Below are positions 1 to 64,000 of a stretch of DNA of 64,000 bases, one piece after another (positions within the stretch are counted from its first letter, which is position 1; the number at the start of each line of letters is the position of its first letter). Where the stretch lies: positions 1 to 64,000 of the forward strand of contig CAWVVV010000002.1 of assembly GCA_963933835.1 (NCBI GenBank). Reading direction: 5' to 3'. Under the pieces are notes generated by a model, which saw only the letters and a list, made by a program, of their open reading frames with translations, searched no databases and was not told the origin of the DNA. Source of the DNA: an uncultured Puniceicoccaceae bacterium. Its GTDB lineage: Bacteria; Verrucomicrobiota; Verrucomicrobiia; Opitutales; Oceanipulchritudinaceae. The position numbers and the translations under genes were made by a program.

Positions 1-335
1 TGGCGGCTTTCTTAGCTGGCTTCTTCGCTACCTTCTTCTTGGCGGCTTTCTTAGCAGGCTTCTTCGCTACCTTTTTCTTGGCGGCTTTCTTAGCTGGCTT
101 CTTCGCTACCTTCTTCTTGGCGGCTTTCTTAGCTGGCTTCTTCGCTACCTTCTTCTTGGCGGCTTTCTTAGCTGGCTTCTTCGCTACCTTCTTCTTGGCG
201 GCTTTCTTAGCTGGCTTCTTCGCTACCTTTTTCTTGGCGGCTTTCTTAGCTGGCTTCTTTGCTGCCTTTTTCTTGGCGGCTTTCTTAGCTGGCTTCTTCG
301 CTACCTTCTTCTTGGCAGCCTTAGCTGGCTTCTTC
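1..335. repeat. 39-bp coding tandem repeat, about 8.5 copies visible
   Basis: Unit tggcggctttcttagctggcttcttcgctaccttcttct encodes a 13-aa K/A/P/V unit on the minus strand. Confidence 0.95.
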
Positions 336-772
336 GACGCAGCCTTTTTCGCGACGGTCTTTTTGACTGTCTTCTTAATAGTCTTTTTCTTGGCTACTTT
401 TTTAGTAGCCTTCTTTTTGCTCTTCTTTGCCATAACGTCCTTTTTAGTGAGTGAAGCATCAACTTCTTTTGGAGGGTTTCTAACGAGCTTTGCCAAAGCA
501 ACGCGAACAACCTCACCTGCACTAGCAGAACGCTTTTTAGCGATCTTTTGCATGAGTGTTCGAGCACGAGGAGCTAGGCGTACAGAAACTTGGTGACGCT
601 TGTCACGCGGCTGAACAGCCTCGTTTCCTTCGAGTTGGGTCAAGGCAATCTCTATAAGAGCACGCAGCGATGGACCGCCGAGTTTCTTACGGAGACTTTC
701 GAGATCTTTGAATACCTTTTGTTCAACTTCGAAGCTGAACGGGGCTGAGGGTAGTGATGTTTTCTTCGCCAT
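1..772 (-). CDS. Putative tandem ribbon-helix-helix protein with histone H1-like Lys/Ala tail (runs off window)
   Basis: Manual minus-strand translation from ATG at 772: MAKKTSLPSAPFSFEVEQKVFKDLESLRKKLGGPSLRALIEIAL...HQVSVRLAPRARTLMQKIAKKRSASAGEVVRVALAKL...MAKKSKKKATKKVAKK then repeats of KKPAKKAAKKKVA; no stop before position 1. Confidence 0.8.
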   Translation of the reverse strand, partial: MAKKTSLPSAPFSFEVEQKVFKDLESLRKKLGGPSLRALIEIALTQLEGNEAVQPRDKRHQVSVRLAPRARTLMQKIAKKRSASAGEVVRVALAKLVRNPPKEVDASLTKKDVMAKKSKKKATKKVAKKKTIKKTVKKTVAKKAASKKPAKAAKKKVAKKPAKKAAKKKAAKKPAKKAAKKKVAKKPAKKAAKKKVAKKPAKKAAKKKVAKKPAKKAAKKKVAKKPAKKAAKKKVAKKPAKKAAKKKVAKKPAKKAA

Positions 773-1093
773 AATACTGTTTTGGTATGAGGTTTCGAAT
801 TACTTAATTCGGAACGATAGAAGACATCTACACATAAATGTAAATAAATTTCATTACTTTTATGCATATTTCTTCACCTTAGTGCGTAGTCGGCATTCAA
901 ATACGACTCAATTCAGCCCTCAATGGTATCCAATATTCTGATATTACTACAGCCACCAAAACGGTAAATTAATTCGAACTATCTTTAATCCAAAAGGTCT
1001 AAATATTTCTCTCTAAGCATTCCAATGCCCTTAGAAAATGAACTTCTTTTTTGGCGTGCAGAGGCAAAATCTATAACTATGATCCTGCTCCTT

Positions 1094-1579
1094 ATGATTG
1101 ATAAAGTCCTCCCCCTCCTTCTTGAAGGCAAAGCTATCTCGACCCAGCAGATAGCCAGAATTCTTGGTGCCACTGAGGCTGAAGTAGAGGCGGCGATGGC
1201 GACACTGCAAGCCGACGGCAAGCTCCTCGGATGGCGCCCTGTCTTGAACCCCAACACGATTGGGAGCGAAAAGGTCCGTGCTCTGATCGAAGTTTCAATC
1301 ACGCCGGAACGCGAGGGTGGCTTTAATCACATCGCCGAACGCATTGCCCGATTTGAGAACGTTGAGACCTGTTATCTGATGAGCGGTGGATACGACCTCA
1401 TGGTTGTGGTCACAGGTCCAAATCTTCTCAGCGTGGCTACATTTGTCGCAGAAAAACTAGCCACCCTCGGTGTTGTTCAATCGACGGCCACGCGATTCAT
1501 GCTACGCAGCTACAAAGAGAGCGGGTTCCTAATCGCCACTGAAGGCGACACGATCGAACGCCCTGCTGTCAGCCCTTAA
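1094..1579 (+). CDS. Lrp/AsnC family transcriptional regulator
   Basis: N-terminal HTH, RAM-domain motif CYLMSGGYDLMV; start at ATG 1094 inferred. Confidence 0.9.
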   Translation: MIDKVLPLLLEGKAISTQQIARILGATEAEVEAAMATLQADGKLLGWRPVLNPNTIGSEKVRALIEVSITPEREGGFNHIAERIARFENVETCYLMSGGYDLMVVVTGPNLLSVATFVAEKLATLGVVQSTATRFMLRSYKESGFLIATEGDTIERPAVSP

Positions 1580-1590
1580 CCTAGATCCCC

Positions 1591-2766
1591 ATGACACAGG
1601 AAACCTCCCGCTGGGTCGCTGATCACGTCAGCACCCTCCCGCGCTCGGGCATTCGAGACTTTTTTGCTCTTGTTCAGCAGCGCCCTGAAGCAATTTCACT
1701 CGGAATCGGCGAACCCGACTTCGCCACACCGTGGAATATCCGAGAAGCAGCGATCTTTTCACTCGAAAAGGGGCGTACTTCGTACACGGACAATTTAGGC
1801 CTGCTCGCTTTCCGCAAAGCCGTGACGAGCTACGTCGAGCGCATTTTTGGCCTCTCTTACCACCCAGAAACGGAATGTCTCATCGGTATCGGAGTGAGTG
1901 AAACGATGGATACGGCCTTCCGCGCTGTGCTCAATCCTGGCGACAAAGTGCTCTACCACGAACCTTGCTACGTCAGCTATATGCCCTCGATCACGCTCGC
2001 GGGAGGCGTTCCCATACCCGTAGGAACCAGAGCTGAGGAAGCTTTTGCCCTCAAGCTCTCGGACCTCGAGGCCGCTTGGGAGACCGGCACGAAGGTACTC
2101 GTCCTCAATTTTCCGACAAATCCAACCGGCGGCGTAATCGAAGCTGAGCGCCTCGAACAAATCGCAAAGTTCTGCATCGAAAAAGATCTCCTCGTGATCA
2201 GTGATGAGATTTATGCGGAACTGACCTATGAGGGAACCCATACCAGTATTGCTTCGTTCCCTGGAATGCGCGATCGAACGATCTTTCTTCACGGCGTTTC
2301 AAAGGCATTTGCGATGACGGGCTTCAGGATCGGCTACGCCTGTGCTCCAAACGCGATCATCGAAGCGATGATGAAGGTTCATCAATACGCCATCATGAGC
2401 GTGCCCATCTTTACGCAAGAAGCGGGGATTGAAGCGCTCAAAAATAGCGATGAGTCCGTCGCGATGATGCGAGAGTCCTATAAACGCCGCCGAGACTTCC
2501 TCGTTCGACGATTCAACGAGATCGGCCTACCCTGCCACCTTCCTCAAGCGACCTTCTATACTTTCCCAAGTATCGCGGGCACCGGCCTGGACCAAATGGC
2601 ATTCGCCAAGCGGCTCTTGGACGAGCAAGACGTAGCAATGGTCCCCGGAACAGCCTTTGGATCACACGGCGAAGGCTTCCTTCGCGCTAGTTTCTCTACG
2701 AGCTATGAAAAGATTCAACTCGCTTGCGAGCGCGTTGATCGCTTTGTCGGGTCGTTAAAAGGCTAA
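1591..2766 (+). CDS. Class I/II PLP-dependent aminotransferase
   Basis: GEPDF, NFPTNPTG, SDEIY, SKAFAMTGFRIG motifs. Confidence 0.93.
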   Translation: MTQETSRWVADHVSTLPRSGIRDFFALVQQRPEAISLGIGEPDFATPWNIREAAIFSLEKGRTSYTDNLGLLAFRKAVTSYVERIFGLSYHPETECLIGIGVSETMDTAFRAVLNPGDKVLYHEPCYVSYMPSITLAGGVPIPVGTRAEEAFALKLSDLEAAWETGTKVLVLNFPTNPTGGVIEAERLEQIAKFCIEKDLLVISDEIYAELTYEGTHTSIASFPGMRDRTIFLHGVSKAFAMTGFRIGYACAPNAIIEAMMKVHQYAIMSVPIFTQEAGIEALKNSDESVAMMRESYKRRRDFLVRRFNEIGLPCHLPQATFYTFPSIAGTGLDQMAFAKRLLDEQDVAMVPGTAFGSHGEGFLRASFSTSYEKIQLACERVDRFVGSLKG

Positions 2767-2792
2767 GTAATCAGCTTTGCCACCCCCTCAAA

Positions 2793-4199
2793 ATGACACA
2801 AAATCGCACTATTGCTCTGGTTGGCCGCCCAAATGTCGGGAAAAGCCGCCTCTTCAATCGTCTCGCTAAGCGGCGGATCGCAATCGTGCACGATCAGGCC
2901 GGGGTGACGCGTGACGTCAATTCCACCGTCGTGGACCAAGACTACACCCTCCTCGATACAGGAGGCATCGGTCTCGTTGTCGATATGGACCACCAAAAGT
3001 TAATTGGTGCGGCCGAAGAGCAGGTTTGGTTCGCGGTCGAGGCTGCCGACTTCATTTGCTTCGTCGTCGATGGACGAGAGGGTAAAACATCCCTTGATGA
3101 GATCATCGCTGAGCGACTACGCGCCTCGGGTAAACCCGTTCAGCTCATCGTCAACAAGGTCGACGGCCCCGACGAAGAACATCGTGCGATCGAATTTGCC
3201 GAACTCGGCCTTGGAGATGGCGTCCCGGTTTCGGCTGAACATGGCCGCGGTGAAGCGGATGTTCGTCAGGTTATCGCTGACTACCTTGGCCCCAAACCAA
3301 TCGTCGATGAATCGGGAGAATCTGAGCATCGCATTCCAACCGCGGTGGTCGGGCGTCCGAATGTTGGTAAATCCAGCCTGATCAATAAGTTTCTCAAAAA
3401 CGATCGCCTCATCGTCAGCGAGGTCCCAGGCACAACGCGCGATGCCATCTCGCTCGATCTCGACTATATGCGCGATGGGGGAGAAGTTTGGCCATTCAAA
3501 CTCATTGATACAGCAGGGATTCGCCACCGTGGGAAAGTCAGCCACTCGGTCGAGTATTTCTCTGCCGTTCGTTCCCGTAGAGCGATCGAGCATGCCGAAA
3601 TCGTGCTTCTTGTCCTCGATGCCGAAATCGGTGTAACCCGCGCCGACAAAGCTCTTGCTGGAGAGGTTCTGGAACAAGGCAAATGCCTAGTCATTGTCAT
3701 AAATAAATGGGACATCGCAGTGAAGCGCTTCCGCGAGCATCCGGTCGATGGATACGAAAGCCTGCACGATTTTCAGAAAGATTTCGAAGAATCGGTGCGG
3801 AAAGAGTTTTTCTTTCTTCCCGCGAGCCCAATTGTCTTTGTTTCCGCACTGACGGAAATGAATCTAACCATCCTTTTGAGTGCTGCCCGAGCAGTCCGTC
3901 GCACTGCGACGAAGCAATTGCCCACGCCAAAAATCAATCAGCTCTTCGAAAGGCTCCTCGCCGCGCGAAGCGCAAAGATGCTCAAAGGAAAACGTTTCAA
4001 AGTCTACTACACGACCCAAACGGGTAATTTCCCATACATCTTCCGAGTCTTCTGTAATCGAGCAACCAAGTTGGAAGAGCCCTATAGACGCTATCTCGAG
4101 AAGGCATTCATCAAGGAGTTCGAGCTCAATGGCTGCCCTATCCGCTTCGACCTACGCGGCAAGACCGTCCGCTATCCAAACCAAGACAAAAAGCGCTAA
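2793..4199 (+). CDS. der: Ribosome biogenesis GTPase Der/EngA
   Basis: Two GRPNVGKS P-loops, DTGG/DTAG, NKVD/NKWD, C-terminal KH-like domain. Confidence 0.97.
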   Translation: MTQNRTIALVGRPNVGKSRLFNRLAKRRIAIVHDQAGVTRDVNSTVVDQDYTLLDTGGIGLVVDMDHQKLIGAAEEQVWFAVEAADFICFVVDGREGKTSLDEIIAERLRASGKPVQLIVNKVDGPDEEHRAIEFAELGLGDGVPVSAEHGRGEADVRQVIADYLGPKPIVDESGESEHRIPTAVVGRPNVGKSSLINKFLKNDRLIVSEVPGTTRDAISLDLDYMRDGGEVWPFKLIDTAGIRHRGKVSHSVEYFSAVRSRRAIEHAEIVLLVLDAEIGVTRADKALAGEVLEQGKCLVIVINKWDIAVKRFREHPVDGYESLHDFQKDFEESVRKEFFFLPASPIVFVSALTEMNLTILLSAARAVRRTATKQLPTPKINQLFERLLAARSAKMLKGKRFKVYYTTQTGNFPYIFRVFCNRATKLEEPYRRYLEKAFIKEFELNGCPIRFDLRGKTVRYPNQDKKR

Positions 4200-4216
4200 A
4201 GCAAGGAAAACGCCGC

Positions 4217-5242
4217 GTGTCCCAAAAACACATACGCACGGTCTTTATGGGTTCCGACCCGATCGCCCTGCCCTTTCTCAAGAGCCTACCGGAAAGCCTT
4301 CCGGCGATTGAACTCGTCGGGGTCTTCACTCAGCCCGACCGCCCCAAAGGGCGTGGTCAAAAGCTTCAAGCGAACGCGATTAAAGAGTGGGCGACAGAAG
4401 AAAACCTTATCGTCCACCAGCCTGCCCGTTGCGGTCTAGAGAATGAAAACTGGCTCGCTACCAACGAGGTCGACCTGATCCTCGTCATGGCCTATGGCCA
4501 AATCCTCAAGGCTAGCCTGATCGACACCCCTTCAATCGGGACCTTTAACCTTCACGCCTCTCTTCTGCCGAGGTTGCGGGGAGCATCGCCCATCCATACC
4601 GCCATCGCGAGCGGCGAAGAAAAGACCGGGGTGAGCCTGATGCGCATCGTCCCCGCACTCGATGCCGGTCCCTTTTGCGCCCAAGAAGAGATCTCGATCA
4701 CGCCAACCACGACCGCCAGCAGCCTCATCGAGGAGATCGCAGTGGCCTCCGTCGGACTTATCAAACGCGCCTTACCCAGTGTCCTTGATCATTCGGCGCA
4801 ATGGACAGAACAGGCCGCCGGAGACGTCACCTACTGCCGCCGCATCTTCAAGGAAGACGCCCAACTAGACTTCAATCAAACCGCAGCCTCCCTTGAACAA
4901 CGCATCCGCGCGTTTCGACCCTGGCCTGGCTCCGTCTTTGAATACAAAGGCACTATTTTGAAGATAGGTTCGGCCGTGGTGGTTCGCGAGGCGGATCAGC
5001 CAGTCGGCACCTTAGTCTGCGAAGAGAGCGAAGTGACTCTTGCCTGCGGTGACGGCGCACTGCGCCTCACTGCCCTCCAAAGGCCGGGCGGTAGACTGCT
5101 TCCAGCGAAGGAATTCCTCCTCGGGTTTCCTCTCGAAAGTGGCACAGTGATCGCATCCAAGCCAATGGCACCATTGGTCGCCCTAAAAGCTTTCCCGTGG
5201 GAATGGCGCCCCGGAGACGAAGACAAGGAAAGCATTGTGTAA
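4217..5242 (+). CDS. fmt: Methionyl-tRNA formyltransferase
   Basis: VFMGS, TQPDRPKGRG, NLHASLLPRLRGASPI. Confidence 0.96.
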   Translation: MSQKHIRTVFMGSDPIALPFLKSLPESLPAIELVGVFTQPDRPKGRGQKLQANAIKEWATEENLIVHQPARCGLENENWLATNEVDLILVMAYGQILKASLIDTPSIGTFNLHASLLPRLRGASPIHTAIASGEEKTGVSLMRIVPALDAGPFCAQEEISITPTTTASSLIEEIAVASVGLIKRALPSVLDHSAQWTEQAAGDVTYCRRIFKEDAQLDFNQTAASLEQRIRAFRPWPGSVFEYKGTILKIGSAVVVREADQPVGTLVCEESEVTLACGDGALRLTALQRPGGRLLPAKEFLLGFPLESGTVIASKPMAPLVALKAFPWEWRPGDEDKESIV

Positions 5243-5280
5243 CATTGACCCGAATCCCGTCGCCTTCATCCTTGCGCACC

Positions 5281-5871
5281 ATGTTTCGGAGCTTCGTTCC
5301 ACTTCTCGCCCTTTTCCTTGCCAGCCTCGCTCAGGCGCAGCCAAATAGCCTCACGGTTCGTGTGGCTAACCTTGAACAGGACATTCGTATCCTTAGCCAA
5401 ACCGTTGGAAGCCTTCGCCTCGAACTCGAAGCCATGGCTCGCGAGAACAATAGCCTGCGCGCCACCGTCAGCGAGGAAGTCGCGAGCAGCGCCAGCCAGA
5501 ATGTCACTCTGACGCAGCTGAACAGTCGACTTACTGGCTTGGTCGCCGACCTCGAAGCCTCTCTCGCTTCTAACCAGCGCTCAACGCTCGAAGAAGTTGG
5601 CTCACAAATCGATGACCTCGCGGCTCAAACCCAGAAGGCGCTCCTAGCGATGTCGAAATCGGTCGCCGCTGCCCCCGAGCTCACAACCGCTCCACGTTTC
5701 AATAACAACTTTCCCAAAGCAGGCATCAGCTACACCGTCAAAAGCGGTGATTCACTCGGAAAAATTGCCCGCGAGAACGCTTCCAAAATTGAATGGATCC
5801 AGAACGCAAATAAGATAGCCGGGGAGCTGATTTACCCCGGACAACAGATTTTCATCCCACAACAAGACTAG
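5281..5871 (+). CDS. Secreted coiled-coil protein with C-terminal LysM domain
   Basis: Signal peptide ending AQA; LysM YTVKSGDSLGKIA...IYPGQQIFIP. Confidence 0.88.
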   Translation: MFRSFVPLLALFLASLAQAQPNSLTVRVANLEQDIRILSQTVGSLRLELEAMARENNSLRATVSEEVASSASQNVTLTQLNSRLTGLVADLEASLASNQRSTLEEVGSQIDDLAAQTQKALLAMSKSVAAAPELTTAPRFNNNFPKAGISYTVKSGDSLGKIARENASKIEWIQNANKIAGELIYPGQQIFIPQQD

Positions 5872-5877
5872 ACCCCC

Positions 5878-6876
5878 ATGGCGAAACCTAAAACGCGACT
5901 TGGCCGCGGCCTCGACAGCCTCATCGCAGGCGGAGGCACCTCAAAGCCAGCCCCTAAGAAAGCCTCTGCTAAAACGCCTCCGGCCAAAAAAGCAAAGAAA
6001 GCTGCAGCCAAAAGACCGGTGCCGAAGAAGCGCGCCGCGCCTGCCGCCAAGCAAACCCGCGTCGAGACCCCAAAGGAGAAAGGAAATCTCCGCGAGGTAG
6101 CGATCAGCATGATCGTTGCTAACCCTCATCAACCTCGCAAAGTCTTCACCGAAAAAAGCCTGAGCGAACTGGCCGAAAGTATCCGTAGTGAAGGTCTACT
6201 ACAGCCAATCGTCGTTCGCGAAGTCGGAAATCACTTTGAACTCATCGCTGGGGAACGCCGCTGGCGCGCTTGCCAGAAGCTGCGCATGAAGCGCATCCCG
6301 ATCAGCATTATCGAGGCCAACGACACCTCCAGTGCGGTCATGTCGTTGATTGAGAATCTTCAGCGCGAAAACCTCAATCCACTCGAAGAGTCCGAAGGCT
6401 ATGCACGGCTTATGTCCGACTTCGGGCTTACGCAAGAAGCTGTCTCCGAACGCCTCGGCAAAGCCCGGGCTTCGATCGCGAACAGCCTGCGCCTTCTCCA
6501 GCTGCCACGCGAAATTCAACAGTTTGTATCCCAACGGATTCTCTCCGTCGGCCACGCCAAGATCCTTCTCGGCCTCGATCAAGCCGACGAACAAATCATG
6601 GTCGCACGCCAAATCATCGAGCGGCAAATGAGTGTGCGTGAAGCTGAACGTTTGATTCAAAACAAGCGCAGCCAAAGCAAAAATCCACGGCGAAGAATCA
6701 ATGGCCTCTCCCCCTCCGAAGAGGCGGCCCTTGCCGATGTGCAAAAGCGTCTTTCCCAGACCCTCAAAACTCAAGTCCAAGTCAAACACGGCGCCAAAAA
6801 AGGGCAGATCGTGATCGATTACTTCGGCAACGATGACCTCCAGCGTGTCCTCGAACAACTCGGCGTTCCGTTATAG
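5878..6876 (+). CDS. parB: ParB/Spo0J partition protein
   Basis: LGRGLDSLI N-terminal peptide, NPHQPRK, IAGERRWRA, ENLQRENLNPLEE. Confidence 0.95.
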   Translation: MAKPKTRLGRGLDSLIAGGGTSKPAPKKASAKTPPAKKAKKAAAKRPVPKKRAAPAAKQTRVETPKEKGNLREVAISMIVANPHQPRKVFTEKSLSELAESIRSEGLLQPIVVREVGNHFELIAGERRWRACQKLRMKRIPISIIEANDTSSAVMSLIENLQRENLNPLEESEGYARLMSDFGLTQEAVSERLGKARASIANSLRLLQLPREIQQFVSQRILSVGHAKILLGLDQADEQIMVARQIIERQMSVREAERLIQNKRSQSKNPRRRINGLSPSEEAALADVQKRLSQTLKTQVQVKHGAKKGQIVIDYFGNDDLQRVLEQLGVPL

Positions 6877-6928
6877 TTTCGCGTAGAAAGAACTAGCACG
6901 AAGGTTCGATCAGTCTTGTGATTATGCA

Positions 6929-6996
6929 TGGAGGGACCGACTCCCGCCGGTCCACATCAGAGCCACAACGCGGACAGGCAGGAGCCTGTCCCTCCA
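6929..6996. repeat. Inverted REP-like doublet (REPIN-like)
   Basis: tggagggaccgactcccgccggtcc (6929-6953) and ggacaggcaggagcctgtccctcca (6972-6996) are imperfect reverse complements; each is internally palindromic. Confidence 0.7.
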
Positions 6997-7131
6997 GTCC
7001 TGCTCTTCCGCATTTAGAAAAACACCTCGTATCAGAGCTAACTGAATGTGTGCACTTGACGCACAGAAGACGTTCCTCCTTTTTCTTCCCTCTTCTCTAA
7101 GCGACCCCGTCGATTAGAGGAAAACATTTTT

Positions 7132-7216
7132 GCTCAGGTGGTGAAATTGGCAGACACGCTGGCTTCAGGTGCCAGTGCCTTCGGGCGTGCGGGTTCAAGT
7201 CCCGCCCTGAGTACCA
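7132..7216 (+). tRNA. tRNA-Leu(CAG)
   Basis: Acceptor stem GCTCAGG/CCTGAGT, anticodon loop TTCAGGT, long variable arm, GTTCAA T-loop, CCA end. Confidence 0.96.
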
Positions 7217-7323
7217 ATTTTCAGGCGGCCGTATAGGAGTGTAAGAGGTTCTCACGACAAAGAGGATCACAACGGCTAGTCGGTTGACTCGAAGACAACC
7301 GCGGTATGCGATGGAGGCTGACG

Positions 7324-8274
7324 ATGTTTAGCGAATTCATAGCCGTTCTATATGCAGTTTCACCTCTAGCCATCATTGTCGCCGTCAGTGCATTTCTGGC
7401 GAAAAAAGACATCTTAACCGAGGCCGCCTCCGGCGCACTATCGAGTGGGATCATCTATCTCTTCCTTCCCTGTCTGATATTCGACAAGATAACCAAGGGG
7501 CTCGACCCTGAGGCGATGCCGCTCTGGTGGGGCATTCCGCTCACCGCGGTCGTCGTTCTCATTTTTGGCGGACTCCTATCGTCGGTTGTATTTCGAAAAC
7601 GTTGGCGGAAAGAACCCGACCTTCTCGCGCTCGGCTTTCTTCACAATGCAGGCTACCTTATCATCGCGCTCGGGCAGCTACTCGTTCCAGAGCAAGAGAC
7701 GCTCTTCTCAACCTATTGTTTCCTTTATGTCTTAGGTCACAGTCCCCTCCTTTGGTCCGTGGGTAAATGGCTCATCTCAAAGCAGAAATCGGAACCTTTT
7801 CAGTGGCGGCAACTCATTACTCCTCCCCTGTGCGCTAACATCCTCGCGATCACTTTTGTTTTAACCAGTGCCCGCGATTGGATACCGACCCCTGTAGACA
7901 AATCGATCGAAATGCTCGGCACGGTTGCCGTGCCCGCAGCATTCGTTGTCCTCGGTGCGAGCTTAAGCATGATCAAGCTGCACTGGGCTGAAGACGGCAG
8001 CGCAGCCTTCAAGGCCACTCTACTCAAACTCGTTATCCTGCCCGCGGTCATCATTACGGTCCTTCAAGCTACTGGAATTCGGGAGACGCTACCCATCCTG
8101 GCTTTTATGCTATTGCTTCAAGGCACCTCTCCACAGGCGACGAACCTCATCGTTCAAGTGCGATCCTATGGTGGAAATCTCCGGCGAACTGGGACCGTTC
8201 TTCTTACAGGCTACGCGGCGAGCCTCATTACGATTCCATTTTGGATCGTCCTTTGGCGGGCACTCGGGAACTGA
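7324..8274 (+). CDS. AEC (auxin efflux carrier) family transporter
   Basis: About 10 hydrophobic segments, LFLPCLIF, NAGY, ITPP, LKLVILP motifs. Confidence 0.85.
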   Translation: MFSEFIAVLYAVSPLAIIVAVSAFLAKKDILTEAASGALSSGIIYLFLPCLIFDKITKGLDPEAMPLWWGIPLTAVVVLIFGGLLSSVVFRKRWRKEPDLLALGFLHNAGYLIIALGQLLVPEQETLFSTYCFLYVLGHSPLLWSVGKWLISKQKSEPFQWRQLITPPLCANILAITFVLTSARDWIPTPVDKSIEMLGTVAVPAAFVVLGASLSMIKLHWAEDGSAAFKATLLKLVILPAVIITVLQATGIRETLPILAFMLLLQGTSPQATNLIVQVRSYGGNLRRTGTVLLTGYAASLITIPFWIVLWRALGN

Positions 8275-8286
8275 TTCAATTTTCTA

Positions 8287-9537
8287 CTACGCTTCCCAGC
8301 GTCGAAAAACAACCGAGGCATTCTGACCTCCAAAGCCTAAATTGTTACTCGCGGCCACTTTGATGTCACCTTTCGCGGCAACATTCGGAGTGTAGTTGAG
8401 ATCACAATCTGGATCGGGGTTCTCGTAGTTGATCGTCGGTGGAACAATACCTGTTTCCAACGCTTTCATGCAGGCAATAGCTTCGATACCACCGGTTGCC
8501 CCGAGAAGGTGACCTGTCATCGACTTGGTCGAACTGATGTGGAGCTTTGAAGCATGATCTCCAAAGACGTTCTTCATCGCGACGGTTTCCGTTTTGTCGT
8601 TCAGCGGTGTCGAGGTCCCGTGAGCATTCACATAATCGACATCCGAAGGGGCTACTCCGCTGTCGTTGAGCGCGCGACGAAGACTGCGAGCGAGCCCATC
8701 ACCATCGGGTGTGGGTGACGTAATGTGATTAGCATCACAGGTGGCACCATGCCCAGCGAGCTCAGCCAGAATCGTGGCACCACGGGCGGTGGCATGCTCA
8801 AGTGTCTCTAAAATCAAGACGCCGGCTCCCTCACCCATAACAAAGCCATTACGTAAGGCGTCGAAGGGTCGGCTGCCAGCTTCGGGCCGGTCATTGAACC
8901 CGGTCGTCATCGCCTTCATATTTGTGAATCCAGCAAAGGTAAGCGGTGTAATGCTCGCTTCGGTTCCACCGGCGATCATGACGTCAGCTTCACCTGCTCG
9001 GAGAATTCGAATCGAATCGCCCAAAGCATGCGTCGCGGTCGCGCAGGCACTGATGATGCCCATGTTCGGGCCCTTCGCATCGAGCTCGATCGCGACGACA
9101 CCCGAAGGCATGTTTGCGATAAATTGTGGTATTAAGAAGGGCGAAATGCGTCGCGGGCCCTTGTCGTACATCTTCCTCGCCTGCTCTTCTAGACTAGCGA
9201 TGCCTCCAATGCCCGAACCGACGATGCAGCCAACACGGTCGGGATCGATGCCGTTGCCTTCCAATCCAGCCTGAGCCCAGGCGGCCCGGGAGGCGGCGAC
9301 TGCGAACTGCGTGCAGCGATCGTAGCGCTTCGCATCTTTAAGGTCCATGTAGTCACCTGCTTCGAAGCCATCGACCTGTGCCCCGATCTGGCATGGCAAT
9401 CCTTCGACATCGAAGTGTGTGACGATGGAGATACCTGATCGACCAGCAATAAGCCCTTCCCAGTAAGTATCGACACCGATGCCTAAGGGGGTGATGGCTC
9501 CCATGCCAGTGACTACGATGCGTGTGCTATGAGCCAT
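8287..9537 (-). CDS. fabF: Beta-ketoacyl-ACP synthase II
   Basis: SACATA active site, AHGTSTPLND, KSMTGHLLG, GFGGQN. Confidence 0.96.
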   Translation of the reverse strand: MAHSTRIVVTGMGAITPLGIGVDTYWEGLIAGRSGISIVTHFDVEGLPCQIGAQVDGFEAGDYMDLKDAKRYDRCTQFAVAASRAAWAQAGLEGNGIDPDRVGCIVGSGIGGIASLEEQARKMYDKGPRRISPFLIPQFIANMPSGVVAIELDAKGPNMGIISACATATHALGDSIRILRAGEADVMIAGGTEASITPLTFAGFTNMKAMTTGFNDRPEAGSRPFDALRNGFVMGEGAGVLILETLEHATARGATILAELAGHGATCDANHITSPTPDGDGLARSLRRALNDSGVAPSDVDYVNAHGTSTPLNDKTETVAMKNVFGDHASKLHISSTKSMTGHLLGATGGIEAIACMKALETGIVPPTINYENPDPDCDLNYTPNVAAKGDIKVAASNNLGFGGQNASVVFRRWEA

Positions 9538-9578
9538 GAACAAAGAAGGTTGGAGGGTAAAACCACTGATTCAATGGC

Positions 9579-9608
9579 AAAAAAAAAGCTCCGCTTTCAC
9601 GGGGCTTT
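9579..9608 (-). terminator. Intrinsic terminator after acpP
   Basis: Minus strand AAGCCCCG-TGAAAG-CGGAGCTT followed by a T run. Confidence 0.7.
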
Positions 9609-9631
9609 AGAAAAGGGGACTTCTGGAGAGC

Positions 9632-9889
9632 CTAGCTTCCGGATTTGTCTGTGATGTAGGAAACAACAGCTCCGACAGTTTGAAGCTTTTCAGCGTCGCT
9701 CTCAGGGATTTCCCCTTCGATTTCGTCGCTGAATTCTTCTTCAAAGGCCATGATGAGCTCAACCGTATCGAGGGAATCTGCACCTAAATCGTCAATGAAT
9801 GATGCTCCTGCTGTTACTTGATCTTCGTTAACGTTCAGCTGGTTAACGATGATCTCCTTGATGCGGTCTTCAATACTCTTATCTGCCAT
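9632..9889 (-). CDS. acpP: Acyl carrier protein
   Basis: [20 protein letters not shown]. Confidence 0.97.
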
Positions 9890-9930
9890 GATTTTTTGGT
9901 TCTAAAGGTTATATTAAGATAGGAGAAAAC

Positions 9931-10677
9931 TCACATGACTATACCGCCGTCAACGGTAAAAGTCTGCCCAGTAATGTATCCGGCCTCTTCAGACGCTAGG
10001 TAAGTAACCATGCGGGATATATCACGAACCGTACCCATGCGGCGTAGGGGAATACTTCCAAGGATGGTTTCTTTCACGCTGTCGCCCAAATCGGAGGTCA
10101 TATCCGTCTCAATAAAACCTGGAGCAACGGCGTTGGCGGTGAGTTGCCTTTTTGCGAATTCACGAGCGATCGACTTGGTTAATCCAATCATTCCAGCCTT
10201 CGCAGCGGCATAATTTGCCTGGCCCGCATTACCCATGAGACCGATGACGGACGTGATGTTGATGATGCGACCCCAACGATTCCGTGCCATATTTTTACTC
10301 GCCGCCTGACATAGCGCGAAGGAGCTAGAAAGATTCGTTGCGATGACCTCATCCCACTCTTCGTCTTTCATGCGGATAAACATGTTATCGCGCGTTATAC
10401 CGGCATTATTGACGAGAATATCGATCTTTCCGTGCTTAGCGATAACCCCCTCAACCGCCGCAGTTGCCGCGGCGCGGTCAGAGATATCGAGGGCCAGTCC
10501 TTCCGCTGAACCCCCGCTCGCATTGATCGTATCGGCAGCGGCCCCGCTGGAGGCGTCCGATCGAGCGACACAAACGACGTGAACGCCCTCGGCGGCGAGA
10601 TCTTCGGCGATCGCACGTCCAATGCCGCGACTCGCGCCCGTTACTATAGCTACCCGTTTCTCGAAAGTAAGTTGCAT
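9931..10677 (-). CDS. fabG: 3-oxoacyl-ACP reductase
   Basis: TGASRGIG, NNAGITRD, YAAAK. Confidence 0.96.
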   Translation of the reverse strand: MQLTFEKRVAIVTGASRGIGRAIAEDLAAEGVHVVCVARSDASSGAAADTINASGGSAEGLALDISDRAAATAAVEGVIAKHGKIDILVNNAGITRDNMFIRMKDEEWDEVIATNLSSSFALCQAASKNMARNRWGRIINITSVIGLMGNAGQANYAAAKAGMIGLTKSIAREFAKRQLTANAVAPGFIETDMTSDLGDSVKETILGSIPLRRMGTVRDISRMVTYLASEEAGYITGQTFTVDGGIVM

Positions 10678-10725
10678 GAGATCAGGGAACTTCGGAAACC
10701 CGCCGAGGCAAGCGAATTTCAGCCG

Positions 10726-11502
10726 TCAGACTTGAGGGCGGTCTCTCGAATCACCAAACCAAGCTAGCTCCTCGGCATAGGCTGCAACACTGCCAATAAT
10801 GACGACCGATGGCGGACCAAATCCCTCTTTCTCAACGTCTTGGGCTAAGGCTTTCAGGCAGGTTGTGAGGATGCGCTGTTTTGCAGTCGTCCCTCGTTGC
10901 ACGACCGCAGCCGGCGTCTCAGGGTCGCGCCCTTCGGCGATCAAACGTCCGGCAATCTCCGGCAAACGCCCCATCGCCATATAGAGGACGAGTGTCGCTC
11001 CACTGCGGGCGTGTTCGGGCCAATTAATTGCCAATTCAGAGGCTTTGTCCGGCATTTCATGACCACTGATAAAGGTGATCGCTCCGGTCGCAGCTCGATG
11101 ACTCAACGGAATCCCCGCATAAGCCGCGCAGCCAATCGCTGCGGTAATTCCCGGGACAATCTCAAAAGAAACCCCTGCTTTAATAAGCGCACTCGCCTCC
11201 TCGCCTCCTCGACCAAAAATAAAGGGATCGCCTCCCTTTAGCCGCACAACTTCAAGACCTGCGCGCGCGAGTTCAACGAGGCGCTCTTGTATCTGTTCCT
11301 GAGGAAGGCTGTGAAATCCTGGTCGTTTTCCGACGCAAATCTGCTGGCAACCTGGCTTCGTCCATTCCAGCAACTCAGGCGCAGCCAGATAGTCGTAGAC
11401 GATCGCATCGCAGCTGCGAATAAGGCGCGCAGCCTTTAGAGTGACCAGCTCCGGATCCCCCGGGCCTGCCCCAACTAAAAAAACTTTTCCCAAAACGGGC
11501 AT
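10726..11502 (-). CDS. cobA: Uroporphyrinogen-III C-methyltransferase (siroheme pathway)
   Basis: LVGAGPGDPEL, RLKGGDPFIFGRGGEE. Confidence 0.95.
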   Translation of the reverse strand: MPVLGKVFLVGAGPGDPELVTLKAARLIRSCDAIVYDYLAAPELLEWTKPGCQQICVGKRPGFHSLPQEQIQERLVELARAGLEVVRLKGGDPFIFGRGGEEASALIKAGVSFEIVPGITAAIGCAAYAGIPLSHRAATGAITFISGHEMPDKASELAINWPEHARSGATLVLYMAMGRLPEIAGRLIAEGRDPETPAAVVQRGTTAKQRILTTCLKALAQDVEKEGFGPPSVVIIGSVAAYAEELAWFGDSRDRPQV

Positions 11503-11583
11503 AAAACAGACAGAAAGCGGCTCTCTTAGAGACGCAAATCTTTTATTATTGTATTTAACCCTAAAAACCTAAGATTAAGGCAA

Positions 11584-12318
11584 ATGAAGGCTTCAGCACA
11601 CACCCTGACGGACGAAACTTTGGTTGCGCAAAACCAAAGGTTAGCGGCCATGCACCCTGCCGAGCGGGTTCGCTGGGGCTTCGAGGTGTTCGGCGACGGG
11701 CTTGTCCTCTCAACGAGTTTCGGTGTTCAAGCAGCCGTCATGATTCACCTCGTCAGCGAGGCCGCCCCCGAGACACCTGTCATCTGGGTCGATACCGGCT
11801 ACCACTTTCCTGAGACCTACAAGTTTGCCGAAGAACTCACAGAGCGCCTCAGCATAAACCTGAAGGTGTATCATCCCCTCATGTCTGCTGCGCGCCAAGA
11901 GGCATTGCATGGCAAGCGCTGGGAAAGCGATCTGCAAGCGCTCGAAGCCTACAACCGGGAGAACAAGGTCGAACCGATGAACCGAGCGATCGGCGAACTC
12001 GGCGCGAAGGCATGGATGTCTGGGCTGCGACGCTCCCAAGCAAGCACGCGCCAAGACTTAGACTTTCTGGAAAAGCAGAATCGCACTTGGAAGTTCCACC
12101 CCATCCTCGACTGGGACGACCGTGCGATCTACAAATATTTGACCGAAAACGACCTACCCTACCATCCACTCTGGGAGCAGGGTTATGTGAGTATCGGCGA
12201 CTGGCACAGTACCGAGAAGCTCACTCCCGGCAAGTCGGCCGAGGAGACGCGCTTTGGCGGAGCTAAGCGCGAGTGTGGACTGCACGAGCTCAGTGGAGAT
12301 GCTGACTGGCAGATTTAA
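11584..12318 (+). CDS. cysH: Phosphoadenylyl-sulfate reductase
   Basis: [28 protein letters not shown]; no CC/CxxC cluster ligands, so PAPS-type. Confidence 0.93.
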
Positions 12319-12363
12319 ATTCTGTAGTTGAAAGCATTCAGCCCTTTGCCGCTGGCATTTAGC

Positions 12364-12399
12364 AAAAAACCCTCAGCACCGATCGGCGCTGAGGGTTTT
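12364..12399. terminator. Bidirectional intrinsic terminator between cysH and cysI
   Basis: aaaaccctcagcacc-gatc-ggcgctgagggtttt with A/T runs on both sides. Confidence 0.85.
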
Positions 12400-12426
12400 C
12401 GATAAAACGATACCCGATGTGTTTGC

Positions 12427-14142
12427 CTATGCTTTTCCAGCGATGGGCTCGTGGTAATTCATGCTCTCGTCCCAAGGCTCAACGATACCGACACGCATGC
12501 AGAAATCACCGAAGTGCTCACCGCTTTCGCGTTCCTCTTTGTAGCGAGCGAGGAAGGGTTGAAGGATCGGGATAATCTTGGCCACCGGAACGCTCATGGT
12601 GTGAAGACGAGCGAGGCGTGAGCCATCGAAGGCAGCTCCGAGGTAAAGGTTGTATTTGCCAGGCGCTTTGCCCACTAGACCGATCTCGGCAATGAAGGGA
12701 CGGGCGCAGCCGTTTGGACAGCCCGTCATGCGGATGACGATTTCGTCGTCGCGCAAGCCCAGCTTCGTCAACTCCGCTTCGATTTCGGTCACGAGTTCTG
12801 GCAGATAGCGTTCAGATTCAGCGAGTGCCAAGCCACAGGTCGGAAGCGCCACACAGGCCATCGAGTTGCGCCGTAGACCACCGCTCTCGAGGCCGCGCAG
12901 AAGGCCAAATTCCTCTGCCATCGCTTGGATGCGGTCTTTGTCTTTTGCTGCAACACCACCGATGATCAGATTCTGATTACAAGTCAGGCGGAAGTCGCCT
13001 TTGTGCACCTTAGCGATCTCGCGCAGACCCGTTTTCATCTGGAAGTCGGGCGTATCGAGGACACGACCACTTTGGATAAAGAGCGTGAGGTGCCACTTCT
13101 TGTCCGCACCCTCGACCCAGCCATAGCGGTCTCCGGTGTGGTCAAATTTAAATTCGGCTGGCTCTTGAAGCTTCTTGCCGAGGCGCTTCTCAACTTCACC
13201 TCGGAACCAGTCGATCCCGCGATCTTTGATCGTATATTTGAGGCGAGCATGCGCGCGGTTGGTCCGATCACCAAAATCGCGCTGGGTTGTTACAACCGCC
13301 TCCGCGAGTGCGACCGCATCTTCGGGCGTGCAGAAACCAACCATATCGGCAAGGCGCGGGTGCGTCTCAGCATTACCATGCGTCGTTCCCATTCCGCCAC
13401 CGACGGTGACGTTGTAGCCGATGACTTTGTCGTCCTTCAGGATGGTGATGTAACCCAAATCGTGGGCGTAGATATCGACGTCATTGCTCGGCGGTACCGC
13501 GACGACAATTTTAAATTTCCGGGGCAGGTAAGTCTTGCCGTAGATCGGCTCTACTTCTTCGCCGCCAGCAACCTTTTCCCCATCGAGCCAGATCTCGCGG
13601 TAAGCGCCAGTCTGCGGAGTGAGGTGCGCACTGAGCGCTTCCGACAGCTCCTGAGCCGTGGCATGCGCTGCGCTCTGGTAAGGGTTCGGATTGCACATCA
13701 CGTTACGATTCACGTCACCGCAGGCCGCGATCGTATCAAGCAGACTGTCGTTAATCTCCTTCATCGTCTGCTTAAGGTTGTGCTTCAAAACGCCGTGAAA
13801 CTGAAAGGCCTGACGCGTCGTCAGCTTTAGCGTGCCGTTCGCAAAAGTGTCGCTCAAGCGATCCATTTCGAGCCATTGGGCCGAGGTTGAAACACCCCCT
13901 GGAACGCGGACGCGGATCATAAAGCTGTAGGCCTTATCGAGGCGCTTTTTCCGGCGCTCACTACGTTGATCGCGATCATCCTGCACGTAGGTGCCGTGGA
14001 ACTTGGTTAGCTGAGCATCATCCGCAGAAATGGTGCCCGAAAGCGTATTCGCCAAACCCTCAAGGATCGTTCCACGGAGGAAGTTACTCTCGACTTTGAT
14101 CGACTCGTTTTTGTGAAGAGGCTTGGTTGTATCGCCTGACAT
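12427..14142 (-). CDS. cysI: Sulfite reductase hemoprotein subunit
   Basis: KFHGTYVQDDRD, CVALPTC and TGCPNGC siroheme/[4Fe-4S] ligands. Confidence 0.95.
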   Translation of the reverse strand: MSGDTTKPLHKNESIKVESNFLRGTILEGLANTLSGTISADDAQLTKFHGTYVQDDRDQRSERRKKRLDKAYSFMIRVRVPGGVSTSAQWLEMDRLSDTFANGTLKLTTRQAFQFHGVLKHNLKQTMKEINDSLLDTIAACGDVNRNVMCNPNPYQSAAHATAQELSEALSAHLTPQTGAYREIWLDGEKVAGGEEVEPIYGKTYLPRKFKIVVAVPPSNDVDIYAHDLGYITILKDDKVIGYNVTVGGGMGTTHGNAETHPRLADMVGFCTPEDAVALAEAVVTTQRDFGDRTNRAHARLKYTIKDRGIDWFRGEVEKRLGKKLQEPAEFKFDHTGDRYGWVEGADKKWHLTLFIQSGRVLDTPDFQMKTGLREIAKVHKGDFRLTCNQNLIIGGVAAKDKDRIQAMAEEFGLLRGLESGGLRRNSMACVALPTCGLALAESERYLPELVTEIEAELTKLGLRDDEIVIRMTGCPNGCARPFIAEIGLVGKAPGKYNLYLGAAFDGSRLARLHTMSVPVAKIIPILQPFLARYKEERESGEHFGDFCMRVGIVEPWDESMNYHEPIAGKA

Positions 14143-14330
14143 AATAGGTGCGAACTGATTTTAGATGTGTTCCGAAGGCAAGTCTATTACGATGACCTAA
14201 ATCAGCAAATACACGCGAAGAAATTGGGCCATGCAGCCGAATCTATGAAACGGCTTTTCACCTCGCTTCATACGAAACAGATTGTGATCGAAGGTTGACC
14301 CAGCCTCATCCGACAGCATCCATCAAGGTC

Positions 14331-14813
14331 ATGAGCGATTACGAACCAGCAGAAACCCTCACGATGGAAACCACTCAAGGTGCGATCACCTTTAAGCTCT
14401 ACCCCGATCGCGCTCCAAAAACGGTTGAAAACTTTGTCACGCACGCACGCAACGGCTACTACGACGGCGTCCAGTTTCACCGTATCATTCCTTCCTTTAT
14501 GATTCAGGGCGGCGACCCGACAGCAAGCGGCCGCGGCGGTGAATCAATCTGGGGAAAGCCCTTTCAGGACGAGTGCCACAAGGATCTCACTTTCAGCAAG
14601 CCAGGCCTGCTCGCAATGGCCAACTCTGGGCCCGGAACGAACGGCAGCCAATTCTTCATCACGACCGCCGCAACTCCATGGTTGAACGGCAACCACACCA
14701 TTTTTGGTGAAGTGACTGAAGGCTACGACAACGTAGAGACCCTCGACGGCATCGAAACGGACGGTGGTGACCGCCCACTCGAAAAGCAGGCGATCAAGTC
14801 GATCACAGTTTAG
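14331..14813 (+). CDS. Cyclophilin-type peptidyl-prolyl isomerase
   Basis: FHRIIPSFMIQGGDP, AMANSGPGTNGSQFFIT. Confidence 0.95.
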   Translation: MSDYEPAETLTMETTQGAITFKLYPDRAPKTVENFVTHARNGYYDGVQFHRIIPSFMIQGGDPTASGRGGESIWGKPFQDECHKDLTFSKPGLLAMANSGPGTNGSQFFITTAATPWLNGNHTIFGEVTEGYDNVETLDGIETDGGDRPLEKQAIKSITV

Positions 14814-14831
14814 TTCTATCGAGGCATTTGG

Positions 14832-15665
14832 ATGGAGAATGATTGGTTGAAAACGTCTTTCGAAGGTTGGACGTTTCATCACTCTGCTCCACTCACCCCT
14901 ACCACTCGCCCGATCCTCGCCTTACACGGCTTTACGGGCAGCGGCTGCGACTTTCGCCAACTCTCTGAGCACCCAGAGGCGCCAGCAGATACCTGCTGGA
15001 TTGCCCCTGATCTTCCTGGGCATGGCGACACGGGGGTGTTGCCGCGCGCGGAATGCAGCTTAAATGCTATGGCGGATGTGCTTAGCCGTTTTCTTGAATC
15101 CCAAAAGCTAGAGCCTCACCTTCTTGGATATTCCATGGGGGGACGACTCGCCCTCACGCTTGCAACCCAAGGGGCACCCATCGCCAGCCTCACGCTTATC
15201 GGCGCACATCCCGGCATCATTGATGAAAGTGAGCGTCAGCAGCGCAGATGCGCAGATCACGAGCTCGCACTGCATATCCGCGAAATCGGATCGGTGGCAT
15301 TTGCTGAAGAGTGGGAATTGAAGCCACTCATTCGCTCCCAGTGCTCAATACCACAACCCTACCTTGATGGACTAAAAACAAGGCGACGCCGTCAGTCAGC
15401 AGAGGGACTCGCTCGCTGCCTCGAAGAGGCCGGAACAGGCACCATGGCACCACTCTGGGATAGCTTGAAATCCATTCAATACCCCATCCTTTATCTCTTT
15501 GGGGCAGAGGATATCAAATTCCGCGCTATCGGGCACTCGCTTGCCGCTGTTTGCAAAAAGTTTAAGTCAGGAGAGCTTCCAAATGCCGGGCACTGCGCTC
15601 ACCTCGAAAACAGCTTGGAATTTCTAACCAAGCTCAAAAGATGCATAACCACTCCCATTACTTAA
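14832..15665 (+). CDS. Alpha/beta hydrolase, MenH-like
   Basis: LHGFTGS, DLPGHG, GYSMGGR, AGHCAHLEN. Confidence 0.8.
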   Translation: MENDWLKTSFEGWTFHHSAPLTPTTRPILALHGFTGSGCDFRQLSEHPEAPADTCWIAPDLPGHGDTGVLPRAECSLNAMADVLSRFLESQKLEPHLLGYSMGGRLALTLATQGAPIASLTLIGAHPGIIDESERQQRRCADHELALHIREIGSVAFAEEWELKPLIRSQCSIPQPYLDGLKTRRRRQSAEGLARCLEEAGTGTMAPLWDSLKSIQYPILYLFGAEDIKFRAIGHSLAAVCKKFKSGELPNAGHCAHLENSLEFLTKLKRCITTPIT

Positions 15666-15912
15666 TGATACTGCTTACTTTTTAGAACCGTGATGCAAAA
15701 GTAATGCATAATTGCGTCACCGCCTAAACGACGGTCACTGACCAAAACTGCATCCGTCTAGCCAATCAAAAGACTAAAGACTCTTATTGCGTTGCCAAGG
15801 GATAGGCTAATAATAATTATTAACGTCTGGGAATCCCGACATAATGGCACATTAATGCCATTAGAATCATTTGACCAAAAAACACCTTTTAACTCTCCCC
15901 CTCCTTAGTAGA

Positions 15913-16386
15913 ATGGCTAAATCAAAAAAAGATAAAGGGATCAGCCGAATTGATTCCGGCTCAACTCACGGCTGGTTTGTCCGTGGCTATAGAAACGGCA
16001 AAACTTACTCACGACTTTTCAGTGATTTGAAATCTGGTGGCAAACGTAAGGCTCAAGCACTCGCTCGCGAATACCGAGACGAGCTTCACGACGAGCTCGA
16101 AAAAATTCCCCAAAAGCCACGCGCGCGCCGCATCGTCTACCGCGACTCTCGCAACAACACCGGTGTCCTCGGTGTCTGCCGCACGGCCAAGAAAGGTCCA
16201 AGCGGCGCGATCAATGAGTGCTACTCTGTAAGCTGGCGTCCAGAGCCTGGCGTGCAAAAGTGCACTAGTTTCTCGATCCGCAAGTATGGGGAGGACAAAG
16301 CCTTCAAGCTCGCTGTCGATCTCCGCCAGAAAAAGATGAAAGAGATCTACGGATCCGAAATCATCAAAAAGATGAAGTTTGCTTAA
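15913..16386 (+). CDS. AP2 domain-containing DNA-binding protein (two AP2-like repeats)
   Basis: GISR...GWFVR...SRLFS...GGKRKAQALAREYR and TGVLGV...SW...TSFSIRKYGEDKAFKLAVDLR. Confidence 0.8.
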   Translation: MAKSKKDKGISRIDSGSTHGWFVRGYRNGKTYSRLFSDLKSGGKRKAQALAREYRDELHDELEKIPQKPRARRIVYRDSRNNTGVLGVCRTAKKGPSGAINECYSVSWRPEPGVQKCTSFSIRKYGEDKAFKLAVDLRQKKMKEIYGSEIIKKMKFA

Positions 16387-16413
16387 GCGCCGCTTACTCT
16401 CGTCAGACTTTTC

Positions 16414-16443
16414 AAAACACACCGGCAGTCGTCGGTGTGTTTT
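16414..16443 (+). terminator. Intrinsic terminator after the AP2 gene
   Basis: aaaacacaccggc-agtc-gtcggtgtgtttt. Confidence 0.8.
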
Positions 16444-16604
16444 GCTATCTAGACAAATCGCGGCGAGCTACCTCGTGCTTTGACATCTCGATATTATCAT
16501 TTGATGCTGCGCCACTAGCTAGATGAAGGGCAGTTCACGGAACTGACATTCAGTCTCGCCGCCTCACTTAGTGGGGCTCATTCTTAAGTATAAGTTAGAA
16601 ATTT

Positions 16605-17594
16605 ATGTACTCCATTGAACATTGTCTCGTTATCGGAGCTGGGATCAGCGGCCTCCTCGTCGCCAAACATCTCCAGAGCCACGGCGTGAAAGTCACCGTA
16701 ATCGACAAGGGGCGACGCCCTGGCGGGCGCGTGTCTACAAAGGAGCACACAGACGGCACCTTCGATCACGGCGCTCAATTTATCACCACGCGGGACAAAC
16801 TCTTTCGCAACGTTGTCGAAGGTTGGCTAGCGGCAGGCGCCGTCAGCCCGTGGTACAAAGGCCCACTCGGCAATATGCGTTATATCGGCAAAGGCGGCAT
16901 GGCCAACCTCCCAGCCTATCTCGCCCAAGGCCTCGACATCCGTTCTTCCGAAACGGTGTCCCAAATTAATTTCAGAAAAAGCGGCTGGAAGGTCACAACT
17001 CAGCCATATGGTGGTGGTAAGTCGATTCACCACAAAGGTGACTTCCTTATCATGACCGCGCCAGTTCCCCAGTCGCGCGCCCTCATCGACGGATCCAATG
17101 TCGACCTCGACTACGACGACGAAGAAGAGCTCGCCAAAATTGAGTACACCAAGTGCATCAGCGTCATGGCATATCTGTCAGGCCCTGCCGGTCTGCCAAA
17201 CCCCGGCGCGATGGATCTTAATCTAGGTGCACTGCGCTGGCTAGGTGACAACAACGCCAAGGGGATCTCGAAGACTGCAGGGACGCTCACGATCAACAGC
17301 TCCGCAGCCTTCGCAGAAAAATACTGGGATACACCAGACGATGTTCGCATTCCTCTTATTTTAAAGGCTGCCCGACCATTTCTAAAATCAGATGCGATTA
17401 CCGCAACGGCGCACCAATGGGGCTACAGCGAGCCTAAGCGAATCTACTTCGAGAAAAAGCCCTTCCGTAAAAACTATCTCCTCGATGAGTCCATCTGCCT
17501 CGGCATGTGCGGTGATGGCTTCGGCGGCAGCCGAGTAGAAGCAGCCGCCCTGAGTGGACTGCACCTAGGCGAAGAACTCACGCGCGCCGTTTAG
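16605..17594 (+). CDS. Renalase-like NAD(P)/FAD-dependent oxidoreductase
   Basis: GAGISG, DKGRRPGGR, FDHGAQFIT, CGD...VEAAALSG. Confidence 0.88.
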   Translation: MYSIEHCLVIGAGISGLLVAKHLQSHGVKVTVIDKGRRPGGRVSTKEHTDGTFDHGAQFITTRDKLFRNVVEGWLAAGAVSPWYKGPLGNMRYIGKGGMANLPAYLAQGLDIRSSETVSQINFRKSGWKVTTQPYGGGKSIHHKGDFLIMTAPVPQSRALIDGSNVDLDYDDEEELAKIEYTKCISVMAYLSGPAGLPNPGAMDLNLGALRWLGDNNAKGISKTAGTLTINSSAAFAEKYWDTPDDVRIPLILKAARPFLKSDAITATAHQWGYSEPKRIYFEKKPFRKNYLLDESICLGMCGDGFGGSRVEAAALSGLHLGEELTRAV

Positions 17595-17603
17595 ATTCTC
17601 GCT

Positions 17604-17846
17604 TCAATTATCGATTGCGGGCGGTGCACTGTAAAAGGGGATCAGCGTCTCCAGATGACCGTGCACGATTTTAGCGACGGTTTCTGCTGGAATACGGCCT
17701 TTGTGTAGTTCGAAGACGGCGACAAGCAGTGCTAGCTCGATGTCGACTGACTTCGCACTCGTGCCCTTCATTTCACGAAGGATCTCAAGCGCCTTTGTCT
17801 CAGCCTTTTTGTAGTCGTTGAAGTTTTCTTCTGTTGGGCCTGCCAT
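17604..17846 (-). CDS. Small hypothetical protein
   Basis: 80-aa ORF filling the gap, helical protein-like composition. Confidence 0.65.
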   Translation of the reverse strand: MAGPTEENFNDYKKAETKALEILREMKGTSAKSVDIELALLVAVFELHKGRIPAETVAKIVHGHLETLIPFYSAPPAIDN

Positions 17847-18048
17847 AATGATGAAGAGCTCGAACGAAGTGGCCGGTGAAGAAAAGGCAAATTTTCCGTC
17901 TATGTGATCAAAACTTATAGTTAATCATTAATTATTTTTGAATCTTTAGAAGCTGCTGCGCTCTATCTAGACATAAAGATGCTCCAGCCAGATTGTTCCC
18001 TACTCCGCCACTCTTGCCTGAGAACATCGAAATTGCGTCACTTAGACT

Positions 18049-19189
18049 ATGAAGCCCCCCCCTGCGCCCTTCCGCTTGCTCTCAGTCTAAGCGTCCATTC
18101 AGGTCTCCTACACGCGGAAGGCAGCACTGCCTTCAAGGCACAGCACTACGCCGAAGAAAACGGGCGAATTGAGGTCAATTCCCTCTACAACCTCATTGAA
18201 GGTCGCCTCGGGGAAAATTGGATCGTCTCGGCCGAAACGGTCTACAACACGATTTCCGGCGCGACTCCAACAGGCCTGTTACCCGAGGACGGCAGTAGCG
18301 AAGTCCCAACCGAAGAACTTTCTGACATCCGTCGCGCCATCACCCTCCATGTCAGCCTCGAGGTCGATGAATGGACTTACAGCAGTAGTCTCAGCCGGAG
18401 TAAAGAAGATGACTACTCCTCTACGGGTGGGGCCCTCAACATTAGCCGCAGCTTGAATAAAAAGAATACCACCGTCGGGCTCGGTTATGCCTACACCGCG
18501 GACCAGATCTTTCCATTCGCCGCGACATACAAAAAGAAAACGCACGATGCCATCTTGAGTTTTTCACAGGTTCTCAACAAGCGTACGACCTTCGGCCTCA
18601 ACCTCGCTTACTCCAACGCGAATGGCTTTCTCAACGATCCCTATAAAAGCATCCAGCAAGTCGTCGAAATCCGGCCCGGTCGTTTTTCAACGCGGATCTA
18701 CAAAGGGAACCGTCCCGATGAGCGCGAGCGTTGGATTCTCTATGGGCAGCTCAACCATCGCCTAGATGAAATCGGGGCCACCGTTGAAGCCTCCTACCGC
18801 TATTCAACGGACGAATGGGACATCAACACCCACACCGTAGACCTCAAATTGTATCAAGATTTGGATCACAATTTTCCCTAGAGCTATGGGGGCGCTACTT
18901 GAGGCAATCCGCCGCCGACTTCTATATGACTTCACTCACCGGCGTGAATTTTGATCCCAGTCTGATCGAACCCGGACAAGGTCCAGGGCCTCACTACTCC
19001 TCCGATCACCGACTCTCTGAGATGGAAACAATCAATCTCGGGATCAAGCTCCGCTACGAAATCATCGATGGCCTCGCCATCGATTTGAGCTATGAACGCT
19101 ATACTCTCAGCGGCCTCGATGACATCACTCCCGACAGCGCATACAGCAAAGCCAATATTTTCACCCTTGGAGGACAGTGGGTATTTTAG
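18049..19189 (+). pseudogene. Frameshifted DUF3570-like outer-membrane protein
   Basis: TISGATP, SKEDDYSS, GFLNDPYK, YSSDHRLS motifs split over two frames (shift near 18863); ends in barrel-type GGQWVF. Confidence 0.7.
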
Positions 19190-19212
19190 CCGTACCCATT
19201 CCATCGATACAA

Positions 19213-19650
19213 ATGAGCACCGCGCGAATTAAACTCAAACCAACCAGCTTTGGCTACCGCTGGGGTTTCCCTTCGATGGGGACGCGCTGGGACATCCAGA
19301 TTGCCGGAGCGACCGAACGCCAGGCGGTTGAATTGGTCGGCCGCACTGTCCGCTGGTGCGTCGGCTTCGAACAGCGCTACAGCCGATTCAAACCCGAGAG
19401 CTGGCTATCTCAGGTAAATGCGCGCGCTGGCACAGGTGAATGGACCGCCCTGACAGCTTCCGATGAAGAGCTTCTCAATGCAGCGATGAGCGAAACCCAA
19501 ATAGTCTTTGAGACCTCGGTAGATACTGGCTCAACTTGGATCCCCCTGTCCCCCAGTGAGGTTGAAACGACAACAAACAAGTGGACCGCCCGTGTCTCCC
19601 TTGACCCGAATGATTTCAGCTGCCTACGGATGCGTGTCACGAATCAATAA
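19213..19650 (+). pseudogene. Truncated ApbE (FAD:protein FMN transferase) N-terminus fused to an unrelated tail
   Basis: FPSMGT...FEQRYSRFKPESWLSQVN..AG matches the ApbE start; no D-x-T, GGxxKG or ATSG motifs follow. Confidence 0.65.
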
Positions 19651-19704
19651 CTCCCGCCTCTCTAAGCTCGGCAAAGCCCTTCCAGCCTGTCAGCTTCTAC
19701 AACA

Positions 19705-20703
19705 ATGGCAGAGATCGGTATCTTGGGGGCAGGCTTGTCAGGCATCCTCCTCGCGCAAGCAATCCAGAAGCGCGGGGGCCGTTGCTTTCTTAGCGACGTA
19801 ACGATGGATAATGCCGCCTCTGCAATGGCTCCAGGCATCATCAACCCCCTCGCGGGACGTAAGTATAATCTCAATCCAGTCCTCAAAACTCACTACACCT
19901 CTATCCTCGATACATTTTCGGAGTTAGAAGAAATACTAAGCGCCACCCTCTGGCATGAGTTGCCTCTCATTCGTCTAATCGAAAAGCCCGAGCAGCGCTC
20001 ATACTTGCGTTTGAACGGCACCCAGTGGCAAGGCCCTGTATTGCCTCCCAGCACTTATAAAGGATCCTTCAGCGATCCTCACGGCAGCTTCACTACCCTA
20101 CGAGCAGGCTGGTTCGATGTCCCAAAGCTCACTGCATTATCCCACTCTTCAAATGCTTTTACCTTTGTTGATGCCAAGGAGCTACAGGAGCGCGCTGAAA
20201 TCATCGTCGACTGCCGCGGATGGCGCTGCAGCACCGACCCGCGCTGGCAAAACCTGCCGTGGAAATGCGCACGGGGCGAAGTTGCAGCGATTGATTTTCA
20301 AGGGCCAGGACCTGCTCGCCAGATATGGAACGGTGGTGGCTGGCTGCAACCCTTGCCCGATGGCAGCTGGAGAGCCGGAGCGACCTACTCATGGGATAAC
20401 TTCGAAGCCCCACCTGAAGCCAGCGCCTTAGACCAGCTCGCGAAGAAACTCAGGCGTTGGATCGACGTGCCTTTTGAGCTTTCCAAGCCCCAAGTCGGCA
20501 TTCGCCCGATTGTTCAAGACTTCCAACCCGTCCTTGGAGCCCTACCAGAGAACGCACACTACCACATCTTCAGTGCTCTCGGTTCTCACGGAGCCATCTA
20601 CGGGCCACCCTGCGCGGATGCCCTTGCAAAGCATATCCTAGAAAAGGAACCGCTCCCTGAAAGCTGGGATGTGCAACGCTTTGATCTCAACGCCCAGGGC
20701 TAA
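19705..20703 (+). CDS. DAO-family FAD-dependent oxidoreductase
   Basis: GAGLSG, APGIINP, RGE, GATY, GIRP, LGSHG. Confidence 0.85.
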   Translation: MAEIGILGAGLSGILLAQAIQKRGGRCFLSDVTMDNAASAMAPGIINPLAGRKYNLNPVLKTHYTSILDTFSELEEILSATLWHELPLIRLIEKPEQRSYLRLNGTQWQGPVLPPSTYKGSFSDPHGSFTTLRAGWFDVPKLTALSHSSNAFTFVDAKELQERAEIIVDCRGWRCSTDPRWQNLPWKCARGEVAAIDFQGPGPARQIWNGGGWLQPLPDGSWRAGATYSWDNFEAPPEASALDQLAKKLRRWIDVPFELSKPQVGIRPIVQDFQPVLGALPENAHYHIFSALGSHGAIYGPPCADALAKHILEKEPLPESWDVQRFDLNAQG

Positions 20704-20714
20704 ATGCTCAGCTC

Positions 20715-20750
20715 AAAAAAAAGGCCCGATCTCATTCGAGAGAACGGGCC
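20715..20750 (-). terminator. Intrinsic terminator of the redoxin gene
   Basis: ggcccg...cgggcc stem with an A8 tract (T8 on the minus strand). Confidence 0.7.
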
Positions 20751-20774
20751 GAAAGAATATGTAGAGCTGAGCGA

Positions 20775-21374
20775 CTAGTACTTCACCGAACACCCATAGG
20801 GGCGCGTGCGATCCTCAGCGACTGCTTCGCCCGCCATCGTCGAGGCGAGAGCCGTCATGACGTAATTCGTCGCGGTCGCGATATCTGCCGGATCGGCCGA
20901 CTTTTTGTCATCGATGGCACCTGCGTAGACGACGTTCCCTTCGGGATCTATGATGAAGCAGTGAGGCGTCGTGCGGGCGCTGTATGCTTTACCCGCTGAT
21001 CCATCCTCATCGAGAAGCCACGTCGAGTTGACGTTTTTCTCAGCGTAGTAAGCAATCGATGCATCTGCATCGAGGTATTCGCGATGATCCGGATTCGTAG
21101 AGTTGATCGAAAGCCATTTCACTCCCATCGCCTGCGCTTCTTCTTGGAAGGCCTGCATCGCACCCGCATTGTAGAATTTCTTCACAAAGGGGCAGCCTGG
21201 GTTGACCCACTCGAGGACGACATAGTCACCCTTCAGCGAGGAAAGACTGACTTCTTCACCAGTAGGCGTTTTGAGGGTAAAATCAGGGGCCGGTTCACCG
21301 ACCGAAATAGCCGTGGCTATCGAGGCCAAGGCGAGAAAGAGCGCGGTGCTCAAAGCATACGTTAGTTTTTTCAT
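20775..21374 (-). CDS. Secreted redoxin/thioredoxin-like (AhpC/TSA) protein
   Basis: Signal peptide MKKLTYAL..., APDFTL, LEWVNPGCPFV, TPH, YAGAIDD, YGCSVKY; true start inferred at 21374. Confidence 0.88.
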   Translation of the reverse strand: MKKLTYALSTALFLALASIATAISVGEPAPDFTLKTPTGEEVSLSSLKGDYVVLEWVNPGCPFVKKFYNAGAMQAFQEEAQAMGVKWLSINSTNPDHREYLDADASIAYYAEKNVNSTWLLDEDGSAGKAYSARTTPHCFIIDPEGNVVYAGAIDDKKSADPADIATATNYVMTALASTMAGEAVAEDRTRPYGCSVKY

Positions 21375-21492
21375 AATATGCGGTAACGCGTGAATCTGAA
21401 CAATATGGGCACAAACTGGCGACAGGCAACTGAAACGCTTTGATTTTGCCTCCAGCATTGCCAGCCGGGCGAATCCGCGCATCGTTACGATC

Positions 21493-22296
21493 ATGAAAGA
21501 CCCTGTCTGGGAGCAATTGTTCAACGAAGCCAAAGAAGCAGCAGCCCAAGAGCCGGTGCTTGAGAAGCTGTTGAACGAAAACATCCTCAGCCAAAGCAGC
21601 CTCGAGGCCGCTTTGGCGCACCGTATCTCGCATAAGTTGGGCCACAACGCCATCAGCGAGCCTGAACTGCATTCGCTTTTCGATGACGTCCTCGCGGCAG
21701 ATTCGACGATCACAGAATGCGCTCGCCGCGATATTCTCGCGATCAATGACCGAGATCCAGCTGCCCGCGGTTTCCTTTCCCCGTTTCTCCATTACAAGGG
21801 TTTCCAGGCGCTTACGGCCTACCGCGTTGCGCACTCTCTTTGGAAAAGTGATCGCCGATCTCTGGCGCGCTACCTCCAAAGCAGCATCTCCCAAGTCTTC
21901 GGCGTCGATATCCATCCAGCGGCCCAGATCGGCTCAGGCATCCTCTTGGACCATGCGACGGGCATCGTCATCGGCGAAACCGCCATCGTCGAGGACCACG
22001 TCTCGATGCTCCACGAAGTGACGCTGGGAGGAACCGGTAAAGCCCGCGGTGAGCGGCATCCGAAAGTGCGCCGCGGAGTCCTCATCGGTGCCGGTGCCAA
22101 GCTACTCGGGAACATCGAGGTTGGCGAATGCGCTAAGGTCGGGGCTGGTAGTGTCGTCCTAGCCAACGTCCCCGCCCACACCACTGTTGTCGGTGTCCCA
22201 GCTCGCGTCGTCGGCGCTGCCCCAGAAGATCCTGCTGGCTGTATGGAACATGCGCTCAAGCGCTACGCCGAATCAGCGCAGCCTGATTGGAAATAG
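21493..22296 (+). CDS. cysE: Serine O-acetyltransferase
   Basis: DRDPA, VDIHPAA, DHATGIVIGET, hexapeptide repeats. Confidence 0.96.
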   Translation: MKDPVWEQLFNEAKEAAAQEPVLEKLLNENILSQSSLEAALAHRISHKLGHNAISEPELHSLFDDVLAADSTITECARRDILAINDRDPAARGFLSPFLHYKGFQALTAYRVAHSLWKSDRRSLARYLQSSISQVFGVDIHPAAQIGSGILLDHATGIVIGETAIVEDHVSMLHEVTLGGTGKARGERHPKVRRGVLIGAGAKLLGNIEVGECAKVGAGSVVLANVPAHTTVVGVPARVVGAAPEDPAGCMEHALKRYAESAQPDWK

Positions 22297-22325
22297 AGCC
22301 TATACCGGCTGACGAAAGAACACCG

Positions 22326-22817
22326 ATGTTTGTCATCGAAACGGTTTACTCAGAACCGGAAATGACCCGTGCCCAGAACTGGCATTGGAAAAAATACAGG
22401 ATGCTTCAACACTGGTGGACGATCGGCGGAGCCCTCGCGGTGGTGATCGGACTCGCCTATGCCACCGTTAATTTTGCCCTCGGAGGTTTGCTCATGGTCT
22501 ACGGCGGCTACTGCCTGCTCAGAAAGCGAATGCTCGGTAGTCAGTTTCTCAAAAGCATCCGGAGTTCTCCTGATCTCGGAAAAACCTTGAGGTGGACTGT
22601 TTCCGAAGAACGCATCGTGCAAGAAATTGGCGAATCTGCAGCCCAGATCAGTTGGACCTCAATTCTTCAAAGTATTATCACACCCGACGGCATTCTCGTC
22701 TACACCCAGAAAAACGTCTACTTTTGGATACCGACTGACTGCCTCGAAGGAACGCCGGAAAAAGCCGCATTGAATAAGCTCGTAGAGTTCAAGACGCGGT
22801 CAAAAAAGCTGTCCTAG
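22326..22817 (+). CDS. YcxB-like membrane protein
   Basis: Two TM helices plus C-terminal ISW...WIP pattern. Confidence 0.65.
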   Translation: MFVIETVYSEPEMTRAQNWHWKKYRMLQHWWTIGGALAVVIGLAYATVNFALGGLLMVYGGYCLLRKRMLGSQFLKSIRSSPDLGKTLRWTVSEERIVQEIGESAAQISWTSILQSIITPDGILVYTQKNVYFWIPTDCLEGTPEKAALNKLVEFKTRSKKLS

Positions 22818-22830
22818 AAATGCACTCATG

Positions 22831-22859
22831 AAAAAGCCCCGGGCAACTAAGCCCGGGGC
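22831..22859 (-). terminator. Intrinsic terminator after nrdA
   Basis: gccccgggc-aactaa-gcccggggc with an A5 tract. Confidence 0.85.
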
Positions 22860-22911
22860 AGTGAACAACAGGTTGCCGAAGCAACTTACTTATCGCAGAA
22901 ATCGTAGGCGA

Positions 22912-25900
22912 CTACTGGCAGGCCTCACACTCTTCGCCGTTGCGCATCGCTTCAATCGAGCAGGCCTTCACCTCTGCTTCGGTGTATTCGCGTTTTGCTC
23001 CAGAGACTTCACCTTCCTTCTTCAGCGAGACGGTTGCCTTCTCAATATTAGAGGCCCCGAGTGTGCGCAGGTAGTAGGTCGTCTTCAAACCTTGGCGCCA
23101 CGCTGCACGATACATGTGGCTGAGGGCCTTGAGGTTCGGTGTCGCGAGCCACAGATTGACCGACTGTGATTGATCGATCCACTTTTGGCGACGAGCGGCC
23201 GCTCGAATAACCCACTCAAAATCAACCTCGAAGGACGTCTGATACCGGGCACGAATGTCGTCCGGAATACCGTCGATCTTAGTGAGATCACCATCGAAGT
23301 ATTTGAGCGCGTCACGGATATCATCCGTCCAGAGCTGGCGCTGCTTGAGCTCTTTCACGAGGTAGGCATTCAGGACGATGAATTCACCGCTGAGGTTGCT
23401 CTTCACAAAGAGGTTTTTGTAGGTCGGCTCGATGCATGGGCTTGATCCCATGATGTTTGAGATCGTCGCGGTCGGAGCGATGGCGAGCACGTTGGAGTTG
23501 CGCATGCCTTGCTTGGCAATTTTGTCGCGAACCTTCTGCCAGTCCATCTGACCCCCTCGGGCCACTTCGACTTTAACACCACGCTCTTTTTCGAGAAGCT
23601 CGAGTGTATCTGGCGGTAGGAGACCACGGGACCATTTGGACCCTTCGTAGGTCTGATAGGTGCCGCGCTCACCAGCGAGGTCACTCGAAGCCTCGTAGGC
23701 GTAGTAGGCAATCGCCTCCATGAATTCGTCATTGAATTCGACGGCCTCATCGCTTGCGAAAGAGGTGCCGCGCTTGAAGAGGGCATTTTGCAGACCCATG
23801 ATGCCGAGCCCAACGGGGCGGTGACGGCTGTTTGCTGTCTTCGCTGGTTCGGTTGGGTAGAAGTTGATGTCGATCACGTTGTCGAGCGCCCGCACCGCGA
23901 TGCGGATCGTTTCGCGCAATTTATCGCGGTCGATCTCACCGTCAGCCTTAAGGTGGTTTTCGAGGACGACGGAGCCGAGGTTACAGACGGCAGTTTCGTC
24001 TTCTCCAGTGTTGAGCGTGATCTCAGTGCAGAGATTCGAACTGTGAATGACACCCGTGTGATCCTGTGGGCTACGGATGTTGCAAGGATCCTTAAAGGTG
24101 ATCCACGGGTGACCGGTCTCGAAGAGCATCTTAAGCATCTTCTTCCAAAGATCGATCGCAGGTGTCTTTTGGCTCCAGATCTTTCCGTCTTCGGCCATCT
24201 GCTCGTATTCCTCGTAGCGCTTTTCGAAGGCTTGGCCGTAGAGGTCGTGTAGGTCGGGCACTTCGTTACTACGGAAGAATGACCATTCACCACGCGATTC
24301 CATCCGCTTCATAAAGAGGTCTGGAATCCAATTGGCCGTATTCATATCGTGAGTACGACGGCGGTCGTCTCCGGTGTTTTTCCGGAGGTCGAGGAAATCG
24401 ATGAGGTCGTTGTGCCAAGTTTCCAGATACGCACAGCCGGAGCCACGGCGCTTGCCACCTTGGTTGACGGCAACGAGCTGGTCGTTGTGCATTTTGAGGA
24501 ACGGGACGACCCCCTGGCTTTCGCCGTTGGTGCCTTTAATGTAACTGCCCGTGCCACGAACCGATGTCCATGAGCCACCCAGACCACCCGCCCACTTACT
24601 CAGGAACGCATTCTCTGCGATTCCGCGGTGCATGATGCTCTCGATGCTGTCGTCGATCTTGTAGAGATAGCAGCTGGAGAGCTGGCTGTGAGTCGTGCCG
24701 GAATTGAAGAGCGTCGGTGTGCTAGAACAGAAACGGCGACCCTTGTAGAGGTTGTAGAGCTTGATGACCCAGCTTCCCGCATCCTTTTCCTCGCGGAGAA
24801 AGAGCCCCATCGCGACACGCATCCAGAAAAACTGGGGCACCTCAAGACGACGGTTTGACTTCGCCGTTTTGTCCACGATGAGGTAGCGATCATAGAGCGT
24901 CTGCACGCCAAGGTAATCGAAGTCCCAGTCTGCGCCCGGATCGAGGGCATCGGCGAGACGATCGAAATCGTAGCGCTTGAGCAGCTCGGGGTTGAGGCGA
25001 TCAATTTCAACTCCACGTTGAAGGTATTTTTTAAAGGCGCGCTGGTGGCACTCTTTGATTTTCCCGATGCCATCTTTGACGACGTCCCAATCGAGCACCT
25101 CTTCATATATGTAGGTGAGGAGGATGCGGCCGGCAAATTTAGCAAAGTCCGCGTCACGTTCGATCAAGCTCTTGGCATTGAGGATGATTGTGCGGTCGAG
25201 ATCGCTTTCATTCATCTCACTGAAAATAGAGCGGCGCAGCTCGGCTTCGATTTCTTCAACCGTGAGATTAAGTTCGAGACCAATGATGGCGTATTCGATC
25301 CGACGCTTGAGGTCGACACCGTCCCAAAACTCGGTCGAGCCGTCTTCCTTGGTGATCAGGGTCATGCTCTCCTGCCGGTCATCAGCAAGATTATCGAGCG
25401 CATCTTGGGCGCGGAGATGACGGCGGTGGGCGCGGTAAAGAATGTAGGCCTCGGCAACTTTGAACTGAGCCTGACGCATGAGCTCTTCCTGAACGAGATC
25501 CTGAACGTCTTCGATATGGATACGCACAGAGTTAAGCGCGCGAACGCGCTCGGTCACAGCATTGGCGATCGAGACGGCTGGCTCGGAGTCGATACCATGA
25601 GTGAGGAAGGCTTTGCGCACCGCAACTTCGACCTTGTTCGGATCCCAGTCGACCTCGTGGTTGTTGCGGCGAATGATTCTTACGTTAAGCGGAAGAACAG
25701 CTGGGTCGCGGTCAGCATGACGGAGGAGGAGGAGACTTCTCGCTACATCGTGCGCGTTGTTCTCAATGAGTGTTTTTTCGATGAGGAGATTAATCTCCCG
25801 ATTGCTCAGGGTGAGGGGCTGTCCCGCATCGGTGAGAGAACGGAGGCGATTGTAAACAGCACGCGCCACGTCTGAGACAAAGGCCCGGTTTTTGTCTGAG

Positions 25901-26178
25901 TAAATCTGACCTTCGTCTTCGTCGCGAGAGAGGATGAGGTTCGTCAGGGCGGCACCAACAACTTCAGCAACCTCGGTCGCATTAAAGCTCCGGACGTTGC
26001 CTTCGGTATCCACTTTGATGTTTTCAGAGGGGCTGGAGGCGAGCTCTTCCGAGCCGATCACATCTGCCCAATCGAAACGAGGTTTCGATTCCGCGGGCAT
26101 GGAGGCGTAGCGCTTGAGCGCAAGGTCTTCGTCGTAAGGTTGGTGGTTCAAAATTGTTGGGCGCATGGCAGCGGACAT
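22912..26178 (-). CDS. nrdA: Class I ribonucleotide reductase alpha subunit with multiple ATP cones
   Basis: TPTLFNSG, SSCY, SNLCTEI, VCNLGS, APTATIS, KTTYY, C-terminal CEACQ. Confidence 0.96.
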   Translation of the reverse strand: MSAAMRPTILNHQPYDEDLALKRYASMPAESKPRFDWADVIGSEELASSPSENIKVDTEGNVRSFNATEVAEVVGAALTNLILSRDEDEGQIYSDKNRAFVSDVARAVYNRLRSLTDAGQPLTLSNREINLLIEKTLIENNAHDVARSLLLLRHADRDPAVLPLNVRIIRRNNHEVDWDPNKVEVAVRKAFLTHGIDSEPAVSIANAVTERVRALNSVRIHIEDVQDLVQEELMRQAQFKVAEAYILYRAHRRHLRAQDALDNLADDRQESMTLITKEDGSTEFWDGVDLKRRIEYAIIGLELNLTVEEIEAELRRSIFSEMNESDLDRTIILNAKSLIERDADFAKFAGRILLTYIYEEVLDWDVVKDGIGKIKECHQRAFKKYLQRGVEIDRLNPELLKRYDFDRLADALDPGADWDFDYLGVQTLYDRYLIVDKTAKSNRRLEVPQFFWMRVAMGLFLREEKDAGSWVIKLYNLYKGRRFCSSTPTLFNSGTTHSQLSSCYLYKIDDSIESIMHRGIAENAFLSKWAGGLGGSWTSVRGTGSYIKGTNGESQGVVPFLKMHNDQLVAVNQGGKRRGSGCAYLETWHNDLIDFLDLRKNTGDDRRRTHDMNTANWIPDLFMKRMESRGEWSFFRSNEVPDLHDLYGQAFEKRYEEYEQMAEDGKIWSQKTPAIDLWKKMLKMLFETGHPWITFKDPCNIRSPQDHTGVIHSSNLCTEITLNTGEDETAVCNLGSVVLENHLKADGEIDRDKLRETIRIAVRALDNVIDINFYPTEPAKTANSRHRPVGLGIMGLQNALFKRGTSFASDEAVEFNDEFMEAIAYYAYEASSDLAGERGTYQTYEGSKWSRGLLPPDTLELLEKERGVKVEVARGGQMDWQKVRDKIAKQGMRNSNVLAIAPTATISNIMGSSPCIEPTYKNLFVKSNLSGEFIVLNAYLVKELKQRQLWTDDIRDALKYFDGDLTKIDGIPDDIRARYQTSFEVDFEWVIRAAARRQKWIDQSQSVNLWLATPNLKALSHMYRAAWRQGLKTTYYLRTLGASNIEKATVSLKKEGEVSGAKREYTEAEVKACSIEAMRNGEECEACQ

Positions 26179-26343
26179 AATCTAATCTTTAAGCAGGTTA
26201 AGAAGCGAGGAGGGGTAGCAATAAGACAATGGATGGACCCCAAAAGGGCACCATAGGGGGCAACGAACTTGCCCGATCTAAAATCGGGGGCCGGACACAA
26301 AAACGCTGAGTGGACTCAGGTGGCTATAAAGTGGTGACAAATC

Positions 26344-27435
26344 CTAGAGCTCGTCGTCATCCACGGCTTCGAGTGCGCTGGTCTTTTGATACTCAGTAAC
26401 CCGGCCTTCGAAAAAGTTTTGTTCCTTCTTGATGTCCATCATTTCTGCCAACCATGGAAGTGGATTTTTCACTCCTGGACTGATTGGGAGGAGACCCACG
26501 CTTTCGAGGCGACGGTCGGCGATGAAATCAATGTATTGGGAAAATTCGTCTTTGCTCAGTCCAAGTGCGTTGACCGGCAAGCAGTCCGCAATGAAGGCTT
26601 TCTCAAGTGCCACCCCTTCTTTCATCGTATCGACGAGGTCACTTTGGAACTCAGGGGTCCAGATATCTCCATTTTCCTCGATGAGGTCCAAGAAGAGGTG
26701 TTTGAAAACCGAGATGTGGTTGGATTCGTCCCGCAAAGTGTAGCGGAACATCTGCCCAATACCCGGGAACTTGTTCTGACGATAGAGGCTAAGAACCATG
26801 CCAAAAAGACCGTAGAACTGGGTGCCTTCCATCACTTGGCCGAAGATAAAAATGTTCTTCGCGAGCGCCTGCTTGTTTTCGAGCTTGGTGAGGTCGAGGT
26901 CGCGGCGCATTGCGCGGGAATTGGACACGACGAAGTTGGCCTTCCGCTTGATCGTCTCTACGTCTTCAAACATCGCCTCACAGTCGTGGGGATTGATGCC
27001 GAGGCTGGAGAGCATGTAAACGAGGCTGTCAGCGTGGATATTCTCCTCATGGGCATGACGACCCAATACGAGCTTGAGCTCGGGTGCCGTTACGACCTCT
27101 CGGGTCACGTGCAAAACATTGTCGCCGACGATACCTTCCGCAGCGCTGAAATAACCGATCGCCATACGGATGATCCAGCGATCGATGTCAGCTATCTCGC
27201 CCGTCGTGTCGCGCCACTGCTCGACGTCTTTTTGCATCGGAATGTCCTCCGGCTCCCAATGGTTAGCCTTCATCGCTTGGTAATGCTCGTAAGCCCAGTT
27301 ATACTTAAGCGGGAGGATGTTAAAAAACATCGTATCACGACCATTGATTACGCTCTTGGCCGCAAAGGCTTGTTCAGCCTTAGCACTATCTAGAACAAAG
27401 GTTTTTCCCCCTATTTTGTAGGTGGTTGTTTCCAT
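26344..27435 (-). CDS. nrdB: Ribonucleotide reductase beta subunit, class Ic (R2c)-like
   Basis: AAEGIV, EENIHADSL, MEGTQFY, RDESNH, NFFEGRVTEYQ. Confidence 0.93.
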   Translation of the reverse strand: METTTYKIGGKTFVLDSAKAEQAFAAKSVINGRDTMFFNILPLKYNWAYEHYQAMKANHWEPEDIPMQKDVEQWRDTTGEIADIDRWIIRMAIGYFSAAEGIVGDNVLHVTREVVTAPELKLVLGRHAHEENIHADSLVYMLSSLGINPHDCEAMFEDVETIKRKANFVVSNSRAMRRDLDLTKLENKQALAKNIFIFGQVMEGTQFYGLFGMVLSLYRQNKFPGIGQMFRYTLRDESNHISVFKHLFLDLIEENGDIWTPEFQSDLVDTMKEGVALEKAFIADCLPVNALGLSKDEFSQYIDFIADRRLESVGLLPISPGVKNPLPWLAEMMDIKKEQNFFEGRVTEYQKTSALEAVDDDEL

Positions 27436-27521
27436 GAAAACGAAGACGATCGAAAGGATTAAAAAGGCAGGGTAAGGGGACGCAGGCGAATGGAGGCTTT
27501 TGTGGGCTTCGTTTTCGACAC

Positions 27522-27569
27522 CCACTAGATGTGGTGCGCACTACAAAGACAAGACACTAGATGTAGTGT
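27522..27569. promoter_or_regulatory. Tandem NrdR boxes upstream of nrdBA
   Basis: ccactagatgtggtgc (27522) and acactagatgtagtgt (27554) match acaCwAtATaTwGtgt and lie 32 bp apart. Confidence 0.88.
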
Positions 27570-27984
27570 CAATGGGTTTTCAAACAATTAGAAAAGATTC
27601 GTCAATCCGGTGATGAGCCTAGCTAAAGAAAAGCAAAACAGAGTGGGTTCGACAAGGGTGAGATGTTAATAGTTTTGCCCCTTTCTATTCACCCTGAAAG
27701 CGAAAGCCAAACCACTGATAGACGGGGGCTTAGGAATGCCCTTTCAGGTTATCCACAACACCATCGGCAGGCACTCCGTAGCGTTCGCCTGCATCCGTTT
27801 AGATGACTGTAGAGAAAGCATCGAAATCCTAGATGAGCCAAGCGGGCAATGCCTCCTCAGCGCTCTACCCTTGTGCCGAGCTAAACTGCGGTCTTTTCTC
27901 TCAGGTCGTGGACGCGAAACCTTCACCCTCGAAAGCGGTTTACTTGATGGAATCTGCATGCAGATTAGCTCAAAAGCTCCGGAA

Positions 27985-28536
27985 ATGACCGACCCCCAAA
28001 GCACACTAGAAGACGAAGAACTCATGCTCCGGGTCGGACGCGGCGAAGAGAAAAGCCTAGCCCTGCTTATCGAGCGCTGGCAGACGCCAATGCTAAACTT
28101 CTTTTACCGCTCTACACAAGACTACGGGCGTGCCGAGGATCTGACTCAGACAGTCTTCATCAGGCTTTTTCGTGCCGCTGAACGCTACCAGCCCACGGCG
28201 AAATTCAGCACCTATATCTTTCACATCGCACGGCGGCTGCTGATTAATGATTACGAGAAGTCAAAGCGAAGACCTGCCGATGCGACTGACCCGCACGGCC
28301 TGCATGCGGTCGACGCCGGCGATACGGAACGGAAGCTGAATGAGTTGGAGGAGATTTTCCAAAACGGACTCAAGGACCTTCCCGAAAACCAGCGCACCGC
28401 CATCTTGCTCCTCAAACAACAAGAGCTGAGCTACGCCGAAATCGCCGCGGTCATGAGCTCAAGCGAAAGCGCGGTTAAAACGTGGATTTTCCGAGCCCGC
28501 CAACATTTGAAACAAGTTCTTAATTCTACGGTTTAA
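27985..28536 (+). CDS. ECF RNA polymerase sigma-70 factor
   Basis: DEELM, AEDLTQTVF, FSTYIFHIA, LSYAEIA...VKTWIFRAR. Confidence 0.93.
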   Translation: MTDPQSTLEDEELMLRVGRGEEKSLALLIERWQTPMLNFFYRSTQDYGRAEDLTQTVFIRLFRAAERYQPTAKFSTYIFHIARRLLINDYEKSKRRPADATDPHGLHAVDAGDTERKLNELEEIFQNGLKDLPENQRTAILLLKQQELSYAEIAAVMSSSESAVKTWIFRARQHLKQVLNSTV

Positions 28537-28558
28537 CTATAGTGACCCCACTCACCCG

Positions 28559-29038
28559 ATGACCGATTCCATAGATCCGCTTGATAGACAGCTCAAACCT
28601 AAGCTCGAGCCGCGTAGGGATCTCACGGCAGAGATTTTCAAGCGGATCGATCATGACAAGGCCACTGGGGCAGAGGATTCAGACCGGTTAGAAGAGACCC
28701 TTGAAACGCTTCTGCGGGCATGGCCTGTAGGTCCGCGAAAGACGTTTGCAGAGGAGACGCTCGCGCTGTCTTACACCTCCGAGACGGCCCAAGTGATTAA
28801 CTGGCGAGGCTTTGCTCAGACAGCAGCTCTCCTCGCGGCCTGCCTCGCGGTTGCGTTTGTCCTTCCGACAGGCACTGACACCACGCCGACAAACGCCGTA
28901 CAAGCTGCAGTCGTTGAGACAAACCCGATCGATGAGGAAATTGCCATGCTCCTAGCGCTCGCTGACGGGCTCCCTCAAAATACACGTTGGCTACTCGACG
29001 AAGCGCCCCTCCTTACCCTCGTTTCCGAACGCCGATGA
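28559..29038 (+). CDS. Putative single-pass anti-sigma factor
   Basis: Directly downstream of the ECF gene; one TM segment (AALLAACLAVAFVL). Confidence 0.55.
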   Translation: MTDSIDPLDRQLKPKLEPRRDLTAEIFKRIDHDKATGAEDSDRLEETLETLLRAWPVGPRKTFAEETLALSYTSETAQVINWRGFAQTAALLAACLAVAFVLPTGTDTTPTNAVQAAVVETNPIDEEIAMLLALADGLPQNTRWLLDEAPLLTLVSERR

Positions 29039-29631
29039 AACGATTTCAACACCTATCCATCATTGCCATTTCGATGGTGTTTTTGGCCACTAGCTCCGCC
29101 TCCGCACCTACCGCAGAAGCGGCGACCCCCCCACCTAACCTTCCAACTTCCGAAGAGCTCGCCGCTGCCAGGCCCAAGGCACCACCGCCGACCCCTCCTC
29201 CATCAGAGACACCAGACAGTGCCCCGCTTATGGAGCATCTGAAACTCCTCAGCGAATTTCTCGAACTCTCGCCCGAGAAGCTCGAGAATATTCGCAAGAC
29301 CATCCTCGTGATTGAAGGCCTCGACGAGGCTGAGCGCACCCGACTCCGAGAGAACCTCAAGCGCGCTCAACTCGATCTCGAAAACACCGGAGATAAAATC
29401 GGGGACCTCGCCGCTGAGCTCTCACCGCCCGAAGTCAAAACTTTCAAACGCTACTGGCTCAGCCTCGCACCACCTCAACGCAAAACTATCGAGGTCGAGC
29501 TCGCGGGCTTAGATAAAGAAGGGAAAGCCGAGGCGCTCCGGCAGCATATTACCGCTTTCGCCAAACAAGAAGCACGCTGGCTGAAAGCATTTCGGTCAAA
29601 GTCTAGCCGTCCTCGCTCACCCATCGACTGA
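29035..29631 (+). CDS. Exported helical protein (DUF3106-like)
   Basis: Signal peptide, Pro-rich linker, repeated L(S/A)PxxR/K helices; ATGA overlap with the previous gene. Confidence 0.5.
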   Translation: MKRFQHLSIIAISMVFLATSSASAPTAEAATPPPNLPTSEELAAARPKAPPPTPPPSETPDSAPLMEHLKLLSEFLELSPEKLENIRKTILVIEGLDEAERTRLRENLKRAQLDLENTGDKIGDLAAELSPPEVKTFKRYWLSLAPPQRKTIEVELAGLDKEGKAEALRQHITAFAKQEARWLKAFRSKSSRPRSPID

Positions 29632-29642
29632 TTTTTGATCGT

Positions 29643-29657
29643 TTGACAGAACAGTCA
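29643..29657. promoter_or_regulatory. Candidate TetR operator overlapping a -35 element
   Basis: TGAC-AGAACA-GTCA inverted repeat overlapping TTGACA about 65 bp upstream of tetR. Confidence 0.5.
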
Positions 29658-29717
29658 TTAAGGGCAAAGTCGCCGCATTCGAAATAGAATAACTCATTCG
29701 AGGTCGACCGTAGTTGA

Positions 29718-30323
29718 TTGATGGTTAAACTCCAAAGCACAAAAATCAAACTGCTCGAAAATGCGACGATCGAGTTTGCCCGCTATGGTGCCCGAGCAGT
29801 CGGCGTGGATCACTTGTGCAAAGTTGCCGGTATCAACAAAGGTAGCTTTTACCACTATTATCCATCCAAACAGTCCCTCATAGTCGCCTGCTTAAATGCC
29901 GAGTGGGATACGCTTAGAGACCATCTCCTCGCGCCGGCATTCTCGCCCGAGATCAAGCCACTGAATCGTATTCAGACCTATTTCCAAATCATCGCGGATC
30001 GCCAGAAGGCGTTCAAATCTGCGCATGGGATCTATCCCGGCTGCCTCATGTGCACCCTCGGTAGTGAACTTGGCCCGGAAGATGAAATTATCCGCGAGCG
30101 CGTAAGAAACTACTATAGTAGAAACACCGCCTATCTCTACTCTGCATTCAAAGAAGCTTCAGATGACCGATCGGTCAAGATAGACCCTAGTAGGCTAGCT
30201 GAAGAAGCCTCACTAGTCATCCCGGCAGCCCTCTTACAGGTGCGGAGTATTCAGGACCTAAAACCGTTAGCACTCGCAAATGAACTGATTATGCGGTTTG
30301 CACGCCAACCAGCAGAAATTTGA
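29718..30323 (+). CDS. TetR/AcrR family regulator (NemR-like)
   Basis: HTH AGINKGSFYHYYPSK; GCLM motif. Confidence 0.9.
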   Translation: MMVKLQSTKIKLLENATIEFARYGARAVGVDHLCKVAGINKGSFYHYYPSKQSLIVACLNAEWDTLRDHLLAPAFSPEIKPLNRIQTYFQIIADRQKAFKSAHGIYPGCLMCTLGSELGPEDEIIRERVRNYYSRNTAYLYSAFKEASDDRSVKIDPSRLAEEASLVIPAALLQVRSIQDLKPLALANELIMRFARQPAEI

Positions 30324-30383
30324 ATTATAAAAAATATTTAAATAAATACGTGACATTGTAACGAGCTTAGCTACATTCCTGTA

Positions 30384-30533
30384 CATCGGTAGACAGAGCC
30401 GATAAATTAGAGCTTAGTTTCTGGCAAGCGATAGGCCAAAGACAATAAGTATACAGTATAGACAGAGATAGGGCATGATTTGACAGTGTCATTGCCCAAA
30501 GAGCCGTTCCGAAAGGAGCGGCTCTTTCTTTTT
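30384..30533 (+). ncRNA. Candidate small RNA
   Basis: Promoter-like GTGACA-16bp-TACATT, three hairpins, then a terminator; no plus-strand ORF in the track. Confidence 0.4.
30498..30533 (+). terminator. Strong intrinsic terminator
   Basis: aaagagccgttcc-GAAA-ggagcggctcttt-cttttt. Confidence 0.85.
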
Positions 30534-30650
30534 ACAAGATTCGCCTGTTGAAAAGCCCAAAGAATTGACCGAGCGTACAACAGAACAAACGGTAAATTGA
30601 ACATTGTTCGCCGTTGACGGTCTTTTAAAAGCATAACACATCCTATCTTA

Positions 30651-31533
30651 ATGAAATACCCCCTTCATAAACACGCGTTTCGGACTGCTGCTCCTGCCCC
30701 TGGGAGCCATTCAGTTAACAGGTCAGGTGCCCAGCGAAGAAGCTGAAGCCAAACCAGAATACGACGCCGACACCCTCATGTATAGCATGGGGTATGTCAT
30801 GGCTTCGCAAATCGATCTTGAGATCGGATTATCCGAAAAAGAGCTCGAACTCGTCCTCAAGGGCATGCGCGATCAAGCTACAGGGACGCCTCAACCCGAC
30901 GACTACAACGAACGGGCAACCGCTATTCGTGATCTCTTCGTGACCCGTCGCAAGGCCTACCAGAATGAGGTTAATGCCAAGAACACGGTAATCGGCAGCG
31001 AGGCTCTTGCAGTGCTAAAGGCTGAGAAGAACCTAATGGAAACGGAATCTGGCCTACTCTACGAAATCATCGAGGCCGGGAATCAGGAGCTACTACCTTT
31101 AATTGATGACAGCGCCACGATCAACTTTGACGCCTCACACATGGACTTGAGCCACTTTGACGTCGCCGAAAACACGACGATTAGGATCCGCCCCACCCCG
31201 AAGACTTTACCGGGACTGATTGAAGGCATCCAACTCATCGGGGAAGGTGGGCGCGTAATATTGTATATACCGAGTGAGTTCGCTTTCGGAGAGAGTCCTC
31301 CCAGTGGAGCTGACGTGGAGCCAGGCGAGGCTTTGATTTTCGATGTCTCTCTGTCGAGGGTTTTCAAGGCTCCGAAGAAGGCTAGCCTGCCCGCAGGCTT
31401 TGATCCCTCCGTAATGCCAAGCGGCCCTCCGATGGTTGCTCCCCCAGGTCCTCCTCCAGACCCTCCCCCGGCATTACCTGAAGGTCTTAAACCACCCTCA
31501 TCGCCACCGCCCTCCGCTGCGAACGCGAAGTAA
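30651..31533 (+). CDS. FKBP-type PPIase (FkpA/Mip-like) with apparent 5' frameshift
   Basis: YSMG dimerisation helix, TESGLLYEII, PGLIEGIQL, YIPSEFAFG, LIFDV; Pro-rich tail; ATG 30651 is out of frame by one C. Confidence 0.8.
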
Positions 31534-31555
31534 ACAGGCCGAAGTTAATTTATAC

Positions 31556-31598
31556 AAAACCCCCGAACTAAACATTCGGGGGTTTTTTGTGATTCGAA
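31556..31598. terminator. Bidirectional terminator between FKBP gene and proS
   Basis: aaaacccccgaa...ttcgggggtttttt. Confidence 0.88.
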
Positions 31599-31630
31599 AT
31601 AGAGAAGGCTCAGAACCGGCAGGAAGCCTC

Positions 31631-33148
31631 TTAATAAGACTTGGCAAACACGACGCGCTGCGCGCTCGGTTCGCCTGTAAAAATACACTTACCAGGCTGC
31701 GGATCTTTCTCAAAAGGCACACAGCGAATCGTCACCTTGAGTTCCTCACTCAGGCGCTTCTCAAGCACCGGATCGCCATTAAAGTGCGCATAGGCAAAGC
31801 CACCATGTATCTCTGGCTTGTTAGCATTCTCAGGAGTGAAGTAGGCGCGAAAGTCAGCCTCTGAATCTATCACGGATGAATGTGCCTCACGATGCGCTTT
31901 AGCCCGCTCTAAAAGACCGCTCTGCATGTCATCGAGGATTCCTCCGACGCGTTCCAAAAACTCACCACGTGGGATGCCTGCCTTCTCACCGGTATCCCGA
32001 CGGGCCATGAAAAGCTTATCGTCAGCCAGATCTCGAGGTCCGACTTCCAGCCGAATCGGCACACCCTTCTTCACCCAACCCCACATCTTATCGCCACCGC
32101 GCAAATCACGGTCATCGAGGATGACTTCGAGCGGACGACCATTCCAGATGATACCACGCAAAGCCGCTTTCAGTTCCACGCAGTAGTCGAGGATCTTAGT
32201 GCGGAATTCCTCCTTGTTCAGAACGGGCAAAATCACAATTTGAGCTGGTGCGAGCTTCGGCGGGAGAACCAAACCGTCGTCGTCACTATGCGTCATAACA
32301 AGGCCACCAACAAGCCGCGTCGACACGCCCCAAGACGTCGTCCAAGCATGCTCTAGCCCACCCTCTTCGGTTTGAAACTCAATCCCCGAAGCCTTCGCGA
32401 AATTCTGTCCTAGGAAGTGAGAGGTTCCTGCCTGCAACGCCTTCCGATCCTGCATCATCGCCTCGATACAGTAGGTCGAAACGGCTCCAGGGAAACGTTC
32501 TCCCTCCGTCTTCTCACCCGTGAGCACTGGCATCGCCATCGAGCTCTCAGCGAAGTCTGCGTAGACCTCCAACATTTTACGGGTTTCTTCGAGCGCTTCC
32601 TCGCGGGTGGCGTGGGCCGTGTGTCCCTCTTGCCAGAGAAATTCCGCCGTGCGCAAAAAGAGCCGTGTGCGCATTTCCCAACGGACAACATTCGCCCATT
32701 GGTTGATGAGAATCGGCAGGTCACGATAGCTCTGGACCCACTTCGCATACATCTCGCCAATGATTGTCTCCGACGTAGGCCGCACGATCAGTGGCTCCTC
32801 CAGCGGCGAAGCTGGGACCAGTTTGCCAGTCTCATCCGCCTCGAGGCGCGAGTGCGTAACAACGGCACACTCCTTGGCAAAGCCGTCGACGTGTTGAGCT
32901 TCTTTTTCTAGATAGCTCACCGGAATAAAGAGCGGAAAATAGGCGTTCACATGGCCCGTATCCTTGAAGCGCTGATCGAGATCGCGCTGCATGTTTTCCC
33001 AGATCGTGTAGCCCCACGGCTTGATCACCATACACCCGCGCACCGGCGAGTTTTCCGCAAGGTCAGCAGCTTTCACTACCTGCTGATACCATTCTGGGTA
33101 ATTCTCTGCCCTCGTGGGCGTAATCGCTGTGCGTTTGGGTTTAGCCAT
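31631..33148 (-). CDS. proS: Proline--tRNA ligase (eukaryote/archaea-like type)
   Basis: RPTSET, QWANVVRWE, FLRTAEFLWQEGHT, TSHFLGQNF, C-terminal AKSY. Confidence 0.96.
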   Translation of the reverse strand: MAKPKRTAITPTRAENYPEWYQQVVKAADLAENSPVRGCMVIKPWGYTIWENMQRDLDQRFKDTGHVNAYFPLFIPVSYLEKEAQHVDGFAKECAVVTHSRLEADETGKLVPASPLEEPLIVRPTSETIIGEMYAKWVQSYRDLPILINQWANVVRWEMRTRLFLRTAEFLWQEGHTAHATREEALEETRKMLEVYADFAESSMAMPVLTGEKTEGERFPGAVSTYCIEAMMQDRKALQAGTSHFLGQNFAKASGIEFQTEEGGLEHAWTTSWGVSTRLVGGLVMTHSDDDGLVLPPKLAPAQIVILPVLNKEEFRTKILDYCVELKAALRGIIWNGRPLEVILDDRDLRGGDKMWGWVKKGVPIRLEVGPRDLADDKLFMARRDTGEKAGIPRGEFLERVGGILDDMQSGLLERAKAHREAHSSVIDSEADFRAYFTPENANKPEIHGGFAYAHFNGDPVLEKRLSEELKVTIRCVPFEKDPQPGKCIFTGEPSAQRVVFAKSY

Positions 33149-33251
33149 AGTGTTCTTGGGAAAATGAAACAACGCCAAGCCCACCTCCCAAGCGCAAGCA
33201 GGAATCAATCATCGACCGATTGAGGCACCTAAGAATTAGGCGTATTCCAAC

Positions 33252-34418
33252 TCAGGATAATCGATCCCGATAGTCCGAGTATCCGTATCTCCGCACGACT
33301 TTGAAATCACGGTTCGTCGGATTCCAAGTCGCTAAGTGAGGATGCTGAATACCGTTAAAGGTCGTTGTCTTGACCATCGTGTAGTGCGCCATATCGCGAA
33401 ATACAACGCGGTCACCGATCTTTAGCGGTCGATCGAAACTGTATGCCCCGATCATATCGCCGGCGAGGCAGCTCAGCCCACCCAATCGACAGTCCCACAC
33501 CCGTTCTCCGGGGAGGGACGCATCCACGATCTCTGGGCGATAAGGCATCTCAAGCACATCTGGCATGTGGCAGGTCGCGGAAATGTCGAGGATCGCGATA
33601 GGCCCCTCCGGTGACGGGACAACATCCAACACCGTAGAAGCAAGGACACCGGTATTGATTCCAATCGCTTCGCCTGGCTCCAGATACACCTGTAGGTGGG
33701 GCCACTTATGGCGGAAACGCTTGATTAAACTGACAAGATGTTCGCGGTCGTACTTCGGCGCCGTGATGTGATGACCTCCACCAAAATTCACCCATTTCAT
33801 CTCAGGCAAGAACTCGCCGAACTTAGCCTCAAAATGCTCCAAAGTCCGGGCGAGCGTGCCTGCCCCTTGCTCACACAGGGTATGAAAGTGGAGCCCCTCG
33901 ATCCCGCTCAAATTGTGCCCCTCGAGATCAGCTCTCCGAATCCCGAGGCGCGATCCCGCCGCGCACGGATTATAAAGCTCCACTTCGACTTCCGAATACT
34001 CGGGGTTCACCCGCAACCCAAGGGAAAGAGTCTGTCCTGAATTCTGGATACGCTCTCGAAATCGCTCCCACTGACCAACGGAGTTAAAAGAGACCTGATG
34101 CGCAATCGGCAGAACCGCCTCGATATCTGCCTCTGAAAAAGCAGTTGCGTAGACATGGACCTCTTTGCGGAAAAAATCGTGCCCTAGTTGAGCCTCGTGC
34201 GGCCCGCTCGCCGTGACACCCGCTAAATACTCACGAAGAAGCGGAAAGGTCGCATGCATCGCGAAGCCTTTGAGCGCCAGAAGGATCTTTGCCCCGCTTG
34301 CTTCCTGCACCTCTCGGAGAAGCTCTAAATTCGAGCGCAACCGCTCAAGATCAACCACATAGCAGGGCGATGGCAGATCGCCGGGGAGCTTGGGGTCGTA
34401 TTTAACTAAATGATCCAT
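33252..34418 (-). CDS. nspC: Carboxynorspermidine decarboxylase
   Basis: LALKGF, GLHFHTLCE, GGGHHIT, EPGEA, CLAGD, YTMVKTTTFNG. Confidence 0.94.
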   Translation of the reverse strand: MDHLVKYDPKLPGDLPSPCYVVDLERLRSNLELLREVQEASGAKILLALKGFAMHATFPLLREYLAGVTASGPHEAQLGHDFFRKEVHVYATAFSEADIEAVLPIAHQVSFNSVGQWERFRERIQNSGQTLSLGLRVNPEYSEVEVELYNPCAAGSRLGIRRADLEGHNLSGIEGLHFHTLCEQGAGTLARTLEHFEAKFGEFLPEMKWVNFGGGHHITAPKYDREHLVSLIKRFRHKWPHLQVYLEPGEAIGINTGVLASTVLDVVPSPEGPIAILDISATCHMPDVLEMPYRPEIVDASLPGERVWDCRLGGLSCLAGDMIGAYSFDRPLKIGDRVVFRDMAHYTMVKTTTFNGIQHPHLATWNPTNRDFKVVRRYGYSDYRDRLS

Positions 34419-34434
34419 TAACTATCTTCCTTCC

Positions 34435-34494
34435 TCCTCATAACCCCAATCCCAATCTTAATCTTAATCTTAATCCCAATCCTAATCCTAATCA
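34435..34494. repeat. Hexamer array YAATCY x9 (left boundary)
   Basis: tcctca taaccc caatcc caatct taatct taatct taatcc caatcc taatcc taatca. Confidence 0.9.
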
Positions 34495-34925
34495 TCAACT
34501 AAACCTGAATCCCTCTCTTGCCCTTCATCTACAGACAATCCTGCACCATAGATTTCCTGCTCCTCTTGCACTGAAGTCCCTCCGTTTTTTCTGATAAGGC
34601 CAAGGAGCAGACTTACAATAGTGCCTAATTGTTCCTTACCCTCGCCAACACGTTCAGGCGACAGGAAGCCTCTTGCGACAATAACATCCAGGCACGCCGC
34701 ACATTCAAAAGCTGAACTTGAAGCAATCTGAAAGTACTTTGAGCGATCTTTGGGATAAAACTTGGCGTTCCCCTCTGCCAAATTGAGCGGCACACTTGTA
34801 GAAGCACGATCGAGTTGGTTCTTAACAGCTATCCCAGGTGTAAGTTCATCTAGTAGTTGCGAAACCCAACCAACAAATTCAATCGAATTCCTGTATGCCA
34901 AAAGCTTTTCGTGGGAGAAGGCCAT
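34488..34925 (-). CDS. Four helix bundle protein (23S rRNA IVS-protein family)
   Basis: FSHEKLLAY, QLDRASTSVPLNLAEG, IASSSAFEC signature. Confidence 0.92.
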   Translation of the reverse strand: MAFSHEKLLAYRNSIEFVGWVSQLLDELTPGIAVKNQLDRASTSVPLNLAEGNAKFYPKDRSKYFQIASSSAFECAACLDVIVARGFLSPERVGEGKEQLGTIVSLLLGLIRKNGGTSVQEEQEIYGAGLSVDEGQERDSGLVDD

Positions 34926-34934
34926 GAGACTATT

Positions 34935-34970
34935 TGATTAGGATTAACATTATGATTAGGATTCTGAGGA
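34935..34970. repeat. Inverted hexamer array (right boundary)
   Basis: t gattag gattaa cattat gattag gattct gagga is the reverse complement of the left array type. Confidence 0.85.
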
Positions 34971-34976
34971 AACCCG

Positions 34977-36182
34977 TTACCCCACGATCGGTTCTGGCTT
35001 CTTCTCCAAAACCGTTTCGATCCAAGGAAGTCCTCGCTTGTTGAGCTCGGCCATGAAGGGATCGGGATCGAATTCTTCAACATTGAAGACCCCTTCCCCT
35101 TTCCACTGGCCGTTCAGCATCATTTTCGCACCGATCATCGCGGGAACACCCGTCGTATAGGAAACGCCCTGTGAGTTTGTTTCTTCGAAGCACTGCTCAT
35201 GATCGCAAATGTTATAGATGTAATAGATTTTCTGCGCCCCATCTTTGATTCCATCTACGACACAGCCAATGCAAGTTTTGCCTTTTGTCGTCTTCCCGAG
35301 ATCACCTGGGTTCGGGAGAACAGACTTCAGAAACTGTAGTGGAATAATCTCTACACCATTGTGCATTACCGGATCGATCCGCGTCATACCGACGTTTTCT
35401 AAAACGCGTAAATGCGTCAGATACTGCTCCCCGAAGGTCATCCAAAAGCGCATGCGCTTGATCTCGGGTAGATTCTTCGAAAGCGATTCCATCTCCTCGT
35501 GATACATGAGGTAGATTTCTTTCGGACCGATCCCCTCCGGAAAATCAAAGGTGCGATGCACCTCGAGCGGCCCGGTTTCCTGCCAAGCACCCTCCTGCCA
35601 AAAGCGACCATTCGCGGTGACCTCGCGGATGTTGATCTCTGGATTAAAATTCGTCGCAAAGTGTTGGCCGTGGTCGCCCGCGTTGCAGTCGATAATGTCG
35701 AGCGTCTCGATCTGATCGAAGTGGTGCTTTTTGGCGTGGGCGGTAAAAACGTTCGTCACGCCAGGATCAAAGCCACATCCGAGCAGCGCCATGAGCCCCG
35801 CCTCCTTGAAACGATCCTGATAGGCCCACTGCCAGTGATACTCAAATTTTGCCTCGTCGCGTGGCTCGTAGTTCGCCGTATCGAGGTAGTTCACTCCTGC
35901 AGCGAGACAGGCGTCCATGATGTGTAGATCCTGATACGGCAGCGCGACATTGATCACGAGATCGGGCTGATGCTTCTTCAGCAGTGCCGTCGTCTCCTCT
36001 ACATTATCCGCATCTACCTGAGTGGTCTGAATCGGACGAGAGAGCTCTGCTGCGATGCTATCGCAACTCGATTGTCGCCGACTAGCTAAAATAATTTCGG
36101 AGAACGTTTCCGTATCCTGCGCACATTTATGCGCGACCACGCGGCCCACGCCTCCAGCTCCAATAATCAGTACTTTGCTCAT
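34977..36182 (-). CDS. Carboxynorspermidine synthase/dehydrogenase (saccharopine dehydrogenase family)
   Basis: GAGGVG, NVALPYQD, YLDTANYE, GFDPGVT, FATNFNPEINIRE; lies upstream of nspC. Confidence 0.93.
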   Translation of the reverse strand: MSKVLIIGAGGVGRVVAHKCAQDTETFSEIILASRRQSSCDSIAAELSRPIQTTQVDADNVEETTALLKKHQPDLVINVALPYQDLHIMDACLAAGVNYLDTANYEPRDEAKFEYHWQWAYQDRFKEAGLMALLGCGFDPGVTNVFTAHAKKHHFDQIETLDIIDCNAGDHGQHFATNFNPEINIREVTANGRFWQEGAWQETGPLEVHRTFDFPEGIGPKEIYLMYHEEMESLSKNLPEIKRMRFWMTFGEQYLTHLRVLENVGMTRIDPVMHNGVEIIPLQFLKSVLPNPGDLGKTTKGKTCIGCVVDGIKDGAQKIYYIYNICDHEQCFEETNSQGVSYTTGVPAMIGAKMMLNGQWKGEGVFNVEEFDPDPFMAELNKRGLPWIETVLEKKPEPIVG

Positions 36183-36248
36183 GATCAAAAAATAGGGCCG
36201 ACATCGGAGAACGAATTGATCCGAAGAGCGAGTCTTTCCTCTTCAACC

Positions 36249-36707
36249 CTAAAGACTAAAGCCATCGGGCAAAAGCTGCTCCGCGCTCGTCACTATGACC
36301 TTCGAGAAATCTGCATCACCGCAGAGCACTTGGATGTCACGCCCCGCGCGCTTCGAGGCTTCAAAAATCCACTGACGACAGGCTCCGCATGGACGCACGA
36401 CATCAGCCTCGGGTGCAAAATTTGAACCCTCTGGCTTCGCGCAAATCGCAATCGCAGTGATCGCTGGAACGGCCTCAGCCGACTGAGCGGCACAGAGGGC
36501 AGCGCGCTCCGCACAAAGGGTCAGCCCATAGGAAGCGCTCTCGTAGTTGGCTCCAGTAAAAATCGCCCCATCCCCAGTCATGATAGCAGCTCCGACCATG
36601 AAAGATGAGTAGGGTGCATAGGCTTTAGCGCGCGCTGCGAGCGCGGCATCAAAGAGAGGTTGCCACTTTTCAAGTCCCTCGGCGTCGAGCCAAACCGGAG
36701 TATCCAT
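36249..36707 (-). CDS. cdd: Cytidine deaminase
   Basis: AYAPYS, CAERAA, PCGACRQ. Confidence 0.93.
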   Translation of the reverse strand: MDTPVWLDAEGLEKWQPLFDAALAARAKAYAPYSSFMVGAAIMTGDGAIFTGANYESASYGLTLCAERAALCAAQSAEAVPAITAIAICAKPEGSNFAPEADVVRPCGACRQWIFEASKRAGRDIQVLCGDADFSKVIVTSAEQLLPDGFSL

Positions 36708-36733
36708 CTCGTATACCCAACAGGTATCTTAAG

Positions 36734-36809
36734 TGGTGGCGAGACCCGGGTTTGAACCGGGGACACAAGGATTTTCAATCCTCTGCTCTACCAACTGAGC
36801 TATCTCGCC
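36734..36809 (-). tRNA. tRNA-Phe(GAA)
   Basis: Reverse complement GGCGAGATAGCTCAGTTGGTAGAGC...TTGAAAA...GGTTCAAACCCGGGTCTCGCCACCA, 76 nt. Confidence 0.97.
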
Positions 36810-36860
36810 CTCGTTTCCCAAAGAGAAAGCAGCGGATGAAGGCAATCTGCCCGTGAGGCG

Positions 36861-37889
36861 TCAATCGCCTTTTTTCACTTTACCACTGCCAATTGTAACC
36901 TCTCCGGCAAAAAAGGATTCCAGACCACCATCCGGCATCCGCAAGCAGAGCTGGCCTTCTCGATCGATCCCCTCGACGACGCCGGTCCTAGCTTCTTTGG
37001 GTGAATGAACTTCGACCGTGCGCCCACACAATGCGTCAAATTCTGGCCAGTGCTGAACCAGCTCCTCCAGCGCGGTCCCAGACATGAAAGTATTATAAGC
37101 CCGACAGACAGCGGCAAAGAGGCGGACCAGAAAACGATGACGCCACTCAATGAGCCCTTCGGCTCCGGCGCGACGTAGGCTCGTCGCAACCGCCCGAACC
37201 TCAGGCGGCCATTCCTCAGGATCACTCAAGACATTCAAACCAATGCCAAAGACAAGATCCCGAATCTGATCCGCATCAACGCGCGCCTCGGTCAACATAC
37301 CGGCGAGCTTGCGTTCATCGAGAATGAGATCGTTGGGCCATTTCACCTTCACATCCAACCCCAGCTCAGCCTTTAAAAACTGCGCAATTGCTAGGCCAAA
37401 CCACAGCGTGATCGATGGCATATCGCGGGGCGGGCGGCGGGGATGGAAGGCAAAGCTCGCATAAAGATCACCCCCGCTAGGACTGTGCCAGCGCCGTCCG
37501 AGTCGCCCTCGCCCAGCCGTCTGGCTTCCTGCTACGACAACAAAGGGCGTCGGACTACCCTCCGACAGCAGGCGCTCAGCAGCACTGTTTGTGCTATCAA
37601 TCTCTTCGAAATAATACACCTTGGGCGCACCCAAGACGAGCGGTTGATAAGCATCATAGAGCAGTGCGGAAGACACCAAGGGTTCTCTCAACAGCCTATA
37701 ACCCGAATGACGACGCGCTTCGATTTCGAAGCCCAAACCGCGCAGTTTTTCCACGATCTGGTGGATCGCAGGACGAGACACTTTAAGGCGATCTTCAAGC
37801 ACCCGCCCTGCAACGAAATCCCCCGTCGCGTCCAAGAGTAAAGTCAGCAAATGCTCATGCGTCGGCGGGCGCTCCGAGTCTTCAGTCAT
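36861..37889 (-). CDS. birA: Bifunctional biotin ligase/repressor
   Basis: N-terminal HTH, DSTN, QTAGRGRLGRRW, KWPND, KLAGML. Confidence 0.95.
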   Translation of the reverse strand: MTEDSERPPTHEHLLTLLLDATGDFVAGRVLEDRLKVSRPAIHQIVEKLRGLGFEIEARRHSGYRLLREPLVSSALLYDAYQPLVLGAPKVYYFEEIDSTNSAAERLLSEGSPTPFVVVAGSQTAGRGRLGRRWHSPSGGDLYASFAFHPRRPPRDMPSITLWFGLAIAQFLKAELGLDVKVKWPNDLILDERKLAGMLTEARVDADQIRDLVFGIGLNVLSDPEEWPPEVRAVATSLRRAGAEGLIEWRHRFLVRLFAAVCRAYNTFMSGTALEELVQHWPEFDALCGRTVEVHSPKEARTGVVEGIDREGQLCLRMPDGGLESFFAGEVTIGSGKVKKGD

Positions 37890-38817
37890 TCGCCGAACGC
37901 TCCCAATCCAAACCGATATCCACCCATGCTGCCTGATGCACTGTCGCCCCGGTTGAGATAAAATCTAGCCCAAGAGATGCGAGCCGCGGGAGCCGCTCAA
38001 TCGTAATGCCCCCGCTCGCCTCCGTTGCTGCTTTCCCATCGATCAATGCGATTGCCTCGACGAGGGATTCATCATCAAAATTATCGAGCATGATGACATC
38101 CGCTCCAGCAGCCAAAACAGGCGGGATTTGCTCAAGCGCATCGACTTCGACTTCAATCCCTAGCTTTGGATACGTGCCCTTCGCCTTCTTAACGAGGTCG
38201 GCAAGAGCTTCCCCGCTAAACCCGCCGACGGCCAAGTGATTGTCCTTAAGCATCACCCGGTCGTAGAGACCAAGGCGATGGTTCCAACCGCCACCTGTCG
38301 CAACCGCATATTTTTCCAAAGCGCGCCAGCCAGGGGTTGTCTTACGCGTATCAAGTAACCGCGTCGGCACAGGACCGAGGGCCTCGACATAGCGATGCGT
38401 CTCCGTCGCCACTCCTGAGAGACGTTGAAGGAAATTCAAGACGACGCGCTCCGCTGACAGCATCGCACTCACCGTGCCTTCAAGCACTCCGAGAACCTCA
38501 CCCTGCCTCAGGCGAGCACCATCCTTGACCGAATTCCGGGCGGTAAAGTTGTCGCCATAAATCGCCGAAATGAGCGGGATCAAAGGCATGCCGCAGACCG
38601 ACATTTCTTGGCGCGCGATCAACCTAGCCCGGCCTTTGGCCTTTGGATCAAGCAGCTCCGAACTCACATCAAAAGTTGTGATAGGATCAGCCTTAAACCC
38701 AGCTCCGCTCATATCTTCAGCGCGTGCTCTTTTGATCAATTCTTTCACCCAATTAGAATCGATGTCGTCCCACTCGACCCTGCTGGAATACTGCTCTAAG
38801 CGTTGCGTGGAATTCAT
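37882..38817 (-). CDS. nadC: Nicotinate-nucleotide diphosphorylase (carboxylating)
   Basis: DTRKTTPG, NHRLGL, LKDNH, EVEV, MLDN, EASGGI. Confidence 0.96.
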   Translation of the reverse strand: MNSTQRLEQYSSRVEWDDIDSNWVKELIKRARAEDMSGAGFKADPITTFDVSSELLDPKAKGRARLIARQEMSVCGMPLIPLISAIYGDNFTARNSVKDGARLRQGEVLGVLEGTVSAMLSAERVVLNFLQRLSGVATETHRYVEALGPVPTRLLDTRKTTPGWRALEKYAVATGGGWNHRLGLYDRVMLKDNHLAVGGFSGEALADLVKKAKGTYPKLGIEVEVDALEQIPPVLAAGADVIMLDNFDDESLVEAIALIDGKAATEASGGITIERLPRLASLGLDFISTGATVHQAAWVDIGLDWERSAND

Positions 38818-38841
38818 TTCTGTATCCGTAAATTCATCACA

Positions 38842-39852
38842 CTAGCTTCGATCAAAGCGAGGAAAAGTCAGACTCATGGCATGAAGAGAGCCTCCAAGCC
38901 CCATTGCAACCGGGGCCTTGATGAAACGTAAATCTTTGTCAGGAAAGGCTAATTGAAATGCATGTGTGAGCTGCGCACGGTCGCCACCTTCGTATTCAGG
39001 AACCACTACGCTTTTGTTACACTGGAGGTAGCCTAAGTGACTGATTCCTTGAGCCTCCACTGCACGCCGAGGGCCTACCCTTGGGGCAGGGATAGGAAAC
39101 AATTCTAACGGACGGCCCGTCGCATCCAGCTGACCTTTTAGACTCTGCATCACCGCCTTAAGGACTCCGCGATATTCGCTTGAGCCCTCAGAGCTCTCCA
39201 TCACCGCCACTTTACCCGGAGCAATGAATCGCGCCACTCGATGCACCTGCCCATTCGTAGGGTCGTCCGGCAGTCCCCGATCGATCCAGATCAGTCGCTC
39301 AATACCGAGGTCTTCGCGTAAAATCTCACGCAGCCGGTTCACATCAAAATTCATATTCCAGCCCGGTCTGAGCCAGTTTTCACGCGTAACAAGGGCGGTT
39401 CCTTCACCATCGGTCTCGATCGCACCGCGCTCGAAGGCGATGGACGTCGGAGCCGTGCGCAGGCCGTCCCGGCGATAGATCTTCTCGAGATCTTTGAATA
39501 GACGTTCCCGCAAATCCGGACCCGCAATGACCGAGCCGCGACGCCCGGACTTCCAATACAAAAGAGGCTCACGTCCGTTGAAAAATCGATGGGCTTTCGC
39601 CCCATAGATATCAACCGTGCTGCACGCACTGAGGGCGACACGCGCAGAACGCTCTCCTTCGGCCGTGGCGGTAAAGATACGAATGCGCAAAAAACTCTTC
39701 TGTTCATCCGTGAGCTCATCAAGGCAACTGGCCAACGCAACGGTGCCCTCTCGGGCGCGGTCCAGGGCAGGGCCTTCGAAGAACTCAGGCCACTTTAGCC
39801 ATACTTCGCGGACATCGTCCCACGAGGCGATTAAGTGACCCTCTTCGCTCAT
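38842..39852 (-). CDS. Agmatine deiminase (PPAD) family protein, catalytic residues degenerate
   Basis: ERGAIETDGEGT, LGIERLIW, ARF, GGSLH pattern. Confidence 0.8.
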   Translation of the reverse strand: MSEEGHLIASWDDVREVWLKWPEFFEGPALDRAREGTVALASCLDELTDEQKSFLRIRIFTATAEGERSARVALSACSTVDIYGAKAHRFFNGREPLLYWKSGRRGSVIAGPDLRERLFKDLEKIYRRDGLRTAPTSIAFERGAIETDGEGTALVTRENWLRPGWNMNFDVNRLREILREDLGIERLIWIDRGLPDDPTNGQVHRVARFIAPGKVAVMESSEGSSEYRGVLKAVMQSLKGQLDATGRPLELFPIPAPRVGPRRAVEAQGISHLGYLQCNKSVVVPEYEGGDRAQLTHAFQLAFPDKDLRFIKAPVAMGLGGSLHAMSLTFPRFDRS

Positions 39853-41141
39853 CGAATTTCGCCGTGGCCTTCGATGATGTATTTATAACTCGTCAATTCC
39901 TCTAATCCGACCGGGCCGCGCGCATGCATACGATCCGTTGAGATACCAATCTCGGCTCCTAGGCCAAACTCAAATCCATCAGTAAAGCGTGTAGAGACAT
40001 TCCAATACACCGTCGCTGAGTCGATCGTATCTTGGAAACGCTTCGCGGCCGCGGCATCAGCCGTCACGATCGCATCACTGTGCCCTGAACCATTGGTGTT
40101 GATAAAGTCGATCGCGGCGTCAATTGACTCCGCGGTGCGGATAGAAAGGATGGGCTCGAGATACTCGGTGCGGAAGTCTTCGTCGGTCGCGGCGGAAACG
40201 GCAATTCCATGCGCTTCGAGGCAGCTTTTTGCTTCAGCATCCGCCCTTAGCTCAACACCGGCTTCGACGAGACGCTTCGCCATGGCTGGCAAATGCGACG
40301 CGAGGACATCTCGGTGCACGACAAGGTTTTCAGCCGCGTTACACACACCTGGCCGCTGCACCTTTGCGTTAAAAATGATCGAGCTGGCCATTTCGAGGTC
40401 TGCCTTTGTATCGACATACACACTACAAATTCCGTCGTAGTGTTTCAGCACAGGCATTTTTGCGTTCTCTCCGACAAAGCGAACAAGCCCTTCGCCGCCC
40501 CTTGGAATCAGGCAGTGGACATATTCATCGAGGTCGAGCAAGGCGCGCGTAGCCGCTCGGTCCGTTGTCGGGATGAGCTGAACAGCGCCCTCGGGCAAAT
40601 CGTGATCAACCAACGCCTGCGCAATCAATGCAGCCAGAGCACGATTACTATGAATCGCTTCTTTCCCCCCGCGCAGAATTGTTGCGTTGCCGCTCTTCAG
40701 GCAGAGCGCAGCGCAATCAATTGTCACGTTTGGACGGGACTCGTAGATAATCCCAATCACGCCGATCGGCACACGACGCTTATGGATTTTAAAGCCTTTT
40801 GGGTGATCGTACGTATTGAGCAAGGCCCCCACTGGGTCAGGCAGGTTCGCGATTTGGCGAATGCCTTCGACCATGCCCTCGATGCGTTTCGGCGTCAGCG
40901 CAAGGCGATCGAGCATGGCTGAGCTCAAATCGTTTTCACGGCCCGCTTTGAGATCCTTCTCATTGGCGGTTTGCAGTGAAGCTTGCTCCGAAAGAATCAA
41001 CTCAGCGAGCGTCAGGAGTGCGGCGTTCTTCGTTTCAGTCGGGATAGCGGCAAGCTTTCGTGAAGCACGCAACGCTTCCACGCCCATCGCTAGGACACTG
41101 TCCTTGATCTCACTTTCGGTCTGGTTAACTGCAGTCTCCAT
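39849..41141 (-). CDS. proA: Gamma-glutamyl phosphate reductase
   Basis: IYESRPNVT, LRGGKEA, VCNA, STRFTDGFEFGLGAEIGIST. Confidence 0.96.
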   Translation of the reverse strand: METAVNQTESEIKDSVLAMGVEALRASRKLAAIPTETKNAALLTLAELILSEQASLQTANEKDLKAGRENDLSSAMLDRLALTPKRIEGMVEGIRQIANLPDPVGALLNTYDHPKGFKIHKRRVPIGVIGIIYESRPNVTIDCAALCLKSGNATILRGGKEAIHSNRALAALIAQALVDHDLPEGAVQLIPTTDRAATRALLDLDEYVHCLIPRGGEGLVRFVGENAKMPVLKHYDGICSVYVDTKADLEMASSIIFNAKVQRPGVCNAAENLVVHRDVLASHLPAMAKRLVEAGVELRADAEAKSCLEAHGIAVSAATDEDFRTEYLEPILSIRTAESIDAAIDFINTNGSGHSDAIVTADAAAAKRFQDTIDSATVYWNVSTRFTDGFEFGLGAEIGISTDRMHARGPVGLEELTSYKYIIEGHGEIR

Positions 41142-41193
41142 GAACCGTCCAAACTGCTCATTCGGACGGGAGCAATCAAGCGCGAATAAGAAC

Positions 41194-42210
41194 TCAGCTC
41201 GCGTCAGGATCAGGAGCCGCATCGAGCTCGGCAACGACTTCGACCCAGCGATCTATGGGGAGAATCGTACCAACAAGCTGCACGACCTCTGCCGCGAGGA
41301 AGGAACCGTGGTGCCCGCATGTCGCAAGATCACGCCCTTTCAGCCAGCTGTGCAAAAACCCAGCCGCCCAGAGGTCACCCGCTGCCGTCGTATCAACCAC
41401 CTTCGAGGCCGGAACCGGAGCGATCCGGTGAAGGACTTTTTGCTCATCATGGATCAAAGCGCCCTCGGCACCCACTTTCAGGACCGAAATCGGGCAGTAT
41501 CCGCCCAGCGCCTCGGCCATTTCCGTATGGCCCATATCTTCGCCGATCAGAGCGGCGGCCTCTTCTTCATTCGCAAGCACGATGTCGACGTATTCGCGCA
41601 GGATGCCTTCCAACCGCCCGCGGCAGGCACGGACAACTTCAAATGATCCCAAATCAAGACTGATCGTGCACTGCGCTTGACTTGCTGCATCGAGAATCGC
41701 CTGCATCAAATCGTCATTAAAAAGCAAATACCCCTCGATGTGGGCATGTCGGCAGCCTTCGAAAGCTGCTGGAGTGATTTCATCGGGCCGCAGGGTCGCC
41801 GCCGCGCCGAGGTAGGTGCGCATCGTTCGGGCACCATCTGGGGTGATGAGTGAGAGGCAGCGACCGTTGGCCATGTCTCCGTGAATAAGGCGACTCCCGT
41901 CTCCGCCGACCGAAGCAAAGCGTCCAGAGTAAAGTTGAGCTGAGGCATCGTTCCCTACTTTACCGAGGAAGGCCGTTCGCAGACCAAGGCGGGCCACAGC
42001 AAAGGCAGTGTTCCCAGCTGCTCCGCCCGGAGCCTCCTCCAGTGCGCAAGTCACTTGCTTCAGAAGCGTAGCCATCTCCCCTTCATCGACGAGCACCATG
42101 CCACCTTTTTCACCGTCTACGCCGGAGAGGAAGGCTTCGTCGATCTTCGCTAGGGAATCTACGATCGGCGAACCTACGCCGATCAGATCAATTGAATGTG
42201 TCTTCGTCAT
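41194..42210 (-). CDS. PfkB-family adenosine/sugar kinase
   Basis: GGAAGNT, ANEEEA, DTTAAGD. Confidence 0.9.
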   Translation of the reverse strand: MTKTHSIDLIGVGSPIVDSLAKIDEAFLSGVDGEKGGMVLVDEGEMATLLKQVTCALEEAPGGAAGNTAFAVARLGLRTAFLGKVGNDASAQLYSGRFASVGGDGSRLIHGDMANGRCLSLITPDGARTMRTYLGAAATLRPDEITPAAFEGCRHAHIEGYLLFNDDLMQAILDAASQAQCTISLDLGSFEVVRACRGRLEGILREYVDIVLANEEEAAALIGEDMGHTEMAEALGGYCPISVLKVGAEGALIHDEQKVLHRIAPVPASKVVDTTAAGDLWAAGFLHSWLKGRDLATCGHHGSFLAAEVVQLVGTILPIDRWVEVVAELDAAPDPDAS

Positions 42211-42226
42211 TTTTGGGAAATTGGTC

Positions 42227-42610
42227 TTAGTTCACACCAAGGTTGGTGACTAAAATCGGTTCATCATTCACTTCAATAACAACGGCATACATCCCTGCTC
42301 GGGACAGCTCCATGTTATGCATTTCGTTAATGATATTAATTTTATGCAGCGGGCTTTCGGAAGAAAAGGTGCGCTCTACGACCTGCTCCACCTCCGCCAC
42401 ATTTGGGCCAAAGGAAATCCGGAGGTTGTGCTCGCCCTCCGGGACATCCGAAAGGGTCAAAAACCAAACCATGCGTGGGTGTTTGGCCGGAAACTCACGG
42501 GCTTGAATATTTGAAAAACAACCGAGCAAGTAGTGCTTCCCCGTCGATGGGTCGAGGTGGACCGCATCGCAGATTTGCCAGCACAAAATTTGGGGTTTCA
42601 CTTGATTCAT
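42227..42610 (-). CDS. Hypothetical beta-rich protein (DUF6941-like)
   Basis: ICD...GKHYLLG.F pattern. Confidence 0.55.
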   Translation of the reverse strand: MNQVKPQILCWQICDAVHLDPSTGKHYLLGCFSNIQAREFPAKHPRMVWFLTLSDVPEGEHNLRISFGPNVAEVEQVVERTFSSESPLHKINIINEMHNMELSRAGMYAVVIEVNDEPILVTNLGVN

Positions 42611-42740
42611 CGAAGTTTTCAGGCGCCACTAAGGAGGAGATAAGATGCCTTGTAAAGGGCCACCTAACAAGTAAATAGAGCCGGCCGGTGTGACCAAGAT
42701 TTCCCCTCGACCCGACCCCAATGAGTGGCACTCTAATCCC

Positions 42741-44351
42741 ATGCAGCATCAATTTGATGTCCTGGTTATCGGTAGCGGTATTGCCGGCTTAAGCTTCGCC
42801 CTCAAGGTCGCAGCCCAAGGTCACAAAGTCGCTATCTTGACTAAGAAGAACCGCGCCGAAAGTAATACAAACTACGCCCAGGGAGGCATCGCGGCCGTCA
42901 CTTCTTCCAGTGATGACTTCGAGCTTCACGTCAATGACACCCTCACTGCGGGTGACGGGCTCTGTGACGAAACCGTCGTTCGTGCCATCATCGGCGAGGC
43001 CCCAGAGCGCGTCCAGGAACTGATCGATCTCGGGGTTGAGTTCTCCCAGCTCGACGACGGGCGCGTCTCGCTCCACCGCGAAGGCGGCCACTCCAAGCGG
43101 CGCATTCTTCACGTTAAAGACATCACTGGGCGGGCGATTGAGAATGCTCTCCTCGCTGGCATCGAGGCTTCCCGCAACATCACACTTTTCGAGCACACCC
43201 TCGCGATCGACCTCATAACGAGCCGAAAGCTCGCCCTCGGTGGCTTTCCGGTCAGCAGTGACGCCGAAGGCGTCGTCGGACTCTACGCCCTCAATCGCGT
43301 CTCGGGCAACGTCGAGACGTTCTCCGCGCCGGCTGTTCTCCTCGCAACCGGCGGCGTGGGTCAGATCTACCCTTACACGACAAACCCTGCCATCGCAACG
43401 GGCGACGGGCTCGCGATGGCCTACCGCGCCGGAGCAGAGATTCGAAACCTAGAGTGTATCCAGTTTCATCCTACCGCCCTCTATTCACCCGACGGCTCAC
43501 GTTTCCTCATCAGTGAGGCGGTTCGCGGAGAAGGAGCGATCCTTCGCAATTTCGCTGGCGAGACCTTCATGGATCGCTACGACGAACGCAAAGAGCTCGC
43601 TCCCCGCGATATCGTTGCCCGCGCGATTGACAGTCAGATGAAGAAATCGGGTAGCCCGCACGTCTGGCTCGACATCACTCATCGCAGCGAAGAAGAGCTC
43701 AAAGACATCTTCCCCAACATCTTTAAAGCCTGCGCCAAACAGGGTCTCAACATGGCGACAGACAAAATCCCCGTCGTGCCCGCCATGCACTACCTCTGCG
43801 GAGGTGTGAAAATCAATCTCGATGGGGCGACCGAAATTCCTGGCCTCTATGCCTGCGGCGAAGTCAGCTGCTCCGGGCTCCATGGTGCGAATCGCCTCGC
43901 GAGCAACAGTCTACTTGAAGCCGTCGTCCTCGCAAACCGCGCTGCGCGCAGTATCGACAAACACTTAAAAACCGCTGCACCACGTATTAAAAATCTCCCT
44001 ACATGGGTGGATGGAGATCTTCAGGACAGTGATGAGCGCGTCGTCATCGCTCACAACAACGAGGAACTCAAACGGGCGATGTGGGACTATGTTGGCATCG
44101 TGCGGACAACGAAGCGCCTCCGTCGCGCCCAGACGCGTATCAAGCACCTCAAGCGCGAAATCGAAGACTACTACCGGAACTTTAAGGTCGAGCCCTCGCT
44201 CCTCGAGCTGCGTAACCTCGTCGAGATCGCAGACCTCATCGTCCTCAGCGCGATGCAGCGTAAAGAAAGCCGAGGTCTCCACTACACCCTCGACTACCCG
44301 GACAAACATCCGAGCCCGATCAACACCGTCGTTCGGCGCAAACAAGGGTAG
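42741..44351 (+). CDS. nadB: L-aspartate oxidase
   Basis: YAQGGIAA, EGGHS, QFHPT, SEAVRGEG, HGANRLASNSLLE. Confidence 0.96.
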   Translation: MQHQFDVLVIGSGIAGLSFALKVAAQGHKVAILTKKNRAESNTNYAQGGIAAVTSSSDDFELHVNDTLTAGDGLCDETVVRAIIGEAPERVQELIDLGVEFSQLDDGRVSLHREGGHSKRRILHVKDITGRAIENALLAGIEASRNITLFEHTLAIDLITSRKLALGGFPVSSDAEGVVGLYALNRVSGNVETFSAPAVLLATGGVGQIYPYTTNPAIATGDGLAMAYRAGAEIRNLECIQFHPTALYSPDGSRFLISEAVRGEGAILRNFAGETFMDRYDERKELAPRDIVARAIDSQMKKSGSPHVWLDITHRSEEELKDIFPNIFKACAKQGLNMATDKIPVVPAMHYLCGGVKINLDGATEIPGLYACGEVSCSGLHGANRLASNSLLEAVVLANRAARSIDKHLKTAAPRIKNLPTWVDGDLQDSDERVVIAHNNEELKRAMWDYVGIVRTTKRLRRAQTRIKHLKREIEDYYRNFKVEPSLLELRNLVEIADLIVLSAMQRKESRGLHYTLDYPDKHPSPINTVVRRKQG

Positions 44352-44353
44352 GC

Positions 44354-45295
44354 ATGAGTGACGTAGGAACGATCGCTATCGTTGGAACGGGAGCTCTCGG
44401 CGGCTATGTCGGAGCGCACCTCGCCAAAGACAACAACTCGGTTCGCTTTCTCGTTCGCCGCGACTACGACGCACTGAAGCAGCACGGATTCCATGTCCGA
44501 CTCGTCGATGCCGAAGACTTCACTGTCCCTGCGCCGAAGATCTTTCAATCGCCCAGCGAGATCGGACACGTCGACCTCGTCATCGTAGCGCTGAAGACGA
44601 CTCAGAACGAGAGCCTCGCACAGTTGCTTCCGCCCCTCGTCGGAGAACACACTCAACTCCTCACGATTCAGAATGGCCTCGGCAATGTAGAGCGATTGAG
44701 TGCGCTTTTTCCGCAGAATAAAGTCCTTGGAGGGCTCTGCCAGATCGGGGTCGACCGCGAAGCACCTGGTCGGCTCGTCAGCTATGTCCCCGGTGGAGGT
44801 TCGATCCAAGTCGGCGCAGGCGCTCATGCGACGATGGATGATGTCGATGCCATCGCCACGATGCTTAAAGACAGCGGGCTCAAGACGCGCAGTCTCGAAA
44901 GCCTCGGCGAAGCCCTTTGGCGAAAACTGATGTGGAACGTGCCCTTCAATGGGCTGACCGTTGCGACTGGTGGACACACCACCGACCACATCGTAGGCAC
45001 ACCGGCCCTCCGTGAACTCAGCACGGCCCTCATGAATGAACTCGTGACCGCCGCCAATGCCCTCGGCTTTCCGATCGAAAGTTCCTTTACCGAAAAACAA
45101 ATTGGCTTCACCGATAAGCTGGGAGCCTATCCACCCTCCTCGCTCGTTGACTGGCGGGCCAAGCGCCCGATCGAAGTCGAAGCGATCTGGGGCGAGCCTT
45201 TGCGCCAAGGCGCCAGCGTCGGGGTCGAGATGCCTCACCTCCAGACCCTCCATGCGATTCTCGAAGGCCTGAATGCGTCCTTACTGAAGAGTTAG
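44354..45295 (+). CDS. panE: 2-dehydropantoate 2-reductase (ApbA/PanE family)
   Basis: GTGALG, QNGLG, WRKLMWN, SS..D..EVE. Confidence 0.85.
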   Translation: MSDVGTIAIVGTGALGGYVGAHLAKDNNSVRFLVRRDYDALKQHGFHVRLVDAEDFTVPAPKIFQSPSEIGHVDLVIVALKTTQNESLAQLLPPLVGEHTQLLTIQNGLGNVERLSALFPQNKVLGGLCQIGVDREAPGRLVSYVPGGGSIQVGAGAHATMDDVDAIATMLKDSGLKTRSLESLGEALWRKLMWNVPFNGLTVATGGHTTDHIVGTPALRELSTALMNELVTAANALGFPIESSFTEKQIGFTDKLGAYPPSSLVDWRAKRPIEVEAIWGEPLRQGASVGVEMPHLQTLHAILEGLNASLLKS

Positions 45296-45353
45296 AGTCT
45301 TCTAAACAATTTCGCCGTTGCCCTAGATAGGCATCCCGCAAAACGTGAACGGC

Positions 45354-46121
45354 ATGGACACTCCCGACCTCATCGCTCTCGGAAAACTCGCTGAAGACGC
45401 TGCTCGCGCCGCCGGCCAAATCCTCCGCGATGAAGGCAAAAGCCTCCGCGAAGTCACCTTTTCCGATCAACGCGATGTGAAACTCGCCGCCGATTCAGCC
45501 GCCGAAGAGCTCATCCGCAAGATGCTCGGTAAAGCTTCCGACATCCCCGTCTATGGCGAAGAACTCGGGGGCGACAGTGGACTGATCGACCGTGGCGAAC
45601 TCGTCTGGGTCGTCGACCCGCTCGATGGCACTTTCAACTACCTCCGTGGCAACCCGCTCTGCGCCGTCAGCATCGGACTGATGCGTGGCGAAGAGCCCCT
45701 CTTCGGCGTTATCTACGACTTTAACAATGACCGCCTCTTCAAAGGCAGCTCCGTTGAGCCCTTCACCATCAATGGCGAAACACATACCCCTGAATGGGCC
45801 GACAGTCTCAGCAACGCCGGACTCTGCACCGGCTTTCCGATTGGGATGAATCGCGACGCCACATCGATGACCCAGTTCGTCGAGCTCATCGCCCCGTACA
45901 AGAAAGTCCGCATGGTCGGCACCGCTGCCCTCGCCATTGCGATGGTCGCCAGCGGGCAAGTGGATGCCTACTACGAATCGAACATTCGCCTCTGGGATGT
46001 CGCCGCAGGCCTCGCCCTCGTCAAAGCCGCCGGAGGCACTCTCAAGATGACCCGTGGAAATCCCGACCTCCCCCTCGCCTACGACGTCTGGGCCGCCGGC
46101 AAACCGATCTTCATCCAGTAG
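45354..46121 (+). CDS. Inositol monophosphatase family protein
   Basis: GEE, WVVDPLDGTFN, WDVAAG. Confidence 0.92.
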   Translation: MDTPDLIALGKLAEDAARAAGQILRDEGKSLREVTFSDQRDVKLAADSAAEELIRKMLGKASDIPVYGEELGGDSGLIDRGELVWVVDPLDGTFNYLRGNPLCAVSIGLMRGEEPLFGVIYDFNNDRLFKGSSVEPFTINGETHTPEWADSLSNAGLCTGFPIGMNRDATSMTQFVELIAPYKKVRMVGTAALAIAMVASGQVDAYYESNIRLWDVAAGLALVKAAGGTLKMTRGNPDLPLAYDVWAAGKPIFIQ

Positions 46122-46159
46122 TAGCACAGAACAAAAGCCAGAGCTTCTTCAATCTAGAT

Positions 46160-46343
46160 TTACCACAGAGGACACAGAGAGCACAGAGTTTATGTGCATT
46201 TTGTGGTTCCAACTCTACAGAGCCTAAGAACATCCGTGTCCATCCGTGGTTAAACTTACAGAACTTTCGCCTCTGTGTCCTCTGTGGTGAATTTTACAGA
46301 GCCTCAGCCCAGAGCCTTAGCTCTTCGTGTCCTTCGTGGTGAA
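46160..46343. repeat. Cluster of 9-bp-periodic inverted REP-like arms
   Basis: accacagag-gacacagag-agcacagag versus ctctgtgtc-ctctgtggt, plus three variant GTG-N6-GTGGT arms. Confidence 0.85.
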
Positions 46344-46357
46344 AAGCAGTCCGGCGC

Positions 46358-47023
46358 TTAGTCGCGGCTTGCTGCGAGGAAGTAGAGCAGCCACGCGAGC
46401 GAGCTGACGAAGGCAGCGACATAGGTCCACCCAGCAGCATCGAGTGTCTCGTCGACACCCTTGCGCTCATCTGGGCTCAAAATGCCGGTACCGACGAGGG
46501 CAAGTTTAGCGCGCTTCGAGGCATCAAACTCTACCGGCAACGTCACGAGGTTGAAGAGCGTGATCGCGCCGTAGGCGACAACGCCCAGGATCGTCAGTCC
46601 CGTCATTCCGAGAAAGAAGCCACCGAACATCATCACCATGAGGAGGTTGTTCGCGATCCCAACGACAGGCACGAGTGCCATGCGCGCCTTCAAGGCTGAG
46701 TAGCCTTGCGCGTGCTGGATGGCGTGGCCCGCTTCGTGCGCCGCGACGCCGAGGGCAGCGAGACTGTGGCCGTGGTAATTCTCTTCGCTGAGTACGAGGT
46801 TCTTCGTCACCGGGTTGTAGTGGTCGGTGAGGTGCCCGCGCGTCGAAGTGATTTGCACCCCTTCAACCCCCGCGGAACGCATCACATATTCAGCCGCTTC
46901 GCGACCCGTGATTCCACTGCGTGCGGAATATTTCGACCACTTACCATAGGCCCCCTGCACGCGATTCTGCGCCCAAAGTCCAATGATCATCGTGAATGCA
47001 ATAACTAGAATGAAAAGTAGCAT
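46358..47023 (-). CDS. Membrane zinc metallopeptidase (YugP-like)
   Basis: LTDHYNP, AAHEAGHAIQH, TLPVEFDAS. Confidence 0.92.
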   Translation of the reverse strand: MLLFILVIAFTMIIGLWAQNRVQGAYGKWSKYSARSGITGREAAEYVMRSAGVEGVQITSTRGHLTDHYNPVTKNLVLSEENYHGHSLAALGVAAHEAGHAIQHAQGYSALKARMALVPVVGIANNLLMVMMFGGFFLGMTGLTILGVVAYGAITLFNLVTLPVEFDASKRAKLALVGTGILSPDERKGVDETLDAAGWTYVAAFVSSLAWLLYFLAASRD

Positions 47024-47322
47024 AGGTGTGGTTGTGTTAGAAGTGCCTTCCTAGAGCAAATCAAATGCCGGCCCACGCACAAGCGCTTCGTTCCGATTTA
47101 AACTTCCTTAACGCCTCAAGCGAAGCCGCATAAACCATCTGATGACGTGAATGTCCCGAGCGTTCAGAATCAGAGAACAGCCGAGCGAAGCCATTGCCTC
47201 CCCTGCGCCAGTGTGTCCCTAGGTGCGCCAGCCTTGGGCACAATAGGCGTCATACGTATAATATAAAGGTTTCCCAAAACAGCGTATCCCATTTTCACGA
47301 CACAGAAGCCAAGTCTTCCCCG

Positions 47323-49374
47323 CTAAGCCAGCCCGCGGGCTTTGAGCAGTGCTTCGGGATCGGGATTTCTGCCCATGAAGTTGCGGAAGAGTTCTTCGGG
47401 GGGAGCGCTGTTTCCTTTGGAGAGGATGGATTCGCGGAAGGCGTGGCCGGTCTCCGAATTCATCACGCCATCAGCTTCGAAGCGGGAGAAGGCATCGGAG
47501 GCGAGGACGTCGGCCCACATGTAGCTGTAGTAACCTGCGGCGTATCCAACGGCATCACTGAAGAGGTGTCCGAAGGTGCGGAGGTTGCTCCGTGGTTGGC
47601 TGGCTAACGGAGTGAGATACTCGGCATTTAAATCGCGCCACCAATCTTCGAGCGAAGGCTTTTCGGCGAGGAGCTGGGTCGCATTGAGATGGAGCATCAG
47701 GTCGGTCCGTCCGAAGGCGAGCTGGCGGACCATGAAGCTCGCGCTTCGAAAGGTCTTTGTCTTGAGGAGGTTTTTGAAAATCTCTTCTGGAATCGGTTCA
47801 CCTGTTTCGTGGTGACGTGCGAAGCGGTCGAGGCTGACGCGTTCCCAGCACCAGTTTTCTAGAATCTGCGAAGGCAGTTCGACAAAATCCCAAGCAACAT
47901 CGGTCCCACCGAGGGACGCGACTTCAACTTCGCTCAAGAGGTGATGGAGGAGATGGCCGAACTCATGAAAGACGGTCTCAACTTCACCATGGAGGAGAAG
48001 GGCTGGCTGATCACCGAGTGGTCGGGTCATGTTACCCGCCATCGCCCCGAGGCAAGGCTTGTCACCACTCTCGGAGCGCATCGGTGTCATCCAAGCACCA
48101 CTGCGTTTTGTCTCACGTGGAAACCAGTCGGTGTAAAAGAGACCGCAGTGGCGATTCGTCTTAGAATCAAAAATATCGAAGGCCTGCACATCGGGATGCC
48201 AGACGGGCGGTTTTGCATCGCCTGTGCGCTCGACAACGCGGACCCCGAAGAGTTCCTCAGTGAGGGAGAAGAGTCCTTCGATGACCCGGTTGACCTGAAA
48301 ATAGGGGCGCAAGCTCTCCTCGTCGAAGGAGCACTCTGCCATCCGCAATTTCTCCGACCAGTAGCCGACGTCCCACGCTTCCATGGGCGAGTTGTCGCCT
48401 GACTTCGCCTTAAATTCTTGCAGCTCATCACACTCATCGCGAAACCGCGGTGCGATGCGGCTGTGCAAATCTTCTTCGAAGGCGAGGGCTGCCTTGCCGT
48501 TTTTTGCCATCCGGCGAGAGAGCACATGGTCAGCAAAATTAGCCATGCCGAGGATCTCTGCCTGCTCCTGTCGGAGGCGAAGAATGTCCCAGATCAAAGG
48601 CTCATTCGCATGCGGTGCTTCGGTCGCAAGGGCGTAGTAAGCGTTGAGGATGTCGCGACGCAGTTCGCGGTCTTCCGCGTAGCGCATGACGGGCATAAAA
48701 GACGGCGCTTGGAGCGTAAAACGCCAGACTGGTTGATCGTCTGTCCCCAGCTTTTTCTCTTTTGCTTCCTGGAGGGCAGCGGCGCGGGCGCTTTCAGGCA
48801 GACCCGCGAGGCGCGCTTCATCTTCCACCACAAGCTCGAAGGCATTGAGCGTATCGAGATGATTTTCGCCGTATTGAGTCGTGATCTTCGCCAGCTCCTC
48901 GGCAATCGCCATGAGGCGGTCTTTCTTTGCATCCGGGAGATCAGCGCCGGATTCGCGAAAGTCATTCATCGTCTCTTCGACGAAGCGCTGCTGGACCGGC
49001 AAGAGCTGACTGACAGCGGAGCTCTCACCAAAGGCCTTGAGCACCTTCCAGATCTCAGCATTGAGCGGTAGGCCGGAGAAAAAGCGCGTCACCTTCGGCT
49101 GGGCGATCTTGAAGGCAGCGCGAAAGGCTTCCGTGTTATCGACCGACTCTAGGTGCGAAATGAGACCCCACGCATTGGAGACCTGATCAACGAGTGTCTC
49201 AAAGGTGGCGAAGGTCGAGGCATAGGTCACTGCATCGAGGGGCTGCGCAACGAGCTGAGATATCTCAGCTTCGGCGCGAACAATCGCTGCGTCCATATCC
49301 GGCACGATGTGCTCGGGTGAGAGATCGGTCCACGGCGCCTCAAGGGCGGTCGACAAAAAGGGATGAGTAGTCAT
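47323..49374 (-). CDS. prlC: M3 family oligopeptidase A
   Basis: FHEFGHLLH, WDFVELPSQILENW, GYAAGYYSY. Confidence 0.93.
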   Translation of the reverse strand: MTTHPFLSTALEAPWTDLSPEHIVPDMDAAIVRAEAEISQLVAQPLDAVTYASTFATFETLVDQVSNAWGLISHLESVDNTEAFRAAFKIAQPKVTRFFSGLPLNAEIWKVLKAFGESSAVSQLLPVQQRFVEETMNDFRESGADLPDAKKDRLMAIAEELAKITTQYGENHLDTLNAFELVVEDEARLAGLPESARAAALQEAKEKKLGTDDQPVWRFTLQAPSFMPVMRYAEDRELRRDILNAYYALATEAPHANEPLIWDILRLRQEQAEILGMANFADHVLSRRMAKNGKAALAFEEDLHSRIAPRFRDECDELQEFKAKSGDNSPMEAWDVGYWSEKLRMAECSFDEESLRPYFQVNRVIEGLFSLTEELFGVRVVERTGDAKPPVWHPDVQAFDIFDSKTNRHCGLFYTDWFPRETKRSGAWMTPMRSESGDKPCLGAMAGNMTRPLGDQPALLLHGEVETVFHEFGHLLHHLLSEVEVASLGGTDVAWDFVELPSQILENWCWERVSLDRFARHHETGEPIPEEIFKNLLKTKTFRSASFMVRQLAFGRTDLMLHLNATQLLAEKPSLEDWWRDLNAEYLTPLASQPRSNLRTFGHLFSDAVGYAAGYYSYMWADVLASDAFSRFEADGVMNSETGHAFRESILSKGNSAPPEELFRNFMGRNPDPEALLKARGLA

Positions 49375-49406
49375 AGAAGTTTGTGTATCTAATATCTAAA
49401 TACACT

Positions 49407-50570
49407 TTAGAGCGTCAGCGACTTATCTAGGCTTTTCGCTTTCTCAAGTGCATCAGGCAGCTCGGGGGCGAGCATGGTAAAATGTCCCATCTTACGTCCG
49501 GGTCGAGCCTCAGCCTTCCCGTAGAGATGTAGCTTTGCTCGCGGTTCTTCGAGCAGCACCTTCCAGTCTGGTTGACCGCCGGCAGGCCAGCGATCGCCGA
49601 GCAGATTTACCATCACGGCGGCAGAAAGCGCATCCGGTGCGCCCAGCGGCAGCCCCGCCACAGCGCGGATGTGCTGCTCAAACTGACTCGTGACGGCGGC
49701 GTCGAGGGTGACGTGTCCGCTGTTGTGTGGACGCGGAGCGAGCTCGTTGACAATCCATTTGCCACCCTGAGTGAGGAAGAGCTCAACCGTGATCAGGCCG
49801 ACGGCTTGCAGCTCGCGAGTGATCGCGAGAGCGAGGGCCTGTGCTTCGGCCTCGAGATCTGGGCAGATACGAGCGGGCCAAATCGTTGTATCCAGGATAT
49901 GGTTACAATGCTCGTTCTCAAAAACCGGATATGCCTGCTCTTCACCCGCTGTATTGCGTGCGCAGACGACGGAAAATTCATTCTCGAAGGTGATCCATTT
50001 TTCGAGGACGCAGGGAACTTCTCCAAGTTTGGTCCAGGCGTCGGCAAGGTCGGTTGACTCGGAAAGCTTGATCTGGCCTTTGCCGTCGTAGCCAGAGTCG
50101 GCGGTCTTGAGCACGCTCGGGAATCCCAGCTCAGCAACGGCGGCGCGCAGCTCATCAACCGAAGAGATGGAAGCGAAAGGAACACAGGGGAAGCCGTTAT
50201 CGCGCAGAAAGGATTTCTCTTTCAGGCGGTGCTGACAGACTTCAAGCACTGATCGCCCAGGGCACACCGCAACGGTCTGCTCAAGATGGGCCAGCGTTCC
50301 TTTCGGGATGTTTTCAAATTCGAGGGTTATGCGATCAGTGCGGCGGGCGAGCTCGTCGAGCGCCGCCTTGTCGTCAAAGGGAGCCGCGATCACAGCGTCC
50401 GCAACCGAGGCTGCTGGGGCTGCCTGTCCACCGGGATCGAGAACGACAAAGTGGTATCCCAGTTTCCGACCAGCGAGCAGACTCATGCGACCAAGTTGAC
50501 CGCCGCCGAGCATTCCAATCGTCGCACCGGGCGGAAGCATCGGTAAAGGTTGAGCGGCTGCGTTACTCAC
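49407..50570 (-). CDS. purK: N5-carboxyaminoimidazole ribonucleotide synthase
   Basis: [32 protein letters not shown]. Confidence 0.96.
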
Positions 50571-51078
50571 TAGCGGGCAAGTCTGGGAGGTCAGCGCCCA
50601 GAACAGTTTCAGTTTGAGTCGCCCGCCAAGCAGCGAGCTTTTCGTTCAAGGCGGCATCGTTGAGGGCTAGAATAGCAGCAGCAGTGAGGCCGGCGTTTTT
50701 GGCTCCGGCAGAACCGATTGCAAAGGTGGGGACGGGAATGCCGCCGGGCATTTGCACGATCGAAAGGAGCGAATCCATCCCCTTCAAAGCTCGGGACTCT
50801 ACGGGCACTCCGAGGACAGGTATGAGCGTCATGCTCGCTGTCATGCCGGGGAGGTGGGCCGCGCCGCCAGCACCGGCGATAATGACTTTGAGGCCGCGGT
50901 GGGCCGCAGTTTTGGCGTAATCGCAGAGGAGCTCAGGCGTACGGTGAGCGCTTACAATGCGCTTCTCAAAGGCGATGCCCAGCGCTTCGAGGATTTCGGC
51001 CGCCGCTTTCATCGTCTGCCAATCTGAGAGACTGCCCATAATGAGACCAACTTGGGCGGGAGGGGTTCCGGTAGTCAT
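50563..51078 (-). CDS. purE: N5-CAIR mutase
   Basis: [23 protein letters not shown]. Confidence 0.97.
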
Positions 51079-51117
51079 AAACGCCACGATGAGCCTGCCG
51101 CGCAGCAGATCAAGGCT

Positions 51118-52248
51118 CTAGAGCAATTTTTGAGTAGCCTGTGATTCACCCTCGTCGTCCGAGTTCGGCAAGCGAACGCGCACGGTGGTGCCTTCGCCAG
51201 GAAGACTATCGATCGCGATCTCACCCTTGAGCATCGCGACAAATTCTCTCGTGAGGGAGAGGCCGAGCCCCACCCCTTTTTCTCCAAGCGTGCCCGTAGT
51301 GGATTCGAGCTGTTCGCCCATGAGCACCTTTTCGATTTGTCTACTTTGCATCCCGACACCGCGGTCGATGACACCGAGGTAATAACACCCATCCTCTAAG
51401 CGATGTTCTACTCGGACGGTTCCTCCGACGGACGAAAACTTGATCGCATTGGCGACAAGGTTGCGAACAACATAGGCCATGAGGTCGCGATCCGTCGTAA
51501 CAAAGAGTTCGGCTGGGGGCTCGTGGATGAGTGTAACCTCCTTGCGCGCCGCATCGAGTTGCAAAAGCCCGAGGGCTTCTTCCGCGACCGGAACGAGATC
51601 CACTTTATGGAACTTTGGCTGGATGCCGTCGCGATGGACACTCGACCAACCGAGCAGGTTGTTGAGGGTGTCGCTGAGGTGTCGGGTGGATTCCTCCAAG
51701 GTTCCAGCATACTCGTTCATCTTCGCCTTATCGAGCTCATCGGGCGAGTAGCGCAGCATGTACATGAGCGCATTGAGCTGCGAGATAGGCGAACGTAGGT
51801 CGTGCCCGATGATGGATAGAATCGTGTCGCGAGTGCGGGTCGATTCCCGCAGCTCACTGTGCATGCTGAGCAGCTCATTTTCGTAGAGCCGTCGGGCAGA
51901 GACATCTTCGACGATGAGGACGACCTGTTTCACTTCGCCTTCACCGCGTAGAAGCTGGGCATCGAGGCGAAGCACCTGGGTCGTGCCGTCGTCGAGCTCA
52001 CGGCGAACCTCGCCCTGCGTGTCATTCCCACTGAAGGCTGGGCGCAAAATTTTCAACCACCGGTCGCGCTCAGAATCATCAACGATGTCTATGAGGCTGT
52101 CGCCGGGATGGATTTTTATGCCGTAGCTAAGGCTCAGGAGCTCCGACGCCCGCAGGTTTACACGCCGAATCGATGAGTCAGTTTCGAGGACGATGACGCC
52201 ACGAGGAAGCTGCTCAAGGATATCCATCTGGGTGGAAAGGTCATCCAT
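51118..52248 (-). CDS. Cytoplasmic PAS-domain sensor histidine kinase
   Basis: PAS-like N-terminus, HDLRSP H-box, NAIKF, DRGVG, GLGL. Confidence 0.92.
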   Translation of the reverse strand: MDDLSTQMDILEQLPRGVIVLETDSSIRRVNLRASELLSLSYGIKIHPGDSLIDIVDDSERDRWLKILRPAFSGNDTQGEVRRELDDGTTQVLRLDAQLLRGEGEVKQVVLIVEDVSARRLYENELLSMHSELRESTRTRDTILSIIGHDLRSPISQLNALMYMLRYSPDELDKAKMNEYAGTLEESTRHLSDTLNNLLGWSSVHRDGIQPKFHKVDLVPVAEEALGLLQLDAARKEVTLIHEPPAELFVTTDRDLMAYVVRNLVANAIKFSSVGGTVRVEHRLEDGCYYLGVIDRGVGMQSRQIEKVLMGEQLESTTGTLGEKGVGLGLSLTREFVAMLKGEIAIDSLPGEGTTVRVRLPNSDDEGESQATQKLL

Positions 52249-52355
52249 GGTTAGCAACGTGTCTCAACATTATATGAGTATTAACCCCCATAAGCGGGTG
52301 ATTTACAAGGCTGATCGCGAAGAAAAACGAGGCCCGCCTGTCAGCTGCTCCTACA

Positions 52356-53147
52356 CTAGACAAAGTCAGCAAACCCTCGCTTCAGCCACCCAAACACCAC
52401 GACCCCAACAAAACACAGCACAATCCCAAAAATGAGGCTGAAAATGTAGAATCCAAAATCGAGCGATACGCCCCAGAGCAAGACCCGGCGAGATTCTTCA
52501 ATGACGTGGAGGAGTGGATTCCACCGCATGAAAGCCCAAATCTGCGGGTAGGCCTCAACCTCTGATCGGCTGTAAAAGACCCCGCTGGACCAGAATACAA
52601 TCTGCGACAGCATCCGGATCGCTTGCCCAAAGTCTCCAACATAGACCGATACCGCCGAGATCCCTGCATTCATCCCTAGCGCGATGAGAAAAAGCGGCAA
52701 AATCAAGACAGGCAAAAGCAGGAGCACGTAGGCTTCACTGGGCTGAAGAATGATCACCCCGATGCTCCAGGCTGCCAGGGTAAGACTCAGCTTCAAAAAA
52801 CTCGAGATGGTATGCGCCAAAGGAATGACGATGAGCGGCAGCGCGTTCTTTTTGACCAAGTTCGACTGACTGGTGAGGAGACCCGGCGCGATCCCCATCG
52901 GCTCTGTAATCGTCTGCACAAGCATCATTCCGATGAAGACCCCAAGCGCGTAGTGCCAAGTCGTTTCGCCATCCACGACACCAAAGCTACGGTTAAAAAT
53001 GACCCCAAAAACGACGGTATAGATGCCAAGCTGAACGAGGGGGCCGATAATCAGCCACACCCATCCGAGGAAACTATTCTGGGTCTGTTCCTGGAGGTGG
53101 CGAAAGGTGAGAGCCAGGATGAGGGACGGTGTGAGGCGCTGCTGCAT
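52356..53147 (-). CDS. wzm: Polysaccharide ABC transporter permease (Wzm-like)
   Basis: SFLGWVW..P, LVKK..LP, WNPL, F..LKRGFAD. Confidence 0.88.
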   Translation of the reverse strand: MQQRLTPSLILALTFRHLQEQTQNSFLGWVWLIIGPLVQLGIYTVVFGVIFNRSFGVVDGETTWHYALGVFIGMMLVQTITEPMGIAPGLLTSQSNLVKKNALPLIVIPLAHTISSFLKLSLTLAAWSIGVIILQPSEAYVLLLLPVLILPLFLIALGMNAGISAVSVYVGDFGQAIRMLSQIVFWSSGVFYSRSEVEAYPQIWAFMRWNPLLHVIEESRRVLLWGVSLDFGFYIFSLIFGIVLCFVGVVVFGWLKRGFADFV

Positions 53148-53294
53148 GATCGCAATAGAGGGGTTGGCGGAAGCACATCCAGAGTGTGTCGAGCCATCGC
53201 ACGAAACTCCATCCGCTAGATCAAACGTCTAAAGGTCAATCTCGTAAAAGCTTGCCTGAGTAAGGGCGGGAGAACGAATCTTCGCTACCTCCCC

Positions 53295-54665
53295 ATGGCC
53301 TCTATCGTCTGCGATCAACTCACCAAGCAATACGTCCTCCATGCGGGTCCCTCGTATCGGCTCGGCCACGCCCTCCGCCTCGCGAAAACCCCTTTCATTA
53401 AGAGATTCGGGGAGCGCCTGACCTCATCGACGAAAGGTCACAGCATCACTGTGCTTCACCCTTTCAGCACAAAAATCGTCCCCGGCGAGTCCGTCGCGAT
53501 CCTCGGGCGCAATGGATCCGGAAAGAGCACCCTGCTCTCCCTCCTCGCTGGCGTCCTCTCGCCGTCCAGCGGAAGCTTTCAGCTCGATGGCAAAGTCGCC
53601 TCTATTCTCGAACTCGGAAGCGGCTTCAACGAGCAGTTCACCGGGCGCAACAACCTCAAGCTCCGCGCCGCGATGTATGGCTTGTCTCCAGCCGCACTGG
53701 ACGAACGGATGGATGACATCCTCAGCTTTGCGGATATCGGTGAGTTCTTCGACGAACCTGTCTCGACCTACTCCACTGGAATGAAGATGCGGTTGAGCTT
53801 CGCGCTCAATACGATGATCGATCCTGACATCCTCATCATCGACGAAGCGCTGTCGGTCGGTGACGCCTTTTTTCAGGCCAAGTGCCTACGCTGGATCGAA
53901 GACTTTATCGCTAAAGGGCGCATCTTTCTCTGCGTCTCGCACGACATCGGGTCAGTCATGAAACTCTGCCAACGTGGCATCGTTCTCGAAAAAGGCCGCA
54001 CCATCTGCGAAGCCCCCATCCGCGATGCCGTCAACGCCTACTATCGCGCCCAGCGCGGTATCATGACGAAGGGGCAAATTCTCTCGGAGGCCAAGACCGA
54101 GAACAAGGATGAGCCCGAAGACGAAACCGACACTTCCACCGCATCCCCATCAACCCCGATGGAAGTCATCGATGAAGAGGGCTGGGAGAACGTCACCCTC
54201 GAGACAAGCCAACGCACCGGTGATCAAGTCCTCGAAATCTGCGCCGTAGCCACCCAACCGCGCCTCGAAGCTGCCCACCAAGTCGGCGACTGGCTCAAGG
54301 TTCAGGTGCGCCTCCGCGCAAACCATGATGTCGCGCGCCATCACCTCGGCTTTGGATTCCGCGACAAGCGCGGCGTGCTCTTCGGCGGCTTTCACTCTTT
54401 CTACGTCGAAGAGGAAGACATCCAACCCCTCGATCGCGGCGAAGAGCTTGTCGCGACTTTTGAGGTCTCCCTCATGATGCCGCCCGGCACCTACCTTCTC
54501 TTGGTAGGCGCATCAGAGAACCTCACCGACACCGAGTGGACCGACTTCGATGTCATCTGGGACGCCGCCCGTATCACAATCAGCGGACACGCTCAGTTCT
54601 GGGGTAACTCGGCGATGCCGCAGCGAAATTTTCAGACCCGCAAGCTCGCCCACCCTGACGCCTGA
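53295..54665 (+). CDS. wzt: Polysaccharide ABC transporter ATPase with C-terminal Wzt_C-like domain
   Basis: GRNGSGKST, YSTGM, DEALSVGDAFF, C-terminal beta domain ending PGTYLL. Confidence 0.92.
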   Translation: MASIVCDQLTKQYVLHAGPSYRLGHALRLAKTPFIKRFGERLTSSTKGHSITVLHPFSTKIVPGESVAILGRNGSGKSTLLSLLAGVLSPSSGSFQLDGKVASILELGSGFNEQFTGRNNLKLRAAMYGLSPAALDERMDDILSFADIGEFFDEPVSTYSTGMKMRLSFALNTMIDPDILIIDEALSVGDAFFQAKCLRWIEDFIAKGRIFLCVSHDIGSVMKLCQRGIVLEKGRTICEAPIRDAVNAYYRAQRGIMTKGQILSEAKTENKDEPEDETDTSTASPSTPMEVIDEEGWENVTLETSQRTGDQVLEICAVATQPRLEAAHQVGDWLKVQVRLRANHDVARHHLGFGFRDKRGVLFGGFHSFYVEEEDIQPLDRGEELVATFEVSLMMPPGTYLLLVGASENLTDTEWTDFDVIWDAARITISGHAQFWGNSAMPQRNFQTRKLAHPDA

Positions 54666-54677
54666 TCCCGTCCCACC

Positions 54678-55751
54678 ATGTCCGACGAAACTCCCATCAT
54701 ACCCGAGCGCGCCGATGTCGATGAACGCGTCGACCCACTAGATCGCCTCTCGCCTTTCACCGTCGATCACCTCGCGCGTTACTACATCGCCAGCCAAGTC
54801 GTCGCGGGTAAAGAGGTCCTCGACGCCGCCTGTGGGATCGGTTTTGGAGCGCGTATTCTCGCCGAAGCAGGCGCTGCCAAGGTCACCGCGGCTGATCTCG
54901 ACGCAGGCACCCTAGAGCGCGCGCATGCTCGCTACGATCACCCCGCGATCAACTACCTCGCCGCTGACCTAGAAAAAGGCGCCTGGGCCAGCGAAGGTCC
55001 ATGGGACGTCATCTGCAGCTTCGAAACGCTCGAACATCTGCGCGAGCCAGAGACCTTTGTTCAGCGCCTGCGGCAAGCACTGAAAAGCAATGGCCTCCTC
55101 CTCCTTTCTGTTCCCGGTGAAGTCGACCAGGACCGCGACAACCCTTTCCACTTTCAGCACTTTACGAAGGCTTCTCTCGAAGAACTGATCGGCGGGTCCT
55201 TCGCTCAAGTGCATGTCATCGAGCAACGCTTCTCGATCGCCGCGGAATTTCAGTCAGGCGATCAAGTCGCAACCGCCTCGACCTCCATTACCTTGCCAAA
55301 CGAAAGCGACACTCCGGCGATCGACGGCTACCTCGTCATCGCGGGTAATGAGATTACGGATACACTCAAGAAATCGCATATCTGGCACCTTCCAGCTGTA
55401 TGGCAGACGCTCGAAAGCGAGCGCATTGAGCTCTACCGTCAATGCGAGATCAGTCACGCCGGCTACCATAAAGCCCATGCTGAACTCGCCGAGCTCACGC
55501 AAAAATTCACCGCCTGCCTCGCGTGGGGCAAAGCCCATTTCCAAACCGCGACCGGCAAAGGCGATCCCGGCAACGACCCGATCGATAACCTCCAGTCTCA
55601 GGTCTACGAGAAGAACAACGCCCTCAAGGCCGAGCTCGATGAAGCCAAGGCAACGATTGCCAAACTCGAAGCCGAGCTCGCTGAGCTCAATAGCCAAGCG
55701 GATGAAACCAGCACCTTCCAGCAACGGCTAAAGAGTGTGCTAGGCCGCTAA
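54678..55751 (+). CDS. Class I SAM methyltransferase with C-terminal coiled coil
   Basis: HLARY, VLDAACGIGFG, SFETLEH, NPFH; heptad-rich C-terminus. Confidence 0.85.
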   Translation: MSDETPIIPERADVDERVDPLDRLSPFTVDHLARYYIASQVVAGKEVLDAACGIGFGARILAEAGAAKVTAADLDAGTLERAHARYDHPAINYLAADLEKGAWASEGPWDVICSFETLEHLREPETFVQRLRQALKSNGLLLLSVPGEVDQDRDNPFHFQHFTKASLEELIGGSFAQVHVIEQRFSIAAEFQSGDQVATASTSITLPNESDTPAIDGYLVIAGNEITDTLKKSHIWHLPAVWQTLESERIELYRQCEISHAGYHKAHAELAELTQKFTACLAWGKAHFQTATGKGDPGNDPIDNLQSQVYEKNNALKAELDEAKATIAKLEAELAELNSQADETSTFQQRLKSVLGR

Positions 55752-55759
55752 ACTAAATC

Positions 55760-57313
55760 TTAGTGCCTGAAGTGGCGGAAGCCGGTGAAGACCATCGCCA
55801 TGCCGCGCTCGTTGGCTGCTGCGATGACTTCTTCGTCGCGAACGGAACCACCCGGCTGGATAGCGCATGTTGCACCGGCCTCTGCCGCAGCGATGAGGCC
55901 GTCGGAAAAAGGGAAAAAGGCATCTGAGCAAACAGCTGAGCCCGCAAGGTCGAGCTTCGCTTCGCCTGCTTTCCAGACGGCGATCTTCGAGGCGTCAACG
56001 CGTGACATCTGGCCTGCTCCAATCCCGACCGTGCGTTCGTCACCAGCGTAGACGATGGCGTTACTCTTGACGTGTTTGCACACGCTCCAACCGAAGAACA
56101 TCGAGCGCCATTCCTCCGGGGTCGGAGCACGTTCGGTCACGACTTTGGCATCGGTCGGCTTGAGGCGCTTTTGGTCGCGGTCTTGGACGAGGATGCCACC
56201 GACAGCAGAACGGAAATCTTTCAGGCTTTCTGCACCGACACCGTCCTTCGCGATCATGAGGCGGAGGTTCTTACGCTTGGCAAAGAGTGCTCGCGCTTCA
56301 TCGGTGAAGAAAGGGGCGATGATGACCTCGCAGAAAATCTCGCGGATCTTATTCGCCAGCTCCCCGTCGACCGTCTGGTTGACTACGATGATGCCACCAA
56401 AAGGGGCCTGCTTATCCGTCGCAAAGGCGCGATCCCATGCGGTGCAAAGGTCATCTGCACTCGCTACACCACACGGGTTGGTGTGCTTGAGAATGCCGAC
56501 TGTCGGACGTTCGAATTCACCGATGAGATAGGTCGCGGCCGAAATATCGATGATGTTGTTAAAGCTTAGCTCCTTGCCTTGGAGTTGCTCGAAGACCTCG
56601 AAGAAGCGACCGTAGAGCGCCGCGCTTTGATGCGGGTTCTCCCCGTAGCGCAGGTCTTTTGCCTTCGGCAGCTCAATCTCTATCTTAGGCGGCAAGCCAC
56701 GCAGCGCAGCGAGGTCGGGCTCACCCTCGTCCATCTGGTCGCCGAGGTATTTCGCGATCGCGCCATCGTAAGTGCTCGTGCGAACAAAGACTTTCACCGC
56801 AAGCTTCCGACGGAGAGCCAACAGTTTGTCATCGTCGCCCGTCGCTTCGAGTACCGACGCGTAGTCCTCGGGGTCGGTCACGACCGTGACGAAGCGGTGG
56901 TTCTTTGCCGCGCTGCGAAGCATCGAGGGACCACCGATATCGATCTGCTCGATCGCCTCACTGAGCTTCACAAAGGGCTTCCGAATCGTCTCCTCAAAGG
57001 GATAAAGGTTCACCACCACGAGATCGATCATCCCGATACCGTGCTCAGTGGCTTTTGCCATGTGCTCAGGATTGTCGCGCAGGGCGAGCAGACCACCGTG
57101 TACCGCCGGATGGAGCGTCTTCACTCGCCCATCCATCATCTCTGGAAAGCCGGTGTACTCGCTCACATCTTTGACCTCCAAACCCGCTTCACGGAGGACA
57201 CGAGCGGTGCCGCCTGTGCTCAGAAGCGAGTAGCCATGCTGCTCTACGAGAGCGGTGGCGAAATCAACAATACCAGTCTTATCACTGACGGAGAGGAGCG
57301 CGCGTTTTTCCAC
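55760..57313 (-). CDS. purH: Bifunctional AICAR transformylase/IMP cyclohydrolase
   Basis: [42 protein letters not shown] start. Confidence 0.97.
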
Positions 57314-57488
57314 CGGAACGTTGTCACGTTTACGTCACACCGAAGGCAAGGCGAAAGCTGCAATTTCATCGCCTAGTGAAGCGACTTGCACGAGCTGTCC
57401 TATATTAAGCGCAAACTGAATAGAGGCCTCCACATCAATAGTGTCTTCCTTGACAAAATGCCTAGTCAGGTATAGGCAGTTTCCCCTA

Positions 57489-58157
57489 ATGTCTAAATCT
57501 GCCTGTCTCAAAACTCTCACTGTTTCAATCTTAGGACTCTTAGTATCGAGCTCATCCGTTTTTGGAACCATCTTCGCTCTTAATAATATATCAGGAGCCA
57601 ATTCTGCCATTATCACTACGACCCCGCCGAACCCAGTTACCCAAAACCCAAACGATGGGATTTTGCTAGCATGGAACGAAATTCAAAACCATACCCTAAT
57701 TTCTGACATCAAGGTGGATCGGGTTTTTGATCAAAATGCTAGCTTTGTTGAAGCCGTAAGTGGAGGCTACGTCCTCAAGGCTGGAACCGTTGTATCGAGT
57801 CACTACTTTCAATGGGATCCGGGCAACGGATCCGCAACTCGAGTGTCTGGAACAATCCAACTAGATGCTCAAGTATTCGCTGTTCTAACCGCGGACCAGA
57901 ACCTCTTTGATTCAGATTTCCTTGGCCTGCCTGGGGTCAATTATAATGACTTCACGCTTAGAGGGATCGAAAGCGGAGACACCACCACATTCAATGGCAG
58001 TGATCTTGATTTCAGCTGGTTTACAGGTTCACCCGGCGACTGGGTGAGAGTCTTATCTGCCTATTCGCCAATTGCTTCAATACCTGAGCCATCTTCTCAA
58101 GTTGGATTGCTTGGCCTCTTATCTTTCACACTCGTACTGAGAAGAAGACGCCTCTAG
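57489..58157 (+). CDS. PEP-CTERM sorting domain protein
   Basis: Signal peptide; C-terminal IPEPSS-hydrophobic-RRRR. Confidence 0.9.
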   Translation: MSKSACLKTLTVSILGLLVSSSSVFGTIFALNNISGANSAIITTTPPNPVTQNPNDGILLAWNEIQNHTLISDIKVDRVFDQNASFVEAVSGGYVLKAGTVVSSHYFQWDPGNGSATRVSGTIQLDAQVFAVLTADQNLFDSDFLGLPGVNYNDFTLRGIESGDTTTFNGSDLDFSWFTGSPGDWVRVLSAYSPIASIPEPSSQVGLLGLLSFTLVLRRRRL

Positions 58158-58750
58158 TAATCCTCGCGCGCCTTGATGTCAGTGAAGTTGATGTGGACGA
58201 GAAGGAGGAACTTGTAGTTATGAAAGTAGGATTTTCCGATCGAGGGTTTGGTTGAGAGGATCTGCTTACCCTTCCGGTCGTAGGCTAGAATCGCTATCGT
58301 TGTGAGCGAATCCATCGCCTCTTTGCCGTAGATGACTAGCTCGGGGGTTTCCGTTACGGTTGTTCCGACAACTGGAATCGGAAGGGATGGAATACCCAGA
58401 AGGGACTTTGAAGGATCAACACCTAATCCGCCACAGCGCGGCTCAACAACGACATCCGCTTCTTCCGCCGTTGCTACGAGGATGACCCCGCTATCGCTCA
58501 GCTTCGCTCGGATGGCTCCCTTGACGTAATTTACGTCGTAAGAATCCAAATACGAATCGTCGACAAAGACCTTTTCACCTTCGAGCTCAACAAGGACTAT
58601 TTTCGCCAGTGCATTGTCCACCGCGGTGCTCAGAAGGAGCTGCTCGATACCCGTCCGCTCTGGGCGGGTGAAGGTCGGGCTGGTGCAGCCAGAGATAAGG
58701 AGGCTGATGAAGCCTGCGGCGAGAAGAGCGATGGGACGATAAGCGAACAT
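58154..58750 (-). CDS. Lipoprotein (DUF6655-like)
   Basis: Lipobox ISGC; RTGIEQLLLSTAVD motif. Confidence 0.65.
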   Translation of the reverse strand: MFAYRPIALLAAGFISLLISGCTSPTFTRPERTGIEQLLLSTAVDNALAKIVLVELEGEKVFVDDSYLDSYDVNYVKGAIRAKLSDSGVILVATAEEADVVVEPRCGGLGVDPSKSLLGIPSLPIPVVGTTVTETPELVIYGKEAMDSLTTIAILAYDRKGKQILSTKPSIGKSYFHNYKFLLLVHINFTDIKAREDY

Positions 58751-58874
58751 GCCCTAATCCTGAAACGAAAATTCGCTAAGCCGTAAAGCCTCCTAAGGGC
58801 TCGGGGGTGATTTTCACCCTGCCATTGGACTTGTCACTTGCGGGGCATGCACCCGCCTCCCACATTTATCCCTT

Positions 58875-59666
58875 ATGTCTACGGGGCTCCATACCCAGCC
58901 ACTCCAAATCGGCGACCGCACGTTCAGCAGTCGTCTGCTTTTAGGAACAGGTAAGTTCTCTTCCAACGAGAGCATGCGCACCGCCTGCGATGCTTCCGGC
59001 AGCGAGCTCGTCACCGTCGCGCTCAAGCGCGCCAGCCTGAACGGGCCAGATGAATTTGCCGATATTCTCGACTTTCTAGATTCGGATCGATTTCTGATCC
59101 TTCCGAACACCGCTGGGGCAATGGACGCCGAAGAAGCTGTGCGCATCGCGCGCCTCTCCGAAGCGGCCGGTCTTCCTAAGTGGGTGAAACTCGAGATCCA
59201 TCCCGACCCAAATTACCTCCTCCCCGACCCGATCGAAACGCTCAAAGCCGCCGAAATCCTCGTCGCTGAAGGCTGGACTGTCCTCCCTTACATTAACGCT
59301 GACCCCGTGCTCGCCGCTCGCCTTCAAGACGTCGGCTGCGCCACCGTGATGCCGCTCGGCTCACCGATCGGCTCGAACAAGGGGCTCGAAACCGCCGCAC
59401 AGCTCCGAATCATCATCGAGCAAGCCCGCGTCCCCGTCGTTGTTGACGCCGGGATCGGTGCCCCCAGCCACGCCGCCGCTGCGATGGAGCTCGGAGCCGA
59501 TGCTGTCCTCGTGAACACCGCTATCGCGATTGCGCCAGATCCCGCCCGCATGGCTCGCGCCTTTGCCACCGCCGTCGAAGCGGGACGTGCCGCCTACGAG
59601 ATAGGCCTCGGAGCGACTTCGGAAAAAGCGAAAGCGAGCAGCCCGCTCACGACCTTTCTTGAATGA
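58875..59666 (+). CDS. thiG: Thiazole synthase
   Basis: [38 protein letters not shown]. Confidence 0.97.
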
Positions 59667-60844
59667 ACTTCTCGGAACAGTTTCCAGACCTTCCCCTGCG
59701 CGAACTCGCGGCGGTTTCGCACACAGCGACCGATGCCCAGCTCGACCGTATTCTCGCTCAGGGTCATGCCCGCGATCTGAACGACTTTGCCGCACTCCTC
59801 TCGCCTGTCGCGAGCCGTCGGCTCGAGGAACTCGCCGCCCTCTCTCAGCGCATCACCCAACGGCATTTCGGCAAAACCATCCGCCTCTTTGCCCCGCTCT
59901 ATCTGAGCAATGAGTGCATCAACATCTGCAAATACTGCGGCTTTTCGCGTAACAACGACATCCCACGCGTCACCCTCGATGTCGCCGAAGTAGCGGATGA
60001 AGCACGACGCCTCGCCCGCCAAGGTTTCCGCTCCATTCTCCTCGTCGCCGGCGAGCACCCCAAATACGTTTCCAAAGGCTACGTCAGCGAAGTCATCGAG
60101 GAGATTCTGCCCTTTATTCCGAGTGTCGCCCTAGAACTCGGCCCCCTCGAAACCGCTCCCTATCGCATGATGGTCGAAGCAGGCGCAGAAGGTCTCATCT
60201 GCTATCAAGAAAGCTACGACGAGCACACCTACCGTGACCTGCATCCCGCCGGCCCGAAGAAGAATTTTTTCTGGAGAATGGATACACCCGAGCGCGCCTA
60301 CGCCGCTGGCTTTCGTCGGCTCGGCATTGGACCTCTCTTTGGACTACAAGACTGGCGCTTCGAGGCGCTTTCGACCGCTGCTCACGCACGGCACCTGTTG
60401 AAACACTGCTGGAAAGCCTCGCTCTCCCTCAGCCTGCCGAGGATGCGCCCCGCAGCGGGCGGCTGGTCTCCTGAGGACGCCTTCCACATGCACGACCGGG
60501 AACTTGTTCAAGCCATCTGCGCCTTCCGCCTCTTCCTTCCGACCGCGGCCGTCGTCGTTTCGACCCGCGAGCACCCAGGCCTGCGCAATGGTCTCGTCCG
60601 CCTCGGAACAACCTCGATGAGCGCCGGCAGTTCGACCGAGCCGGGCGGCTATAAAACCTATGACGAAAATACTTGGCAGCAGACGAAGCCTACTCAAGAG
60701 GGCGAACAGTTCCACATCGCCGACGAACGCTCTCCTCGCACCATCGCTGAGATGATTCGCGAGCAAGGCTATGAACCCGTCTGGAAAGATTTTGACGCCA
60801 GCCTCGTCAGCTCAAAAACCACCGAAGTCGAACTATGCGGATAA
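59663..60844 (+). CDS. thiH: 2-iminoacetate synthase (radical SAM)
   Basis: [33 protein letters not shown]. Confidence 0.94.
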
Positions 60845-61035
60845 CCGCTAACAGCGAATCCTACGACCTCCCTGAGGGCAGCACACTCGACAGCTTTGTT
60901 CGCGACCGCTCGCTCGCTCTCGAACGCGTCGTCGTCGAGTGCAATGGTGAAGCCCTTACACCCAGTGAAGCGCGCGCTGCGGTTCTAAAGGATGGCGACC
61001 GCCTAGAGATTGTCCGTATCGTCGCAGGTGGTTGA
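60835..61035 (+). CDS. thiS: Sulfur carrier protein
   Basis: 66 aa ending EIVRIVAGG, in the thi operon. Confidence 0.95.
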   Translation: MRITANSESYDLPEGSTLDSFVRDRSLALERVVVECNGEALTPSEARAAVLKDGDRLEIVRIVAGG

Positions 61036-61037
61036 GG

Positions 61038-61123
61038 AATGATGAATAGAAATGTATAAGAATAGCACTACACTCTCCCACCCGCACCCTACATTCATCA
61101 CTCATCATTCAAGATTCATCATT
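61038..61123. repeat. Inverted heptamer microrepeat element
   Basis: aatgatgaat... versus attcatc actcatc attcaag attcatc att. Confidence 0.7.
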
Positions 61124-61128
61124 AATGC

Positions 61129-62496
61129 ATGCTTAAGGTAACTGACCTCAATCGCCATGGCGGCATCGGCTCAAGCTGCATGTTGATCGAGCTTGGAAAT
61201 TACCGCATTGCGATCGATGCCGGCCTCCACCCCAAAATGACAGGGGTCGAAGCGATGCCGAATTATCGAGCCAGCCACGAAGCGCCGATCGATCTCATCA
61301 TCCTTACCCATTGTCACCTCGACCACGTCGGCAGCCTTCCCGTTCTTATGCGAGAGCACCCGAAGGCCCTGCTTCTCCTCAGCAAGCCTTCCGAAAAGCT
61401 CGCCCCGCGTATGCTGAGAAATTCCTACAACGTGATGAATCGACAGCGTGAGGAGAAAGGGATCAAAGACTACCCGCTCTTCACCCGAGGCGAAATCAAC
61501 CAGATGAAGCACCGCACGTTTAGCCTAGAGTTCAGTCAGCCAAGGTTCTTCAGTGGTCAAAAAGGAGAGCGGTTGGCAGTAACCTTACAGCCCGCAGGAC
61601 ATGTCCCCGGCGCCGCTTCCGTCACACTCGAATACGGTCATCGGCGTGTATTTATTTCTGGTGACGTTCTATTTGAGAACCAACGTATTCTCGGTGGCGC
61701 GCAACTCCCGCGCGATCCCGTTGACACCCTCATTCTTGAAACAACACGGGGTGGCAAGCCACGCCCCGAGGGTCAAAACCGCTCGACCGAGATCAAGCGG
61801 CTGATCGCAGTCATGCGTAAGACTCTCGATCAAGGCGGATCCGTCCTCATCCCCGTCTTTGCCTTTGGTCGGATGCAAGAGCTCCTCTCCGTCCTCCACG
61901 ACGCCGTTAAGCGCGGCGAGCTTCCTCGGTGCCCGTTTTTCATGAGCGGCCTCGGCATCGATCTCTGCGACTATTTCGACGAAATCTCCCGCACACATAA
62001 GCAACTACACTTTAACCGCGACATCATCAAAAGTCTCGGCGCAGAAAAGGTTCCAGACAACCTTCGCCCCGGCCGTTCACCACGCAAAGCAGGTATTTAC
62101 CTCCTTTCGAGCGGAATGGTCATGCCCCATACAGCCAGCTATACCGCTGCCGCTGCTCTCATCGGTGATGGACGCAATGCGATCTGCTTCGTCGGCTACT
62201 GTGATCCAGAAGCGCCCGGTGGAGATATTCTAGCCGCGAAAAACGGCGACGATGTTCTCTTCGAAGACATCGATTTTAAAAAGACGCTTCGGGCTGGGGT
62301 CCATCAATTCGACCTTAGCTCCCACGCTGACCGCGAGGAGCTCCTTGAATTCGCTGTATCCGTAAAACCAAACAACATCATCCTCACTCATGGTGACGAT
62401 GATGCCCGCGAGTGGTTCCGCCAAGAACTGGCCGAAGCCCTTCCCAAGGCACGCATCGTCAATCCAGGCTCCTGCCAACCGGTGATTTTCGACTAG
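61129..62496 (+). CDS. MBL/beta-CASP ribonuclease-like hydrolase
   Basis: THCHLDH, AGHVPG, SGD, PVFAFGRMQE, SSHAD, LTHG. Confidence 0.9.
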   Translation: MLKVTDLNRHGGIGSSCMLIELGNYRIAIDAGLHPKMTGVEAMPNYRASHEAPIDLIILTHCHLDHVGSLPVLMREHPKALLLLSKPSEKLAPRMLRNSYNVMNRQREEKGIKDYPLFTRGEINQMKHRTFSLEFSQPRFFSGQKGERLAVTLQPAGHVPGAASVTLEYGHRRVFISGDVLFENQRILGGAQLPRDPVDTLILETTRGGKPRPEGQNRSTEIKRLIAVMRKTLDQGGSVLIPVFAFGRMQELLSVLHDAVKRGELPRCPFFMSGLGIDLCDYFDEISRTHKQLHFNRDIIKSLGAEKVPDNLRPGRSPRKAGIYLLSSGMVMPHTASYTAAAALIGDGRNAICFVGYCDPEAPGGDILAAKNGDDVLFEDIDFKKTLRAGVHQFDLSSHADREELLEFAVSVKPNNIILTHGDDDAREWFRQELAEALPKARIVNPGSCQPVIFD

Positions 62497-63683
62497 TCGG
62501 AGAAGACAAACCCGAGCGACTGTGCCTGCTCTCGCAGCGCTCCGATCAACGCATCATCGAGGGCTTGGCCTGTCTCAGCTGCACCTCGCCGGGTTTCAGC
62601 AATGAACGCCGTCCTCTTCAAGGAGAGCTCTTGAATCTCAGCGGCGGACTTCTTCCGCTCTTCAGCCAAAAGTTCTAGTTGTTCCTTCCGTTTCTCACCG
62701 CTCAATTTCAGCAACTCATCAGGCAGATCCTTGTCCTCTAGCTCATCGAGATCAACGCTGCCATTTTCATGCGCAGAAACGAGATCCCAGGAAGCGGCCT
62801 CATAGTTTGCACTCGCTTTAACATTCGCTCGACTCAACCCAGCAGAAAAGCTCAATTCCTCATTGAATGAATCCTGCTCAGCTTGTCTCCTAAGTGCCTT
62901 CTTCCCCTTTTGACCGTATCCAAGATACGTTCCATCCAAGGTTTTGTTCAGTCGAAAGATGGCGTCATCAAAAGGCGTATCGATTTCCTCAATCACCTCG
63001 TTCTGATCAATCGCGGCGTAGTAGCCTTTTCCAAGTTTGGCACCATCTGCCCAGAGCGTATTTCGACCCGCGTTCTTATCTCCGCAAAAAAGCGTATTCA
63101 CTCGAATATCGAGCCCTTGAGCTCGAGTGATACTCTCTACATAAGGCTCTGTTCCTTGATTAAAAGGCTCGTTTCCTGCGATCACTACGACTCTCAAAGC
63201 AGGGCCATCCCTTGTCTGCCCCCAGTCCAGACGTTGCACTGCCTCACTAATCACCGCTCCGCAGAATTCCGAGCCCCCGTTCGTTGACAGACCAAACAGT
63301 TGCTCCGAAACAATGTCTAAATCTGTCGTAAATGGGCAACGCAATTCAACAAAGTCTGTCTTCTTTGAAAGCCGATCATTCCCGTAATGAAACAACGCAA
63401 CTTGAAGCTGAGGCAACTGGCCATCCACCCGCGCTTTCCCCATTTCATTAACAATATTCCATATGCGCGAACGTGCCTGATTGATCAGACCGTCCATGCT
63501 GTTCGACGTATCTAGAAGTAGCGCTAGCTTAATCACGGGGCCATCGGTCACCTCCGGCTCTGGCGAATCAAGTGCAGGCGCCAGATCAGTTGGTTCTCTC
63601 TCCTGCTCGGTTTGCGCAGGGAGATGAAGAAAGCCCAAAGAGAGCAACAGTGCGCTCAGGAGTATACGTTGATATGATGGCAT
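62493..63683 (-). CDS. Secreted vWA-domain protein
   Basis: Signal peptide; MIDAS LLDTSNSM; IAGNEPF. Confidence 0.85.
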   Translation of the reverse strand: MPSYQRILLSALLLSLGFLHLPAQTEQEREPTDLAPALDSPEPEVTDGPVIKLALLLDTSNSMDGLINQARSRIWNIVNEMGKARVDGQLPQLQVALFHYGNDRLSKKTDFVELRCPFTTDLDIVSEQLFGLSTNGGSEFCGAVISEAVQRLDWGQTRDGPALRVVVIAGNEPFNQGTEPYVESITRAQGLDIRVNTLFCGDKNAGRNTLWADGAKLGKGYYAAIDQNEVIEEIDTPFDDAIFRLNKTLDGTYLGYGQKGKKALRRQAEQDSFNEELSFSAGLSRANVKASANYEAASWDLVSAHENGSVDLDELEDKDLPDELLKLSGEKRKEQLELLAEERKKSAAEIQELSLKRTAFIAETRRGAAETGQALDDALIGALREQAQSLGFVFSD

Positions 63684-63809
63684 CGTAATAGATTTTTAGA
63701 GACGTTCATTCGGCTCTATTCTCTACAACGCGGGAACGACCGAAATATTCGTAAAAAGCCAAAAAACTTTGATTTCCTATCTGCAGACCCCGCAAAATCG
63801 TGGTTTTTC

Positions 63810-64000
63810 CTAAGCTAGGAGCTCTTCGGTAAAGCGACTAAAACCATCACTCCCCGCAAAATAGGGCAAGAGGGGCGAATTAACATGGAACTCAGACATC
63901 GGGAATGGATTGTCGTCGATAAAGTGTACTGTCCGGCCTGTCGCTTTTATCAGCGCACACGCCGCCGCAATGTCCCAGACCTTGACCTTGTAATCAATCG
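63810..64000 (-). CDS. Inositol monophosphatase family protein, 3' end (partial)
   Basis: Manual translation IDYKVKVWDIAAACALIKATG...EELLA*; WDxAA motif. Confidence 0.75.
   Translation of the reverse strand, partial: IDYKVKVWDIAAACALIKATGRTVHFIDDNPFPMSEFHVNSPLLPYFAGSDGFSRFTEELLA

Follow-up and report, generated by a model that had tools for sequence, protein, structure and literature searches.

The intervening sequence (IVS) in the 23S rRNA of Coxiella burnetii, as described in PMC4990558, is 428 nt long, has a 28-bp stem with tandem heptamers upstream of S23p, and is cut by RNase III at the first repeat. In the RAYT/REP system, as outlined in PMC2817692, a gene lies between inverted repeats, the repeats co-vary with the protein and the gene diverges faster than its neighbours. 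Convergent pairs of the heptamer GGGAATC, 70 of them in Xcc, were read as quadruplex-forming in the Xanthomonas study PMC4692102, in the main text of which a term search found no four-helix-bundle gene. Other repeats on record are TAACTGA repeats (PMC4679880) and GTAG repeats in O. terrae (PMC3733652); a term search of the latter report found no mention of the four-helix-bundle family. The family itself has been likened to Avd (PMC10053308), and its genes have been noted inside cas loci (PMC3936711). In Avd, five protomers are described as gripping flipped-out RNA bases (10.1101/2023.10.23.563531).

Here we analyse a four-helix-bundle gene that lies between inverted arrays of hexamers inside a polyamine operon. 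The locus is part of a real and widespread unit of which we found no description in the literature, and it is old at the polyamine site and not freshly inserted. In the freely accessible full texts searched, we found neither four-helix-bundle genes with such arms outside rRNA nor a tie between these genes and gene-less hairpins. The family, PF05635, is very common and has solved structures, and we know of no function for it; intergenic hairpins made of 6-8-base tandem repeats have been catalogued as well, to our knowledge with no cause assigned. The pairing of each protein clade with its own repeat opens a direct binding test for the function of PF05635 and for the origin of the hairpins, and offers a candidate origin of ORF-bearing rRNA intervening sequences. 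What the polyamine locus contributes is a junction seen both filled and empty, hairpins lacking the gene elsewhere in its own genome, a paralog whose arms differ, and evidence that conservation concerns the motifs of the arms more than their base pairing.

The cassette in the polyamine operon and its protein

The window (the whole stretch of 64,000 nucleotides that was analysed) belongs to the genome referred to here as G000. On its minus strand the order is synthase-like gene, pyrimidine arm, four-helix-bundle gene of 145 aa, purine arm and nspC. The features are the following:

34977..36182, minus strand: upstream flank, carboxynorspermidine synthase-like gene (saccharopine dehydrogenase family), from a profile search
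34935..34970, minus strand: upstream arm, six hexamers, in sense TCCTCA GAATCC TAATCA TAATGT TAATCC TAATCA
34488..34925, minus strand: four-helix-bundle gene, 145 codons, PF05635/TIGR02436
34435..34493, minus strand: downstream arm, eight GATTRR units (34446-34493) and two degenerate units
33252..34418, minus strand: downstream flank, nspC, carboxynorspermidine decarboxylase, profile score above the cut-off

The synthase-like flank scores 397 bits against NF043000, which is below the cut-off of 800, and contains saccharopine-dehydrogenase domains. The upstream arm begins 7 nt past the stop of this gene (34977) and ends 9 nt short of the ATG of the small gene (34925), and the downstream arm ends 16 nt ahead of the nspC ATG. 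The arms are of the type (TAATCN)n on one side of the gene and (NGATTA)n on the other.

Most of what a sequence-only reading had said of this layout was borne out. The 536-bp segment between the synthase-like gene and nspC holds a single gene, and as a cassette it is free of a transposase, its one ORF matching PF05635 alone. Both of the hexamer strings quoted were located (34435-34470 and 34935-34970), the proposed inverted-repeat ends rank first among the inverted repeats found around the gene (35 nt, 80% complementary), and the segment is more AT-rich than its surroundings, with a GC content of 43.8% versus 54.6% and 48.9% in equal-size flanks. Two statements need correction. The overlap of the left array with the stop codon is real, but the stop (TAG, 34488-34490, within the first unit of the downstream arm) lies outside the quoted string, the array being longer than the six units given. 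The ends, described as in register, are indeed complementary, but several pairing registers fit because the arms are unequal (6 versus 10 units).

The arms at the polyamine locus exceed chance: the inverted-repeat score is 18, compared with a maximum of 11 among 200 control ORFs, and arrays of at least four GATTRR-like units occur three times in the whole 1.94-Mb genome, the one at the polyamine locus included. An Rfam scan gave no match at the locus, rRNA included, and the gene-less copies described below matched only plant and animal microRNA hairpin models, far below threshold. Promoter and terminator signals in the scan were no better than chance. A Shine-Dalgarno motif was found in none of 30 family loci and in 53 of 621 controls, a result that is uninformative because the controls rarely have the motif either.

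In profile searches the 145-aa protein matched TIGR02436 with 62.3 bits (cut-off 24) and PF05635 with 64 bits (cut-off 33.8); its nearest named relatives are in Opitutales genomes. The predicted model (pLDDT 88) has four helices spanning residues 5-113 and a low-confidence, acidic C-terminal tail (9 D/E, 1 K/R), and the core is not net basic (13 K/R, 12 D/E). When the model was used in a structure search, the best ten matches were chains of 2GSC (Xcc0516) and 2RLD (BT_0352), with Avd weaker; the best chains among Xcc0516, BT_0352 and Avd (PDB 2GSC, 2RLD, 4DWL, 8UB7) gave an rmsd of 1.1-1.9 Å. The structural kinship of the family to Avd, as stated in the sequence-only reading, holds for the fold of the model, and its tie to 23S rRNA intervening sequences holds as well, the cargo of the Coxiella IVS being described as a member of the same family. 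The Xcc0516 and BT_0352 structures contain five chains each, and by analogy with these and with Avd we infer a homopentameric ring for the 145-aa protein.

Arms and gene-less hairpins across genomes

Using identical windows, inverted arms above the maximum of the 200 control ORFs were found in 71 of 86 family loci, a set that includes the polyamine locus and its paralog, two further loci having been dropped because their flanks were too short. In a larger set, scored more loosely and run without a control, arms were present at 138 of 159 loci. One protein clade (support 0.996, 83 of the 159 tips) contains 67 of the 68 hexamer-armed genes; outside it are 53 heptamer-armed, 13 octamer-armed and one hexamer-armed gene and nine genes without arms, so that 66 of the 67 armed genes there have 7- or 8-mers. 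Repeat-unit length follows the protein clade. The comparisons show that the arms travel with the gene family and that gains and losses at gene junctions involve the entire unit.

The neighbours of the unit are diverse. A neighbour scan covered 74 of 108 candidate flanks, from 41 loci, and the 32 hexamer-clade loci with Pfam-labelled neighbours lie in 22 different neighbourhoods, some of which recur within families (comM-like/KDO8P-synthase-like 3, radical SAM-TRAM 4, coaBC-like/PAS kinase 4). The unit therefore relocates over long times and stays put within lineages. The idea of a discrete gene-plus-arms unit stood up well, with an empty allele in the same genus and clade members at about 20 other junctions. 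The upstream arm lies a median of 15.5 nt from the start codon (30 loci), and 6 of the 164 collected gene copies are broken.

Additionally, many clade members were observed in which the ORF extends into the downstream arm and ends in a tail of the EDEDED or EQEQE type (L061, L064, L067, L074, L075, L104 and L105), so that the arm is independent of its coding content. No clear residue-to-base code was found within the hexamer clade, the best residue columns reaching p ~5e-5 in an uncorrected comparison of 57 sequences, with kinship as a confounder. In one gene outside the hexamer clade (L245, G185:C8) the arms consist of GATTAG hexamers and the purine arm leads; either another subfamily has arrived at this motif or the arms were swapped. 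Copies lie stacked among several arrays, some of reversed polarity, in certain Verrucomicrobiae and Acidobacteriota genomes, with up to four copies per genome (L066, L068-L073, L076-L079).

Paralogs had been expected to carry flanking inverted microrepeats, and the second PF05635 gene of G000 (C1:432573-432869, between two ABC ATPase genes) does have its own inverted arms, made of heptamers. The junction that holds this paralog in G000 (L057, G000:C1:432.4-433.0 kb) is empty in G002, G003, G013 and G358. At the same junction in G001 there is a GxxExxY gene (TIGR04256, a nuclease family) with its own inverted arms of about 9 bases (L412:2186-2689, minus strand, G001:C462), directly preceded by a remnant of 15 bases that exactly matches the beginning of the heptamer arm of G000.

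Two gene-less hexamer hairpins, a feature missed by the sequence-only reading, are present in G000, the arrays C1:449584-449625 and C5:36407-36460 being halves of them, with the pyrimidine arm first:

G000:C1:449584-449670: gene-less hairpin (L422), starts at the stop codon of an exosortase-like gene and itself provides that codon
G000:C5:36310-36460: gene-less hairpin (L423), starts at a stop codon and follows xerC

Relatives have no arrays after xerC or the exosortase-like gene, and their neighbours there differ from those of G000. At the position after xerC, G001 (C24, L424) carries a different type of repeat, which is GC-rich, tandem and REP-like. In genome scans, 51 of 53 and 44 of 60 hairpin sites passed. 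The stems of gene-less hairpins measure ~31-33 nt and the loops, which are unrelated in sequence, ~19-26 nt, and the pyrimidine arm came first in all 44 scored, matching the polyamine locus, while the reversed control pattern was nearly absent from the scans. The orientation of the genes around the copies varies between genomes. Four hexamer hairpins with similar loops lie ~1.6-2.1 kb apart in one genome (L399-L402, G235:C1:228-234 kb), and were perhaps duplicated along with neighbouring genes.

It was shown that most occurrences of gene-less hairpins built of the same hexamer are in genomes having the gene. The array pattern had 142 matches in G358, 24 in G001 and none in G002 (91% complete, with the empty site). 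Of 300 genomes of the class, 36 have a close gene (E at most 1e-18) and 264 do not; by hand count, four-unit GAKTAN arrays were present in 18 of the former and 19 of the latter, giving an odds ratio of 12.9, which is an overstatement because the genomes are related and the gene's own arms are counted as matches; at least 10 matches were found in 10 of the 36 and 7 of the 264. This co-occurrence is a trend rather than a test. Many genomes with the gene and no such array have other hexamer units. Nine genomes with arrays and no close gene were checked: seven have other PF05635 genes and two have none, and among the genes fetched from them only one has hexamer arms of the polyamine-locus type. 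Array-positive genomes of this kind count against a strict tie between gene and hairpin.

Age and history of the polyamine junction

The junction was compared in relatives by searching 61 genomes, of which 42 have nspC; 30 loci, including that of G000, were compared. The synthase gene lies upstream of nspC in 25 of the 29 other loci. One of these 25 junctions is filled (G001), 21, that of G002 among them, have a short gap or none, and three have other inserts, one of which is a gene-less hairpin of a different repeat unit. In G001, which belongs to the same genus, the protein is 53% identical and the arms are longer and made of related hexamers. A protein search yielded a third filled allele, in G358 (L062), with 54% identity. 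The empty allele of G002 is again from the genus of G000. This nearest empty allele is ~79% identical in protein, and the junctions are too diverged to align; for that reason, and with arm length and unit varying between the filled alleles, neither exact ends nor a target-site duplication can be read.

The trees of both flanks place G358 outside the group formed by G000, G001 and G002 (support 0.99 and 0.975), and the junction is thus filled in three of the four closest genomes, outgroup included. A recent insertion into the polyamine operon is not supported, given this distribution and the fact that low GC is a family trait. The most likely history is a single old gain in the ancestor of G000, G001, G002 and G358, inherited and then lost in G002, and one gain with one loss is also the simplest. 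The proteins of the three filled alleles do not group in free trees, and their monophyly was not rejected (AU p=0.42, with 24 sequences and 5000 replicates, below the number advised by the program). Replacement of the cassette at this junction was considered and rejected, as it rests on the ungrouped proteins, whose monophyly is unrejected. AT-richness was likewise discarded as a sign of recent transfer: by GC content the ORF falls within the bottom 0.9% of G000 coding windows, but a GC content below that of the flanks is seen in 94 of 107 family genes.

The small gene diverges faster (53-54% identity) than its flanks (66-83%); nspC is 66-79% identical across the compared genomes, and the small ORF is intact. 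A metagenome scan with the N-terminal half of nspC gave no close relative (identity at most 61%), and among 80 metagenome loci the synthase lies upstream in 16 and the small gene in none. Moreover, inspection by eye of two distant genomes (L030, L139) revealed gene-less hairpins of other units at the synthase-nspC junction, which suggests that it has been used repeatedly by such elements.

Explanations of the arms and comparison with known systems

The cassette could be an mRNA counterpart of the rRNA IVS, in which the arms pair, RNase III cuts the stem, the RNA of the small gene is freed and the synthase and nspC messages are split, the gene-less hairpins being processing sites. We consider this a minority possibility. 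In the predicted RNA fold of the locus the arms pair (z = -2.1), with ~24 of the 36 upstream-arm bases paired, and the arm alignment gives 28 Watson-Crick pairs, 3 G·U pairs and 4 mismatches on the sense strand. At this locus the sense duplex is stronger than the antisense one (-36.6 versus -28.9 kcal/mol), and therefore the stem can form. The Coxiella IVS, described as having a 28-bp stem, tandem heptamers, the same family and a cut by RNase III (PMC4990558), speaks for the same account, as does the presence of an RNase III gene in G000. So does the constant length of the arms, about three helical turns: they measure 33-35 nt for 6-, 7- and 8-mers alike (5.5, 4.8 and 4.4 units), and because of this similarity the rule of five units, the commonest arm (38 and 52 of the 84 gene-less hairpins), is inseparable from a rule of length. 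However, arms kept for pairing in mRNA should show more G·U than A·C on the sense strand, and in three data sets they did not: the counts were 153 versus 199 in 138 cassettes (hexamer subset 51 versus 58), 7 versus 26 in 19 co-directional gene-less copies, and 15 versus 17 in 25 further ones, the strands of gene-less copies being called by a codon model trained on G000. An antisense wobble excess seen in the second set was dropped when it failed to replicate in the other genomes of the third. Transversions make up 490 of the 842 arm mismatches, which also speaks against pairing. With the 84 gene-less hairpins aligned from the loop, no compensation was seen at the free base of the unit, which matches across the arms in 34.1% of 375 unit pairs versus 33.4% after permutation, and whole units match in 23.7% versus 20.5% (p=0.049). 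In-register matching reached p<0.05 in 17 of 109 cassettes, versus 7.6% expected with the register optimised; it gave p=0.02 by arm swap and 0.12 by unit permutation in the gene-less copies, and was not significant at the polyamine locus (p=0.21). Given the modest in-register excess, pairing between the arms is not irrelevant. A few copies are perfectly matched between the arms, and these and the modest excess fit either weak selection for pairing or repair of quasi-palindromes. Loop-out of the gene in the mRNA, one of the two roles proposed for the arms from the letters alone, is possible by folding but has no signature of selection on sense-strand pairing. The evidence suggests that what is conserved in the arms is the motif more than the base pairing, and an IVS-like account leaves unexplained why the repeat unit tracks the protein clade.

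Alternatively, the gene could encode a regulator that binds RNA, has been domesticated and has a regulon: the ring would bind the purine array in transcripts, would govern its own translation as well as the stability or the termination of hairpin-bearing messages, and would be kept by the host and not self-spreading. This would agree with the retention of the site, with an intact ORF, over deep divergence of nspC, with both gene-less copies of G000 beginning at a stop codon (one of them providing it), with the closeness of the upstream arm to the start codon and with the reported binding of RNA by Avd (10.1101/2023.10.23.563531). We nevertheless think it unlikely: the neighbours have no common function, the gene is patchy (36 of 300 genomes) and outpaces its flanks in divergence, some copies are broken, the paralogous junction holds another cargo gene, which has arms of its own, and gene orientation around gene-less copies differs among genomes. 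An ordinary accessory gene next to microsatellites grown by slippage, inverted by chance, is very improbable. The repeats are simple and the number of units varies among G000, G001 and G358, but the frequency of inverted arms above the control maximum, the clade-specific units and the uniform polarity of the gene-less hairpins have already largely refuted it.

The explanation that we prefer, and to which we give about an even chance, is that the locus is a long-resident copy of a widespread unit, a gene between inverted arrays that are likely bound by its own, probably five-membered, ring protein. By analogy with Avd and its five protomers, one ring would read each arm of about five units as a sequence motif. 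The hairpin would then be mostly a by-product of two inverted arrays, and the gene-less hairpins would be non-autonomous copies of the unit. Inverted, motif-conserved arrays are what two protein-bound ends would be expected to look like, as in RAYT/REP, but the 145-aa protein lacks the fold of a nuclease. New copies would be rare and the enzyme would come from outside the cassette; neither a reverse transcriptase (PF00078) nor a Y1 transposase (PF01797) was matched in G000 (97% complete). The GxxExxY gene at the paralog junction is a hint of a helper enzyme. The stability of sites across whole families fits a kept host gene equally. More tentatively, and on balance doubtful, the whole may be an undescribed class of nuclease-free selfish units, in which the ring protein of each PF05635 subfamily has a specific 6-, 7- or 8-base motif, which it recognises in two inverted arrays of five units, and thus seeds and maintains gene-less intergenic hairpins in many bacteria; ORF-bearing rRNA IVSs would be copies landed in 23S rRNA, and GxxExxY cassettes, which share and swap junctions with the units, could supply cutting. 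The polyamine locus looks old and quiet, an example of the class rather than a proof of mobility.

Compared with known systems, the unit shares with the Coxiella IVS, as that is described, the family of its cargo, a similar size (536 versus 428 nt), terminal inverted repeats of ~30 bp and short tandem repeats right before the ORF; an S23p-family ORF within terminal inverted repeats able to form a stem is what is found at the polyamine locus. However, it lies between protein genes, with no rRNA match there, whereas the IVS lies inside 23S rRNA; its repeats are hexamers and not heptamers, and gene-less copies are dispersed in the G000 genome. With RAYT/REP, as reported, it shares a gene flanked by inverted repeats, co-variation of these repeats with the protein, faster divergence of the gene than of its neighbours and, with the caveat of kinship, an association of gene presence with the abundance of gene-less repeats. 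Its protein is an all-helical bundle and not an HUH/Y1 tyrosine transposase (PF01797 is absent from the G000 matches), and its arms are tandem hexamer arrays, whereas REPs are described as short palindromes. The gene-less hairpins resemble the Xanthomonas elements, reported as dozens of intergenic pairs in which two short tandem arrays are inverted relative to each other. Avd has the same four-helix fold as the 145-aa protein, but identity is 6-7%, and the latter has a core that is not net basic and an extra acidic tail; unlike in a diversity-generating retroelement (DGR), PF00078 has no match in G000 and the flanks are polyamine genes. Set against insertion sequences (IS) and MITEs, the cassette encodes no transposase. 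By its defining features the unit is not an IVS, RAYT, IS or DGR; it is RAYT/REP-like in layout and IVS-like in cargo.
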